From Octopus vulgaris (Eukaryota), in the NCBI GenBank assembly GCA_951406725.2, contig OX597823.1, positions 63,736,001 to 63,800,000 on the forward strand: a DNA stretch of 64,000 nucleotides. Reading direction: 5' to 3'. The notes under the pieces were generated by a model. The model did no database searches. It was not told where the DNA came from and worked only from the letters and a program-made list of their open reading frames with translations. A program made the translations under genes and the position numbers. Positions 1-64,000 of this stretch are shown in pieces (position 1 is the first letter of the stretch; each line of letters opens with the position of its first letter).

Positions 1-56
1 ATATATGTATGTACACATACATGCATGCATCTATGTATGTATGTATGTATGTATGA

Positions 57-92
<36 letters not shown>

Positions 93-117
93 ATTTCTCT
101 CTCTCTCTCTCTCTCGA

Positions 118-166
<49 letters not shown>

Positions 167-606
167 TATATGTACTGTTGTGTCTGAGGAGAGTCATTCT
201 CTTTTAGTGCCTTTTACTGTCTCTTTCACTCTCTCTTTCTCTTTCACTTCCTTTGTGTCCCTCTTCTCTCCCGCTTTTGATTTAACAATGTGTATGTGTA
301 TTTATGTATCTACTTCTCTTGCGATGAACGCAGTCACCACTCACTGTTTCTTTCACTCTCTCTCTTTCTCACACACATTTTTCCTCTCTCTCTCACTATC
401 TTCCTTTCTTTCTTTCTTAGGTCCTCTCTGAAAAAGCAAAACGAATGCTGTTACCACTCACTGTCTGTTTCACTCTCTCTTTCTCTCTTACTTCCTCTCT
501 GTCCTCCTCTCTCACTTCGCCACTTCTTTGAAGTGTGACACACACTACAGGTACGTACAAAAGCAAAGAGCGTATTAATATTACTGATGATAACATAATA
601 ATAATA

Positions 607-985
607 AGGACTTCTCCATTAAGACTAACCATACTATTATGACAAGAAGACCAGACATGACTATAGAAGTCATAATAAACAGAGCAGGATCATAGATTTT
701 GCAATACCCAACGATAGCAAAGTTGATACCAAAGAAATGGGAAAAACTGAGAGATACGAAGATCTAGCCAGAGAACTGAGGAGACTGCAGAAGATCAAGG
801 CAAAATCATTCCTGTAGTAGTAGTAGGTGCACTTGGCATAACACCCAAAATGCTATCTAAAAGACAACGAAACTGGAATTGAAACTCGCATTGTTGACCT
901 GCAGAATTCTGGAAGAATCCTAAGAAAGATTCTTGAGGTTTGAGGAGACTTGTTGTCGTCAAACCACAAGATAGAATATCTAGTA
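607..985 (+). mobile_element. 3' fragment of an RLE-type non-LTR retrotransposon (R4/Dong-like)
   Basis: Decayed translation DFSIKTNHTIMTRRPD...IIDFAIPNDSKVDTKEMGKTERYEDLARELRRL...IPVVVGALG, the restriction-like endonuclease region. Confidence 0.75.
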
Positions 986-1211
986 AAAAAACTAGTATGC
1001 ACTAGTGAAATAATAATGATAATAAATGTGGTCAAATTCCAGCAGCTGGTCATAGGTAAAGCTGGAACACTGCCAAAAACAAAAAAAAATTACCAAACTT
1101 TTTTTTTTCATATATTAGATATAAATATAAAAGAGAATGAAACTTTGAAGACGAAAGATAAGAGAGAAGAAGATACATTAAAGGAGTATTATTCAGAGAT
1201 ATATCACATAC

Positions 1212-1278
1212 CACTGCCAGCGCTTCCTTCACGAGCATCTCGGTGCCGACCACTGCCTCGTCTGCCACTGTTGATTCT
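1212..1278 (-). CDS. IFT88: IFT88 late coding exon (RINSGRRGSGRHRDAREGSAGS-G)
   Basis: 67 bp with CAG/GTATGT boundaries, phase 0-1. Matches human RIKSGRDGSGGSRGKREGSASG. The remaining exons lie beyond the left edge. Confidence 0.88.
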
Positions 1279-1505
1279 CTGAATGCCACAAAGAACAGAG
1301 AGGAAATTTAATGCAATGCAGCAGTGTTGGATATATATATATATATATTACCACATATGTTTTGGAACAGTTTAGATTCTCTGTCTATAGGATATAAATT
1401 GATACATTGGTGTATGTTCATATGTGTTTCCATCAACAAAGAGGGGTTTATATTTTATCTTCTTTGGCAATAGGAAAATACACACACACATATATATATA
1501 CACAC

Positions 1506-1564
<59 letters not shown>

Positions 1565-1603
1565 CACACACACACACACATATCACACAAATCATCACAT
1601 GTA

Positions 1604-2314
1604 CACAGACATGACAGAAGTAAATAGACACCCCATAAAACAGCGGTTTATGCTTATTCTAACCTGTAAGGGTCTATAATTTTTATTAATGGACATTTTT
1701 ATGTTTCAGGTTCTATATGTGATTGTTTAATCATGCCATGTACAAAAGAAGCCTTGGAACCATCTGAATTTCAAAGAGGCCGCATTGTGGGTTATTCTGA
1801 AGGTGAACATAGTCAGGGCAAAATCGCAGAAAACCTTGGGAACCTGCTTTCTACAGTTAATAGAGTGATTGTGCAATTTCACTAGAGAGAGGAAGGAGTC
1901 CACATCATCTCACCCAGATCAACCAGGGCCCTCTGACAGGATCCTTCTCTTTGTTAGGAGAAGCATGGAGGATAATCCTTATTGCAAAGCCTCTCACATA
2001 GCAGAACAAGTTGATGTCAGTCCCAGAACTACTGTAAGGTATCTCCACAAACTTGGTTACTATGGCAGAGCAGCAAGAAGGAAGCCACATCTTCAACCAG
2101 CCAACATCAAGCGGAGAAAAGATTGGGCCAGTGAGATGGTGGAGAGGTCACTAGCATCTTGGGATACTGTCATATTCTCTGATGAGTCTAGATTTGCTGT
2201 ACTTCCTGACAGTGGTCGAGTGTGGGTCTAGAGACTCTGTGATCAAGAATTTGATGTGGAAAGATTTTAAATAAATTTTAATGATTATAAGGGTGTCTAT
2301 TTAATTCTGTCATA

Positions 2315-2320
<6 letters not shown>
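1604..2320 (+). mobile_element. Internally deleted Tc1-like transposon
   Basis: TIRs CACAGACATGACAGAAGTAAATAGACACCC / GGGTGTCTATTTAATTCTGTCATATCTGTG with TA flanks. Transposase fragment: [10 protein letters not shown]...ARRKPHL...VIFSDESRF. Confidence 0.9.
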
Positions 2321-2360
<40 letters not shown>

Positions 2361-2888
2361 CACACACACATATATACACAAACATATATACATACGTATA
2401 TATTTATATACAAAGACACAAATATTTACAAATACACACACACACACACACACAAGCATTATCATTTAATGTCTGTGTTCAATGCTAGCATAGTTTGGAT
2501 AGTTTGACAGGACCCAAAGGGTTGAAGGAGAGCATCATGCTCCAATGTCTGCTTGGGCATGGTTTCTATAGCTTGATGCCTTTCCTAATGCCAACCCCAC
2601 CTTACATCATGCACTGAATGGTTTTTATGTGGCACCAGCACCTGTGAGGTTGCTATGCAGCTTGCAAAACAAAGACCTCCTTCAAATGAGTAGGGCTGCA
2701 GTAGAATACCTTTTCCTGGTTGTTGTTGTCATCACTGCCATTGTTATCATCATCATCATCACCTCTGTTTTCATCATAGGCCTGAGGCTATAGTAGAGGA
2801 CACCTGTCCAAGGTGCCATGCAGCGAGACTGAACCCAGAACCATGTGGTTGGGAAGCAAATTTCTTACTGCACAGCCAGGTTTGCACC

Positions 2889-2939
<51 letters not shown>

Positions 2940-3480
2940 GTGGTTGGCATTTTGAAAGGCATCCAGCAGTAAAAACCATGCCAAAACTAACCTTGCCTGT
3001 GCTTGTGCCATGTAAAATGCACACAGTCCACTCTACAGTGTGGTTGGTGTTAGGAAGGGCATCCAACCATAAAAACCATGCCAAAACAGACACAGTAGCC
3101 TGGTGTAGTCTTCTACCTGGCCAACTCCTATCAAACCATCCAATCCATGGATGGCGGATGTTAAATGATGATGATAATATATATATATAGAGAGTTTCAT
3201 TCAAACTCACTAATGTGAAGATGTGTATGGTGAACTGATTGGTTCAGGAATGCAATGTCTGTTTGTCTCACATAAATCGATGCAAGTGATGCTAAATGCT
3301 GCCTTATTAACAGTAACCATCCTAACACATAAATACCATCTATTTCTTCCTTTTTAGTTAAAGGGCAAATTTTTCAGCTGTGTACAAACTGGTTTCAAAA
3401 TACACATGACCAGATAAAATTTACTACGACAAGGAATAAACGTATGAGAAAGAAGAAAGAAAGAAAGAATGCAGATATAC

Positions 3481-3587
3481 CTGGTCACGCATTTCCTTAG
3501 CCTTTTCTGCTTTCTTTAGTTTCGTTGCATATTCTTGTGCATCTGGTAGACCCAGGTCAGCACTGATTTTTGTCAGAAACTTTAAAC
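3481..3587 (-). CDS. IFT88: IFT88 late coding exon (C-LKFLTKISADLGLPDAQEYATKLKKAEKAKEMRDQ)
   Basis: 107 bp with CAG/GT boundaries, phase 1-0. Matches the human C-terminal CLRFLVRLCTDLGLKDAQEYARKLKRLEKMKEIREQ. Confidence 0.92.
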
Positions 3588-4623
3588 CTGTAACAAAAGA
3601 GACAAAGAGAAAATATAACATATTCTTTTATTGGTTTCAGTCACTAAAAACACACATATATACATAGTTCATAGATGAGATCAAGCTATTCTCTGTATAG
3701 AATATACTTAGTAGTACTCAAGAGATTTAAACTTGAGCAGATATAGAAGCAAATGTCGGGATAAACAAATTAGACATCAATATATACAATATATTAAACA
3801 CATGAAATACAAAATATGTGTACGTATAAAAAGGTCAAATTAGACATCAATATATACAATATATTAAACACATGAAATACAATATGTGTATGTATGTATA
3901 CATATAAAAAGGTCTGACTTACACAAAATACAAATGAAATACAAAATTAAAAGGGTGGATGAAAAGTGTTACAAATCCAACAGCTGTTTCTGAGGGCTCA
4001 GTGGTCCATAAAAATGCTTGTAGATTGACTCCATCATAAGGTGACATGAGCCTCTGTCTTCTGGGAAGAGATTTGAGATGTTATAGGAAAGAAGTTCAAA
4101 GACAGAATGCATACTATTCCTCCACCCTTTTAATTCTCTATTTCATTTGTATTCAAGCACATTTTTTGTATTTCATGTATTTAATATACTGTATATATTG
4201 AACTGTCTAATTTGCTTATGCCCATATATATATATATATATATGATCATGCAATTAAGAAGTTCACTTTGGAACTATGTGATCCTGGGTTCATTCTAACT
4301 GTGTGGACCCTATCAGCTGAATTCTATCATAACTGTAAGTTGACCAACACCTGGTGAGTGAAGTGTGGTAGACAGAAAGAGATTCTTTTATTCTTTTACC
4401 TGTTTCAGTCATTTGACTGCGGTCATGCTGGAGCACTGCCTTAAAGGGTTTTTAGTCAAAAAAGTCAAGCCTAGGACTTATTCTTTGTAAGCCTAGTATT
4501 TATTCTATCAGTCACTTTTGTCAAACCACTAAGTTACAGGGACATAAAGACACCAACATCCATTGTCAAATGATGGTGGGGATACAAACACAGACACAAA
4601 GACACACACACATAAATAAATAA

Positions 4624-4680
<57 letters not shown>

Positions 4681-5166
4681 ATCCAAAACACGGAACAAGA
4701 ATGTAATGGACGACAATGAAAACATATGGACAGATGGACAATACAAAGACAGATGGAATATTCATGGCTTTCTATTCATCAGTCAAGCTTCCAATTATCA
4801 CTACAGTTTTGGTCTGTTACACTTGGGACTGTTCAAAATTGGTAGCCCCCAAAAATCTAAGCTAAGAGCATTAAATTTTTGGAAGAAAGTGGACGAATAT
4901 GTGCGACAACAAAGACAAAAAAAAAGGGAAAAATGGAGAAAATGTTACACAATTACAAATACAAACAACAGGTGTCTTTCGACTAAAAGGACAAGTTAAT
5001 TTAAGCCGGTGTGTGAAGTGGAAGCCTTATGGCAACAAATATAGATGAAAATTGGAGACAAGAAAACAAGGTGTTGTGCAAGAGGCAAGCACTGGCCAAG
5101 CACTGGTCACGTGGGAGGAAAAAAGAGAGGTAGGGAGCAGAGGGATTGAAGAATTAGGGAAGGAAC

Positions 5167-5206
<40 letters not shown>

Positions 5207-5544
5207 GAAAAAGAAAAGAGGAAAGAAAGAAGAAAGTTGTATAGAATTTAGATACATACTTACTTACAAGCTGATATATATATATAAAATAAATCCAATA
5301 CAAGGAAAAACAATTTTCTTTATAGGGGTGGAAAAATGTCCTATTTTCTACTGGTTTTTCAGTAAATACCCCATAGGGTAGAGAAAAACCTTTCACAAAC
5401 CAAAAGGGTATATATTCAATATAGAAAAATTAAAAGTAAATAAAGATTTATGATTGACATATTTTAAATATAATTTATTAACATAATATTATATTACAAT
5501 AAATATAATATAATATTAGGTTGTCCCAAAAGTTCGTAAACACT

Positions 5545-5644
5545 NNNNNNNNNNNNNNNNNNNNNNNNNNNNNNNNNNNNNNNNNNNNNNNNNNNNNNNN
5601 NNNNNNNNNNNNNNNNNNNNNNNNNNNNNNNNNNNNNNNNNNNN
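5545..5644. other. Assembly gap (100 N) inside IFT88
   Basis: Run of exactly 100 N, a typical unknown-size scaffold gap. Confidence 0.99.
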
Positions 5645-5756
5645 GGAACCATGCACATAACAAAATACAATAAAATGTATAAAATATAATATATAGATAT
5701 TTTGTTTTTGTAATTGATTTGCAAGGTTCTTGGTGTGAATTCATGGGTTGGAACAA

Positions 5757-6152
5757 ATCTTGTTGTGTCTTGGGAGGGTCATGATGCCAATAATAATAAA
5801 CACACACACAAGTTCAACATCACTTCATTACTGTTAGTCAATCAGTTAAATATCTAACCGACTAACTCATTGACCATTTGTTCAGTGTACTGGTTAAACA
5901 ATCAATCAGTTGCTTGTTTGTCAAAGTCCTCTTGTTTGCTATTCATGATAACATCAATGAAATGGAAAAGAGAGAGCAAGTCATTAATGAGGTTGTGAAA
6001 CTGATTGATTGCTTAACTAACACATAAAACAAACTATCGATAAGTTAGTTGCTTGGATATTAAACCAACTGACTCACAATAAAGAAGTGACGCTGAACCA
6101 GTGTGTGTGTTTATTATCATTGGTGTAATGTCCCTCCCAAGACACAATAAGA
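5757..6152. mobile_element. Fold-back element / MITE with ~155 bp diverged inverted arms
   Basis: ATCTTGTTGTGTCTTGGGAGGG...CAATCAATCAGTT is the reverse complement of AACTGATTGATTG...CCCTCCCAAGACACAATAAGAT. Confidence 0.8.
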
Positions 6153-6488
6153 TACACGGTACCACCAAAAGTGAACAGTAGCATTGTTAAAGGCATGAAA
6201 CTTTCATGATCTTTTGGATGATGACTGATGAAGAATTAGCTATGTCTTGTATGTGAATTTTCCATTTGTTGTAGTTCTTTTACTCTTTTACTTGTTTCAG
6301 TCATTTGACTGTGTCCATGCTGGAGCACTGCCGTTTAGTCTAGCAAATCGACCCCAGGACATATTTTTGTAAGCCTAGTACTTATTCTATCGGTCTCTTA
6401 TGCCAAACTGCTAAGTTGTGGGGACGTAAACACACCAGCATTGGTTGTCAAGCGATGTTGGGGGACAAACACAGACACACAAACATAT

Positions 6489-6532
<44 letters not shown>

Positions 6533-6692
6533 GACGGGCTTCTTTCAGTTTCCATCTACCAAATCCACTCACAAGGTTTTGGTCGGCCCGAGGCTGTAGT
6601 AGAAGACACTTACCCAAGGTGCCACGCACTGGGACTGAACCTGGAACCATGTGGTTGGTAAGCAAGCTACTTACCATACAGCCACTCCTGCG

Positions 6693-6736
<44 letters not shown>

Positions 6737-6738
<2 letters not shown>

Positions 6739-7180
6739 AGTGCCGGTGGCACATAAGAAAACCATCCGAACATGGCCGTAGCCAGTACCGCATCGACTGG
6801 CCTCCGTGCTGTGGGCACGTAACAAACACCATCCGATCGTGGCCGTTCGCCAGCCTCGTCTGACACCTGTGTCGGTGGCACATAAAAAACACCATCCGAG
6901 CGTGGTCGTCTGCCAGCCTCGTCTGGCACCTGTGTCGGTGGCACATAAAAAACACCATCCGAGCATGGCCGTTCGCCAGCCTCGTCTGGCACCTGTGTCG
7001 GTGGCACATAAAATCACCCACTACACACTCGGAGTGGTTGGCGTTAGGAAGGGCATCACGCTGTAGAAACACTGCCAGATCTAACTGGCCTGGTGCAGCC
7101 TTCGGGCTCCCCAGACCCCAGTTGAACCATCCAACCCATGCTAGCATGGAAAGTGAACGTTAAACGATGATGATGATGAT
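6737..7180 (+). mobile_element. SINE/RTE-like tail element with internal ~60 bp tandem repeats, ending in (GAT)n
   Basis: Three or more units of CACCATCCGAGCGTGGTCGTCTGCCAGCCTCGTCTGGCACCTGTGTCGGTGGCACATAAAAAA, then GTGGTTGGCGTTAGGAAGGGCATC...CCCATGCTAGCATGGAAAG...GATGATGAT. Relatives at 2990-3175, 42150-42355, 52600-52890 and 55045-55550(-). Confidence 0.7.
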
Positions 7181-7504
7181 ATAATGCAAAAAAATACTGC
7201 AGACTGCAATAGACAATAAAATAGAAATAAGATTTAAAAATTCATGCTTTCTGTGCAACCCAGTATTGGTCTCTGGCCTGATGGTTGAGAACCTCTGCTA
7301 TAAAGCACCTGGTGTGACACTTACATTACAGATGTTGGACCCAACAAACATTTCAGTTACATTCCTCCTAATTAGCATTGGATTAAAACATTATCCAAAT
7401 GTATCAATTGTTTCTGATGAGAAATGAGATGTCAATATTATGGTGATAGGGGAGGTATATTGAATGACAGTGGTTTATAAAAGAAAAATACCATTTCCAC
7501 ATAC

Positions 7505-7583
7505 TTTTCATCGGTCCTTTTCTCAAGAGGGGACACTGGGCTGATGCCTTTTAAAACCGGATCTGTGGAATCAAAAGTTGCAC
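7505..7583 (-). CDS. IFT88: IFT88 coding exon 4 (G-ATFDSTDPVLKGISPVSPLEKRTDE)
   Basis: 79 bp with CAG/GTATGT boundaries, phase 1-2, in frame with exon 3. Resembles human GSAFDPLSQSRGPASPLEAKKKD. Confidence 0.85.
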
Positions 7584-7770
7584 CTGGAAAAGAAATTCAC
7601 AAAATCACATTATATGTTATATATACACAGATATGTACATACATATATATATATATATATGTACATATAAGTATGTGTGTGTGTGTGTGTGTATGTATAA
7701 TATACATAGATTAGATTTGAATCATTGGCGATTTTCTTCCTCTGTCTTCCTTTCTTTTGGACTTCCCTCT

Positions 7771-7806
7771 GTTTCTGAAGAAGAGCTTTGCTCAAAACGT
7801 TATACC
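7771..7806 (+). ncRNA. Decayed hammerhead-like motif
   Basis: GTTT-CTGAAGA-A-GAGC(TTT)GCTC-AAAA-CGTTA. GAAA has become AAAA and stem I is damaged. Confidence 0.45.
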
Positions 7807-8475
7807 ATCTTTCTTTCCTTCCCTGAGTGTCTCCTAATACTTTACATGTACCATGTCCACATGTTGTTGCTTTTTTTGTGTATATATGTATATATATGTA
7901 TATAATATATATATATATGTATGTATATATATATATCATCATCATCATCATCATCATTGTTTAACGTCCATTTTCCATGCTAACATGGGTTGGATGGTTC
8001 GTATGGGGTCTGGAAAGCCAGGAGGCTGCACCTGGCACCTGTCTGATCTGGCAGTGTTTCCACAGCTGGATGCCCTTTCTAACACCAACCACTCCACAGG
8101 GGCCAGAGGAAGACTTGTGAGTGGACAAATAGAAATTGAGAGAAACCTGTTGTATGTGTGTGTGTGTGTGTGTTTATTTGTGCCTTTGTGTTTGTGTTTG
8201 TTTCCACCACACCACTTGACAACCAGTGTTGGTTTGTTTAATCCCTGTAACTCAGCTGTTCAGCAAACAGAGTTCAATAGAATAAATACAAGACTTAAAG
8301 TTAAGTACTGAGGTTGATTCATTCAACTAAACCCTTCAAGGTAGTGTCCCAGCATGGCCACAGTCCAATGACTGAAACAGGTAAAAGATAAAAGATATCT
8401 CTAGACAGAGAAACTGGCTATGGGTTGGTACAGAATATTCATACAGCATGATTTATGAAATGGAAATGAGCCCAC

Positions 8476-8659
8476 CTCTGTTTCCAGCAGATGTATATCC
8501 AGCACCTCTTACAGCCGTCATTGGTCTTGCAGAGCCATCTTGAGGAGATATTCCGGTTCTAATAGGTCGGCCAAATGATGAAGACAGATTTGATCTTCCT
8601 CCCCATGTTGCTGTTCCTAAAGGCTTTCGAGAAAATGTATCCCTAGGCACCATACCAGT
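8476..8659 (-). CDS. IFT88: IFT88 coding exon 3 (TGMVPRDTF...SSFGRPIRTGISPQDGSARPMTAVRGAGYTSAGNR)
   Basis: 184 bp, CAG acceptor at 8660-8662, GT donor at 8474-8475, phase 0-1. Contains the conserved RPMTAVRxAG motif. Confidence 0.9.
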
Positions 8660-10842
8660 CTGGAAAAGAAAGAAATCAACGTTGAAATCAAGGTCTCAAT
8701 ACACTCAGTAATAAATATACTCCTACTGAGGCAATGCCATAGCAAACCCCTAGTTGTAGAGTGTTGTCACAGTGATCCCTTTTTTGAGGTAATATCATGG
8801 CAACCCTCTAGCTATGTTGTCTTAGTGATCCCCTAGTTACACAGTGTTACCATGGTGAGCCTGTAGTTATAAGTTATTGTCACAGTGATCTCCTATTGAG
8901 GTAAAATCATGGTGTTTTTATTGTGAGACCCTATTGATGTATTGCTTGGTGAGTCCATAGTCATAGAATATAATTGTGGTTCCAAAAGGTTGTGCCACAG
9001 TTAATGCACTACAAGTGTGCCATGAAAATAATACACGACACTAGTGCCATGAAAATAATATCATTATGGTTCTAAAAATAATGTGAAAAAGACAAACTTA
9101 AATTCTATGCTACATTGTTGATAATGATGATGATGATGATGATGGTGTTGATGATGATAGTGATGATAATGACGATGACAATAGTGGTGGTGGTGGTGAT
9201 GATGACAACAATGATGATGATGGTGGTAACGATGACAATGAGCCCATTAACATTCACATCACCATTAACTGTGTTAAATATTCCGATGTACTCCCATAAA
9301 GAAGATTAGTGCCATCTTGTTTGAGATTTTTCACTCTAGCATTCCTAATACTAATGATGTAAAAATATGCTGATATATTCATATGTAAATGAGTGTCTTT
9401 TTTAACATTTGACCATTCAACATTTATAACAATAATAGATATATTAATCATTGTTATCAATAGCATCTCACGGTATCAGGAAATTCATTCCATTAAATTA
9501 TCCTAGTGTTCTACGGTGGTTGTATAAACCTACTTTTGACTTAGAAGAACGTTGGCAACAAAGATTTGAGAATTGAAAGACATTCGAATCCAAGAATTGT
9601 TGTTATCAGTCATCTCATGCCTCTTTCTATCAATCTTCTCTTAACAATTGCTCCCCAAAAAACAGTTGCACCAACCTGGAATGGTCTCCTCCTGAATGAT
9701 CTACCAGAAGCATTGTCAGCCCACAAGTAAATACTAATATTAAAGCTTTAGATACAGCAGAGAGCTGGCAGAACCATTAGTATGCTGGGCAACATAACTA
9801 GCAGTATTTCATGTCTTTATGTTCAAGGCTCAAATGCCATTAGGGTTGGCTTAGCCTTTCATCCTTTTGGGACTGACAAAATAAGTACCAGTCGAGCACT
9901 GGGATCTAGTTGATTGACTTAACCCTTTCTCTGAAATTGTTGGCCTTCTACCAAAATTTTGAATCAGTATTAAAGCTTTAGAATGCAGGCTTTAGTTGAT
10001 CCTTGTATCACCATCTCACAGCTCCTAATAGATGGATGGATTCTTTCTCACAGTTCTTTGCACATAAACATCATCAACAGTCAATGATCTCATATTCTTT
10101 AAATATGATGCATTCATAAATGAAATCAGCAATCTACAATACATTGTCCAAAAATTCCAGTCAACTGATCTTAATGGAGTTATGTCCCTTGCTTGTTGTT
10201 CTTAGAATTAAATTCTCTTAGGAGTTGTTACCAGTTAATTGTTTGGATAATCTCAGTCTAATGAAGTTTTCTCACTGACCTGTGTGAGACCATATGCTAT
10301 TAAAAAGACCAGGTTTTTTCTGCAAGATATGTTGGGGTCTTGCTACTAAACAGTACAGCATATCTTTAATCAATTTTTTTCAACATTTAAACCAAAACTG
10401 TGTACTAATTCATATAAGCCACAGAACACAATTTTTTATTTCTTTATTGCCCATAAGGGGCTAAACATAGAGGGGACAAACAAAAGGATTAAGTTGATTA
10501 CATCGACCCCAGTGCATAACTGGTACTTAATTTATCGACCCCGAAAGGATGAAAGGCAAAGTTTACCTCGGCGGAATCTGATCACAGAGCACAATTTCTG
10601 AAAAAGTGCAGAAAGTGATTTATTTGTTGTAATAAAAAAGCAACAAAATCACAAATTTTGGAAGGATGAACTACAATCAGTTTTATTGACTCATAGTATT
10701 TTATTAACCCCAAAAGCATAAAAGAAAAGTTAACAACTTTGGTAGGATTTGAACCAAGAACATAAAGGGATGTAACCAAATACAGCTTTCCTAGTTCTGC
10801 TCATCTGCTACTATTTATTTGTTGTAATGAAGCATATTTTAC

Positions 10843-10911
10843 CTGTGGTGCTCGCCGGCCATGGCTAGTTTGTAGTACAGCTTTTTGAAAATTGGGATCA
10901 TCAGCCAGGTC
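10843..10911 (-). CDS. IFT88: IFT88 coding exon 2 (DLADDPNFQKAVLQTSHGRRAPQ)
   Basis: 69 bp with CAG/GT boundaries, phase 0-0. Matches human ELENDAAFQQAVRTSHGRRPP. Confidence 0.92.
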
Positions 10912-11072
10912 CTGCAGGATAATAAAAAAATTTCACATATATTTAAAAGATATGAATACATATCCAAATGTATGCAGTTGCACACTCATGATACAAATAT
11001 ATATATATATATATATATATGGAAAAAAAAGTCAAGATAGAAAATGCTAAAATGATTTTATAAAAAACATTT

Positions 11073-11108
11073 CAGTACCGGTTTCAGTCATTGAAGCATT
11101 TTCAACTG
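11073..11108 (-). ncRNA. Decayed or variant hammerhead-like motif (TTGAAAA core)
   Basis: Minus strand: CAG-TTGAAAA-(13 nt, poorly paired)-GAAA-CCGG-TA-CTG. Confidence 0.4.
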
Positions 11109-11416
11109 TAAGTATGCAAAACAATTAAATTTTGGAAAAATTAAAAGAAAAGTTTTTTAAAAGAATATTTGCATAGTGTTCAAATACAAGTGGCATTTTC
11201 CTTGTTTCTGCCTGTTTCTCTCTCTCTCTCTTGTTTACTCTTGTGGGTTCGAGGTCGTTGTGAATTCTTGGTAGAGGGGGAGGAAGAGGAGGAGAAGAAG
11301 AAGAATATGGGCATGACACGACAGTAGTATGTTGAATGGTCAACTGCCTTGAAAGTGACCCACTGTGAACGGTAGTAGTGATTGAATTCCTGAAACATCT
11401 CTTCTGAATGTTTTGC

Positions 11417-11449
<33 letters not shown>

Positions 11450-11498
11450 TATATTACCCATACCAGCATGGACAACAAATGTTAAATGATGACACATA

Positions 11499-12001
11499 TG
11501 TAGGGTACTAGAGCTAAATTTGATGATTTGATGTATTGGTGAACAGTCAATGGTGTTGGAGAGCATAAAGACAAAAGTGGTAGCTGAGAAAAAGTTAGCT
11601 GATGCAAAGGATCGGAAGACATCTGTATTTTGGTTGTTGGAGAATTTCTACAACTTCACCAGTTTTGATTTCTGAGCTCCTAATTCCTTCAGTTGTAATC
11701 CCATGGACTACCAAGTATGGAGCTCTGTTGAGAAAGGCACTAAGACTAAACTGTGAGGGCCAAGATCAAGGACATGTTCAAAGATGTTTGAAGGGACACA
11801 GTGAAGAACATATGTGCCAAGTTCAGGAGACATTTTGAAGCCATGGGAGAAGCTGAGAGCAACTCCTTTCAGTAAATTGTTATCTTCCAACCATAATTTA
11901 GTTGGTATTTTTTGATTTTTTAAGACTTTTATTTTTGGATGAGGTATTTTATTTTATTTTCCTTTTATGCAAACTGTCAAATTTAGTTTGACCACCCAGT
12001 A
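11499..12001 (+). mobile_element. Degenerate Tc1/mariner remnant
   Basis: Imperfect TIRs (GGGTACTAGAGCTAAATTTGA / TCAAATTTAGTTTGACCACCC) and a residual 'SCNPMDYQVW' (SPDLNPLDY-like) peptide. Confidence 0.6.
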
Positions 12002-12619
12002 AACACACATATACATAAAAATATATACATACAGACACTTTTAAAAAAATATTTATGTTTTTTATCTTTTATCTGTTTTGATCATTAGACTGGTCATGCT
12101 GGGGCACCACCTTCAAGAACTGAATGAATTGACCCCAGTACTTATTTTATTTATATATTTATTTATTTATTTTGAAGCCTGTTACTTATTCTATCAGTCT
12201 CTTTTACCAAACTACTAAGTTATGGAGATGTAAAAACACCAACACCAGTTGTCAAATGGTGATGGAGGGACAAACACTGACACAAAGACATGCACATAGA
12301 TATATCTGTATGATGGGCTTCTTTCAGTTTTCATCAACCAAATCTATTCACAAGAGTTTGGTTGGCCTGGGGCTATAGTAGAAGACACTTGCCCAAGATG
12401 TTATGCAGCATAGAGCCGGAACCCTGAGGTTGAAAAGCACACTTCTTACCACACAGCTACACCAGTGCCTATATTTAGAATTTTTACAATTGTGAAATGA
12501 GGAGAATCAGAAGTAATTCAGATAGTATTTCTTTATTAGTGTTGCTGATAATGACACTATTATCAACTAATGATAGTAGTAATAATGAAAATATGCATCC
12601 AAAGGACTAAAGTTTTAAT

Positions 12620-15075
12620 TATGAAAAGTGGCTGAAAGATTTAAGCATGAGGGTATAAAATTACCACAAGATGATATCATGAGATCACTAAGAAATTGAG
12701 AGATTCAAGTACCTAGGGATGCTGCAAGACAATAGGACAATTGAAGGAGTAATGAGAACATCTCCTAAGAGTACATGCAAAGGATAAGTAAGATGCTTGA
12801 AGCAAAATGAAATGGAGGGAATATTCTTGTCTACTCTAGGCACAAGGCCTGAAATTTTGGGGGAGGGGGCCAGTTGATTAGATTGATCCCAGTACGCAAC
12901 TAGTACTTAATTTATCGATCCCGAAAGGATGAAAGGCAAAGTCAACCTTGGTGGAATTTGAACTCAGAACATAAAGCCAGACAAAATACCTGCTAAGCAT
13001 TTCACCTGGTGTGCTAACGTTTCTTATTTCTTTATTGCCCACAAGGGGCTAAACATAGAGGGGACAAACAAGGACAAACAAAAGGATTAAGTCGATTACA
13101 TCAATCCCAGTGTGTAACTGATACTTAATTTATCGACCCCGAAAGGATGAAAGGCAAAGTCAACCTTGGCAGAATTTGAACTCAGAACGTAAAGACAGAC
13201 GAAACACCGCTAAGCATTTCGCCCGGCATGCTAACGTTTCTGCCAGCTCGCTGCCTTAAATTGAGAGAATATTATCAAAGCAATGAATGAATACACAGGC
13301 CATGTCTGGATTAAGCTATTTTACTCCGTTTTTAAAAAAAGACAAAGATAAAGCTACAGAAATTAGAACTAGGAAGCTGTTGACAATGTAACGCATTAAA
13401 AGTAATATTGGCAGACTCTACCTAGCATAAAAAAAAAAAAACACAGAAGACACCATAAATATTGTGATACTGGGTTTAGAAAAACTTTGTTGTATGTATG
13501 AATAAAAAATACCATTGGCAGCTAGAAATATCAAAATAAGCTACAGAAACAGTAGGAGACTTTGAGAACAGAAGGATTAATAACAAATAGCTAACAGAAT
13601 AAGGAAATTAGATGTGAAGAATGCTGGCAGTGACTGGAAGATAGAAAACTGAAACAAGAAAATGAATCATTAATTATAGCTGCTCAGGTGCAAGCCAGTC
13701 ATACAAATTTGGAAAAAGCAAAGTTTGATAAAACTCAGAGAGCAAATGCAAAATCTGAGGAAAAGGAGATGAAGAAATTTTTTTCACCAACTCTGGGTGA
13801 AAGCAGAAGGCTAGCACAAAAAAGTGTATAAGCACAGGTGTGAGTGTATTGGTAAAAGTGTGCAGTGGGATGTTAGCTGAGTGAGTGGATTTCAAGAGTA
13901 TGAACATGAGCCAGAGGGTATTATGGTAAGTAATAATTACAGGGTGAAGGCGCATGGCTTAGTGGTTAGAGCATTCGGCTCACGATCGTAAGGTTGTGAG
14001 TTCAATTCTCGGAGACGCATTGTATCCTTGAGCAAGATACTTTATTTCACGTTGCTCTAGCTGGCAAAAATAAGTAGTACCTGTATTTCAACAGGCCAGC
14101 CTTGTCACACCTTGTGTCACGCTGAATCTCCCTGAGAACTATGTTAAGAGTACACGTGTTTGTGGAGTGCTCAGCCACTTACACGTTAATTTCATGAGCA
14201 AGCTGTTCCATTGATCGTATCAGCTGGGACCCTCATCGCTGTAACCGACGGAGTGCTCCTACTACCTACCTAATAATTACAGGACTTAATGAGACTTCTC
14301 AATAAAGACTGACCATACAACTGAAGCAAGAAGATCAGACATCATTGAAAAAAAAAACAAAAAAGCAAGGAATGTAAGATCATAGGCATAGGAGTGGCTG
14401 TGTGGTAAGTAGCTTGCTTACAAACCACACGGTTCTGGGTTCAGTCCCACTGCATGGCACCTTGGGCAAGTGTCTTCTACTATAGCCTCGGGCCGACCAA
14501 AGCCTTGTGAATGGAATTGGTAGACGAAAACTGAAAGAAGCCCGTCGTATATATGTATGTATATATATGTGTGTGTGTATATGTTTGTGTGTCTGTGTTT
14601 GTCACCCTAATATTGCTTGACAACCGATGCTGGTGTGTTTACATCCCCGTAACTTAGCGGTTCGGCAAAAGAGACCGATAGAATAAGTACTAGGCTTACA
14701 AAGAATAAGTCCTGGGGTCGAGTTGCTTGACTAAAGGCAGTGCTCCAGCATGGCCACAGTCAAATGATTGAAACAAGTAAAAAAGTATAGACTTTGAAAT
14801 GCCACAGAGTGGATATTAAAGAGACTGAGAAACATCAGAACCTAGCCATAGAAATAAAGAGATTGTAGAAGACGAAGATGATAATTGTTCTTATGGTAAT
14901 TGGTCTATCTGGCAAAACACCCAAACCGCTACCCAAGAGATGGAATTATTGGAATTGAGATACAAAGTGTTGAGTTGCAGAAAAATATCATCTTTGTAAG
15001 AATCCTAAGAAAGATTCTTGAGATTTGAGGAGACCTGTTGTCACCAAACCTCAAGACAATCTCCCTAACTAAAGT
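12620..15075 (+). mobile_element. Fragmented RLE-type LINE (same family as 607-985), interrupted by SINE insertions
   Basis: Pieces FKYLGML (~12705), DFSIKTDHTTEARRSDII (~14293) and a 3' end nearly identical to 860-980 (14900-15075). Confidence 0.65.
14385..14785 (+). mobile_element. tRNA-derived CORE-like SINE with internal (TA)/(TG) microsatellite (dominant family)
   Basis: GGAGTGGCTGTGTGGTAAG (A box), GGTTCAGTCCC (B box), CCTTGGGCAAGTG core and AAGTAAAAGAG tail. Other copies: 6277-6694(-), 12060-12470(-), 27058-27462(+), 29215-29568(-), 37219-37618(+), 45066-45490(+), 46155-46886(-, interrupted), 56690-57460(-, interrupted), 63671-64000(+). Confidence 0.85.
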
Positions 15076-15779
15076 AGCATGTAATAGCTTTATAACAACA
15101 ACAGCAACAACCACAATAATAGTAGTTTTAAATTTCAGCACAAGGCCAGTAATTTTAAGAGGGAGGAGCCAACCAATTAACCAAGCCCCAGAACTGAACT
15201 GGTACCTATTTTATTGACGCCAAAATGATGAAAGGTAAAATCAATCTTGACAGAATTTGAATTCAGATTGTAAAGCCAGAAAAATATGTTGCTTAGCATT
15301 TTGTCAAGTGCATGAATGATTCTGCCAGCTCTACTATCTTTGTGATTAGAGAATGGTAAACACCTCCAATATAAAAGAATTAGTAGAAATTGTTTTTGAT
15401 ATGGAAATTATGAAAAATGGGAGAAGGAGAGATGGAAAAGAAGTGAAGAAGAAAGACTGCATGTGTGCAGAATTTGAATATGTGTTCATGTGAGAGGGTG
15501 AGAAGACACGTGTGTGTGTGTGTGTGTGTGTGTGACAAATAAAAGTTGTATACATGTGATAAAAAGAGAGAAAGACAAGCACAAGTTCTGTGCATATATA
15601 TGTATGAGAAAAGAGAGAGGGGGAAAGGAAAGGAGAAGGGGGAGAGGGCGGGAAGGGAGGGGGTAGAGAGAAATAGAAGTGCTGTGTATGTATATGCATG
15701 AAAGAGACAGAGAGAGAAAGGGGAGAGATTGGGGAAAAAATGAGAGGGGAGAGATTGGATAAAAGTGAGAGAGAGAAGA

Positions 15780-15824
<45 letters not shown>

Positions 15825-16043
15825 TGAAAGAATTCTGTGTGCATAAGTAAAACAGAAAGAAAGAGGAATATTATTGAAACAAAGACATATTGACTTATTT
15901 CAATATCTTTTGGATATTGTATTAAACAATGATGATTGGCATGTAACAAATTCCTGTGTATTGGCATCAAATTTCTATGCTGCTTTCCTCCGCAACCTTT
16001 TTTCCTCAACATCCCCTTCCTTAGGCAACATGCATGCACACAT

Positions 16044-16090
<47 letters not shown>

Positions 16091-16734
16091 GTTGGCTCCA
16101 GATAAAAGATAACGTCCACGTATATATGTTTACAGGTAAGACTTCTTTTGTGAAACTAGTTCATGCCAAAACATAGCTAGAACAAGACACAGAGAAAAAT
16201 GAATAAACAAATACGTAGAAACAGATGAAACAAAAAAAACCAAAAAAAAGAGCAAGATGCAAGAACTAAACATAGACAAAAAACAGAAAAATTAAAAGAA
16301 AAATAAAGAAATATATATATATATATATATTTACAAGAACCCACAAAAATGAGCAGACTTTGGTAAATATGTATTTTGTAAACGTTAGCAAATAGCAAGA
16401 TTTATAATTGTTCTTGTAGAACAAAGCAAGAAACAAAATTAAAAGGAGAGGAAGAGAGGTGAGGGCAAATAAAAGAAAATGAAAATAAAAATAGAATTCT
16501 TTTAAAATATAAATCTTTGGGTTCAGAATAAATAGTCTTGTTTTGAGTTTCTATCTGAGGAAAGTTTTGATCAGAATATTTTCAAGTAATTAATACAGTA
16601 CCTATCTTTCTATATATAAAGGCACACACATACAGGGTGGCCCCAAAGTCTTGAAGGTGTTGATAATTCCTTTATGTTTTAAATTTATAATATCTTAGCA
16701 TTATATACAGTGTGTGTGTGTGCATGCATGCATG

Positions 16735-16765
<31 letters not shown>

Positions 16766-17775
16766 ATATATATACATATATATATGACAGGCTTCTTTCA
16801 GCTTCTGCCTACCAGATCTACTCACAAGGCTTTGGTCAGCCCTAGGCTAAAGTAGAAGACACTTTCTCAAGGTACTGGGCAGTAGGACTGAACCCAGAAG
16901 AATGTGGCAAGGTTGTTAGTGGAAGGCCAGGTGTTGCCAATGCATACCAATCTCTCCTCTCCACACCAGTGATATTATCCAAGGGAAAGGCAAGGGGGCC
17001 CGATACAGCTTGACACCAGTGATGTCACAACTCATTTCCACAGCTGAGTGAACTGGAGTAATGTGAAATAAAGTGTATTGCTCAAGAACATGACACACAG
17101 CTCAGTCCAGGAATCGAACTCACTACCTCATGATTGTGAGCCTGACGCTCTAACCACTGAGCCATGCACCTTCACATGTAGCATTTATAGAAATGAAATG
17201 AAATATACTTTGACTGGTAAACTGAAAGAACAGTGACATACATGAGTGTGGGCTGGGGGTAAAGCTCATGCTTCCAATTTGTTCCAACCAATATGTCTCT
17301 TGTAATTTATCAAAGCATACAACAGAAGCACTAAGACACATCAGTAACACTAAAAAACATTCATTCACTAACACACACACATACCAAGAACATTTTCTCT
17401 GAAGGAACACAAGAAATGTCAAACCTAAAAAATATTCAATGAACCAAAGTGTACAATCTATTTCTGAAGACTTACTGCACTCTCTTTCTGTTTACCGCTA
17501 TCACCACCACAAATACCAACAACTCTATCACCACCACCACCACCACCACCACCACTACCCCATCACCACAATATATCAGATTCCAGTGTCCAAGAATTAT
17601 TGTTTTCATAGTAGCACCCTTGACACAAGTGTCATGTAACAATATCAAATTCTATCATTTCATATATATATATGTATATATCTATTATATATGTGTGTGA
17701 GTGTGTATGCATGCATGGATATATATATATATATGTATGTATGTGTGTGTGTGTATATATATATGTGTGTGTGTG

Positions 17776-17806
<31 letters not shown>

Positions 17807-19200
17807 TCTAAACTTTACCTTTAAAGCTGATTATAATTCTACCATTAAAACCACTTAAGAATGGAAGCTTTCAATCACTTTTCAAGATTTTTGTTCTTAC
17901 TTGCTACTTATCAGACTCAGATCTGTATCTAATTTTATCCTTAACATAATCATATTTGTTGTGTGCAAACACACACAAAAACACACACACAAACACACAA
18001 AACAAAAAGAGAAAAACATAAATATAAAAGCTTTCAACTTTAACACACTACTAATCCCATTTAAGTCACCCATTCGCGTGACATTACAGAATAGATCAAC
18101 TAAAACTAATAAAAAGAAAGGAAAAAAAAAACACGTTTTTCTTGAAAGTGAATTGAATTTTCCAACAATTAAAACAGCTTGTGTCAGTCCTAATCTCTAG
18201 ATTTATATAGTGTCGGATCACAAGACAAGATTTACACCTGTATTGAGAATAGGTCTATCACAGGTCAACTCAAATTACAGACAGGTTTTTAACACGGTAT
18301 AATCTTTTGAGGTTGAAAAGACTAACACTAAGCTGTAGCCCTATGAATATTGGCACTCCATCAGTTAGGACGATGAGGGTTCCAATTGATCCATTTGACC
18401 AAACAGCCTATTTGTGAAATTAACACGCAAGTGGCTGAGCACTCCACAGACGTGTGTACCCTTAATGTAGTTCTCAGGTAGATTCAACATGACATAGGAT
18501 GTGACAAGGTGGGCCCTTTGAAACAGAGGTACAACTCATTTTTGCCAGCTGAGTGAACTGGAGCAATGTGAAATAAAGTGTCTTGCTGAAGGACACAACG
18601 AGCCACTGGGAATTGAACTCATGGCCTTATGAATGTGAGCCGAATACCCTAACCACAAAGTCACGTGCCTTCATGAATAAGATGAGAAGAGGAACACTGA
18701 CCCAATAGATAATAACCATGTTGCTTATCTGAAACAAAAATTCTTGCTCTCAAATTCAAAATTTTTTTCTCCTCATAACCACATCAGCATGCACTGTTTA
18801 TGGAGATCAGTAGTTCCCAAAGTGGGTAGTACAGAACCATTGGTGGGGGTCAGAAAGATCGAGGGGAGGGGCATTGAGAAAAATGGGGTGATAATGGGGT
18901 AACCAAAAGGGTGGGCAATGGATGTAAAAAAAAAAAGATAATAGGTTAACTAGCTTAAGTAGTTAAGTTTTATTTGCAAAATACGGTTGTTTTGAATTTG
19001 TTGTTGAAAGTGGTTGGTGTTTATAGTGGTAAGTGGAGTGGGGGACACTAGGAACGTGGCCTGGATGCCAAGTGGGTGGCAGTCTGTAAAAGTTTGGGAA
19101 CCACCAATGTAGATGTTCCAGGTAGCAATAAGTTTCCATTTAGTCATTTAATAATGCTCAATGTCATCAGTCAACAAATCTCCCACAAGAAAACAACTTA

Positions 19201-20491
19201 CGAGGGACGTTCAATAAGTAATGCCTCTGACCCACTTGCAGTTGTTTGATCTAGCTGAAATTTTGCATGTGCAATCATTTATATCTCTATAGAGTATGTG
19301 GCAAATTACAGCTCTGAATTAATTGTGGTTTCTGATTTACAGGTGTTTGAACCGAGTCAAGTGTGAAATGGAGCCTGTTGAGTGTCGAGCAGTGATCCGG
19401 TTTTTGTATTTGAAAGGACGCACACCACGGGAGACTTTTGATGAAATGAAAGTAACTTATGGTGATGATGCCCCATCATATGACCTTGTAAAACGCTGGC
19501 ATCGTGAATTCAAACATGGTCAGAACTCTGTGGAAACAGCTCCCAGATCTGGTCGCCCCCTTCTGCCATTGATGAGGCATCTGTCCGTCAAGTTGAGGCT
19601 GCCATTTTGGAAGATCGACGCATAATTATTCGCCAAATAGCCCATGAGGTCAAGATTAGTACCGCGTCTGTGGAAACTATCATTCATGACCATTTGCATA
19701 TGCAAAAGGTGTCTGCCAGATGGATTCCCAGGTTGCTCACGCGTTTCCAGAAGCAAGAACGCGTCGAGTGCTCGAGGGTGAATTTGGAGATGTGCCAAGA
19801 AGATGAGTCAAAATTTTTCAAAAGACTGATTACACATGATGAAACCTGGGTCCATCATGATGATCCAGAGACCAAAGCCCAGTCAATGCAGTGGAAGCAC
19901 CGTGACTCACCCCCTCCAAAGAAGGCAAGGGTGCAGCCCTCTGCTGGCAAGGTCATGCTCACAGTCTTCTGGGACCAGGACGGAGTAGTGATGACAGATT
20001 TCCTGGCAAAGGGTACCACAATTGCAGGAGCCTATTATGCTTCACTTTTGAGGAAATTAAGAGAAGTTATCAAAATCAAGAGGCGGGGCAAGATCAGCAA
20101 AGGCATCCTCCTCCTGCAGGACAACGCTCCGGTCCACAACTCGCTTGTCGCCAGATCAGAAGCACAGGCGTATGGCTATGAACTCCTCTCCATCCCCCCT
20201 ACTTTCCTGACCTTGCACCCTCTGATTTTCACCTCTTCCCAATCATGAAGTTGTTTTTGAAAGGAAAGCGTTTCCCAGATGATGCAGCCTTGATTTCTGA
20301 AGTCACGTTCAGGTTGGAGGACCAAGCTGGGTTCTTCTACAAAAACGGTCTCCAGAGCCGCATCAAACGATGGGAGAAATGCGTAACTCTGGGTGGTTCC
20401 TATGTAGAAAAAGACTAATAACTGTGCCAAGTTTCATTGCTCTACTGCTATGGGAAGTGGGTCAGGGGCATTACTTATTGAACGCCCCTTG
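19201..20491 (+). mobile_element. Mariner (DD34D) DNA transposon, full length ~1.29 kb
   Basis: ~33 bp TIRs (CGAGGGACGTTCAATAAGTAATGCC... / ...GGCATTACTTATTGAACGCCCCTTG) flanked by TA on both sides. Confidence 0.95.
19368..20418 (+). pseudogene. Mariner transposase, frameshifted (~19560 and ~20195)
   Basis: MEPVECRAVIRFL, WIPRLL, DETWVH, LLQDNAPVH and PDLAPSDFHLF motifs are spread over successive frames. Stop at 20416-20418. Confidence 0.93.
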
Positions 20492-21149
20492 TATCATCAT
20501 CATCATCAATTTAATGTCTACTGTTCTACGTTTGTTTGGGTTATATGAGATTCCTTGAGGCAGATTTTTCCATGGTTGGATGCTCTTCTTGTTGCAAGCT
20601 AACCCTTGCCTGCTCCCAAGCATGGTAGAATTTTACCTCAGTCCAGACATGATTTCATAGAAGACTGCAAAACAAATGACATTGCTGTATGATGGTGATA
20701 TTTGTCAACAGCCTGTGTGCTGTACCAACACACACACACACACTGGAACTCCTTTGATCAAGGGTTCCAGTTGATAAGATCAACAGAACAACCTGCTCGT
20801 GAAATTAATGTTCAAGTGGTTGAGCATTCCACAGACACACGCACCCTTAACATAGTTATCAGGGAGATTCAGCATGACACAGAATGTGATAAGGTTGGCC
20901 CTTTTGAGATACAAATACAACTCATTTTAAAATAAAGTGTCTTGCTTAAGGGACACAGCCGGGAAGCAAACTCATGGCCTTATGACTGTGAATCATATAC
21001 TCTAACCACTAAGCCATGCACCTTCTCACACACAAAAACAAGCTTCAAAGTGTGGTGCCCCAGTATGACCACAGTACAATGACTAAACCAAATGAAAAAT
21101 AGAAGATGCAAAGTAAAAGAATTCGTATGTGACAATCCAATTTTGAAAA

Positions 21150-21335
21150 AAATAAAAAGTTTTGAATGGTACAACAATGCACTATAATACAAACAATGGG
21201 TGATATACCTGTTGTAATTTCGTCATCCATAGTCTGATGATATTTCGGAATAATATTCCTTCTTCAGATATTCTTAGACGGAGTTGCTGTTATGTCTGTA
21301 TTATAGTGCATTGTTGTACAATTCAAAACTTTTTA
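21150..21335. repeat. Inverted repeat (~40 bp arms) around a decayed hammerhead-like core
   Basis: AAAAGTTTTGAATGGTACAACAATGCACTATAATAC / GTATTATAGTGCATTGTTGTACAATTCAAAACTTTT. Inside, the minus strand reads CTGAAGA-A-GGAA(TATTA)TTCC-GAAA. A related fragment sits at ~60020-60130. Confidence 0.7.
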
Positions 21336-21555
21336 TTCTTTACAAACAATACACAAGGCTTCAAGCAAATTATAACACTCTTCAATTTTGAAAATCCCAC
21401 TTTCACAATTTTTACGAATAATATAAAATAGTCTATGTATATATATATATACCGGAGTAAACACATAAATGTGAAACAAGGTGGAAAAAAGAGTACTCAA
21501 ATACCAGTGGTAGAGTAATATGCTTTATTTTAAGCAGCAGAAAATTCAACAAAAT

Positions 21556-21593
21556 CTGTTACTCTGAGTTTCTCGTTGCCGTTCATCAGACAG
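21556..21593 (-). ncRNA. Minimal hammerhead ribozyme in an IFT88 intron (sense strand), intact core
   Basis: Minus strand: CTGT-CTGATGA-ACG(GCAA)CGA-GAAA-CTC(A)GAG-TA^ACAG. Same family as the 47.7 kb pair, with one stem II mismatch. Confidence 0.78.
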
Positions 21594-21745
21594 TTTTTGC
21601 TAGAATGGAACATATATATTAATTCAATCTATACTCTTACAAACGCTACACCTTTAAAAAGAAATGGACTTGTTTGATTGGCCCTTTAGAAAAAACGGTC
21701 AATCTTCGAGCGATAAACAAAAAGGTATATATATATATACTACAT

Positions 21746-22126
21746 GGAGGCGCAATGGCCCAGTGGTTAGGGCAGCGGACTCGCGGTCATAGGATCGCGG
21801 TTTCAATTCCCAGACCGGGGGTTGTGAGTGTTTATTGAGCGAAAACACCTAAAGCTCCACGAGGCTCCGGCAGGGGATGGTGGTGATCCCTGCTGTACTC
21901 TTTCACCACAACTTTCTCTCACTCTTACTTATTGTTTCTGTTGTACCTGTATTTCAAAGGGCCGGCCTTGTCACTCTCTGTGTCACGCTGAATATCCCCG
22001 AGAACTACGTTAAAGGTACACGTGTCTGTGGAGTACTCAGCCACTTACACGTTAATTTCACGAGCAGGCTGTTCCGTTGATTCGGATCAACCGGAACCCT
22101 CGTCGTCGTAACCGACGGAGTGCTTC
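21746..22126 (+). mobile_element. tRNA-derived SINE, young CpG-rich copy
   Basis: Head GGAGGCGCAATGGCCCAGTGGTTAGGG (A box)...GGTTTCAATTCCC (B box). Reverse copy at ~49776-50091; relatives at 13947-14258(+), 18350-18672(-) and 20740-21025(-). Confidence 0.85.
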
Positions 22127-22165
22127 CATCCATATATACTACATAATGTTGTGGTGATTACTTAC

Positions 22166-22276
22166 CTCGTTATCAAAAATAGGGTTGGCTTCATTATATC
22201 CAGAGTATAAATCATCTTCATCTTCACCAGCTAAATGAATCTGATCCAGGATACCGAGGCGATTATAATTAGACAT
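22166..22276 (-). CDS. IFT88: IFT88 first coding exon (MSNYNRLGILDQIHLAGEDEDDLYSGYNEANPIFDNE)
   Basis: Translation matches the recalled IFT88 N-terminus (human ...VHLAPETDEDDLYSGYNDYNPIYD). CAG acceptor at 22283-22285, so the exon starts at 22282 with ATG at 22276. GTAAG donor at 22161-22165, phase 0. Confidence 0.92.
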
Positions 22277-22439
22277 TAGGGGCTGAAATAGGAAACAAAA
22301 CAGATTCAGTTGTAGGAAAAAAGTGCAATAAGACAAAAAAATAATTGTTTACTGAGAAACATTCTGGGTTCAATATCATGCCTACATATAAATATACATG
22401 TAATCCGTCTTAAAATAACAATTGGGCATTTATTCATGA

Positions 22440-22819
22440 CTAGCAGTATCGCCCGGCGTTGCTCGGGTTTGTAAGGGAAATAACTATAAAGCATTTTTAG
22501 AGAGTTTTAGCCAAAAAATAGCAAAAAAATTGAAAAAAAATTATGGCAAATTTTTTTGAGAGTTAAAAAGGTCGAGTTGCGTTCCCTAGACAGTCTGGTT
22601 TGTGTTTCTGATTCTCGACCCCATGTCGAATTTATCGATTTTTTCAGAACTGGGGGAACTTTTCAAAATTTTCACTGCGTTAGATTTGAATTATGACATT
22701 GGGCTATGTGTGTGTCAAGTTTCATCAGAATCGGTTGAAAGCCGTGGTCAGGGTGAGGGTACAACCTAACAGACACACAGACACGCAGACAGACAAACTG
22801 CCGTTTATATAGAGAGAGA
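22440..22819 (-). mobile_element. Non-autonomous Helitron
   Basis: Minus strand begins 5'-TC and ends with a GC-rich hairpin (CCCGAGCAACGCCGGG) followed by CTAG-3'. Inserted between A and T with no TSD. Confidence 0.85.
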
Positions 22820-23199
22820 TGTGACATTTAGTTGTTAAAGATTGTTACACCAAAGAAGTAAGGACCTTTAACATTTTAGCATTTAAACCGACCATATCAG
22901 GCCAAATTACTCCACCCATTTTATGCTCAAACTGGCCAGGTCTGGCCTCTCCCATCTATCCTAATGTCATTCTAACAATAAACAGTCACATCATCAAAAT
23001 CTCAAAGCAACAAGATAATGTTTGATTAATTCAAAACAATATGGATTAATAAGTATTACATTTGACAGAGTAATCTGAATATTAGAGGGTTAAGAATATG
23101 CAGCTCCCTTTAACAACCAGCCATTATTGAGACATAAATTCCTTAGCTAAAGTAAGCAATTTTTTTTTTTTTTTGGCAGCCATAGGAGGCCATAGAATC

Positions 23200-24088
23200 A
23201 AGAACTAGAGAAGCCATGAAGTACAGAGATTCCACTGACACAAAGGTGGCAGGAACTGGCATTGAAGTTTGCACAAACAGGAAGTGGAGTGCTTCCAAAC
23301 AGCTGTAGGTCACAGAGGAATGGTTGAGGCAGAATGTTCTGGTTAGGACTGTGACAATAGGCCACTCTGTCTTGAATTACTTCCCAACCCACCAGATTGG
23401 AAGCATTAAAGGGAAAGAGCAACATTTCTTCCACGAAGAAATCTGCATAGTTATAGAAGCAAAGGCTAGAGAAGTGGAGGGACCCGGCCAACAAGAAGCA
23501 TGGACAAAGTGGGCCAATATACAGCAATGGAAAATCAGCTGATCAGATCTCTGGTGGACTGACATCAAGCATATTAGATTTCTAATCCAGGCAGTAAAAT
23601 TTTATACATGGGGCAGGAATGAAACACAACTCTGTCCCTTGAGTATTGAAAAGGTGCCTCTTCAAGATCTCTTCAGCAGCTGCCCCAGATCTTTGGCTGG
23701 TGTCTGCTACCATTGGTGGCACAACAAGACACACAACATGATTCTGGAGATGATAATGACAGCTATTCAGTCAAATAAATATCTCCTCAGGAAAGAGGTC
23801 ATCACTTTTCTCAGAGCCAAAGAGAAATTCAGTTCATTGAAACTTCAAGTGACCATTGCGCCTACTTTCCACAGTCCTAGACGGGCAACTGAGAATGGAT
23901 ATTGTGGAATGTTTTGAAGTTTCCAAGCTGCATAGTGCCAACAACACTCCACCCAAACATGGTGGTTTTCTCAAAGTGGTCATGTGAGAACTGACCGTGC
24001 CCTGGGAAGAACACTTGGAGGAAGCTCATGAGAAGAAGCTTGCCAAATACAAGGAATTGGTAGAGCAGTGCAGAAATTGGGGCTTTGG
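23200..24088 (+). mobile_element. Decayed Hero/NeSL-like non-LTR retrotransposon fragment
   Basis: QQEAWTKW, CYHWWHNK, ELTVPWEEHLEEAHEKKLAKYKELVEQCRNWG, typical of the RLE C-terminal region. Confidence 0.7.
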
Positions 24089-26043
24089 ATTTTCTGTAAA
24101 CAAAACATTTATTCAAATTTTCATGTCTTTTGAACTTTATAACAGACACCAAAGAACTATATGTTCAAGAACAAATTCCTACTTGTAGGCTCCAAATCAC
24201 CATCATTTTAACATCCATTTTTGTATACTTACATGGGTCAAGCGTTGTTTATTGAGGCAAATTTTCTAAGACCAGATATCCTTCTTGTCACCAACCTCCA
24301 CCAGTTTCCCAGCATGATAATATTCCCCCCACCCATGGCTGGACATATTCTCCACAAAAGAATATAAATAAACAAAGTCATTTGTATGACAATGATGCTC
24401 ATTTAAAAGCATCATATGACATCAAGTAAGGAGACACTAACATGCACACTCGCTCACACACACATAATAAGCATCTTTAAGTTTTTGTCAACCAAATTCA
24501 CGTACAAGGCTTTGGTCAGTGGAAAGCAATAGCAGAAGACACTTGTCCAAGCTACACTGCAGTTTGGACTGAACCCAGAATCATGCGGTTGGTAAGCAAA
24601 CTTCTTACCATACAGGCATGCCTGCATCTCTAAATATCAATAGAAATTGATACCAAGATATTTGAGTCAATCACTTATGAATAATTGAAAATATTCAGAG
24701 ACTTTCCAATATTTACTGTCTGACCATTATAACATTATGACCTTAGATATTTGTGAAATCATTGAATTTGTCATCACTAAAAGCTAGCTGTGTCTATCAC
24801 TTGTATTCATATCTTCTCAATTAATAAGTCAAAGAGAACACTGGCATAATTCTCGTTTTCTTTGAAACGGCTTCTCAAATATCTGAACTGAAATTACAGA
24901 CACAAATAAAGTAGAAAATGTTAATTATTAAATTAATTGTTGTTTATTGTTAACCTAGCCCTGATTATGGTTGGAAAAAAATGTTTGGAGCCCACAAAAA
25001 TGATTGGTCTAGACTACAACCTGAAAGGTTAAATTCCATTAAAGTAATCAAGTATAGTCTGCTCTCTCGGTAGATTGAATAGGTATACTGTTCAGAAGTT
25101 TAATGGTCTTGCTATCCCACTGCCCTAAACTGGTACTTTATTAACCCCAAATAGTTGAAAGACAAAGTTGACCTCAGAGGGATTTTAACTTGGAGTACAA
25201 AGGTCAGAATAAATACCACAAGATATCTTATCCTATAGTCTAACACCTCTGCTAGACTACAGCAGGATTTGAACTTAGAATACAAAGTTGAACATGTATA
25301 AACAAAGCAACCTATTTTGGTACTCTAATGATTCTACCAGTCCACCATCATAAACTGGCACTTTATTTATTAACCTTGAAAGGATGAAAAACAAAGTCGA
25401 CCATAGTGGTATCCAAATTCAGAATGTAAAGGCCCAAAATAGCACAAAGTATTTCATCCAACACTTTAATGCTTAAATCAATTAATCAATTCTCTGCTTA
25501 AAAGTCAATATTCATCATCATCATTTTTATGTTTACTTTCTCTGGAGGCAAGAGTTGGATGAGTCCTCAAGGCTTAAATCATTTCTTATTGGGAGTCACT
25601 GCTCTCATAGAGAAGTGCTTGTGTATGTCATTCTGCTTGGTCTCTCTATGTTTTGATACCCTGCCCAGTACTCCTAATAAACTGCTTCTCTCATTATGTA
25701 AGAAATTAGCAATCAACAAAACAGTACCATTTACTCAGAACAAAGAATAGGTACACAAGGTGCAGCAAGGTTTTTGGTACATAAAAGCAATCACTTATGA
25801 GGTAGCAAATGTACAGAAGTAGTTATCAGTTAGAATGTCCATGAAATGAAATCCCTAAGCTGTTTCAGACAGCTCACTTGAGGAAAACAAGTAGTTTCTG
25901 TAACTTAGGCCACATAGTTAACTAATGTAGGAAGTGGTTGGAGGGAAAGTACAGTATTTTCATTCCTGTTACCAACCCTCACCTATTTTGAAGCAAGATA
26001 ATATTTCCTTATGGCCAAACATGTTTCCACAGAATATTGGAAA

Positions 26044-26078
<35 letters not shown>

Positions 26079-26081
<3 letters not shown>

Positions 26082-26295
26082 GGAGTACTGAAAAGTTCCT
26101 GGCTTTGGGTAAAAGAAAATACAGGAGGATCAGCTAATTATGATTATATTCAACATTTTCCCCTCTCAGATTCACACATAATGCAGCAGTCCTTCAGTTT
26201 TTCTCAGCTCTGTAAAAGAACTCTGAAGGTTGAGCCTCCAACTAGGTCTTTCATGATACCCTTAAAGCTAAGAACCTTTCAGCACCTTTCATGTA
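26079..26295. mobile_element. Mariner-type MITE
   Basis: Imperfect TIRs GAAGGAGTACTGAAAAGTTCCTGGCTTT / AAAGCTAAGAACCTTTCAGCACCTTTC, inserted in a TA repeat. Confidence 0.65.
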
Positions 26296-27965
26296 TACAT
26301 ATATATATATATTTATATTTCGTTTTTGGATTTGGTTTGCAAGATTCTTTATGTGAGTTCGTGTGTTGAAGCATATTCTGTTGTGTCTAGGGAGAGTAAT
26401 TTTCTTTTTGTGCCTTATAATTTAACACACTCACCGGTAAAATTTCCACTTATTCCTTATTTTTATTTTCCTAAAATTTTTGCAACCTTTTCAATAGTCT
26501 TGACTATATATACACACAAACACACACACACACTTGATGAGCTGCTGTTGTCAGTTTTTGTCTACCAAATCCACTCACAAGGCTTTGATAGAACTTTTGG
26601 TTATAGTAGAAGATACTTGTCCAAGGTGGTGCCTAGCAGAAGCCAATGGTAGGAAGCAAACTTAAAAACGTTTCCCTTAAAAGTAAAAAAAAAAAAAAAT
26701 GCAAATGTAATGCCATCCCTAGATTATTCAGCTCTTTGAGTTGGGTCCTGACATGTTACCAGTGGATCCAAACTCACAAATGCAAAATGCTGAAATATAA
26801 ATTATTTCTAAAGCTAATGTTACCATAGGATCCTGTTTGTTAGTGAGAGTATGCCACAATCCCTAAGCCACTCACGATTTAGTTCAATTTCCATGATGTC
26901 ATGTCAAAGGTTCCACTCCCTTATTTTTCTTTGACCTCATGAACAAATACACTGCTGAATAACTTTTGGACTTTCTCAAACCAGAAACTGTCAACTGTTT
27001 TACAAGAGGGGCTTGGAAAGTAACACCAAACTGACATTTCCTATTTTTATTTGTAGGTCCAGGTGTGGCTGTGTGGTAAGAAGCTTGCTTCCCAACCACA
27101 TGATTCTGGGTTCAATCACACTGTGTAGCAACTTGGGCAAGTGTTTTCTACTACAGCCTTGGGCCAAGTGAAGCCTTGAGAGTGGATTTCATAGATGGTA
27201 ACTGAAAGAAGCCCGTCGTATGTATACATATACATGTATATTTATGTGTGTCTATGTTTGTCTCCCCCACCACTGCTTGACAACCGATGTTGGTGTGTTT
27301 ATGTCCCTGTAACTTAGCGGTTCGGCAAAGGAAACCGTTAGAATAAGTATGAGGCTTACAAAGAATAAGTCCTAATGTCAATTTCTTATACTAAAACTCT
27401 TAAAGGAGGTACTCCAGCATGGCCGCAATCAAATGACTTAAACGTGTAAAAGAATAAAAGAAAACTCTTATGGGAAAGTGGATGAATAATTTTCTTACAC
27501 CTGTTCGAAGTGGCCCACAACCCTTACCTCTGATCTTCACATTCGCTTGACAACCGATGCTGGTGTGTTTACGTCCCCGTAACTTAGCGGTTCGGCAAAA
27601 GAGACCGATAGAACAAGTACTAGGCTTACAAAGAATAAGTCCTGGGGTCGATTTGCTCGGCTAAAGGCGGTGCTCCAACATGGCCACAGTCAAATGACTG
27701 AAACAAGTAAAAGAGTAAAAGAGGGCCGTTCTAAAATTGACCATGGTGGGATTTTAAATTAGAATGCAAAGGGCCGTATATGAATACCGCAAGGCACATT
27801 GTCCGACACCCTAACAATTCTGACAATACACCGCTTTTTTTTACTTCCAAGTGTTTACTCACACAAGCACACATACATAACATAGTTCTTCACAACACTA
27901 CTTATTTTACTTTCTCTCTCGCGCGCGCGTAGATAATCAATCGTCCGCCACGTTTGACGCTACTC

Positions 27966-27979
27966 GTGTCCTTGGTAAC
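27966..27979. promoter_or_regulatory. RFX X-box (GTGTCCTTGGTAAC)
   Basis: Fits the consensus GTNNCC-N2-RGYAAC. Lies in a locally CpG-rich, non-repetitive patch (CGCGCGCG near 27920) ~5.7 kb upstream of the IFT88 ATG exon. IFT88 orthologues are known RFX targets. Confidence 0.65.
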
Positions 27980-29042
27980 AACGATAAACAGTTGACAGTA
28001 TTTGGAAATAAAGTTAGTAGTAGAGAATAATAAGTATAATATACGATCAAAGACTTTATTAATAATAAAATAGACAGAGACTTTTTTTTTATGCTATCGG
28101 ATTATTGTAAAAAGTGCATTTCTTCGTAAATAAATAAACTTTGAAAATATAATTTAGTGGACATGCTAAACGTTCCCAAAGCGAAACAGCATAAACGTTA
28201 AACGCGTGCTTCGAGGTAGGTAAGTGTTACGTGCCCAAACGTGTAACTAAAACATCTTTTACTTCCAAAAAGCAGTGAATGAAAACATTGGCTTACACAA
28301 CTAGATGATACACAGAAGGGAACTTGTAAGTTAAAACTACGTATTGGGGTGGAAAAATGTGAAGTAAATTCTCATGTTACAATAAAACATAGACGTAAAT
28401 AGGTTTATAAAGAAGAAGAAGAAGATAAAATGGGGGGGGGGGAGTTTTATGTTCTCGATTGGTTGTGAAGAAGGAAAAAGGCTTTGAAAGTGAAATATAA
28501 GAATCAATCGATTTTGCTGCTATTTCTAGCGTGTCTATTGAGTACAGAGAGGCTCCCACGCTGTCCTGTCCAGTTCTATATTTCTCATGCAGTCTCGGAT
28601 GATTCTCTATTTCTTTCAAAACAATAATTACATAATTACACATAATTGTGATATAATGAAGAAACTTCTCTGTTACTGCTCGACTTGCTCAAAACAATAG
28701 CCAAACATGACTCAAATCACACTCTGCCTACAAAGAATGGGGATCGACATATTACATAACCAATCGCAGATATATGAAGACTTGATTAAATATAAGGCAG
28801 GATGGTCACGGCTGGACCACTTTTCAACATTAATTCAACTCTATCTGGACTATCCTGGTGCCAAACAACAACGTATGTGTGTATGTATTATGTACGTATG
28901 TATGTATGACTGGATGCATGTATGTATGTAATATTAGCAAAACTTAATACCTACCCTGAAAGTGGTAAAATTACTTCAAGAAAACTTCAGGCGTCTTTCA
29001 GTGAAATTGGCATTACCCAGAATTCTATAGTGTACCGGAACT

Positions 29043-29056
29043 GCTACCATGACAAC
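29043..29056. promoter_or_regulatory. RFX X-box (GCTACCATGACAAC) with adjacent ETS-like CCGGAA
   Basis: Near-palindromic 14-mer matching GYTNYY-AT-RRNAAC. CCGGAA at 29035-29040. A minus-strand splice-donor-like site (CAGG|GTAGGT) lies at ~28954. Confidence 0.65.
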
Positions 29057-29585
29057 ATACAAGCTACTAACGTTTGTTTTCGTTCTGTTGTTTACATTTG
29101 TAAAGTTTATCGCTAGGATGGGCTGAGGGATTAGTCAGGGGTTAATGAAAACGATAAGAAAGATAAAATAAAATTATATATGAATACGAAATAATATATT
29201 ACAATATATATATATTCTTTCATTCTTTGACTGCGGCGGATGCTGGAGCACCGCCTCAAAGGGTTTTAGTTGAAGAAATCGACCCCAGGACTTGTTATTC
29301 GTAAGCCTAGTACTTATTCTATCGGTCTCTTTGCCGAACCTACAAGTTACGGGAACATAAACACAGCATCGTCGGTGGTCAAGAGATAGTGGGGAGGACA
29401 AACACACATATACGGCAGGCTTCTTTATGTTTCTGTCTATGAAATCCACTCACAAGGCTTTGGTCGGCCCAAAGCTATAGTAGGAGACATTTGCCCGAGG
29501 TGTCACATAGTGGGACTGAACCCGGAACCATGTGGCTGAGAAACAAGCTTCTTACCACAACCACTCCTGTATGTATGTGTGTGTG

Positions 29586-29638
<53 letters not shown>

Positions 29639-29823
29639 GTCGTAAATGTTTTTATATATATATATATATAATTATAACAATGAGGGTCTTTGCAACAAGT
29701 TGCTATTCATTGTTATAATTAGATATAATTTTACCGAATATGGTCCTTTTCCATACCGAAAGACTACTTGGTGAAATTTGTTGATTTTATTAAATTAATT
29801 ATATTTCACCCTTTATCTGTACT

Positions 29824-29943
<120 letters not shown>

Positions 29944-30105
29944 ATCGCCATATTAATATGGCATTCTTATAGATATAAGAATAATCGCTGCCATGGTCAG
30001 CTCCATGAGGCCACCGCCATCAAGATAGCTATTGATACACGATCTGTATCCATTATAACCTTCGAACAAGGGAGGTCAGCCGCTTCACACTGCCAGTCCG
30101 ACAGC

Positions 30106-30143
30106 TACAGACGCGTTTCGGGGTATTGCCCCTTGTCAATGTA
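30106..30143 (-). ncRNA. Hammerhead-like motif with variant core (TTGACAA)
   Basis: Minus strand: TACA-TTGACAA-GGGG(CAATA)CCCC-GAAA-CGCG-TC^TGTA. Stems perfect, two core substitutions. Confidence 0.65.
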
Positions 30144-30308
30144 ACGCAGTCAGACCCGCAGGTGTCGCCACTGACGTCTCTGTTCGAAGGCTTATATTTA
30201 CCTAGTTTCAGTGGAATACATCCACTTGTTTTCAATAATAGAAATATTAAAATTACTAAATCTCTATAAAAGAGATTATGGCAGCGTTTACTGGAAAAGC
30301 CTTTTTAA

Positions 30309-30354
<46 letters not shown>

Positions 30355-30848
30355 CATACATATAAGCAACAAGAATGGATTAGTAGTTTAGTACAATTGT
30401 TTCATACTAAGAACAATTGTATTTAAAGCTGCAAATATTGCGGCAAATACAAATGTCCAGTATTCATCATTTAAATCACATATCTGTTTTCCAGACATCC
30501 TAGAGAGTTTGACTATCCTCATATACATATACATATATACATATATACATATATATGTTGCTTGTATGCAGTTATGCATCCTTGTGGCTGCAATTTCATC
30601 AAGTGTCCATCACTTACGACCTTTCAAAGTTAGCTAATATATACACTCACAAACACACACACACACACATGCACACACTAGGGTTTTCAATGTAAAAATG
30701 TATGCAAGTGTTTTAAGGTAGAAACAATTACTTTTATAACTTATTACAAAAACCTGGAAACTCAAGTTATGGTTAATTGTTTCTTAAAACATTTTTCATC
30801 GAACTTTATGTTATATATAACGGCACACGCGCCCTCTGTCACCCTCCC

Positions 30849-30895
<47 letters not shown>

Positions 30896-31844
30896 GCAGA
30901 TATAGAAAGTGATGCAAGAGCTGACACTTTTGTGAGGGATACTTATCAATGTTGAATTGATAAGCACCATCACGAAGCTCCCGGTCCCTGAGTCGTGTTT
31001 ATATATACATATATTGAGCGTTTAACTGATTAAACACACACGTGCTCACACATATTATGCTTACAGTCTTATTACATATATATATATATATATATGCATG
31101 TGATTGCATGCATGTTCATGTTTCTACATCTGGTTTGAAAGCATACTCAATACATGTATTAAAGTATAGTTATTCATTCGAAAGCTAATATTTCACTCAA
31201 GTCACAGCTGAGCTTCTCACCATATGTAATTATGGTGCCTCATTAACATTGAACAAAGAAAAATTGACTAGAAAACCTGGTTTAAATATTTTATATCTAA
31301 GCAAAATCACAACTTACCTCAACCCTCTAGATATTCAGTTTCCTCCCTCACCGTGATGCCTACTAGACATTTGCTGCACTCTTGTGATGTCATAGTTTTT
31401 CCAAAGGGATTACTACTGCTCAGGTTATCAAAAAAAAAAAAAGAACACTGCTTTGAAACTGGACTGAAACGAACATTTTGTGAAAGAGCCATGATTACTA
31501 TTTAAGACTCACTGATACAATTTCATTTCCATTTCCTTGTTCTATTTCTTGATAGCGTTGTAATCTACCACTGTCACCACTGCCATCATCATCATCATTA
31601 TCAACATCATCAACAAATGGCTACTTTTCCATACTCGCATAGATTGGCCAGAATTTATTTTAGGCAGATTTTCTACAGCTCCTTGACCTTCCTGTTGCCA
31701 GCTTTTTCCTTATTTCCAAACAAGAAAAATATTTCCCCGTGGCCAGAACATGCACTCACAAAATAATGGAAAAGAATGACACTTCTTGTATGACACTGAC
31801 AATCATTTACAATTATCACATGATATCGAAGTAAGGAGACACAA

Positions 31845-32122
31845 ACACACACACACACATACACACACACATACATACATACATACATACATACATACAT
31901 GCATGCATGCATGCATGCATGCATGCATACATACATACATACATACATACATACATACATACACACATACAAACAAACATACATACATACATACATACAC
32001 ACATACAAACAAACATACACACATACAAACAAACATACATACATACATACATACATACATACATACATACATACATACATACATACATACATAAATACAT
32101 ACATACACACACACATACAAAC
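31845..32122. repeat. (CATA)n compound microsatellite, representative of dozens of TA/CA/GA/CAT/TATG tracts in the window
   Basis: Directly visible. Similar tracts at 50092-50330, 44286-44383 and 46095-46150. Confidence 0.95.
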
Positions 32123-32301
32123 AAAAATACCCTGTTGTTGATGTTGAAATTCCAATGAAGGAATCTTGGATCTATGTTAGAAACTAGTTCTTTCTCCTAT
32201 TAGCAAGAAATCTTGAAATAAACTGAATAATGACATACATACATTCATAGGTACATACAAACATACATACATGTATACATATATATGTATACATATACAT
32301 G

Positions 32302-32361
<60 letters not shown>

Positions 32362-33545
32362 ATTTTCTTTATTTATATATATATATATATATTTTTTTTT
32401 TTTAATTTTATTATGTATTTTTATAATGCATTTGCTATATGTATTTGGAGGATATATTTATATGTTGATGGGTGTTATTTAGTGGTGTTTTTATTGAGTT
32501 TTGTATGTATGTGTGAATGTTTATGATCCCTTTGTTTTTTGTTTTTATTTAGTATGTTGAATTGACAGATTTTATTTGGGTATTGTCTGTTATAATAAAG
32601 TACACACACCCATAACGAATATAAGTGCCCACTTCATTCGCTGTACCTGGAATTGCATGTGAGCCTCAACATATACACCTAACGGCCACTCCCGCCCCAT
32701 ATGGATAAATAAATACATACATCCCCAAAAATGGGCGTAATCCCACTCACACAAATCATATGTATACAATTATACACACTAGAATAATACATAACTAACC
32801 CAAATATACAGAACATACCAAAAATTACCATTTAACCACTATCACATATGAAACCCACACCCATACAATGACAAAACTCCCCACTCCATACCCAATTTAC
32901 ACCTACATAGCAATCCCAATATATTCATCCATACATGGACGCACGTGCGTGAAGCATATGCATACAATAAATACGTACAACCCCCCAATACACACTCATA
33001 TACATACGTATCAAGCTTGACATCCACAGCGATACGTTTACACCCACTCACACCAAGATGGGTGAATTGCACAACCAGGGAACGCACACACACATGTGTG
33101 CGTTTTTTGATTGTGCAACTCGCCTATATGCATGTATGCGGGCGCGATTACATTGTTGCATATATCGAGCCTAAATAGCATGCATATGTACATTTGAGGG
33201 GGTACACGCTAATGACGTGCGCGTGTACCCCCTGCATTTATACCCGTGCGTGAATATACACATGGAGACTACCACACAGGTATAAATGTGTATAGTATTG
33301 GGAGCCATATCACTACACTCAATGTATACTCTCACCCATCAGCACGGATGTGAAAGTGAATCTCCGGTGTATATGTTGAGGCTTATTTGTAGCGCTGTGG
33401 TGGAACGTCGTTGAAATTGTGAATGAATGGGTGGAGTTGGGAATTGTAACCGGGTGGTGGACTAGCGTTGCTTGGAATTTGTGAGTGGAATAGTGTAGTA
33501 GTGAGGTAGGCATCGAGAATGGGTTGGGTTGCTGCAAGTTGTTTG

Positions 33546-35704
33546 TTAGAGCTGCTAAGTTGAGCTAAAGCTCATAAATGTATATAATGATTTTTCATGG
33601 TAGTTTTTTTAAAGAATCCATTCATAATAAATTTTTTTAAGTAGTGTTGGTTTGCCACGTGGATATAGTTTTTAGTTCCATTTATTCTTTTTCTCCATTC
33701 ATAATTTTAAATGACGTTTACTTTCCATGGCGCGTATTCTTTTTTTACATAAGTTATTTCTATGGTAACGTAATTTTGGTTTGATTTTTTTAACGGCTAA
33801 GAATTTAATTTCACTTCATAATTTGAAACTGACTTGTAAGTATGTTTTTTATTTATCCTTATGTCATATTGTTATTTTTGATATTCTGGTTAATTACGAT
33901 GTATTTAATGTTGTTTTCGAGATTGTGTGTGAGTTTTTAGTTGTATAATTTATTTATCTGTATGAGTGTGGGTGTGTAAATATTGTTGTATATATCGAGT
34001 TTAGTGAGTATGTATATGCGTATATGTGAGGGAGTATATGTATCTGTTGTGTGTGTGTGTTTTGCGTGTGTGTGTGTTTGTGTGTGAATGTGTATATGGG
34101 TTTGTTATTTAGGTTTTGGGATGTATGTGTTAATTTGTCTGTGTGGTGAGGGAGTGGGTTTTGGTGTATATTGAGGTTTATAAGTTAGTATAGGTATGTG
34201 TATAAGTCGTGGGTCTGTGGTTTAAGTGTGTGTATTTGTGTGTGAATGTTTAGGTTAGGGGGATTGCTATATAGGTTTGTTATAGAGTTTAGCATAGGGA
34301 GATTTTATCGTTATAGGTTTTAAGAGATTTGGTTTATCATGGTTTTTTTAGGGAATTCGTGGTAATTTGTCTATTTTCGATGTTGGTTGTTTTATTACAT
34401 TGTTTCATTCATAATTTTTGAGTGGTGTTCGTTTTGCCACGTGAATATTATTTTTAATTCCATTTATTCCATTTCTCCATTCATTAATTTAGAGATGTTC
34501 GTTTCCAGAGCGGTTATATTTTTTATACATATGTTAAGTTCTTTGGTAAAGTAATTTTGTTTGGTGTATATGTTGAGGCTTATTTGTACTTGTGGGTGTG
34601 TGTGAGTGGGGTGGATTAGAGCTGCTAAGGTGAGCTAAAGCTCATAAATGTATATAATGATTTTTCATGGTAGTTTTTTAAAGAATCCATTCATAATAAA
34701 TTTTTTTAAGTAGTGTTGGTTTGCCACGTGGATATAGTTTTTAGTTCCATTTATTCTTTTTTCTCCATTCATAATTTTAAATGACGTTTACTTTCCATGA
34801 CGCGTATTCTTTTTTTACATAAGTTATTTCTATGGTAACGTAATTTTGGTTTGATTTTTTAACGGCTAAGAATTTAATTTCACTTTATAATTTGAAAATG
34901 ACTTGTAAGTATGTATTTTATTTATCCTTATGTCATATTGTTATTTTTGATATTCTGGTTAATTACGATGTATTTAATGTTGTTTTCATAGGAGTGTTTA
35001 TGTATATGAGATTGTGTGTGAGTTTTTAGTTGTATAATTTATTTATCTGTATGAGTGTGGGTGTGTAAATATTGTTGTATATATCGAGTTTAGTGAGTAT
35101 GTATATGCGTATATGTGAGGGAGTATATGTATCTGTTGTGTGTGTGTGTTTTGCGTGTGTGTGTGTTTGTGTGTGAATGTGTATATGGGTTTGTTATTTA
35201 GGTTTTGGGATGTATGTGTTAATTTGTCTGTGTGTGGAGGGAGTGGATTTTGGTGTATATTGAGGTTTATAAGTTAGTATAGGTATGTGTATAAGTCGTG
35301 GGTCTGTGGTTTACGTGTGTGTATTTGTGTGTGAATGTTTAGGTTAGGGGGATTGCTATATAGGTTTGTTATAGAGTTTAGCAAAGGGAGATTTTATCGT
35401 TATATGTTTTTGGGAGTTTTGGTTTATCATGGTTTTTTTAGGGAATTCGTGGTAATTTGTCTATTTTCGATGTTGGTTGTTTTATTGCATTGTTTCATTC
35501 ATAATTTTTGAGTGGTGTTCGTTTTGCCACGTGAATATTATTTTTAATTCCATTTATTCCATTTCTCCATTCATTAATTTAGAGATGTTCGTTTCCAGAG
35601 CGGTTATATTTTTTATACATATGTTAAGTTCTTTGGTAAAGTAATTTTGTTCGTGTATATGTTGAGGCTTATATGTACTTGTGGGTGTGTGTGAGTGGGG
35701 TGGG
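33546..35704. repeat. Tandem duplication, unit ~1070 bp, with internal sub-repeats
   Basis: TTAGAGCTGCTAAG(T/G)TGAGCTAAAGCTCATAAATG starts at both 33546 and 34616. The units are nearly identical apart from a ~20 bp indel near 34990. Confidence 0.92.
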
Positions 35705-36735
35705 TGTTTGTATTTGTTATGGGTGTGTGGTTTACATGTGTGTTTTTGTGTGTGAATGTATAGGTTAAAGGGATTGCTATATTAGTATGTTATAGTGTTT
35801 AGTAAAGGGAGGTTTTATCATTTCTGTTTTGTGAGTTTTAGCTTATCATGGTAGTTTTATAAAAGAATCCATTCATAATTTTTGTGTTTATTTGTCTGTG
35901 TGGGGTTGAGTGGGTTTTTGGAGTATATGTTGAGGTTTATATGTATGTATTGGTATGTGTAAGTGGTGTGGGTATTTGTATATGTCGTGGGTGTGTGGTT
36001 TACGTGTGTGTATTTGTGTGTGAATGTTTAGGTTAGGGGGATTGCTATATAGGTATGTTATAGAGTTTAGTAAAGGGAGATTTTATCATTATATGTTTTT
36101 GTGAGTTTTGGTTTATCATGGTAGGTTTGTTAAGGAATTCGTAGTAATTTGTGTATATTTGGGATGTCTGTTGTTTTATTGCATTGTTTCATTCATAATT
36201 TTTAAGTAGTGTTCGTTTTACTAAGTGAATATAATTTTTAATTCCATTTATTCCATTTCTCCGTTCTTAATTTTGAGTGATGTCCGTTTTCTAGAGCGTG
36301 AATGTGGGTTGTATGTGTGTGTGTGTGGGAGTATGAATAAGTATTGTGTTGAAGTATTTAGCTATTTTATTTATTTATAGTTGTCTAGACGTTTTTATGT
36401 GTATGTATAGGGATATATATATAGGTGTGTGGTTTAGTGTATGTAGTTAGATATGGTTATATATAATTAGGTATATGTGTTTGGGTGTATATATAGTTTA
36501 TTATTATATTATTATTATTTTTTTGTTTTGTTTTATATTTTATATTTTATATTTTATATTTTATATTTAATTGTTGATAGGTTTATTTTAGTTTATATAT
36601 TGTTTATATATTGATTATATATGGATTATATTTAGGTTATATATGGATTATATATTTATATTTTTTCATTCATACTTTAATTATTTTAAAATTATTATTT
36701 GTATATTTTAAAATTTTGATATTTTAGATTGAAGT

Positions 36736-36778
36736 CCACCTGAAGATTGTCGATCAAGACAAGAAACGATTGTAGTGG
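36736..36778 (+). ncRNA. Minimal type I hammerhead ribozyme, intact core
   Basis: CCAC-CTGAAGA-TTGTC(GATCAA)GACAA-GAAA-C(GATT)G-TA^GTGG. Stems I and II pair perfectly; GUA cleavage triplet. Confidence 0.85.
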
Positions 36779-37378
36779 CGGTTTTTTTGACTATTTATTA
36801 AAATTTTATGTATTGATTAAGTCTTTCCTTGTTTGTTTTGCAAAATAGTGGTTTTGTCTCTAATAATATTTTATATATACATATATATATATATACATAC
36901 ATATACATATACATACATACATATATATACATATATATATATATCATCATCATCATCATTTAACGTCTGCTGGCATGAATTGGATAGTTTTGACCAGAAC
37001 TAGCAACCTGGAGCACTACACCAGACTCCAATCTGATTTGGCATGTTTTCTATGGCTGGATGCCCTTCTTTATGCCAGCCGCTTTACAGAGTGTGGTAGG
37101 TGCTTTTACATGGCACCACACGGGTGCTCTTATGTGACACTGCTTGCGTTCTTTTATGTGATGGCACATGGGCACTTTTACATGGCACTACCATGAGTGC
37201 TTTACACCACCAGCAGGAAGGTGTGGCTGTGTGGTAAGTAGCTTGCTTACCAACCACATGGTTCTGGGTTCAGTCCCACTGCATGGCATCTTGGGCAAGT
37301 GTCTTCTGCTATAGCCCCGGGCCGACCAATGCCTTGTGAGTGGATTTGGTAGACGGAAACTGAAAGAAGCCTGTCGTA

Positions 37379-37427
<49 letters not shown>

Positions 37428-37617
37428 AAATGTTTGTGTCTGTGTTTGTCCCCCTAGCATTGCTTGACAACCGATGCTGGTGTGTTTACGACACCGTCAC
37501 TTAGCAGTTCGGCAAAAGAGACCGATAGAATAAGTCCTGGGGTCGATTTGCTCAACTAAAGGCGGTGCTCCAGCATGGCCGCAGTCAAATGACTGAAACA
37601 AGTAAAAGAGTAAAAGA

Positions 37618-37657
<40 letters not shown>

Positions 37658-37676
37658 GTATAAATGTGTATGTATG

Positions 37677-37755
<79 letters not shown>

Positions 37756-39461
37756 AGTTTCTGTGTACTGGACCCACTCACAAAGTGGCTTTGATTGGCC
37801 TAGGGTTATAGCAAAAGACACTTGCACAAGGTGTCATGGATAGAACTTGAAACCAGAACCAAGTGGTTGGGAAGCAAAATCCTTATCACACAGCCACGCT
37901 TGTGCCTATAAAGTGCAAAAATGTTTAATTGTACATCTATGGTCACTGATATAGCCCTACTCTACTTACTAAAAGTCATTATTGACCAGATTTTACAGGC
38001 CTTTGGGGGTGATTTGTTTGTCCTATATATATTTTGGACACTTGCTAGTTACTTTTATCTCTCTTGCGCATTTCAAAAACTTTTTCAACTTAAGTTTGAT
38101 TTTCTTTTCTTTCATTCCACTTCACTGAAGATGTTTATTGAATTGTTCACTCATGGGGCAAAATGCCTTGCAGTATGTAATCACAAGCTCTACAATCTTT
38201 ACACTCTGAGTTCAAATGTCACAAAGGTGAATTTCACCTTTTGAACATTATTTGATTGGTAGAATAAAGTACTAATCAAGCGCTGGAGATGAAATACATT
38301 CTCTTAATACATCCTTGATGTGAATGGAATTACAGTAGAAGACTTGTGAGGATGCATGGCTGTTGTAGCCTCTCAACCTTGTGATCTTTTCACATCAGTG
38401 GTGTGGATGCCTTGGGTTTGCTTCTGTTGATAAAGTGAATATATAAATACATAGAGGAAATCAAAATGAAACTTATCCTTTGATTATTTTATTGACAATA
38501 AGAATAGAGAAATTGGAGATTCGAAACAAATTGCAGAAGATTTTATTGGATACACATGAAACAAACAAGGATCTCGTGACAAATAAGCAAGGTGTTTTCA
38601 TCGTGACTATCATCATCATTTAACATCCATTTTTTCCATGCTGGCGTAGGTTAGGTGGTTTGACAAGGATCCAGCAAGCCACTGGACTGTGTTGAGCTCC
38701 AATGTCAGCTTTGGAATGGTTTCCAAAATTCGATGCTCTTCCTAATACCAGCCACTTTATAGAGTGTACAGGTGTTTTTTCATGTCACTGGCACTTGTGA
38801 ATTTGCTAAGTAACTTGTAAGACAGGAAACAAAGAACAGGAAGAATCAAAAGCCCTCTTGACTAAATGGTAGGGAGGAGTATTTGAAAGAAGTGGGTGGC
38901 TTGACATCAAGTGTTGAGTGGCTGTAGTTATGATAGATGGACAAGTGCAGGTGTCTTTCTACAGGGAAGATACATGGCTACCTGGGTAGATGGCAATGGC
39001 ATAGCTAATAGGGAAGCAAGGGGAATGACCACTTCCTCACCAAGCACATTTTTCAAAACTGGCATCTTTTCAACAATTTTTTAATTCTTTAGTTCACTTG
39101 TACAATAAAAGTCAAATTTGTTCTTCTCTTAATTGAACTTTCTGGAGTCATTATTTTATTTAATCAACCTTCTGCATTTTTGAACTGTCTACTTAATCTA
39201 TTGTGATGTGTGACCACTGAAATCTGAAAAACCAAAACAAACCCTAACGTCCATAACCTATTGACACTAGACAATCCCGTGAAGCACTAGCATAGCTAGG
39301 GGTGTCTGGTAGGGGCACTTTTCCTCATGTTGTAGGCTACTGCAGTACTTATTTTTTAAGTCTGATTATCATTCTCTAACTGCTAAATTATAGGGATTTA
39401 AAAAAAAATAACCCCAGCATCACTTGTCAAGTACTGAGGTGAGGTAAAATACAAACACAAA

Positions 39462-39493
<32 letters not shown>

Positions 39494-40039
39494 GCTTCCA
39501 CACAGTTTCCATGTTCTAAATCTACTCACCAGGTATTAGTTAGCCAGGGCTACTGAAGGAGAGACTTGCCCAAGGCATAATGCAGTGAAGCTGAATCTGC
39601 TGAGCTTTTTATCTTTTTAATTTTCATCTGGTTTACATTGGTTTTGTATATCTGCCTAAAAAGACAGCTCTACGATTCTGTTTGAAGTTCGGCTGTGTTT
39701 TACTTATCAATAAAAAGAAATTTTATATTTTACATTTTATATGTTATCCATGGGAATGTGTGCATCTGTGTGTTTGCACATTTGTGCATCATACAGTATT
39801 TTTAAAGACCATAAAGATAATTTTCTTGCCAATACAAATTCCAGATTAATAAACTGGCAAAAATGACAGCGGTAATCACTAAAAACAGCTTAGATTTCAC
39901 AATTTTTTTAACATAAACAGCTGGATTCTCTAACATCATGGAATAATCATGTAACTATCAGTAAGTGGCATAGTAATATCAAGAATAAGCACCTTTGTAA
40001 ATTTTCACAGTTGGATATAATAGAGTTCTATCCATCTAT

Positions 40040-40143
40040 AATTGAAAGTTTTCTTCAAAACGATTTATAACTCTGTAAAGGTGTTATTCTAATTGAAAGT
40101 TTTCTTCAAAACAATTTATAACTCTGTAAAGGTGTTATTCTAA
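40040..40143. repeat. ~52 bp tandem duplication
   Basis: AATTGAAAGTTTTCTTCAAAAC(G/A)ATTTATAACTCTGTAAAGGTGTTATTCT twice. Confidence 0.9.
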
Positions 40144-40149
40144 TAAGTA

Positions 40150-42560
40150 ATACTGATATGAATATTATTAAGCTTCCAAAGAAATATTTGTTGTATTTCC
40201 ATAATATGTTTGTTGCTAAATACAATGGCCAGAAAATTATCTGATTTAATCAAGGGATCATACAATTAGATTGAAGTTAGTGAGTTAATAGGACTGTATA
40301 GCTTATGTTTACTTTGAAAGAGGTAATGCTCTTATCCTGATGATGGATTAATCATTTTGCAAAGGATGAAAGGTTTACATCATAGATATAGATGAAGTTT
40401 GTTAGCATATTCAAGGGGTTACATTCAAAGATCACAGTAAATATAAATTTAAACATTGTTAATTTCTTTGATTTAACTTTAGATTTAGGCATTGCTGCTA
40501 AATGTTGTTCTTGTAGTAAAACTAATAAGAAATTTTCATTCATTTGTATAAATTGCAAGCATATCCCAATAACCCTAAGAAAATGCTTTTCTGAGAAATG
40601 CTTTCTGACTCATACACTGTTTACTTCCCAGACATTTGTACATTACTGCATATGCTTTATATGCACTTTTGACAAGTTGTGGTGCAACTGAGCGCTGTAT
40701 ACAATAATTTCATTATATTTTAACACTTCAGCATTTAAACCAGCCATATTCAGCCCAAATATTCTATTTGATTTATGCCCGAACTAGCCTCTCAACCCTA
40801 CCCTATAATGTCATTCTGAAAATAAACAACCATATCGAAATTTTGAAGCTTGATTAATTCAAAACAATCCATAAATACAAGCATGTCTTTTACAGCCATG
40901 CCTTCCATTCCTTCTCTCTTGTGAGCTCACAGATGCTGGTGCCTTGTAAAAAGCATCCATTTCTGTACCATGTAAAAAGTACCATACTGGTGTCATGTAT
41001 AAAGTACCCATGTGAGTGCCTCGTAAAAAGCACTTGTACTAGTGCTACCTATGCAGGTATCCCATGTATGTAACAGCCATGTTGGTGCCACATAATAGCA
41101 CTAGTGCTGATACCATGCAAAAAGCACCCAGTGCATTCTGCAAAGTGGTTGGTGTCAGGAATGGCATCCAACCATTGAAACCCTGCCAAAACAGAGAATT
41201 GGAATTCGGTGCAGCTCTTTGGTTGGCAAGCCCCTGTCAAACTGTCCAACCCATGTCAGCATAGAAAATGGGCGTTAAATGATGATAATGTAAATGAATA
41301 AGTATTAAATTTGGCAGAGTAATATGAACGCCTAAGGGTTTATGATGTCTGTAAGTATAAATCCATCTTATTCTCAGATTAGGAATGCTTTAACAATGCA
41401 TTGTATTCTCAGATGAAGAATATTTTATATTTTAACAATACAATGATGCATTAAAAGACAATAGTCTTGAAAACTCTATACGTTGCACTGAGAATGACAT
41501 TGAGAATCATAAACACTGAAATGTGAAATAAAATATGGGGTTCACTCCTCTAAAGGTTAAATGTTCATTCTAATGTTGACAGGTCTTTCTTAAATTTTAT
41601 GAATAAACATTTCCTCCATTCGCAGATATCATAAGACTGTTATAGAAAAAGAAATAGCCTCAAAGTGAGCTACAGTTGCATGAAAATGTTCATTGCTTTA
41701 TAACTAGAATAAACAGAAGAAACTGTTCCTGTGTGAACATGCAAAACTCTTCTCTGAGTAATTGTTACAAAGACAATACTTGCCATGTCGATGGTGTTTT
41801 TTTAAGGTATTAATTTATTGAATTAGAATCAGTCTTGCAGAGGATAAGTACTACAAAAAGCTATATAAGGCTTACTGAAAATGTCTTTCAAAAATTCATG
41901 CAGTATATGGACGAGAACAGCTGCTTAAAGAAGTACTGAGCTCTAATTGTGAAGGGTACCTGTGGAGAGGGTAGACCCAGGAAGACGTGAGATAATGTGG
42001 TAAGAAAGGATCTTCGGACATGGGGCCTCACTGAGGAAATAACAAGGGACCGGGAGATGTGACAGTTTGCTGTACTTGATAAGATATGTCAAGCTAAATA
42101 CAATCACTGTCTTCCACACATACAGGATTGTCCTTTCAGGTGCTGGTGCCACTTTAAAAGTACTTGGGCTGATGGCACGTAAAAGACACCCAGCACACTT
42201 TAAGTGGTTGGCATTAGGAAGGGCATCCAGCTGTAGAAACCATACCACAATAGACAGTTGGAGTTTGGACTGCTTCCTGCTAGCCAGCTCCATGTCAAAC
42301 CATCCAATCCATGCCAGCATGGAAAGCAGACATTAAACAATGATGAGGATGATGATATATGTACACATTCAAATACTCAAAAAGATGCCTTACTACTTCT
42401 CTAACCAAATTTATCTAGAGTTTGAGGAATGATGATATGGAAAATTATAAGATGAATTGGTTTGTTAGGAACACACTTCACCTTACATTAATGGCTCCAG
42501 AATGTGTGATTTCTTTCTCTTGCAGAAATATATCATCCTAGTACAGATTTCAAATAAAAA
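40150..42560 (+). mobile_element. Highly decayed Penelope-like RT/GIY-YIG remnants interrupted by SINEs
   Basis: Fragments KITVNINLNIVNFFDLTLDL (~40430), KIWGSLL (~41530), SLKVSYSCMK (~41655) and KSYIRLTENVFQK (~41857). Confidence 0.5.
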
Positions 42561-43278
42561 ATTACAATAAGTGAATTCCTGCAGACACTTCTATTGACAT
42601 TTATTGTGGAATTTTCAGCTGCCAACTGACCAAAAATATTTCATCTCCTACATTTGTTATATCCTACCCTAATGGTCTTATTTTCAAGAAATCACTTATT
42701 CAGCAACTCAAAACTTTATCTATGTGGGAGCTGCTTCCTTTGTTACATGTGTTTTATAGATGTCATCTTGAAGACATGAAAGATTATATGCATGCAGATA
42801 GATGAATATATTACAAGTTCTGTGCACAGCAATCAATACATGAATGTGTGATGCAATTTCTAACATTTTTTTCAGCAACCAATCTTTGTACAGGGCTTTA
42901 GTGGCTGATGATATGTGCATCTCTGATCATGAGCACAAGTAGTTGGGAAGCATTATAGCCATGAATTGAGAAGAATTCTTGAGTTTGGATAATTCACCTC
43001 TGGAAACATGGGTGTTTCATTCAGCATCCTTTAACAATCTTTATTCAGGGACCTTTTGAGCAGGATGGGCTACTCAACCTGAAGAAAATTCTAACTGGGC
43101 CCCACCTGCAAGGTCATGTTCTGTTTATCTTGATATGAGATCACTTTGTCATGCACATATAGTTGTGATGCATGTGCCTGGTGTATCCTTATCAGACAGG
43201 TAGTCATGATGGGTATACTAGGCTTCGTATATTTGTACCCCAGTGTCACTTTGATGGCATGTGTTGCTCTCTCACTCA

Positions 43279-43310
<32 letters not shown>

Positions 43311-43489
43311 CATAATAATAATAATAATAATAATAGTGATTGGTCTTAGGAAGGACGTCCAGCTGTGGAAAGCCATGCCAGAACAGACAATGGAGCCAGA
43401 TATGGTTCCTAGTCTTGCCAGCTCCTGTCAAACCATCCAACTAATGCCAGCATAGGAAACAGATGTTAAATGATGATGATGATGAAGAT

Positions 43490-44070
43490 GAATGCAACAG
43501 CTATGCTTACACAATAACAGAAGCAAAACTGTATTACTTTGGTTCCAAGAATAGATATCACAAAAAGTTGGTATGAACACCAACCTAAACCAAAAGTTGA
43601 AAGTAACAACATCCCTATCCTTTGGTCAGGACATTATAGTACACACTAATTACACAATTAATGCCAATTGCCAAAATATTGTCATTTAAGATACCAAACA
43701 TGAGAACTTCATATTTATAGATATTACAATATCATCTGACAAAATTATGATAAATTTGCCAAATATAAACTCTTTAATTTTTTAACATGTTTCAACTTTA
43801 AAGCTGCAATCATGCTGGAGCACCTTCATTGAAAAAATATGGATCGTTTCATGAATTTGTGTGTCATCCTTGTGCAGGTGAGAAATTGAAATAAGCAGGA
43901 TATGGCCCCCGAAGACAGAAAAAATATCAGTTGTGACAGGAGCTCTAGGGTTCATTAAAATGTCAGTGACTTTCTTGAAAGAATTTCCAGAAGAATCTAG
44001 AATATATAAAACCAAGAAATAAATATGAAACAATATGACTCACATTCTACATAAGTTCTTGTCCTTGTAA
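43490..44070 (+). mobile_element. Decayed RLE-type LINE 3' fragment
   Basis: WYEHQPKPKVESNNIPILW...KTEKISVVTGALGFIK. Confidence 0.6.
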
Positions 44071-44285
44071 TCTATATACTGGAAACATTTTCTTCTCTCT
44101 GATATTATTTGAGCCAAATATAAAAACCCAACAGGACCAGAAGCTGTATGAGATAATAATATTTACACAGCAATGCCTGCCCTAGGCCTCTTGTTGTTAC
44201 CCACCAGGTGTTTGTTATGTTGCTAATATCAAAGGAAGAAAAATGATAATGTATATGTGCATGTTGTATGACTATGTTTTTACAC

Positions 44286-44317
<32 letters not shown>

Positions 44318-44333
44318 CACCACCACCACCACC

Positions 44334-44385
<52 letters not shown>

Positions 44386-45230
44386 TCCATGGGTATTTAT
44401 TTTTCTATTATTGTGTAGGCATAGCTGTTGCATTACAACGTAATATCTTTTTTTTTCTAAATACAGTAGGCAACTTCTGGATTGATGTGAATTGTGATTG
44501 GCACTGTTGTTGCCTAGTTTATATTTATGCTTATATTCTTTATAAGCAATAAATACAAGCTGGGCAATAACAAAGAGGTTCTAGGAAGTATCCACTATGC
44601 ATTACAATACAAGAGCTACTGCAGCTATGGCTGTCACTGAGGAGGTAGAAAGTACTGCAATCCCAGCTTTCACTATTGAAACAAGACTTACCTAACCATA
44701 CGTACAACAATTAAAGTTGTTCATTTATTACAAAAATATTACATAGATCATTCATAAGCTCAGACGGTACTGATGACATTGGTGGTTATGATGAAGTGAT
44801 GAAATATATAAGGTTTCCATGAAGATGATGAGATAATTTTTTTTTTTTGAAACATTTAAGCTATAGATTTTCTTAGGAAAAGTATTACCAATTTCCAGGA
44901 TATCTAATGCTTATAATAAATATTATTTAGATACCATATAGCAGAAGTAATCCATTATTCAGTTTAATACCATCACCATAAATTAACCAATATAATCTCT
45001 GCAAACATTTATGCAACATTTTTTCCCCGTCACCTTACAATATGTTTCAATAACAAACTTAAAGAGGCACAGGAGTGGCTGTGTGATAAGTAGCTTGTTT
45101 ACCAACTACATGGTTCCGGGTTCAGTCCCATTGCGTGGCACCTTGGGCAAGTGTCTTCTACTATAGCCTCGGGCCGACCAAAGCCTTGTGAGTGGATTTG
45201 GTAGATGGAAACTGAAAGAAGCCCGTCATA

Positions 45231-45263
<33 letters not shown>

Positions 45264-46095
45264 GCGTGTGTGTGTGTGTGTTTGTGTGTCTGTGTTTGTC
45301 CCCCTAGCATTGCTTCACAACCGATGCTGGTGTGTTTATGTCCCTGTTACTTAGCGGTTCGGCAAAAGAGACCGATAGAATAAGTACTGGGCTTACACCT
45401 GGGGTCGAGTTGCTTGATTAAAGGCGGTGCTCCAGCATGGCTGCAGTCAAATGACTGAAACAAGTAAAAAGAGTAAAAAAAAGAGTAAAGAGAGAGCCAG
45501 AAAGATTTTATGAAATTCTTTGCCAAATTTCTCAGGCCAATTTTCCATGATACACACACATACACAACAAAAAAGGAAAAAGTGAAGAAAGGATTTTCCG
45601 AATGCGTTCATAAGAGTTTTCTTTAAATGCTTATTCTACACACCCACCATCTATAATTCCTTCATGAATAACAACCACAATAAGATTTTGTCAAATATTT
45701 TGCTAAAGTGTTAAATACATGCTTTTCTATAACAAATATTACACCATATTCTTCACCGTTGCTTTTTCCTATTATTGTATAATAAAGGAAACACATCAAA
45801 TATCCCCAAAAGATCTTGGCAAATCTTTTATCATTTGTTGTGTTCATTTTTTCCCCACATTGAGAAAAAAAAAATCTTTTACCAAATTTTCATTTGCTCA
45901 GTGTTCTAATTCCTCCTTGATTCCATGACAAAAGACCATAAATAGTTTGTGAAAATATTTTGCAAAGCTTTTATATGTCACATTACTAAAATTCTTGAGA
46001 GAAAAGAAGAGAGAGAAAGAACTGAAACCCCTTAAACAAATTTTAATTTGCCCCTTAATCCCTTGATATAGCATAAAAATTATACAAAGATAATA

Positions 46096-46140
<45 letters not shown>

Positions 46141-46379
46141 GTGGTGGTGATAATCTCTTACTCTTTCACTTGTTTCAGTCTTTTGACTGTTGCCATGCTG
46201 GAGCACCGCCTTTAGTCGAGCAAATCGACCCCAGGACTTATTCTTTGTAAGCCTAGTACTTATTCTATTGGTGTCTTTTGCTGAACCGCTAAGTTACAGG
46301 GATGTAAACACACCAGCATCGGTTGTCAAGCGATGTTGTGGGGACAATCACAGACACACAAACATATACACATACATAC

Positions 46380-46414
<35 letters not shown>

Positions 46415-46592
46415 AAAATAGGGCAAAGTAAAATAATTTACTTTACCACACACCGAGCTTTTTAGAAATAGCAGCCAAAAATTTGGCTATTTCTTCAACT
46501 GCAAGAAAAAGTCTCCCAGACAATGTATACTCAGAAATAACTCACATAGGTATAAGGGAAAAACAACGAAAGATCACATCCATATAAGATAC

Positions 46593-46653
46593 CCGAGGAC
46601 AGCCTGTTTCTGGATTCGTGGGTTAAACGCCAACATTTCCTTCATCAGCTCAG
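46593..46653 (-). ncRNA. Type I hammerhead ribozyme with long stem II, intact core
   Basis: Minus strand: CTGAG-CTGATGA-AGGAAATGTTGGCGTTTAACCCACGAATCCA-GAAA-CAG(G)CTG-TC^CTCGG. GUC triplet, palindromic stem III. Confidence 0.8.
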
Positions 46654-47368
46654 AGCTTTCTTCTGATTTAGATTTGGAAGTACTAAGAATCAAACATACC
46701 CGTCCGATATATGTAACATCGGACATATATATATACATATATATGACGGGCTTCTTTCAGTTTCCGTCTACCAAATTCACTCACAAGGCTTTGGTCGGCC
46801 CAAGGCTATAGTAGAAGACACTTGCCCAAGGTACCATGCAGTAGGACTGAACCCGGAACCATGTGGTTCGTAAGCAAGCTACTTACAACACACCCACTCC
46901 TATGCCTAATTCTTTCACAAGGCCTGAAATTTTGTGGGTGGGGGCTACTCAATTACATCGACCCCAGTGTTTCACTGGTACTTATAGTTTACACTTGTGA
47001 CTCCATTGGTAACTACTGAGCCCAGCTCTTGATAAACATACACTACAGATATTGCAGATCAAGCTTTCCCCATTCACTACATTGGTGGTGCATTTTCAAG
47101 GAGTTCACGTAGATTCTGCACCAAAAATGCACGTTTTTTTTTTTTTGAAAATAACTCCTCCTTCTTTTACTTGCTTCTTCAGGTGGTGGTGAAGACAAGC
47201 ATTGCTTTCCCAATTGACCTCCCATATTTCACATACCTGCAATGAGAATTTTACAGAAATTCTTAAATTGTAATCTTTGTTTTCACTGGGGGCATTTTCC
47301 ACAAACAAGTTTGACATACAGCAACTACTTAGACATCCTCCAATCATTTATCTGGACAATGATTGACA

Positions 47369-47406
<38 letters not shown>

Positions 47407-47410
<4 letters not shown>

Positions 47411-47512
47411 CAAATAAGTAACAAGGATGTCCAGGTATTAGTAGTGCATTACGGCCATTTCAGGTGGTCAAAATGCACTAATACCTGGACATCCTTGTTA
47501 CTTATTTGCTTT
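47407..47512. repeat. Near-perfect ~106 bp palindrome
   Basis: AAAGCAAATAAGTAACAAGGATGTCCAGGTATTAGT...AATACCTGGACATCCTTGTTACTTATTTGCTTT. Confidence 0.9.
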
Positions 47513-47658
47513 TTTATTCACCCTACTTCGAGCTGTGCAGATAATACTAGACTGACTTGGTGCCTCAATGTAAGTATCTAATTCAACTGAAGCTTAATTA
47601 TTTCTTATATATATATATATATATACTTTATTTCAAAGCAGCAGAAATTCAACAAAGC

Positions 47659-47696
47659 CTGTTACTCTGAGTTTCACGTTCCCGTTCGTCAGACAG
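47659..47696 (-). ncRNA. Minimal type I hammerhead ribozyme, intact
   Basis: Minus strand: CTGT-CTGACGA-ACG(GGAA)CGT-GAAA-CTC(A)GAG-TA^ACAG. Confidence 0.88.
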
Positions 47697-47712
47697 TTTT
47701 TTTTAACAAAAA

Positions 47713-47750
47713 CTGTCTGATGAACAGGAATGTGAAACTCAGAGCAACAG
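47713..47750 (+). ncRNA. Minimal hammerhead, inverted partner copy (U16.1 to C mutation)
   Basis: CTGT-CTGATGA-ACA(GGAA)TGT-GAAA-CTC(A)GAG-CA-ACAG. Confidence 0.75.
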
Positions 47751-48506
47751 GTTTTGTTGAATTTCTGCTGCTTTGAAATAAAGCATATTACTCTACCTCT
47801 GGTATTTGAGTACTCTTTTTCCACCTTGTTTCACATTTATGTGTTTGCTCCAGTATATATATATATATATATACAAACACATACATTTACAGGGTTGGCT
47901 AAAAGTCACTCACCAAAACATTTAACATTTTATTCATATTATGTTATTGTTGTTGTTGCTGTTGTTATTAATATTATTATTATCATTAGTATTATCATCA
48001 TCATTATTATGTTCCTTTAATGGCTACAACCTTAAACTTACTTCTCCCCTCTCTTTCTCTCCCTCCTTCTCTTTCTTTCCCTCCCTATTTTCTTCTCTCC
48101 TACCAAATCTCCCTTACACGTACTCCTAAATATTTAACCTCTTCCTTTCGTTTTCTTCTCATTCTTGACCATTTCACACTAAAAATTCTTTTCTTTTTAT
48201 TCTGAATAAATGTATATGCATAGGTGTGACAATATATTTATTTACTGTTGACATAATAAAGTAAACTGAACTTAATATTCACAAAAAATCCCCCTAAAAT
48301 CAGCATCTATCTAATCCAATTATCCTCCCCATCTTTCCCTTCTGTCCTTCTCTATATTCTTAACAACTTCAGACAATTGCCCCCTCCTATATTTTTGACC
48401 TCTTCCTCTTACAGAGCATTATATGTTTTCATACATTTGTTTTGTTTATCTTGTTTTTTTTTACTCTATTTATATTAAGAGCATTAATACACATAAATGC
48501 CCTTAA

Positions 48507-48561
<55 letters not shown>

Positions 48562-48661
48562 TTATATGTATAACTGTCCAACCCATGCCAGCATGGAAAG
48601 CAGGTGTTAAATGATGATGATACTGATGATGTTATATATATATATACATACACACATACAT

Positions 48662-48704
<43 letters not shown>

Positions 48705-49089
48705 CACCTTATATATACACCTTATATATATATACATACATATGTTTTATATTGTATTAGTTTCAGCTCAAAGCTGTGGCCATGCTGGGGCACCACCATT
48801 TTGCTATACTGTTATTATTAAGAACCTCCTTTGATATGTGGTATTTGGTGAATAAAGGAGTTTGATGTCGCTATCCTCATTTGCACCTCCTGTCACAAGG
48901 TAGGTTCATCTGGGACTCTCGTCAGGAAGAGATCCAGTTTTGGATGAATAATGATGCAACTTTCTATGTGCATATTACCAAGATGACAGCATAGTGCAGA
49001 TAAATTGCTGGATGGATTCTGAAATCATTCAGAAACCAGAAAAGAAACGATACCATGGTGTGTGTTGCATCTATGGAGAGCTTTTGTTC

Positions 49090-49570
49090 TTAGTTTTCTG
49101 GTTTACTGTACTGAGTTGTGGTCACTGCAGAGTATCCAACTGATGGTGGAACTTAAAGGAGTCTAGCACCACTGCCTAAAGAAGACTGACTCAGTGCAAC
49201 AGAGGAGCTACTGGGAGAGGCTAAAGGAACTGAAGCTCCACTCCCTAGAGAAAGGGCATGAAAGATATGTAGTTATATACATATGGAAGATTCTGAAAGG
49301 TCTAGCTCTCAACTTTGGAATTGAAAGCTATATCAACCACCAAATTGGATGGCACTACATAGTACCAAAGCTCCCATTTAGAATAAGGACCTAGTAACTT
49401 GGGTTTTGAGAGTCCATAGCTGTTCAACATTCTGCTAAATAGCTTGAGAAATTTGCAAGTTGTAGATGTGGAGGTTTCGAAGAAACCTGGACAAATTTTC
49501 ATCCAAGATACCAGATGGACACTCATCACAGCAGGAGGCATCAAGAAGAGCAACTCTGTTGAACTCGCTA
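49090..49570 (+). mobile_element. Decayed CR1/L2/Jockey-group LINE ORF2 C-terminal fragment
   Basis: SYWERLKELKLHSLEKGHERYVVIYIWKILKGL, a typical post-RT motif (YxERLxxLxLxSLxxRR). Confidence 0.65.
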
Positions 49571-51430
49571 CTTCATCAGAAACAATACAGAAAAAGTGCA
49601 TTGAAAAGGCAGTGCCCAGCATGACCTCATCCTCTTGCTGAAACCAGTAAATGATAAAAGATATACATACATACATACATACATACATACATACGTATGT
49701 ATGTATGTATGTATGTATGTATGTGTGCGTGTGTGCATGTATGTATGTATGTGTGTATGTATGTATGTATGTGGAATGGAAGCACTCCGTCGGTTACGAC
49801 GACGAGGGTTCCGGTTGATCCGAATCAGCGGAACAGCCTGCTCGTGAAATTAACGTGTAAGTGGCTGAGCACTCCACAGACACGTGCACCCTTAACGTAG
49901 TTCTCGGGGATATTCAGCGTGACACAGAGAGTGACAAAGCCGGCCCTTTGAAATACAGGTACAACATAAACAGGAAGTAAGAGTGAGAGAAGGTTGTGGT
50001 AATAGAGTACAGCAGGGTTCACCACCATCCCCTGCCGGAGCATCGTGGAGCTTTTTTAGGTGTTTTCGCTCAATAAACACTCACAACGCCCGTATGTATG
50101 TATGTATGTATGTATGCATGCATGCATGTATGTCTGTCTGTCTGTCTGTATGTATGTATGTATGTATATATGTATGTATGTGTATGTATGTATGTATGTA
50201 TGTATGTATGTATGTATGTATGTATGTATGTATGTATGTATGTATGTATTTATGTATGTATGTATTTATGTATGTATGTATTTATGTATTTATGTATGTA
50301 TGTATGTACATATGTAAGTACGTATGTATGTGCATATGCGACAGGCATGTTTCTGTTACCTTCTCAAGTCATGCCAACTCACAAGAGCTGGTTTCCCAGT
50401 TTTATGGCCTAAATATTCCTCACCTGGACAGGACACTGGGCTGTCACAGGATTATTCATTTTTGCCTGTTGAGTGGACTGAAGCAACATGAAACAAAGTA
50501 TTATGCTCAAGAACACAACACATCACCCTGTCCAGGAATTGAAACCACAACCATATGATCATATAACCAACACAATAACCACACACCTTCACAGTTTCTG
50601 TTCACCAACTTGTACTCCCAAAGACACTTGCAAAAGTTCTAAGCAGTGAGTAAGAAATTGGAGCATTATGTCTGTATAACAAAAACTCCTTAACCACAGA
50701 ACCAGTTGAAATATTTCCTAGTTTTCTTTGGAATATTTTTTCTTGTTTTTATTTCTCCCCAACACCTCCATATATACTTTGTTAGTACTAAAATATAATA
50801 TTTAGTGACTTTTTTTTCTTAGCTTTTTTTGTTACAAAATTCCATAACAACAACAACAACAACAACAACAAACAAACAAACAAAAGCAAAAAAATATAGG
50901 TAAAATATATTCTGAAGTTTATCTTGCCATCCCACACCCAAACCCCTCTTTTTTTTTTTTTACCAGAAATTCCTCTTTTTCTCCCCATGACTTTTTTTTA
51001 CCTTATGATTCATTTTATTTTTCTCCACCAATTCCAATGAAAACTAACCAGAAAGATACACTAGTATAAAGAAGATACGATAACAATATATAATAATACA
51101 TAATAATTCTTTCTTTCTTTTTTCCTTCTTTTTTTTTCCTTTTCTTATTTATTTATTTTTTTTTTTGCAGTGTGGGGCAAGAGTAAGGACAAGAAATGAA
51201 GTATCTGTGTGGGGAACAATGTAGGGTGTAATGAGAAATGCCTTTGGTTATTCTTTTTAGAAGTATTCTTCATTCTGATATTTCAATTTTGTTGTATTGA
51301 AGAACTAAAACTAAATACACACATCACACATATACAAATATATAAACATATATATATATATGTAGATATATGCACATATATAAACACACATATAAATATA
51401 TAAACATATATATATATATATATATATACA

Positions 51431-51462
<32 letters not shown>

Positions 51463-52214
51463 CACATAAAGATAGATAGATATAGACACACTTATATAAA
51501 CACACACATATACACACACATTTAAACAGAATAAGTAAATTGGTAAGTCCACATTAACTCTACTGAGGAAATTGTCTTCATACTATTGCTTGTCAGAAAA
51601 TTCTGTATTAGATAAATATAAATAACACTTCATTTTTTTTCCCCCAAAAAACAGTACATACATACATACATACATACATACATACATACACATGTGCACA
51701 AACATATTCGCATATACATATACATATACAAACACATACACAGTCGGAGCTAGAACTACAATAGTCCAGCAATATTCCTTTACAACTGAAACGAATATAA
51801 CCGAAATAAGGGAGGTAAGTAAGATAATAAGTAGAAAGAAATAAAAGTGTAAAGTTTTACCATTTTTTTTCATCATTAAATTCTTTCAATTACTTTATTT
51901 CTTTTGTCCCCCTGGCACATGCGTGCGCATTTATGGATGTGTTCATACAAGCATAAAAAATTTATGTAAAATGATGATGATGATAATGATGATCTATTCT
52001 ATCTATCTAGCTAGGTAGCTAGCTGTATATATGTTTCATTAAATGCTTGACTATGTTCAAGTTTTATCTTGTTTATTTTAGATTTTTTTCGTATAGTCTT
52101 CTTAACTTTTTATGGTTGGTTTGGAACATTAGAGTTTCTAAATCCATATTCAACATTTCTAGACCTTCACAGTCTCATTATAAAGAAATGAAATGAATAC
52201 ATTGGGCATTTGTA

Positions 52215-52448
52215 AGGTGGCGAGCTGGCAGAAACGTTAGCTCACTGGGCAAAATGTGTAGCCATATTTCATCTGCCGTTACATTCTGAGTTCAAATTCT
52301 GCCGAGGTCAACTTTGCCTTTCATCCTTTTGGGGTCAATAAATTAAGTACCAGTTATACACTGGGGTCGATATAATCAACTTAATCCCTTTGTCTGTCCT
52401 TGTTTGTCCTCTCTGTGTTTAGACCCTTGTGGGTAGTAAAGAAATAGG
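52215..52448 (+). mobile_element. SINE with Meta/MESC-like central domain
   Basis: GGCGAGCTGGCAGAAACGTTAG...GAGTTCAAATTC...GCCTTTCATCCTTTTGGGGTCAATAAATTAAGTACC. Tandem or partially duplicated reverse copies at 12830-13257, 53605-54020 and 56950-57338. Domain name recalled, not searched. Confidence 0.7.
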
Positions 52449-55400
52449 ACATTTGTATTGTTTCTTATATACTAATTGCATCCATTAGTACCGGTGTTTC
52501 TCAATCAGAATCCACATGGCCCAGGGGATAGGGGTCCACATAAAATTTTGCTGTTAAAATTTATGTGCAATAAATTGATTATACCTCTACAATGCTTACC
52601 TTGGATCGTAGGGCGACCTGCTCTGCTTGAGGAGACCTATTGAGTCAAGTACATCAACATCAAAATCAAAATCAAATGGAAACTGTAGTTGTGATACCCA
52701 TGCCAGTGGCATGTAAAAAGCACCCATTACACTCACAGAGTGGTTGGCGTTAGGAAGGGCACCCAGCTGTAGAAACACTGCCAGATCAGACTGGAGCCTG
52801 GTGCAGCCTCCTGGCTTCCCAGACCCCGGTTGAACCATCCAACCTATGCTAGCATGGAAAACAGACGTTAAATGATGATGATGATGATGAATGCATGAAA
52901 TATTTTAACTAATTTTTTTTTATATTTCTAATAATATTTAAGTATAAAAATATAATCTTTTCTTTAATCCTTTACTTGTTTCAGTCTTTAGACAGATACC
53001 ATTCTTTGGCACCACCTTGAAGAATTTTTAGTTAAATATATCAACCCCAGTACTTCTTCTTCATCATCATCATCATCCTTTAATATCTGTTGTCCATGCT
53101 GGCATGAGTTGGATGGTGTGACCAGAGCTGGCAAGCTGGGGAGCTGCAGCAGACTCCAATCTGATTTGGCACGGGTTTTATGACTGGATGCCCTTCCTAA
53201 CGCCAACCACTTTACAGAGTGTGCTGGGTGTTTTTTTACATGACACCGCATGGCACTACATGGATGCTTTTACATGTTACCATATGAGTGCTTTTATGTG
53301 GCACTGCCAAGAGTGCTTTACACCCTCAGAAGGATCAGTCTTAATACTTTTGCTGCAGAGTAAGGGTCTTCTTATATTTTTAAAACCTCATACTTATTCT
53401 GTTGGTTACTTTTGCTGAATTGCTAAGTTACAAGGATGTAAACAAACCAGCACCAAATGTCAAGCAGTGTGAAGAGACATATACAGACACAAAGCACATA
53501 CACACACACACACATATATTATGCACACACACACATATATTATGCACACACACATATATATTATACACACACACACACATATTATTGACAAGCTTCTTTC
53601 AGTTTCTTATTTCTTTACTGCCACCAGGGGCTACACACAGAGGGGACAAACAAGGACAGACAAATGAATTAAGTTGATTATTTCGATCCCAGTGTGTAAC
53701 TGGTACTTATTTAATTGACCCTGAAAGGATGAAAGGCAAAGTTGACCTCAGCAGAATTTGAACTCAGAACGTAGCAGCAGATGAAATACCTATTTCTTTA
53801 CTACCCACAAGGGGCAAAGCACAGAGAAGACAAACAAGGACACACAAACGGATTAAGTCGATTACATCAACCCCAGTGCATAACTGGTACTTAATTTATC
53901 GACCCTGAAAGGATGAAAGGCAAAGTTGACCTCAGTGGAATTTGAACTCAGAACATAGTGGCAGACGAAATACGGGTACGCATTTCACCCGGCATGCTAA
54001 AGTTTCTGCTAGCTCGCCACTGAAACTTTCAGTTTCTGTCAACCAAATCTCCTCACAAATCTTTGGTTGTCATGAGGCTACGGTAGAAGATACTTGCCCA
54101 AGGTGCCACACAGAGCCACATGGTTGGGTAGCAAGCTTCTTACCACACAGCCTCCAAATGTTTGTTAGGGTCCAGTGAAGTGAAATAAGAGTCAAATGAG
54201 CCAATAGGCAAAAAAAATGTTTGAGAACCATTGACTTAGACAAAAACAGCCAAAGGATTTTTAAAAATTTTAACTGTTAACATCATATTTCATACATCAG
54301 CAGTCACATGTTGATTTGTTGGTGGCAGTCTCCTTCTGAAGTTTCTCACTTTGCTTGTCCCTCTCTCTCTCACTCTCCTTTCATATTCTGTTTTTCTCTT
54401 TCCTGCCCTCTTTCTTCACATAAACTCCATGGCCTAGATACGTCTTCCACCTCTGACTATTTTATTAGTCACTCCAGCTTTCACTCTATGTCAGACTTAC
54501 CATGTAAAAATGTCTTAAATTTGGTAACATATTTTTTTCTTTCCCTTGCCATTGTTAATTCTTTTGTTCTCTTTGATAAAGGATATCACTTGAATTGCTA
54601 GATGCTTTTCTGTTTCTTTCTTAGGAATATTTATTATCTTCCTTGTACAATTCTTTATTTTTTTTTTATTGATAATTCTATACTTTTACTTATTTGACTC
54701 CGTGTATTATTGGTTTGTCGCCTATTTACCTCGTAATCTTGTCTTATTTGTTTGATTTTTATTGCTGTGTGTGTGTATGTATATGTGTATGTATATGTGT
54801 GTGTGTGTGTATATCAAATAAAACAGTGGTATAAAAATATAGATTCAGAGAATCATATAGCAATTATTGGTTACAAAACAGCCATAGTCATATGGAAGTC
54901 ATATTGATAAATAAATCTATCTTCATCATTCACACAACCTTTGATGCCAATAAATTATCATTGTTCCTGTATGTGGTTTTTTTTATATCTACCATGGACT
55001 GCTCAAAACTTACAAACACCCAACACTTAGATCCTTGGATTTTCATCATCATCATCATCATCATCATTTAACGTCTGTTTTCCATGCTAGCATGGGTTGG
55101 ACGATTTTGACTGAGGTCTGGCAACCAGATGGCTGCACCAGGCTCCAGTCTTGATCTGGCAGAGTTTCTACAGCTGGATGCCCTTACTAATGCCAACCAC
55201 TCCAAGAGTGTAGTGGGTGCTTTTTACGTGCCACCTGCATGGGGGGCCAGTTAGGCGGTACTGGCAATGACCTCGCTCGAATCTTTTTACTCATGCCACC
55301 GGCACAGGTGCCAGTAAAGCGACGTTGGTATCGATCACACTTGAATGGTGCCCTTTTACGTTCCATGGATATGGAAGCCAGTTGGCTGCTCTGGCAACTA

Positions 55401-55702
55401 TCACGCTCAGATGGTGTTCTTGACACTCTACTAGCACAGACATAAGTGCCAGTAAGGCGATGCCGGTAACGATCATACTCGAATAGCCGCTCTGTCAACG
55501 ATCACACTCGTATGGTGCTCTTTGCACCCCGCTAGCACGGATGCCAGTCATCGAAATATATATACATACATATATATTTATATATATATATATAGATAGA
55601 TAGATAGATAGTTGGAATTTACAAAATGCAAGCCAAAAGATGAAGATGGGTGTGTAAACAACAAACAGATGTATTAGTTTAATGCTTGGGAAATGAGAAA
55701 GT

Positions 55703-55738
55703 CTTTTACGTTTCGAGCCTACACTCTTCAACAGAAAG
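55703..55738 (-). ncRNA. Hammerhead-like motif with variant core (CTGTTGA)
   Basis: Minus strand: CTTT-CTGTTGA-A-GAGT(GTAG)GCTC-GAAA-CG-TA^AAAG. Confidence 0.55.
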
Positions 55739-58700
55739 GAACACAGAAATAAGCAGATAGAGAAAATAAAATAAAATATAGATACATACACACACACACA
55801 CTTATAATTATACACACATAAGCATCCATTAATTTTGAGTCCTTTTTGTTAGGACTGTTGTACTTTTGTGAATTTTTGTGTACTTATCATGTCTCATCCT
55901 TTTGTAGTGTCATCACAACACCATTTCTTGGAGTAATCTTGCTGATAATATGTTGAAATTGTTTCAATCTTTGGTCAAGAGTTTACGAGGGGAGTGTGGT
56001 AATCATGTTTGTGGCTTTTCTTGTCCATTGTGAATTACCTGTTACCTGTGCTTACTTTTTCTTCTGTTTAATCATAACACCACAGTGATAGTTTGTTCAC
56101 ACATTTTTATTTCTCAGAAGCCATCATTTCTGCTCCTTTCATCTTCTTTTCCTCATTTCCTTTCTTATTTTTTCCTTCATTCTCTCTGACTTTTGTTCTC
56201 TCTCTCTCCTGTCCTCTGTTTCTAGCCTTCCTCATGATGTTCTGATTTCCTATAATTCATATTTTACTGCCTATGCATGCTTCTTTCTTTTTCTTCTTGG
56301 CTTTACTAACTACCTTTTCATCCTCTGCTTTTTCTCTTTTTTATGTCTTTGTTCAATTGCTAACATCCAGCAATCTTTGTTGACATTCTTGTCCAAAAAT
56401 TTTCACCGTTTTAGTAATCTTTGTCACTTTGTTCTGTATTCTAGTTATCTTAGCCACACAGACTAAATATTTTGCATGCCTTTCATAACATTTACACTTT
56501 TTAAATATGTTACATCTAATTTTGTTTTGCTCATTTTTACATGGTTGTTGTTGTCCTGTCTTGGTGTCCAACCCTGAAGCATTTGTTATAAATCTACTGG
56601 CACTCTGAAGAGAACAATCATGTTGATAATGTACTCAAACTGCCATGACCTTCAGTTAAAAGCTGAGTTGAACAGTGTAATATTCTTTTATTCTTTTACT
56701 TGTTTCAGTAATTTGACTGCAGCCATTCTGGAGTACTGCCTTAAAGGGTTTTTACTTGAAGAAATCGACCTCAGGACTTACTCTTTGTAAGCCTAATACT
56801 TATTCTATCAATCTCTTTAGCCAAACCGCCATGTTATGGGGATATAAACCCACTAACATTAGTTGTTAAGCGATGGTAGGGGTAACAAATGAACATAGAC
56901 ACACACACATAAATATATACATGTATATGACAGGCTTCTTTCAGTTTCCTATTTCCTTACTGCCCGCAAGGGCTACACACAGAAGGGACAAACAAAGGGA
57001 TTAAGTTGATTACATCAACCCCAGTGCATAACTGGTACTTAATTTATCGACCCTGAAAGGATGAAAGGCAAACTCGACCTCGGCGGAATTTGAACTCAGA
57101 ATGTAACGGCAGACGAAATACCTATTTCTTTATTACCCACAAGGGGCTAAACAAGGACAGACATAGGCATTAAGTCGATTACATCGACCCCAGTGTGTAA
57201 CTGGTACTTAATTTATCAACCTTGAAAGGATGAAAGGCAAAGTCGACCTCGGTGGAATTTGAACTCAGAACGTAATGGCAGACGAAATACCACTAAGCAT
57301 TTTGCCTGGTGTGCTAACGTTTCTGCCAGCTCGCCACCTTTTCAGTTTCTGTCTACCAAGTCTACTCACAAGGCTTTGGTCAGCCTGAGGCTATTGTAGA
57401 AGACTTGCCCAAGATACCACGCAGTGGGATTGAGCCTGGAACCATGTGGTTGGGAAGCAAATCCCTGTATGTGTGTTTCTTTGTCCTGCGCATTTTATTT
57501 ATCTTGTTATCAGTGTTTAATCCTTCTTCTTTACTTGTTTTACATTATGTTTAACATTACTTTTCTGGTTGTGGAAGTACTAAAGAACTGTGTGGTATGG
57601 GGGTGGGGGATGTATCTCACCTACATTGTGGGTCCTCTCATGAAGTTGATTCTTTTCAAATGGAGTATATCTGTGAGAGCCTTACTTGCCTAACCTCTGG
57701 CCTAAACCCAATGGCAAATTCCCTGAACAGCAAAAAAGCCCACAGTAGTTGTCCTTCAGCTCAAGTGACCTTCCTTGTTCCTGTCTTTCTGGCAAGACCC
57801 CTTGGCCAGTCACATGATGTCAATGACCATATACTTCATGCAAAGCCCACTTCCCCACAATCTGGATTTGTAATGTTCATTCATCTGATCAGTAGCATTT
57901 ATCACTGGAATGAGCAAAATAATTGTAACTGGGAATTAAAACAGTTGCAATCAAATTACTTTGCAAAATTGTTACATTCCTAAGAAATAGCTCTGTGCCA
58001 TGAATATAGTAAATAAAATAAAATAAAAATACCAGACTTTAAAAAAAACAAAACAATTATTAATATTATCTTCAGTAAATGAAGAAAATTTAAAAACTCT
58101 TTAATGAGTCAAGTGAATGTTAATCTACACATACATTTTTTTTTTTTTTTTTTTTTTGCTGTTTTTGTTTAGTTCTCTGATGCATAAAATTGTCTATTAA
58201 GTATTTCTGCTGTTAAATTATTGATTATTGATAACCTCAATGTTATGGTCATCTTAGTTTGTCATTTAGAGAATTAATAATTAATAATTAATCAATATAT
58301 TTTAATTTTTTTTCTTATTTTATTTTCTTATGCCATTTTTTTTTCAATTCTATAGGACTAATTTAAATTTCTCCATTAAAAGTTTGAATAAATTATGTTA
58401 GGAAGAAAAGAAAAACAGAAATCATAAAACAAATGAATTTTAGTGTTGTACAACAAAAACAAGAAACAAAACCAAGTCATCTTGAAAGAAAGTAGGTCTG
58501 TATTTGAATTCATGTTATATTTATTGTAAATATTATAAATAAATTGGTAAAACATCAGTGACAACAACAACAACAATTCTGTCATCAATGATACCAATAT
58601 CACTGCCATCACTAAATTATTTGAACTTCTTGGACAGCTTACTAACACTATGCGCAAACACATGCACACATGTGTATGAAGTCATGATGGAACTTCAAGA

Positions 58701-59688
58701 CATTCTATCTGCCAGAAGTAGCAGCCAAATCACCAACAGATCACATGCCACATCTTTAAAAAGAAAAGTAGGATCCATTAGAAAATATAGTCCAAGAAAC
58801 ATCACCATAATCCTCATCATTTTGCATCTGCATTCCATTCTGTCAGGGGTTGGATGGTTTGACAGGCTTTGATGAACCAGAGACCCACATTGTGCTCCAG
58901 TATCTCAATTTTAGCATGGTTTCTATGATTTTTAACACTGACCACTTTACAGAATGTGGTGTGTACATTTTGTGTGGCACCAGCACTTGTGGAGTTGCCC
59001 TGTAACTTGAAAGACTAAAAAGGAATAGAACTTTTATAAATGAAGATCATGGCTGAAATGCCTGTAATCATAAAATTTATTCACTTAGGGCTGACCAGGG
59101 GCTAAAATATAACAGCAACAAAATTTACAGTAGTATGTTGGAATATCAAGAGGCAGGCTAACAATATTTTAGTATTTCAACTAAAATCAGCAAGTGCATA
59201 GAGTAGCAAGAGATAACAAAATGAAAATGGATATGAAAAATTATTAGATTCTTTGGAGTGAACAAAGAACAGAATGGCATTGAAGTTTTTCAACTAAAAT
59301 AATGAATCAAATGAGAGATGGTTGTGCATAGAACGAATGCTGCTGGGAAGGGAAAATAGTTGATTCTTTGAACATTGTCTTTGAATGGTAAAATAGCAGA
59401 GTGATAGAAAAGTGAAGTGAAATGCTGGTGTGACTGTGCAGTTGCAAAGTTCACTTTGCAACAATGTAATTTTGGGTCCAGTTATACTCAATGGCATTAT
59501 GTGCGTATGAATATGTGCACAAGTGTGTGTGTGTGTGTAAATGTTTATATTTGGCACTAAGTTGAACTACACACAGTGATGTTTGCAGGCATTTCCTTAT
59601 CAACAAATCATCTGGAATAAAGATTTTTGCCAACATAACATGGCAGTCCTGGTTTAGGATGAATGTTGCTGTAATTTAGCCTCAGGAG

Positions 59689-59916
59689 ACATCGTCTCCA
59701 GCTGGCTATACGACATGATCTGTGTCCTTATATTTTCAAACAAAGGAATCTAGCACCCCCACTCAGCTCAAAACAATACCCGTGTATCGTGATTTCCAGG
59801 TTACACAGATATTGTCTTGTGATATACAGATGTTGTCTTGAGCTGAGTGGGGGAGCTAGATTCCCTTGTTCGAAAATATAAGGACACAGATCGTGTTGTA
59901 TAGCCAGCAGAGACAC
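59689..59916. mobile_element. Fold-back MITE with ~100 bp inverted arms
   Basis: GCTGGCTATACGACATGATCTGTGTCCTTATATTTTC... pairs with ...GAAAATATAAGGACACAGATCGTGTTGTATAGCCAGC. Confidence 0.8.
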
Positions 59917-60432
59917 TTCCAGGAAAAGGAAAAAGGAAGGGAAAAAAGGAAGAAGGAAGAAAGGGGGGAAAAAAAAGCAGTTGAAAAATCGATTGTAGCA
60001 GTGACTCAATCAATCACTAGGGATATCTGAAGAAGGATATATTATATCAGACTAGGAATGATTAAATTACACTACTTATTATAGTCCATTGTTGTTATTA
60101 TAGTGCATTGTTGTGCCATTCAAAACAGATTATTAATATATATTTTTATATATATATCTACTTTTATTCTTTTATATATTTCAGCCCTAAGGCTGTGGCC
60201 ATACAGGACACCTATCATCAACATTTAATGTCCATTTTCCATGCTAGCATAGCTTGGACAGTTTGGCAGGAAGTTGCACGCCAAAGAGGTGCATCAGGCA
60301 GACTCAAGTTGTCTCTTTTGACACGGATTCTTTGGCTGGATGCCCTTCCTAATGTCAACCACTTTATAGAGTGTACTTGGTGCTTTTTACATGGCACACC
60401 AACATAAGTGTTTTTTAATTTGCTCATTATGT

Positions 60433-60474
<42 letters not shown>

Positions 60475-61442
60475 TGCACATAGGGCCAGCTCAAGGTACT
60501 GGAAGCTTGGGCAATCAACTAAGGTGCCATGTGCTAGGGGGTACCAAGGAGGGCATGACAAAGACAAGGAAATTTCCACAATCATCAGCTTATGCACTCC
60601 GAAGTTCAGCTTACCTGGGGTATCAGCACCCTTAGGGCTGACCCTGTACACACACAAAAGGCTTCCATCAACCAAATTTACTCTCAAGGGTTTGATCAGG
60701 CTGGGGTTAAAGCAGAAAACATTCAAGGTGCTGTGCTGTAGGAATAAAGCAAAAACCATGTGGTTGCAAAGTGAACTTGTTAACTATACACCCAGGATTA
60801 CACTGAAATACATATGTGTGTGTGTGTGTGTGGGGGGGGGTAGGTCAGTCATGTCTGGAATGCTTTAAAGCATAAGGTGTTCTTGATCATGACTGAAATG
60901 GAGCAAAGCAACAACAAAAAAGACAAAAAAAAAACCTCAAGAAGACTAACAACAACACAGAAAAAAAACATACACTAAGAAAATCAATAACAAACGACAA
61001 AGTATGTTAAATGAGCTGACAGGTAGATTTTTTTATTTGTTATTTATTTTCATAATATTTTTTAAAATTATTTTTTAATTTTTTTTTTTTCATTGTATTT
61101 CTTTTGGAAGCATCTATTTTTTTTGTTATGAAATCTGATCTAGAAAGATACAAATTTTCATTTTCCTATATTATTATTATTATCATCAAATGATAAATCA
61201 CTTTAATCCCTCCCTGTAGAGTCTCCACAAGAAAAGTAGAGAAAAAAAAATGTAAAAAAAAAACAAACTTGAAAAGCACCGCATAACAAACTCTCAAAGA
61301 ATGACTTTGAAATGATATTTTTAGAATCATTTTCAAAAATATATTCTTTACCATCAAAACCGTTTCTTTATATATGTATATGTGTGTGTATGAATATATC
61401 TGCATATGTGTATATACATATATATATTTGTAAATGTATATG

Positions 61443-61487
<45 letters not shown>

Positions 61488-61694
61488 GTGAGTGTATATA
61501 TGTATATACACGTGCTAGCATGGAAAGCGGACATTAAACAATGATGATGATGATGATGATGACATACACGTATCTAATATCTATCTAGCTAACTAAATGT
61601 ATGCATATATACACACACACACACATATATATATATCTGTATACTTACATAAATGTGTGTATGTGTATACATATAAATACATATATATACATGC

Positions 61695-61796
<102 letters not shown>

Positions 61797-62091
61797 CACT
61801 AACATATATGTTTGTGTGTGTGTGTATAAACACACTCACAGATATGTTTAATTTTTGTGTATAGCATTTGTATTCTCTGGCCTTATTCACTGAGTCTTAA
61901 CGTTAGTCTAACCGATGCATATCAATATTTTAGGAGCAAGTGAGTACATCAATCACAGAAAAAATATTGTACCAACAATAGCTGTGGTGGTGGTCATGAT
62001 GATGAGGTTTGGGGGGTCAGTAAGAACTCACTAGCTTAGCGCTGGTAAGTTCATATTCCATCAACAGTGCTTTGCATTGTGTCTACAGATA

Positions 62092-62123
<32 letters not shown>

Positions 62124-62124
62124 G

Positions 62125-62180
<56 letters not shown>

Positions 62181-63164
62181 GAAAGAGAGGTGGGGGAATC
62201 AGTAAAGTGAATTGGTTTCGATGTGGGAATTAATATTGGCTTATGGATAGACATTGTTGTTGCTGTCTCTTAGCCCCAAGTCAGGTCTGGTCCAATCAAA
62301 CTGTGGTATTTATATCAGACAGGACTAAACTACTGTTTCCTCACACATGGTGTATGTAAGTGTGTGTGTATATGATATATATATATATATACACACACAC
62401 ACACGAACATACATATCTCTACAATCATATATATACATATACATACATATACATACATACACATATATATAACAACAACCAATCATATCTTTATTTTAGA
62501 TCACACCTTAAAAATCCAGCAATTGTTTCGATAGCATTAACATATACATACATATATATATACCTACAAATATACATATTCATACATACATATGCATACA
62601 TACATATACATACTTATGCATGCATACATACATACAATTACATACTTATGCATACATACATAAAATTAATTGTTATTAATTTTATAGAGACTTAGTAATT
62701 TTAATATTTCTATCATACATACATACTTATGCATACATACATACATACTTATGCATACATATACATACTTATGTATACATAGTTTTATACATACATACAT
62801 ACATTCCAATGAAGAAGCCTTGGATCTAGGTTAGAAACCAACTCTTTCTCTACTGGCAAGTAATCTTGAAATAGGATTGAAAAATGACATATATACATAC
62901 ATACATACATACAAACATACATATATACACAGGGTTGACCAAAAGTCAAATGACAGTAAATCAAAATTCCATAAATACTTAATATTACATAGAAAAATGC
63001 GAGCAAGAGAAATAATATTCTTAAGATAATAAACCTGGAAAATTACAGGACAAGTTATTTGTAAATTTTCTTTGTGCACAGGTGTCCAAATAATCACTAC
63101 ATGGTAAGCATCTAAGTAAGGGATGTTTTATTTGATGTCTGTGCACATTTACCTAGTTGGTTAG

Positions 63165-63668
63165 TTTCATTTTTGTTTCCCCAATATAACGTTTGTTGCA
63201 TCATGGGCATGTGATACAATATATCAGGTTTTTGGTTTTACAGTTCATATTTGCATTCACTTTTAATCCTTTTCCATTCTTGACTGGTCCCCGTTCTATT
63301 AAATCCCATGTCCTGTATTGGGGGTCACCACATTTGGTAACTTGCATTATTTCTTCCTCAGATGCATATCTTGCTTTGGTTAGAAGTGTGCTTCATGCTG
63401 GTCCTGCTACAATTGGTCTTAATTTAAGATCAGACGGTCTGGGAACCTTAATATAGGGAGTCTGAATGTCCTTCAAACAGTCCTTGATTTCTTTAGATTT
63501 GTGGATTTTTGGAAGACCATAGAAGGTACTGGTTTTTACTTCAAACTTAGTAAGGTAATCTAACTCATTTTTTGTAAGTTCATTTTTATATGTGTTTGTA
63601 AGTTTACTAATCTTATTTAATGTATATCTATCTAGATTATTTTCTAATTTTTTGTAGAAATTTTTTGT
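63165..63668 (-). mobile_element. Penelope-like element reverse transcriptase fragment
   Basis: ELTKNELDYLTKFEVKTSTFYGLPKIHKSK...LKLRPIVAGPA. YGLPKIHK and RPIV are PLE RT hallmarks. In-frame stop at ~63393; truncated by a SINE at 63671. Confidence 0.85.
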
Positions 63669-63843
63669 TAGGCATAGGAGTGGCTGTGTGGTAAGTAGCT
63701 TACTTATAAACCACATGGTTCCAAGTTCAGTCCCACTGCATGGCACCTTGGGCAAGTGTCTTCTACTATAGCCTCGGGCCGACCAAAGGCTTGTTAGTGG
63801 ATTTGGTAGACGGAAACTGAAAGAAGCCTGTCGTATATATGTA

Positions 63844-63918
<75 letters not shown>

Positions 63919-64000
63919 ATATGTTTGTGTCTGTGTTTGTCCTCCCAACATCGCCTGACAACTGATGCTGGTGTGTTTATGTCCCCGTAACTTAGCAGTT

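Follow-up and report, generated by a model that had tools for sequence, protein, structure and literature searches.

Three hammerhead-like motifs lie in the stretch of octopus DNA analysed here (64,000 nucleotides, hereafter the window), and none of them carries the core CUGANGA that standard descriptors require. Are such cores the remains of decayed ribozymes, or the normal state of the elements that bear them? The question has weight since position A6, which is replaced in one of the three, is treated as near-invariant. A preliminary description of the sequence had reported the cores UUGACAA, UUGAAAA and CUGUUGA and leaned towards natural variants. We confirm all three cores at the positions given, on the minus strand, and conclude that the variant cores are family states and not decay. 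Families 2 and 3 are associated with PLE coding sequence and family 1 with a tandem ORF-less unit.

Three hammerhead motifs in the window

The three motifs are type I hammerheads (Table 1). The majority sequence of each family has G12-A13-A14, A15.1-U16.1 and H17 arranged around a three-helix junction, a Watson–Crick 3:8 pair (U-A in families 1 and 2, C-G in family 3) and a palindromic stem III suited to a dimer (ACGCGU, ACCGGU and ACGU in families 1, 2 and 3, respectively). The canonical A6 is present in families 1 and 2 and absent as majority in family 3, where U6 takes its place.

Table 1 Features of the window, numbered from its first letter.
Feature	Position	Strand	Details
Family 1 hammerhead motif	30104–30145	−	Descriptor scan plus family pattern
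Family 1 stem I	30140–30145/30104–30109	−	6 bp
Family 1 core U3-U4-G5-A6-C7-A8-A9	30133–30139	−	
Family 1 stem II	30120–30132	−	CAAUA loop
Family 1 palindrome	30111–30116	−	ACGCGU
Family 1 C17	30110	−	Predicted cut between 30110 and 30109
ORF-less retrozyme-like unit of 362 bp, one near-complete copy	29940–30297	−	Flanked by (TA)n tracts
Tentative inverted remnant of the family 1 unit	30303–30314	+	12 nt, at the 5′ edge of the unit; read from the sequence
Family 2 hammerhead motif	11073–11108	−	Core UUGAAAA 11099–11105; palindrome ACCGGU 11077–11082; A17 at 11076
5′-truncated PLE 3′ end (family 2)	11020–11420	−	
Family 3 minimal hammerhead motif	55703–55738	−	Stem I CUUU/AAAG; palindrome ACGU; A17 at 55707
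Family 3 core C3-U4-G5-U6-U7-G8-A9	55728–55734	−	
Family 3 extra A before stem II	55727	−	Stem II GAGU/GCUC with GUAG loop
5′-truncated PLE 3′ end (family 3, very abundant)	55612–55775 (limits approximate)	−	RT plus C-terminal GIY-YIG, linker Cx4CxxC
Decayed canonical-core minimal hammerhead	7771–7805	+	Relative of family 3; core CUGAAGA, A in place of G12
Canonical-core hammerhead-like motif	36736–36780	+	Imperfect 8-nt palindrome
Partial U6 snRNA-like match	43833–43883	−	36.7 bits, below the 44-bit threshold
tRNA-like match	13950–14019	+	29.4 bits, threshold 29
Tandem array	53608–53973		184 bp
Tandem array	56986–57291		169 bp
Tandem array	6736–7013		63 bp

The window was scanned with a descriptor allowing up to two core mismatches, with 40 local shuffles as control. 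In its strict form the descriptor gave three matches compared with a shuffle mean of 0.325 (0.025 for the U3-A8 type): 30104–30145, 55703–55738 and one at 42491 on the plus strand that is probably due to chance. The motif at 11073–11108 was matched only with stem II relaxed, because this stem is broken in the window copy. An Rfam scan of the window gave no hammerhead family among the matches listed (150 of 220). Outside the three motifs, the 184- and 169-bp tandem arrays are related in sequence and resemble repeats of SINE type.

Variant cores are the majority state of each family

Family patterns were searched against the whole genome (2.8 Gb, 227 contigs); the reversed-pattern control of each of the three patterns gave no match. 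With the core left open at 3, 4, 7 and 8, the family 1 pattern matches the genome exactly at 316 sites. U3 and A8 are present in 100 of the 100 matches listed; at N7, 69 of these have C, 30 have A and 1 has U. Family 2 has 539 exact matches; among the 100 listed, 97 have U3, 99 have A8 and none combines C3 with G8. The preliminary description had noted that the change of C3 to U goes together with that of G8 to A, and U3-A8 is indeed the majority state of both families. For family 3, a search that left positions 3, 4, 6, 7 and 8 open to any base yielded 18,156 exact matches. Among the 100 listed, C3 is found in 99, U4 in 97, U6 in 96 and G8 in 96, and every base occurs at N7 (U 44, A 25, C 20, G 11); genome-wide, 173 of the 18,156 matches have the canonical CUGANGA.

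The consensus check proposed in the preliminary description thus returns CUGANGA for none of the three families. Stem II damage in the family 2 window copy, and CpG decay in many family copies, might have indicated copy-specific decay of canonical hammerheads; this explanation is refuted by the family counts, in which the variant core predominates for each of the three, and we regard it as wholly improbable.

Family 1 is a short tandem unit

The family 1 motif reads GUUACA / UUGACAA / GGGG-CAAUA-CCCC / GAA / ACGCGU / C17 / UGUAGC. Its stems are perfect, as described previously, except that stem I has 6 bp rather than the 4 bp quoted. Copies of the 362-bp unit that contains it are found on many contigs, the best full-length matches being 97–100% identical (40 of 2,014 candidates scored). 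The unit is repeated head to tail at a spacing of 362–364, in 9 arrays among the first 100 matches, and inverted 5′ pieces are present; in the genome search these appear as inverted short matches to positions 4–66 of the query. The tentative inverted remnant in the window lies at the point where the inverted pieces end in other copies, and is too short for certainty.

No coding frame was found in the 362-bp unit. Sequence between family 1 copies was considered as a possible coding element at two loci: that at L091 is an unrelated LINE (APE plus RT) and that at L092 a long TA tract, so that no family 1 ORF was found. The L091 LINE (1533–6503, minus strand) is itself a two-frame element with APE endonuclease and RT and a 1,140-codon open frame. 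The preliminary assignment of the variant hammerheads to PLE families stands for families 2 and 3; the motif at 30106–30143 belongs to an ORF-less retrozyme-like repeat and not to a coding PLE.

Folded as a predicted circle, the family 1 unit is 66% paired (z −9.5 compared with 100 block shuffles). Two subfamilies were folded, and a long extended helix I is kept in each. In the dimer the double hammerhead is the minimum-energy fold (−27.1 kcal/mol), whereas in the monomer the hammerhead (−3.8 kcal/mol) is beaten by an alternative fold (−10.9). Family 1, a tandem repeat whose short unit has no ORF and bears a type I hammerhead, fits a non-LTR retrozyme.

Families 2 and 3 are PLE 3′ ends

Stem II of the family 2 copy in the window reads UGCU...GACU compared with AGUC...GACU in the family. 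The family stem is perfect (AGUC/GACU), and the window copy has therefore decayed outside the core; the preliminary description gave the core correctly and did not mention this damage. Longer copies (loci L040 and L045) continue upstream, on the same strand, into a broken RT tail and a GIY-YIG remnant with a linker cysteine motif, which identifies the motif at 11073–11108 as part of a PLE 3′ end. The hammerhead dimer of a typical family 2 copy is near the predicted minimum (−15.1 versus −17.7).

One family 3 copy has an 826-codon frame with a Pfam RVT_1 match (E 1e-7), a DKG motif and, read by eye, GIY-YIG-like motifs on the same strand. A Cx4CxxC linker lies between RT and GIY-YIG. This linker is common to Neptune and Nematis, and the features of the frame point to one or other of these, as far as sequence can indicate. 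At locus L307, two family 3 motifs about 4.4 kb apart are placed around the frame. Of 16 long-ORF copies fetched, 14 have the downstream motif, all with U6.

The U6 majority was also examined in loci picked without regard to the core, by upstream DNA, by protein and by downstream flank. Upstream DNA led to 25 motif-bearing loci, 24 of them with U6 (at 5 of the 30 loci the motif was missing from its expected position); a protein query gave U6 in 19 of 20 loci (10 of 30 uncounted); and the downstream flank gave U6 in 10 of 12 loci with a full core (5 of 17 matches were without one). The predicted fold is less favourable than in the other families: in the dimer the hammerhead (−13.7 kcal/mol) is far from the minimum (−26.8), and U6 favours off-pathway pairing with the GAAAC strand. 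A loop 2 pseudoknot seen by eye was rejected because its candidate partner varies across subfamilies.

Constraint on the family 3 motif after A6U

A tree of 142 family 3 copies was built with the core and H17 left out and rooted at its midpoint; many of its branches are weakly supported. The states of N7 and H17 sort by clade (C or U7/A17, G7/U17, G7/A17, A7, C7, U7/A17 and U7/U17), and U6 is the majority in every clade. Among nine subfamily majorities, only N7 and H17 vary in the motif (2 of 36 columns) compared with 41 of 87 flank columns (Fisher p 5e-8, a value that overstates independence because the subfamilies are related). Many of the copies compared had been picked with stems and GAAA fixed and positions 3, 4, 6, 7, 8 and 17 free, and the invariance of the motif is therefore partly built in. 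A less biased check comes from the contigs of four public runs (four organism codes, 82% likeness), in which N7 takes three alternative letters and H17 one, and which also vary in stem II or its loop and at CpG sites; at the 5% level, positions 3–6 and 8 have no alternative letter. Taken together, the sequence comparisons show what appears to be continued constraint on the motif after A6U became fixed.

An older, more diverged family 3 group is mixed, with A6 in 5 of 13 copies, a proportion enriched by the A6-directed search. It may be counted in favour of hitchhiking, in which U6 would be deleterious and have spread along with a single prolific source element, selection on the motif having ceased; a single origin could indeed account for all copies. 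The subfamilies that arose after fixation nevertheless changed far more in the flank than in the motif, and the whole motif is retained in long-ORF copies; hitchhiking is in our judgement improbable.

Core classes across the genome

To place the three families among other hammerheads, 80 evenly spaced 10-kb stretches (800 kb) were scanned with one descriptor for twelve core classes. The 20 matches comprise 1 canonical, 5 U3-A8, 5 C4, 3 U6, 2 G3-C8, 2 C6 and 2 that are probably chance; two controls gave 1 match each. The ratio of 1 canonical core in 20 is rough, because the sample is small and the descriptor needs well-kept stems, and it bears out the earlier expectation that standard motif searches miss most of these hammerheads. 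Families with the canonical core also exist in the genome.

Three further variant families were recovered. A sister of family 3 with the U4C core CCGACGA (loci L114, L148, L165, L166 and L168) has 12,246 genome matches, with C4 in 72 of the 100 listed. A second U3-A8 family, with an AAUU palindrome (L131, L161 and L062), has 2,705 matches, and no C3-G8 sister was seen among the 100 listed. The G3-C8 family, core GUGAACA, has both letters in 82 of its 93 genome matches; it often occurs as short inverted pairs, as at L166:3063–3110 (plus strand) with its inverted partner, and no coding frame was seen nearby. The 3:8 states seen in all families are Watson–Crick pairs (C-G, U-A, G-C). Separately, a possible A6C family, with the core CUGCCGA and a long irregular stem II, was seen twice (L128:955–1010, plus strand, and L091, minus strand).

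A proposed role for the variant hammerheads

We favour, with some reserve, the reading that the motifs descend from the source elements of three families of retroelements in which variant cores are the norm, and that they would be likely to cut slowly, as paired copies, probably with the aid of a protein. The short palindrome would be too weak to form a stable stem III alone, so that it would serve to pair two copies carried by a tandem or two-repeat transcript. Cleavage after H17 would then release unit-length RNA; that of family 1 could become a circle and be a template for PLE enzymes. The U3-A8 swap would keep the 3:8 pair. U6 would lower the cleavage rate without abolishing it, as A6C does, and the slow cleavage would probably be aided by the element's protein. 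The three window copies are solo and thus probably inert.

Published results bear on this proposal from both sides. In the sections compared, PLE minimal hammerheads are reported to cleave weakly as dimers (PMC4209133), the anole PLE hammerhead to cleave only with its protein (PMC11167929), and natural A6C to have low but detectable activity (below 0.1 per minute, Mn2+ preferred; PMC3088659, PMC7151607). On the other side, the portion of the anole study used here reports that in vitro insertion did not require cleavage and that none of the RNA-seq reads ended at the cut site (PMC11167929), and in a full pairwise mutational scan the CUGA region was rescued only by the G:C swap (PMC9901934). The position of the family 3 hammerhead dimer, off the predicted minimum, also argues against slow catalysis.

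An alternative, which we rate as possible though clearly the weaker, is that the fold is kept as a PLE-protein binding or priming signal and that cutting has been lost, in families with U6 or C4 if not in all. A6 and U4 changes reduce activity in published assays, the two largest families counted (18,156 and 12,246 matches) carry precisely A6U and U4C, and the dispensability of anole PLE cleavage for insertion in vitro also fits this alternative. Constraint on the fold alone could also yield a similar pattern of variation; yet the positions that vary are those that catalysis tolerates (N7, and H17, which is never G in a subfamily majority), and every family keeps a Watson–Crick 3:8 pair, as the active fold needs.

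Slow cutting, as favoured above, may be taken a step further. It is possible, though less likely than not, that A6U and U4C, with more than 18,000 and more than 12,000 copies, are working, protein-gated slow variants under selection, and that the most prolific PLE lineages run on attenuated hammerheads; weak cutting would in that case be kept by selection because it suits retrotransposition. If this were true, then together with the U-A and G-C swaps at 3:8 it would make canonical cores a small minority, and the hammerhead core would have undergone a mutational scan by nature in this genome. Should U6 motifs cleave, the core rules would widen and ribozyme counts in such genomes would be far too low. 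The families also provide matched natural pairs (U6 versus A6, C4 versus U4) that bear on whether PLE hammerheads need cutting at all.

Comparison with known systems

U3-A8 is already known: about 1,300 matches occur in Schistosoma PLEs, with the UUGAAAA core in the alignment (Cervera and De la Pena 2014, PMC4209133), and several natural prokaryotic examples are described (Perreault et al. 2011, PMC3088659). Being published, it adds little alone. Relative to the literature searched, the fixed A6U in a large coding PLE family would be a new variant. That literature gave no natural A6U or G3-C8; it leaves out supplement file 1 of PMC4209133 and the leading survey of variant PLE hammerheads, by Lünse et al. 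(RNA Biology), in which either change may already be listed, so that absence from print is not established.

Families 2 and 3 most resemble the minimal hammerheads in the pseudo-LTRs of metazoan PLEs, including Schistosoma Cercyon (PMC4209133). In the parts of that study compared, these share the type I topology, the palindromic stem III and the short stem I, lie in the 3′ repeat of an element with RT and GIY-YIG, occur mostly as solo truncated copies, and have an extra base before stem II that matches family 3. Unlike the families described here, the alignment rows compared contain no U6, C4 or G3-C8 core, and the supplement rows searched include no cephalopod. The Poseidon PLE hammerhead of Anolis carolinensis (PMC11167929) is, in the sections used, likewise borne by a PLE; it needs the element's protein, and engineered C3G/G8C partly rescues it. 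It differs in having a canonical core, in belonging to a different PLE clade and in being bench-tested, whereas the families here are known from sequence.

Family 1 is closest to the metazoan non-LTR retrozymes (Cervera and De la Pena 2020, PMC7229834; bioRxiv 10.64898/2026.07.22.740005), with which, as far as the sections compared describe them, it shares a short ORF-less tandem unit (here 362 bp), a 6-bp stem I, a 4-bp stem II and a highly self-paired predicted circle. It differs from them in its U3-A8 core and in having, like PLEs, inverted 5′ pieces and (TA)n targets.

Outside metazoans, the passages compared on prokaryotic, phage and viroid hammerheads (Perreault et al. 2011, PMC3088659; Naghdi et al. 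2020, PMC7151607) contain natural U3-A8 covariation, a natural position-6 change (A6C in phage Bcep176, with low activity and a preference for Mn2+) and a viroid U4C. These variants are rare single examples, whereas U6 in family 3 is fixed in more than 18,000 copies.

What the first reader, a model, noticed from the sequence alone, without database searches (positions are those of the whole stretch)
32595..33600. ~1 kb diverged fold-back whose arms carry directional transition changes (possible fossil of A-to-I or C-to-U hypermutation)
Seen: a palindrome centred at ~33094. One 70-nt module aligns without gaps in the left arm (32997-33066, reverse), the right arm (33119-33188) and the tandem units (33949-34018, again near 35040). 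By hand count, 14 of 15 C's in the right arm are T in the tandem copy, in CA, CC, CT and CG contexts, with no reverse T-to-C change. The left arm read on the minus strand has 5 G's where both other copies have A, though it also has some G-to-A and T-to-C differences. Inference: much of this fits A-to-G on one minus-strand hairpin transcript, i.e. ADAR-hyperedited RNA reverse-transcribed back into the genome. The alternative is strand-specific cytosine deamination of the tandem copies. CpG decay alone cannot explain it.
Basis: partly seen in the sequence, partly recalled or inferred. Interest (0 to 1): 0.75.

Follow-up and report, generated by a model that had tools for sequence, protein, structure and literature searches.

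The report
Layered RNA edits in octopus retrotransposon
This fold-back is part of a jumping gene with many copies whose two hairpin arms had about half their A letters turned to G on one strand, most likely by the RNA-editing enzyme ADAR before the RNA was copied back into inherited DNA, and older copies show it likely happened again in later rounds.

Summary
Confirmed and extended. The palindrome lies in a ~3.5 kb non-coding Penelope-type retroelement (32341-36899; 3' hammerhead, (TA)n targets, 53 copies treed). A second layer lies on the plus strand: eight old copies differ pairwise by about 53 A/G against 11 C/T changes, clustered, depleted after G and near predicted helices; one edited founder passed its edits to the lineage that includes this window. 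Younger subfamilies show little A/G excess but a strand-specific C>T and A>T drift that I cannot explain. Best reading: ADAR-type hyper-editing repeatedly fixed by retrotransposition (inferred; no RNA reads or enzyme test). My searches found no paper on germline-fixed ADAR edits in a retrotransposon family; this scan has noted the same phenomenon on other DNA in this and other octopus-type genomes, but not this family.

The parts
32341..36899 (+). Whole non-coding Penelope-type element (about 3.5 kb without the local duplication), between (TA)n tracts; + is the inferred RNA strand
   Evidence: shared left end near 32341 and right ends 36875/36899 in dispersed copies; no ORF of coding character, longest stop-free frame 109 aa
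32341..32590 (+). G/T-rich 5' segment; no A/G variation among old copies
   Evidence: composition; 0 of 46 A sites edited
32603..33092 (-). Left arm: inverted copy of the G/T-rich module; carries layer-1 A>G on the minus strand and later plus-strand A>G clusters (about 32640-32710, 32937-33080)
33093..33096 (.). Centre of fold-back 1
33096..33330 (+). Right arm: direct copy of the module with about half of its T changed to C (A>G on the minus strand)
   Evidence: 48 T,C,T columns of 220 in L126; 27 of 218 left in the window copy
33395..33590 (-). Inverted arm of fold-back 2 (inverted copy of the C-containing module); strongest plus-strand A>G target
   Evidence: 31 G-for-A vs 9 T-for-C differences from its paralogues; 31 of 40 A sites variable in the bin at 33456
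33591..33900 (+). C-containing module, partner arm of fold-back 2
   Evidence: predicted pairing with 33395-33590
33916..34330 (+). G/T-rich module used as unedited outgroup; predicted plus-strand partner of the left arm
34593..35703 (+). Young ~1.09 kb tandem duplication of 33525-34614 (95%), seen only here and in the 99% identical copy L021
36736..36778 (+). Minimal type I hammerhead motif (4-bp stem I, 5-bp stem II)
   Evidence: pattern scan; core intact in 15 of 18 copies that matched the anchor; no Rfam hit; cleavage untested
36797..36899 (+). 3' terminus, followed by (TA)n here or by a shared tail in other copies
   Evidence: 83% like the end of a short sister family

Best explanation
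The fold-back is a fixed part of a multicopy non-coding Penelope-type retroelement, and both of its arms carry about 50% A-to-G changes on one strand that were likely made by ADAR on the folded RNA and then likely written into germline DNA by reverse transcription. Step 1 (inferred): a head-to-head insertion made a near-perfect hairpin whose RNA, today's minus strand, read in the element's sense direction; it was hyper-edited in both arms and re-inserted. Step 2 (inferred): that edited piece was built inverted into the present element. Step 3 (pattern shown, enzyme inferred): on the new plus-strand RNA the inverted arms paired with downstream modules and were edited again, first in fold-back 2, then separately in each old copy (26-64 A>G per copy). 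Step 4 (shown): one edited founder gave the main lineage, in which A/G divergence fell about six- to tenfold and a plus-strand C>T and A>T drift of unknown cause began erasing the layer-1 pattern, giving the mixed picture in this window.
For: Layer 1, copy L126, columns where both paralogues agree: right arm T>C 40 of 72 with 0 T>A or T>G; left arm A>G 14 of 30; 5' neighbour on the edited strand T 21/29, A 13/21, C 14/31, G 0/3, A/T vs C/G p=0.024; minus-strand fold -241 vs plus -90 kcal/mol. The pattern holds in 10 of 10 copies examined and decays from old to young (T,C,T columns 48 to 31; 27 in the window). Layer 2: 28 pairs of 8 old copies average 52.9 A/G, 11.3 C/T, 14.0 transversions, against 8.9/10.9/13.5, 5.7/6.0/11.4 and 5.4/10.1/18.2 in three younger groups; with A/G ignored the old copies form a near star; G alleles cluster within 6 nt in 9 of 9 copies (p<=0.013), 5' G 15/148 vs A 56/257, T 82/498, C 24/203 (chi2 p=0.005); whole 100-nt bins are untouched; edited A lie in more paired windows (15.6 vs 13.0 of 21, p=1e-6). 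Direction follows the element, not the assembly strand (4 plus-strand and 3 minus-strand old copies plus reference). 22 of 76 later A>G events hit the same hot sites (10% expected, p=6e-6). The genome has adenosine-deaminase-domain genes (13 PF02137 matches on 4 contigs) and an RT+GIY-YIG element with 781-aa frames. Precedents: PMC12925331, PMC11702581, PMC5625713 (passages).
Against: No edited RNA was seen and no enzyme was tested. Counted as singletons only, A>G per site (60/1106) is not above C>T (37/482) in the old copies; the excess lies in recurrent or inherited sites (114 informative A/G vs 20 other), so some events are shared by descent and per-copy counts are not independent. G depletion rests on 3 sites in layer 1 and p=0.04 in layer 2; no 3' preference (p=0.22); whether the edited A itself is paired is not significant (81/118 vs 363/593, p=0.15). 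A 5' A/T preference is also the recalled signature of polymerase eta. The fall in editing is not explained by loss of helices (7 vs 5 helices of 15 bp or more). The mobilising partner was not identified: the 781-aa family shows no similarity to this element beyond microsatellite.
Confidence: 0.85

Rival explanations
1. Strand-specific cytosine deamination of the tandem modules, or slow plus-strand C>T and A>G drift, produced the differences between arms.
For: A real plus-strand bias exists in the main lineage: terminal C>T 160/398 vs G>A 92/719 sites, internal 48 vs 5 events, on both assembly strands and context-matched (CpA 0.64 vs 0.11, CpG 0.79 vs 0.21).
Against: It would need the left arm (opposite strand) and both paralogues to lose the same 40 C independently; C,T,T and T,C,C columns are 0 in L126. 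The drift runs the other way: it removes right-arm C with time. It explains the decay, not the origin.
Confidence: 0.04
2. An error-prone DNA polymerase or the element's RT (T-dG wobble errors in second-strand synthesis, polymerase-eta-like) or deamination of single-stranded DNA made the A>G clusters.
For: 5' A/T preference; a general plus-strand bias C>T, A>G, A>T fits errors made while copying the minus strand.
Against: Purity (A>G 303, A>T 44, A>C 4 minor alleles in the old copies; 0 transversions at right-arm T sites), about 50% density confined to both arms of one duplex, untouched single-stranded bins, and no such excess in 30 copies of an autonomous element in the same genome.
Confidence: 0.07
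3. APOBEC-type G>A editing of the cDNA, with G ancestral.
For: 136 G>A minor alleles among old copies.
Against: A/G sites are skewed to rare G (58, 37, 32, 20 sites with G in 1-4 copies); the 48 sites with G in 7-8 copies are about what background gives; outgroup modules have A. PMC4866542 (passages) found no such editing in 19 invertebrate genomes.
Confidence: 0.02
4. Recombination or conversion between diverged subfamilies, or sequencing error, mimics editing.
For: Four-gamete incompatibility is as high at other informative sites (83 of 190 pairs) as at A/G sites (2994 of 6441).
Against: Mosaics would shuffle all substitution types; only A/G is in excess. Edited haplotypes recur at separate loci (L130 and L134 differ at 9 A/G sites only) and are inherited by dozens of copies.
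Confidence: 0.02

Closest known systems
[quoted passage not shown]
   Same: Nearly 50% of A changed to G in an inverted-repeat region of an RNA that was then reverse transcribed.
   Different: Single retroviral isolates; here an endogenous germline retrotransposon family, with several successive layers on opposite strands, inherited by dozens of copies.
ADAR-edited pseudogene insertions made by human L1 in cultured cells (PMC11702581, passage)
   Same: Clustered T>C limited to inverted repeats in retro-inserted DNA (3 of 235 insertions).
   Different: Somatic, experimental, passenger mRNAs; not inherited or amplified.
APOBEC 'DNA-edited' LTR elements in vertebrate genomes (PMC4866542, PMC2873906; passages)
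   Same: Deaminase footprints fixed in genomic retroelement copies.
   Different: G>A on the sense strand from cDNA editing, vertebrate-limited; here A>G tied to RNA duplexes.
Penelope-like elements, Neptune/Naiad-type structure, and their non-autonomous derivatives (PMC8557442 passages; PMC11167929 part 1 of 4; 10.64898/2026.07.22.740005 part 1 of 5)
   Same: 5' truncation, partial tandems, inverted 5'-truncated partner, tail at one end, (TA)n targets, type I hammerhead near the 3' end.
   Different: No ORF, 3.5-4.1 kb, one hammerhead per unit, built from repeated fold-backs; the parts read mention no fixed editing.
Hyper-edited RNA in octopus and lizard Penelope elements (PMC5625713, passages)
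   Same: Very high hyper-editing in octopus; Penelope RNA is a major target in lizard; 5' G depletion and weak 3' G preference in invertebrates.
   Different: Those are RNA-level edits; here the marks stand in genomic DNA.

Membership tests
ADAR hyper-editing footprint | A>G on the same strand in both arms of a duplex | tested here: met
   right 40/72, left 14/30 in L126
ADAR hyper-editing footprint | Depletion of G 5' of edited A | tested here: met
   0/3 in layer 1, 15/148 vs 162/958 in layer 2, p=0.04; modest power
ADAR hyper-editing footprint | Clustering and restriction to double-stranded regions | tested here: met
   9 of 9 copies clustered; more paired neighbourhood p=1e-6 but pairing of the A itself p=0.15; predicted structure only
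ADAR hyper-editing footprint | Inosine in RNA and dependence on ADAR | not testable with these tools
   needs raw stranded RNA with matched DNA or an enzyme assay
APOBEC DNA editing of retroelements | G>A on the sense strand | tested here: not met
   G>A is the rarer transition on the sense strand
Penelope-like element (structure) | 5' truncation with conserved 3' end; partial tandems; inverted 5'-truncated partner | tested here: met
   (e.g. L023, L025, L029, L046, L049, L052/L053)
Penelope-like element (structure) | Tail at one end; microsatellite target; type I hammerhead | tested here: met
   ribozyme cleavage not tested
Penelope-like element (autonomous) | RT plus GIY-YIG ORF | tested here: not met
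   no ORF in 32300-36900; so non-autonomous
Penelope-like element (non-autonomous) | 3' end shared with an autonomous family | tested here: inconclusive
   no match to the 781-aa family in 4 loci; the 83% match is to a short sister family, none of 14 loci showed a linked ORF
Non-LTR retrozyme | Tandem units each with a type I hammerhead | tested here: not met
   one motif per element; the internal tandems (33327-36139) lack it

The most novel reading that the evidence does not exclude
RNA deamination is the main author of this element's sequence: ADAR bursts at each new fold-back, on whichever strand was then transcribed, plus a steady sense-strand C-to-U process, so that the family is a dated, layered record of germline editing, and the lineage that spread is one that had already been edited and then largely escaped further editing.
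Probability: 0.3. Interest if true: 0.85.

Novelty: new variant of a known kind. Interest (0 to 1): 0.7.

Why it matters
RNA editing is normally temporary. Here it appears to have become inherited mutation several times in one retrotransposon lineage, at a rate that for a while outran all other substitutions about two to one. That implies ADAR activity on retroelement RNA in the germ line or early embryo, shows that a heavily edited template can still be reverse transcribed and stay mobile, offers a DNA-only way to read past ADAR preferences, and warns that repeat ages from raw divergence are inflated in such families.

Tried and rejected
tRNA or mitochondrial origin: no tRNA in the window; Rfam gave only sub-threshold microsatellite matches. 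Coding capacity: none. My first reading, gradual drift plus a flip without an editing burst, was dropped. Polarising layer-2 sites with the large internal duplication returned no table. Inosine misread as T as the cause of the A>T excess: rejected, A>T sites avoid edited neighbourhoods (6 of 33 vs 401 of 1106). CpG methylation as the cause of the C>T drift: rejected, it is one-stranded even at CpG. Helix loss as the reason editing faded: not supported. Search for the autonomous partner: not found. Public runs: no RNA holder listed; only contigs were available, which cannot show editing. An independent read check of an edited old copy was not obtained. Loci L135-L140 were used only in the hammerhead count; L130 (sister of L134) and L133 (short, poor alignment) were dropped from the layer-2 counts; L042, L052, L059, L060 were dropped from the tree as partners or duplicates. 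Literature searches for a printed case found none; subscription journals and all supplements were not seen.

Full report
Observation. The 70-nt module aligns ungapped in the left arm, right arm and both tandem units; 14 of 15 right-arm C are T in the tandem unit with no reverse change, in CA, CG, CT and CC contexts, and the left arm has 5 private G. The centre folds far better than shuffles.

What it sits in. A search of the own genome (2.8 Gb, 227 contigs; octopus-type is my inference from recalled repeats and from the scan's notes) found the whole kilobase in 40 of 40 scored candidates at 89-100% identity; the 3' end gave 1303 candidates. Copies share a left end near 32341 and right ends at 36875 or 36899, sit in (TA)n, are often 5'-truncated, form partial tandems and head-to-head inverted pairs, and end in (TA)n or a shared tail. 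A minimal type I hammerhead lies at 36736-36778 on the plus strand (intact in 15 of 18 anchored copies). There is no ORF. These are the structural marks of Penelope-like elements (PMC8557442, passages; PMC11167929, part 1 of 4). The genome has an autonomous RT+GIY-YIG family, but it shares no sequence with this element, so the partner is unknown. Hammerhead strand and truncation polarity make plus the RNA strand (inference). The 1.09 kb tandem at 34593-35703 is local to this copy and L021.

I used real old copies and the element's own direct modules as outgroup. In L126, over 220 columns (left, right, module): T,C,T 48; G,A,A 18; C,T,T 0; A,G,G 1; T,C,C 0. In columns where two paralogues agree, the right arm changed 40 of 72 T to C with no transversion at T, and the left arm 14 of 30 A to G. 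On the minus strand both are A>G. 5' neighbours: T 21/29, A 13/21, C 14/31, G 0/3. The minus strand folds into the full hairpin (209 pairs, 86 G-U), the plus strand does not (30 pairs). Seven right-arm G>A columns remain; they are about what private A>G in the module plus 50% editing of the left arm would give (6 A,A,G columns), an inference. On the minus strand the left arm reads in the element's sense direction, so the edited RNA was likely an ordinary head-to-head transcript that was later built in upside down (inference; antisense editing with a template switch is not excluded).

Layers 2 and 3, plus strand. 33395-33590 is an inverted copy of the C-containing module and forms a second fold-back; already in L126 19 of 50 sites are A>G on plus. 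The oldest subfamily is a near star once A/G is ignored, yet its 28 pairs differ on average at 52.9 A/G, 11.3 C/T and 14.0 transversion sites in 2.2 kb; three younger groups give 8.9, 5.7 and 5.4 A/G. Among 8 old copies plus L055, 177 of 1106 A sites carry G in at least one copy; each old copy has 26-64, clustered (9 of 9, p<=0.013), depleted after G, with no 3' preference, and absent from whole bins at both ends and in 32758-32856 and 33159-33359. Edited sites lie in better-paired predicted neighbourhoods, although pairing of the A itself is not significant. Against over-reading: singleton A>G per site is not above singleton C>T, so the excess is recurrence at hot sites plus inheritance. L055's group inherited 78 G and founded the lineage that leads to the window; 22 of 76 later A>G events still fall on hot sites.

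A further process. In a tree of 53 copies, main-lineage changes are one-stranded: terminal C>T 0.40 vs G>A 0.13 per site, A>T 0.14 vs T>A 0.07, A>G 0.075 vs T>C 0.034; internal C>T 48 vs G>A 5 (the internal counts depend on rooting on the old group). It holds on both assembly strands and in matched contexts. Thirty copies of the autonomous family are symmetric, though that sample is shallow. Root-to-tip distance rises from about 0.02 in L055's group to 0.067 in the window copy, which suggests changes made during transposition rounds. Transcription or second-strand errors, or C-to-U deamination of RNA, are candidates; I cannot choose. This drift explains the decay of layer 1 in the window and probably the C-poor modules.

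Mechanism and rivals. Purity, about 50% density in both arms of one duplex, same-strand polarity, neighbour order and recurrence match ADAR (5' G depletion and weak 3' preference in invertebrates: PMC5625713, passages). Deaminase-domain genes are present (not checked for dsRNA-binding domains). Cytosine deamination of the tandem units, APOBEC-type cDNA editing, recombination and error are each contradicted above; an error-prone polymerase is the best remaining rival. No RNA read or enzyme test supports ADAR directly.

Known and new. Closest are avian retroviral A>G hypermutants (via review PMC12925331), three L1-made edited pseudogenes in cultured cells (PMC11702581) and APOBEC-edited LTR elements (PMC4866542; PMC2873906). 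Seven searches found no paper on germline-fixed ADAR edits in a retrotransposon family; supplements and subscription journals were not seen. After reaching this reading I found that the scan has noted the same phenomenon on other DNA (2 notes in other genomes, 8 shown of 40 fitting in this genome); sequence look-ups found no note on this family. What this family adds: clean outgroup polarity, layers on opposite strands, a burst confined to one subfamily, and the separate C>T drift.

Verdict. Observation confirmed, interpretation supported, new variant of a known kind, interest 0.7.

Noticed in passing
window 30060-30190, minus strand: A second hammerhead-like motif with a variant core, read by eye, in what looks like another retroelement end running towards the (TA)n tract near 29940.
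   Followed up: no
window 29404-29559 and 37230-37385: Inverted pair of a short interspersed repeat, 83% complementary, flanking the element.
   Followed up: no
L141-L154: Short sister family (864 candidates) sharing the 3' end and tail, with a longer-stem type I hammerhead motif, often as tiny head-to-head palindromes of 300-600 bp.
   Followed up: partly
L092:1001-6215: Autonomous Penelope-like element: 359-aa frame, 781-aa RT+GIY-YIG frame with a CxxxxCxxC linker, direct pseudo-LTRs, variant hammerhead core; many 97-99% copies; A/C-rich sense strand, opposite to the element studied.
   Followed up: partly
main-lineage copies, whole element: Sense-strand C>T (strongest at CpA and CpG, absent at CpC) and A>T bias of unknown cause.
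   Followed up: partly
L077, L055 and other old copies: Older subfamilies carry an extra ~510 bp internal module at window position 35883 that the younger lineage lost.
   Followed up: partly
public contigs X14, X16, X19: The element is also held by runs labelled as three other organisms, so it may predate their split.
   Followed up: no
window 5545-5644: Assembly gap: 100 N in the window, first at 5545.
   Followed up: no
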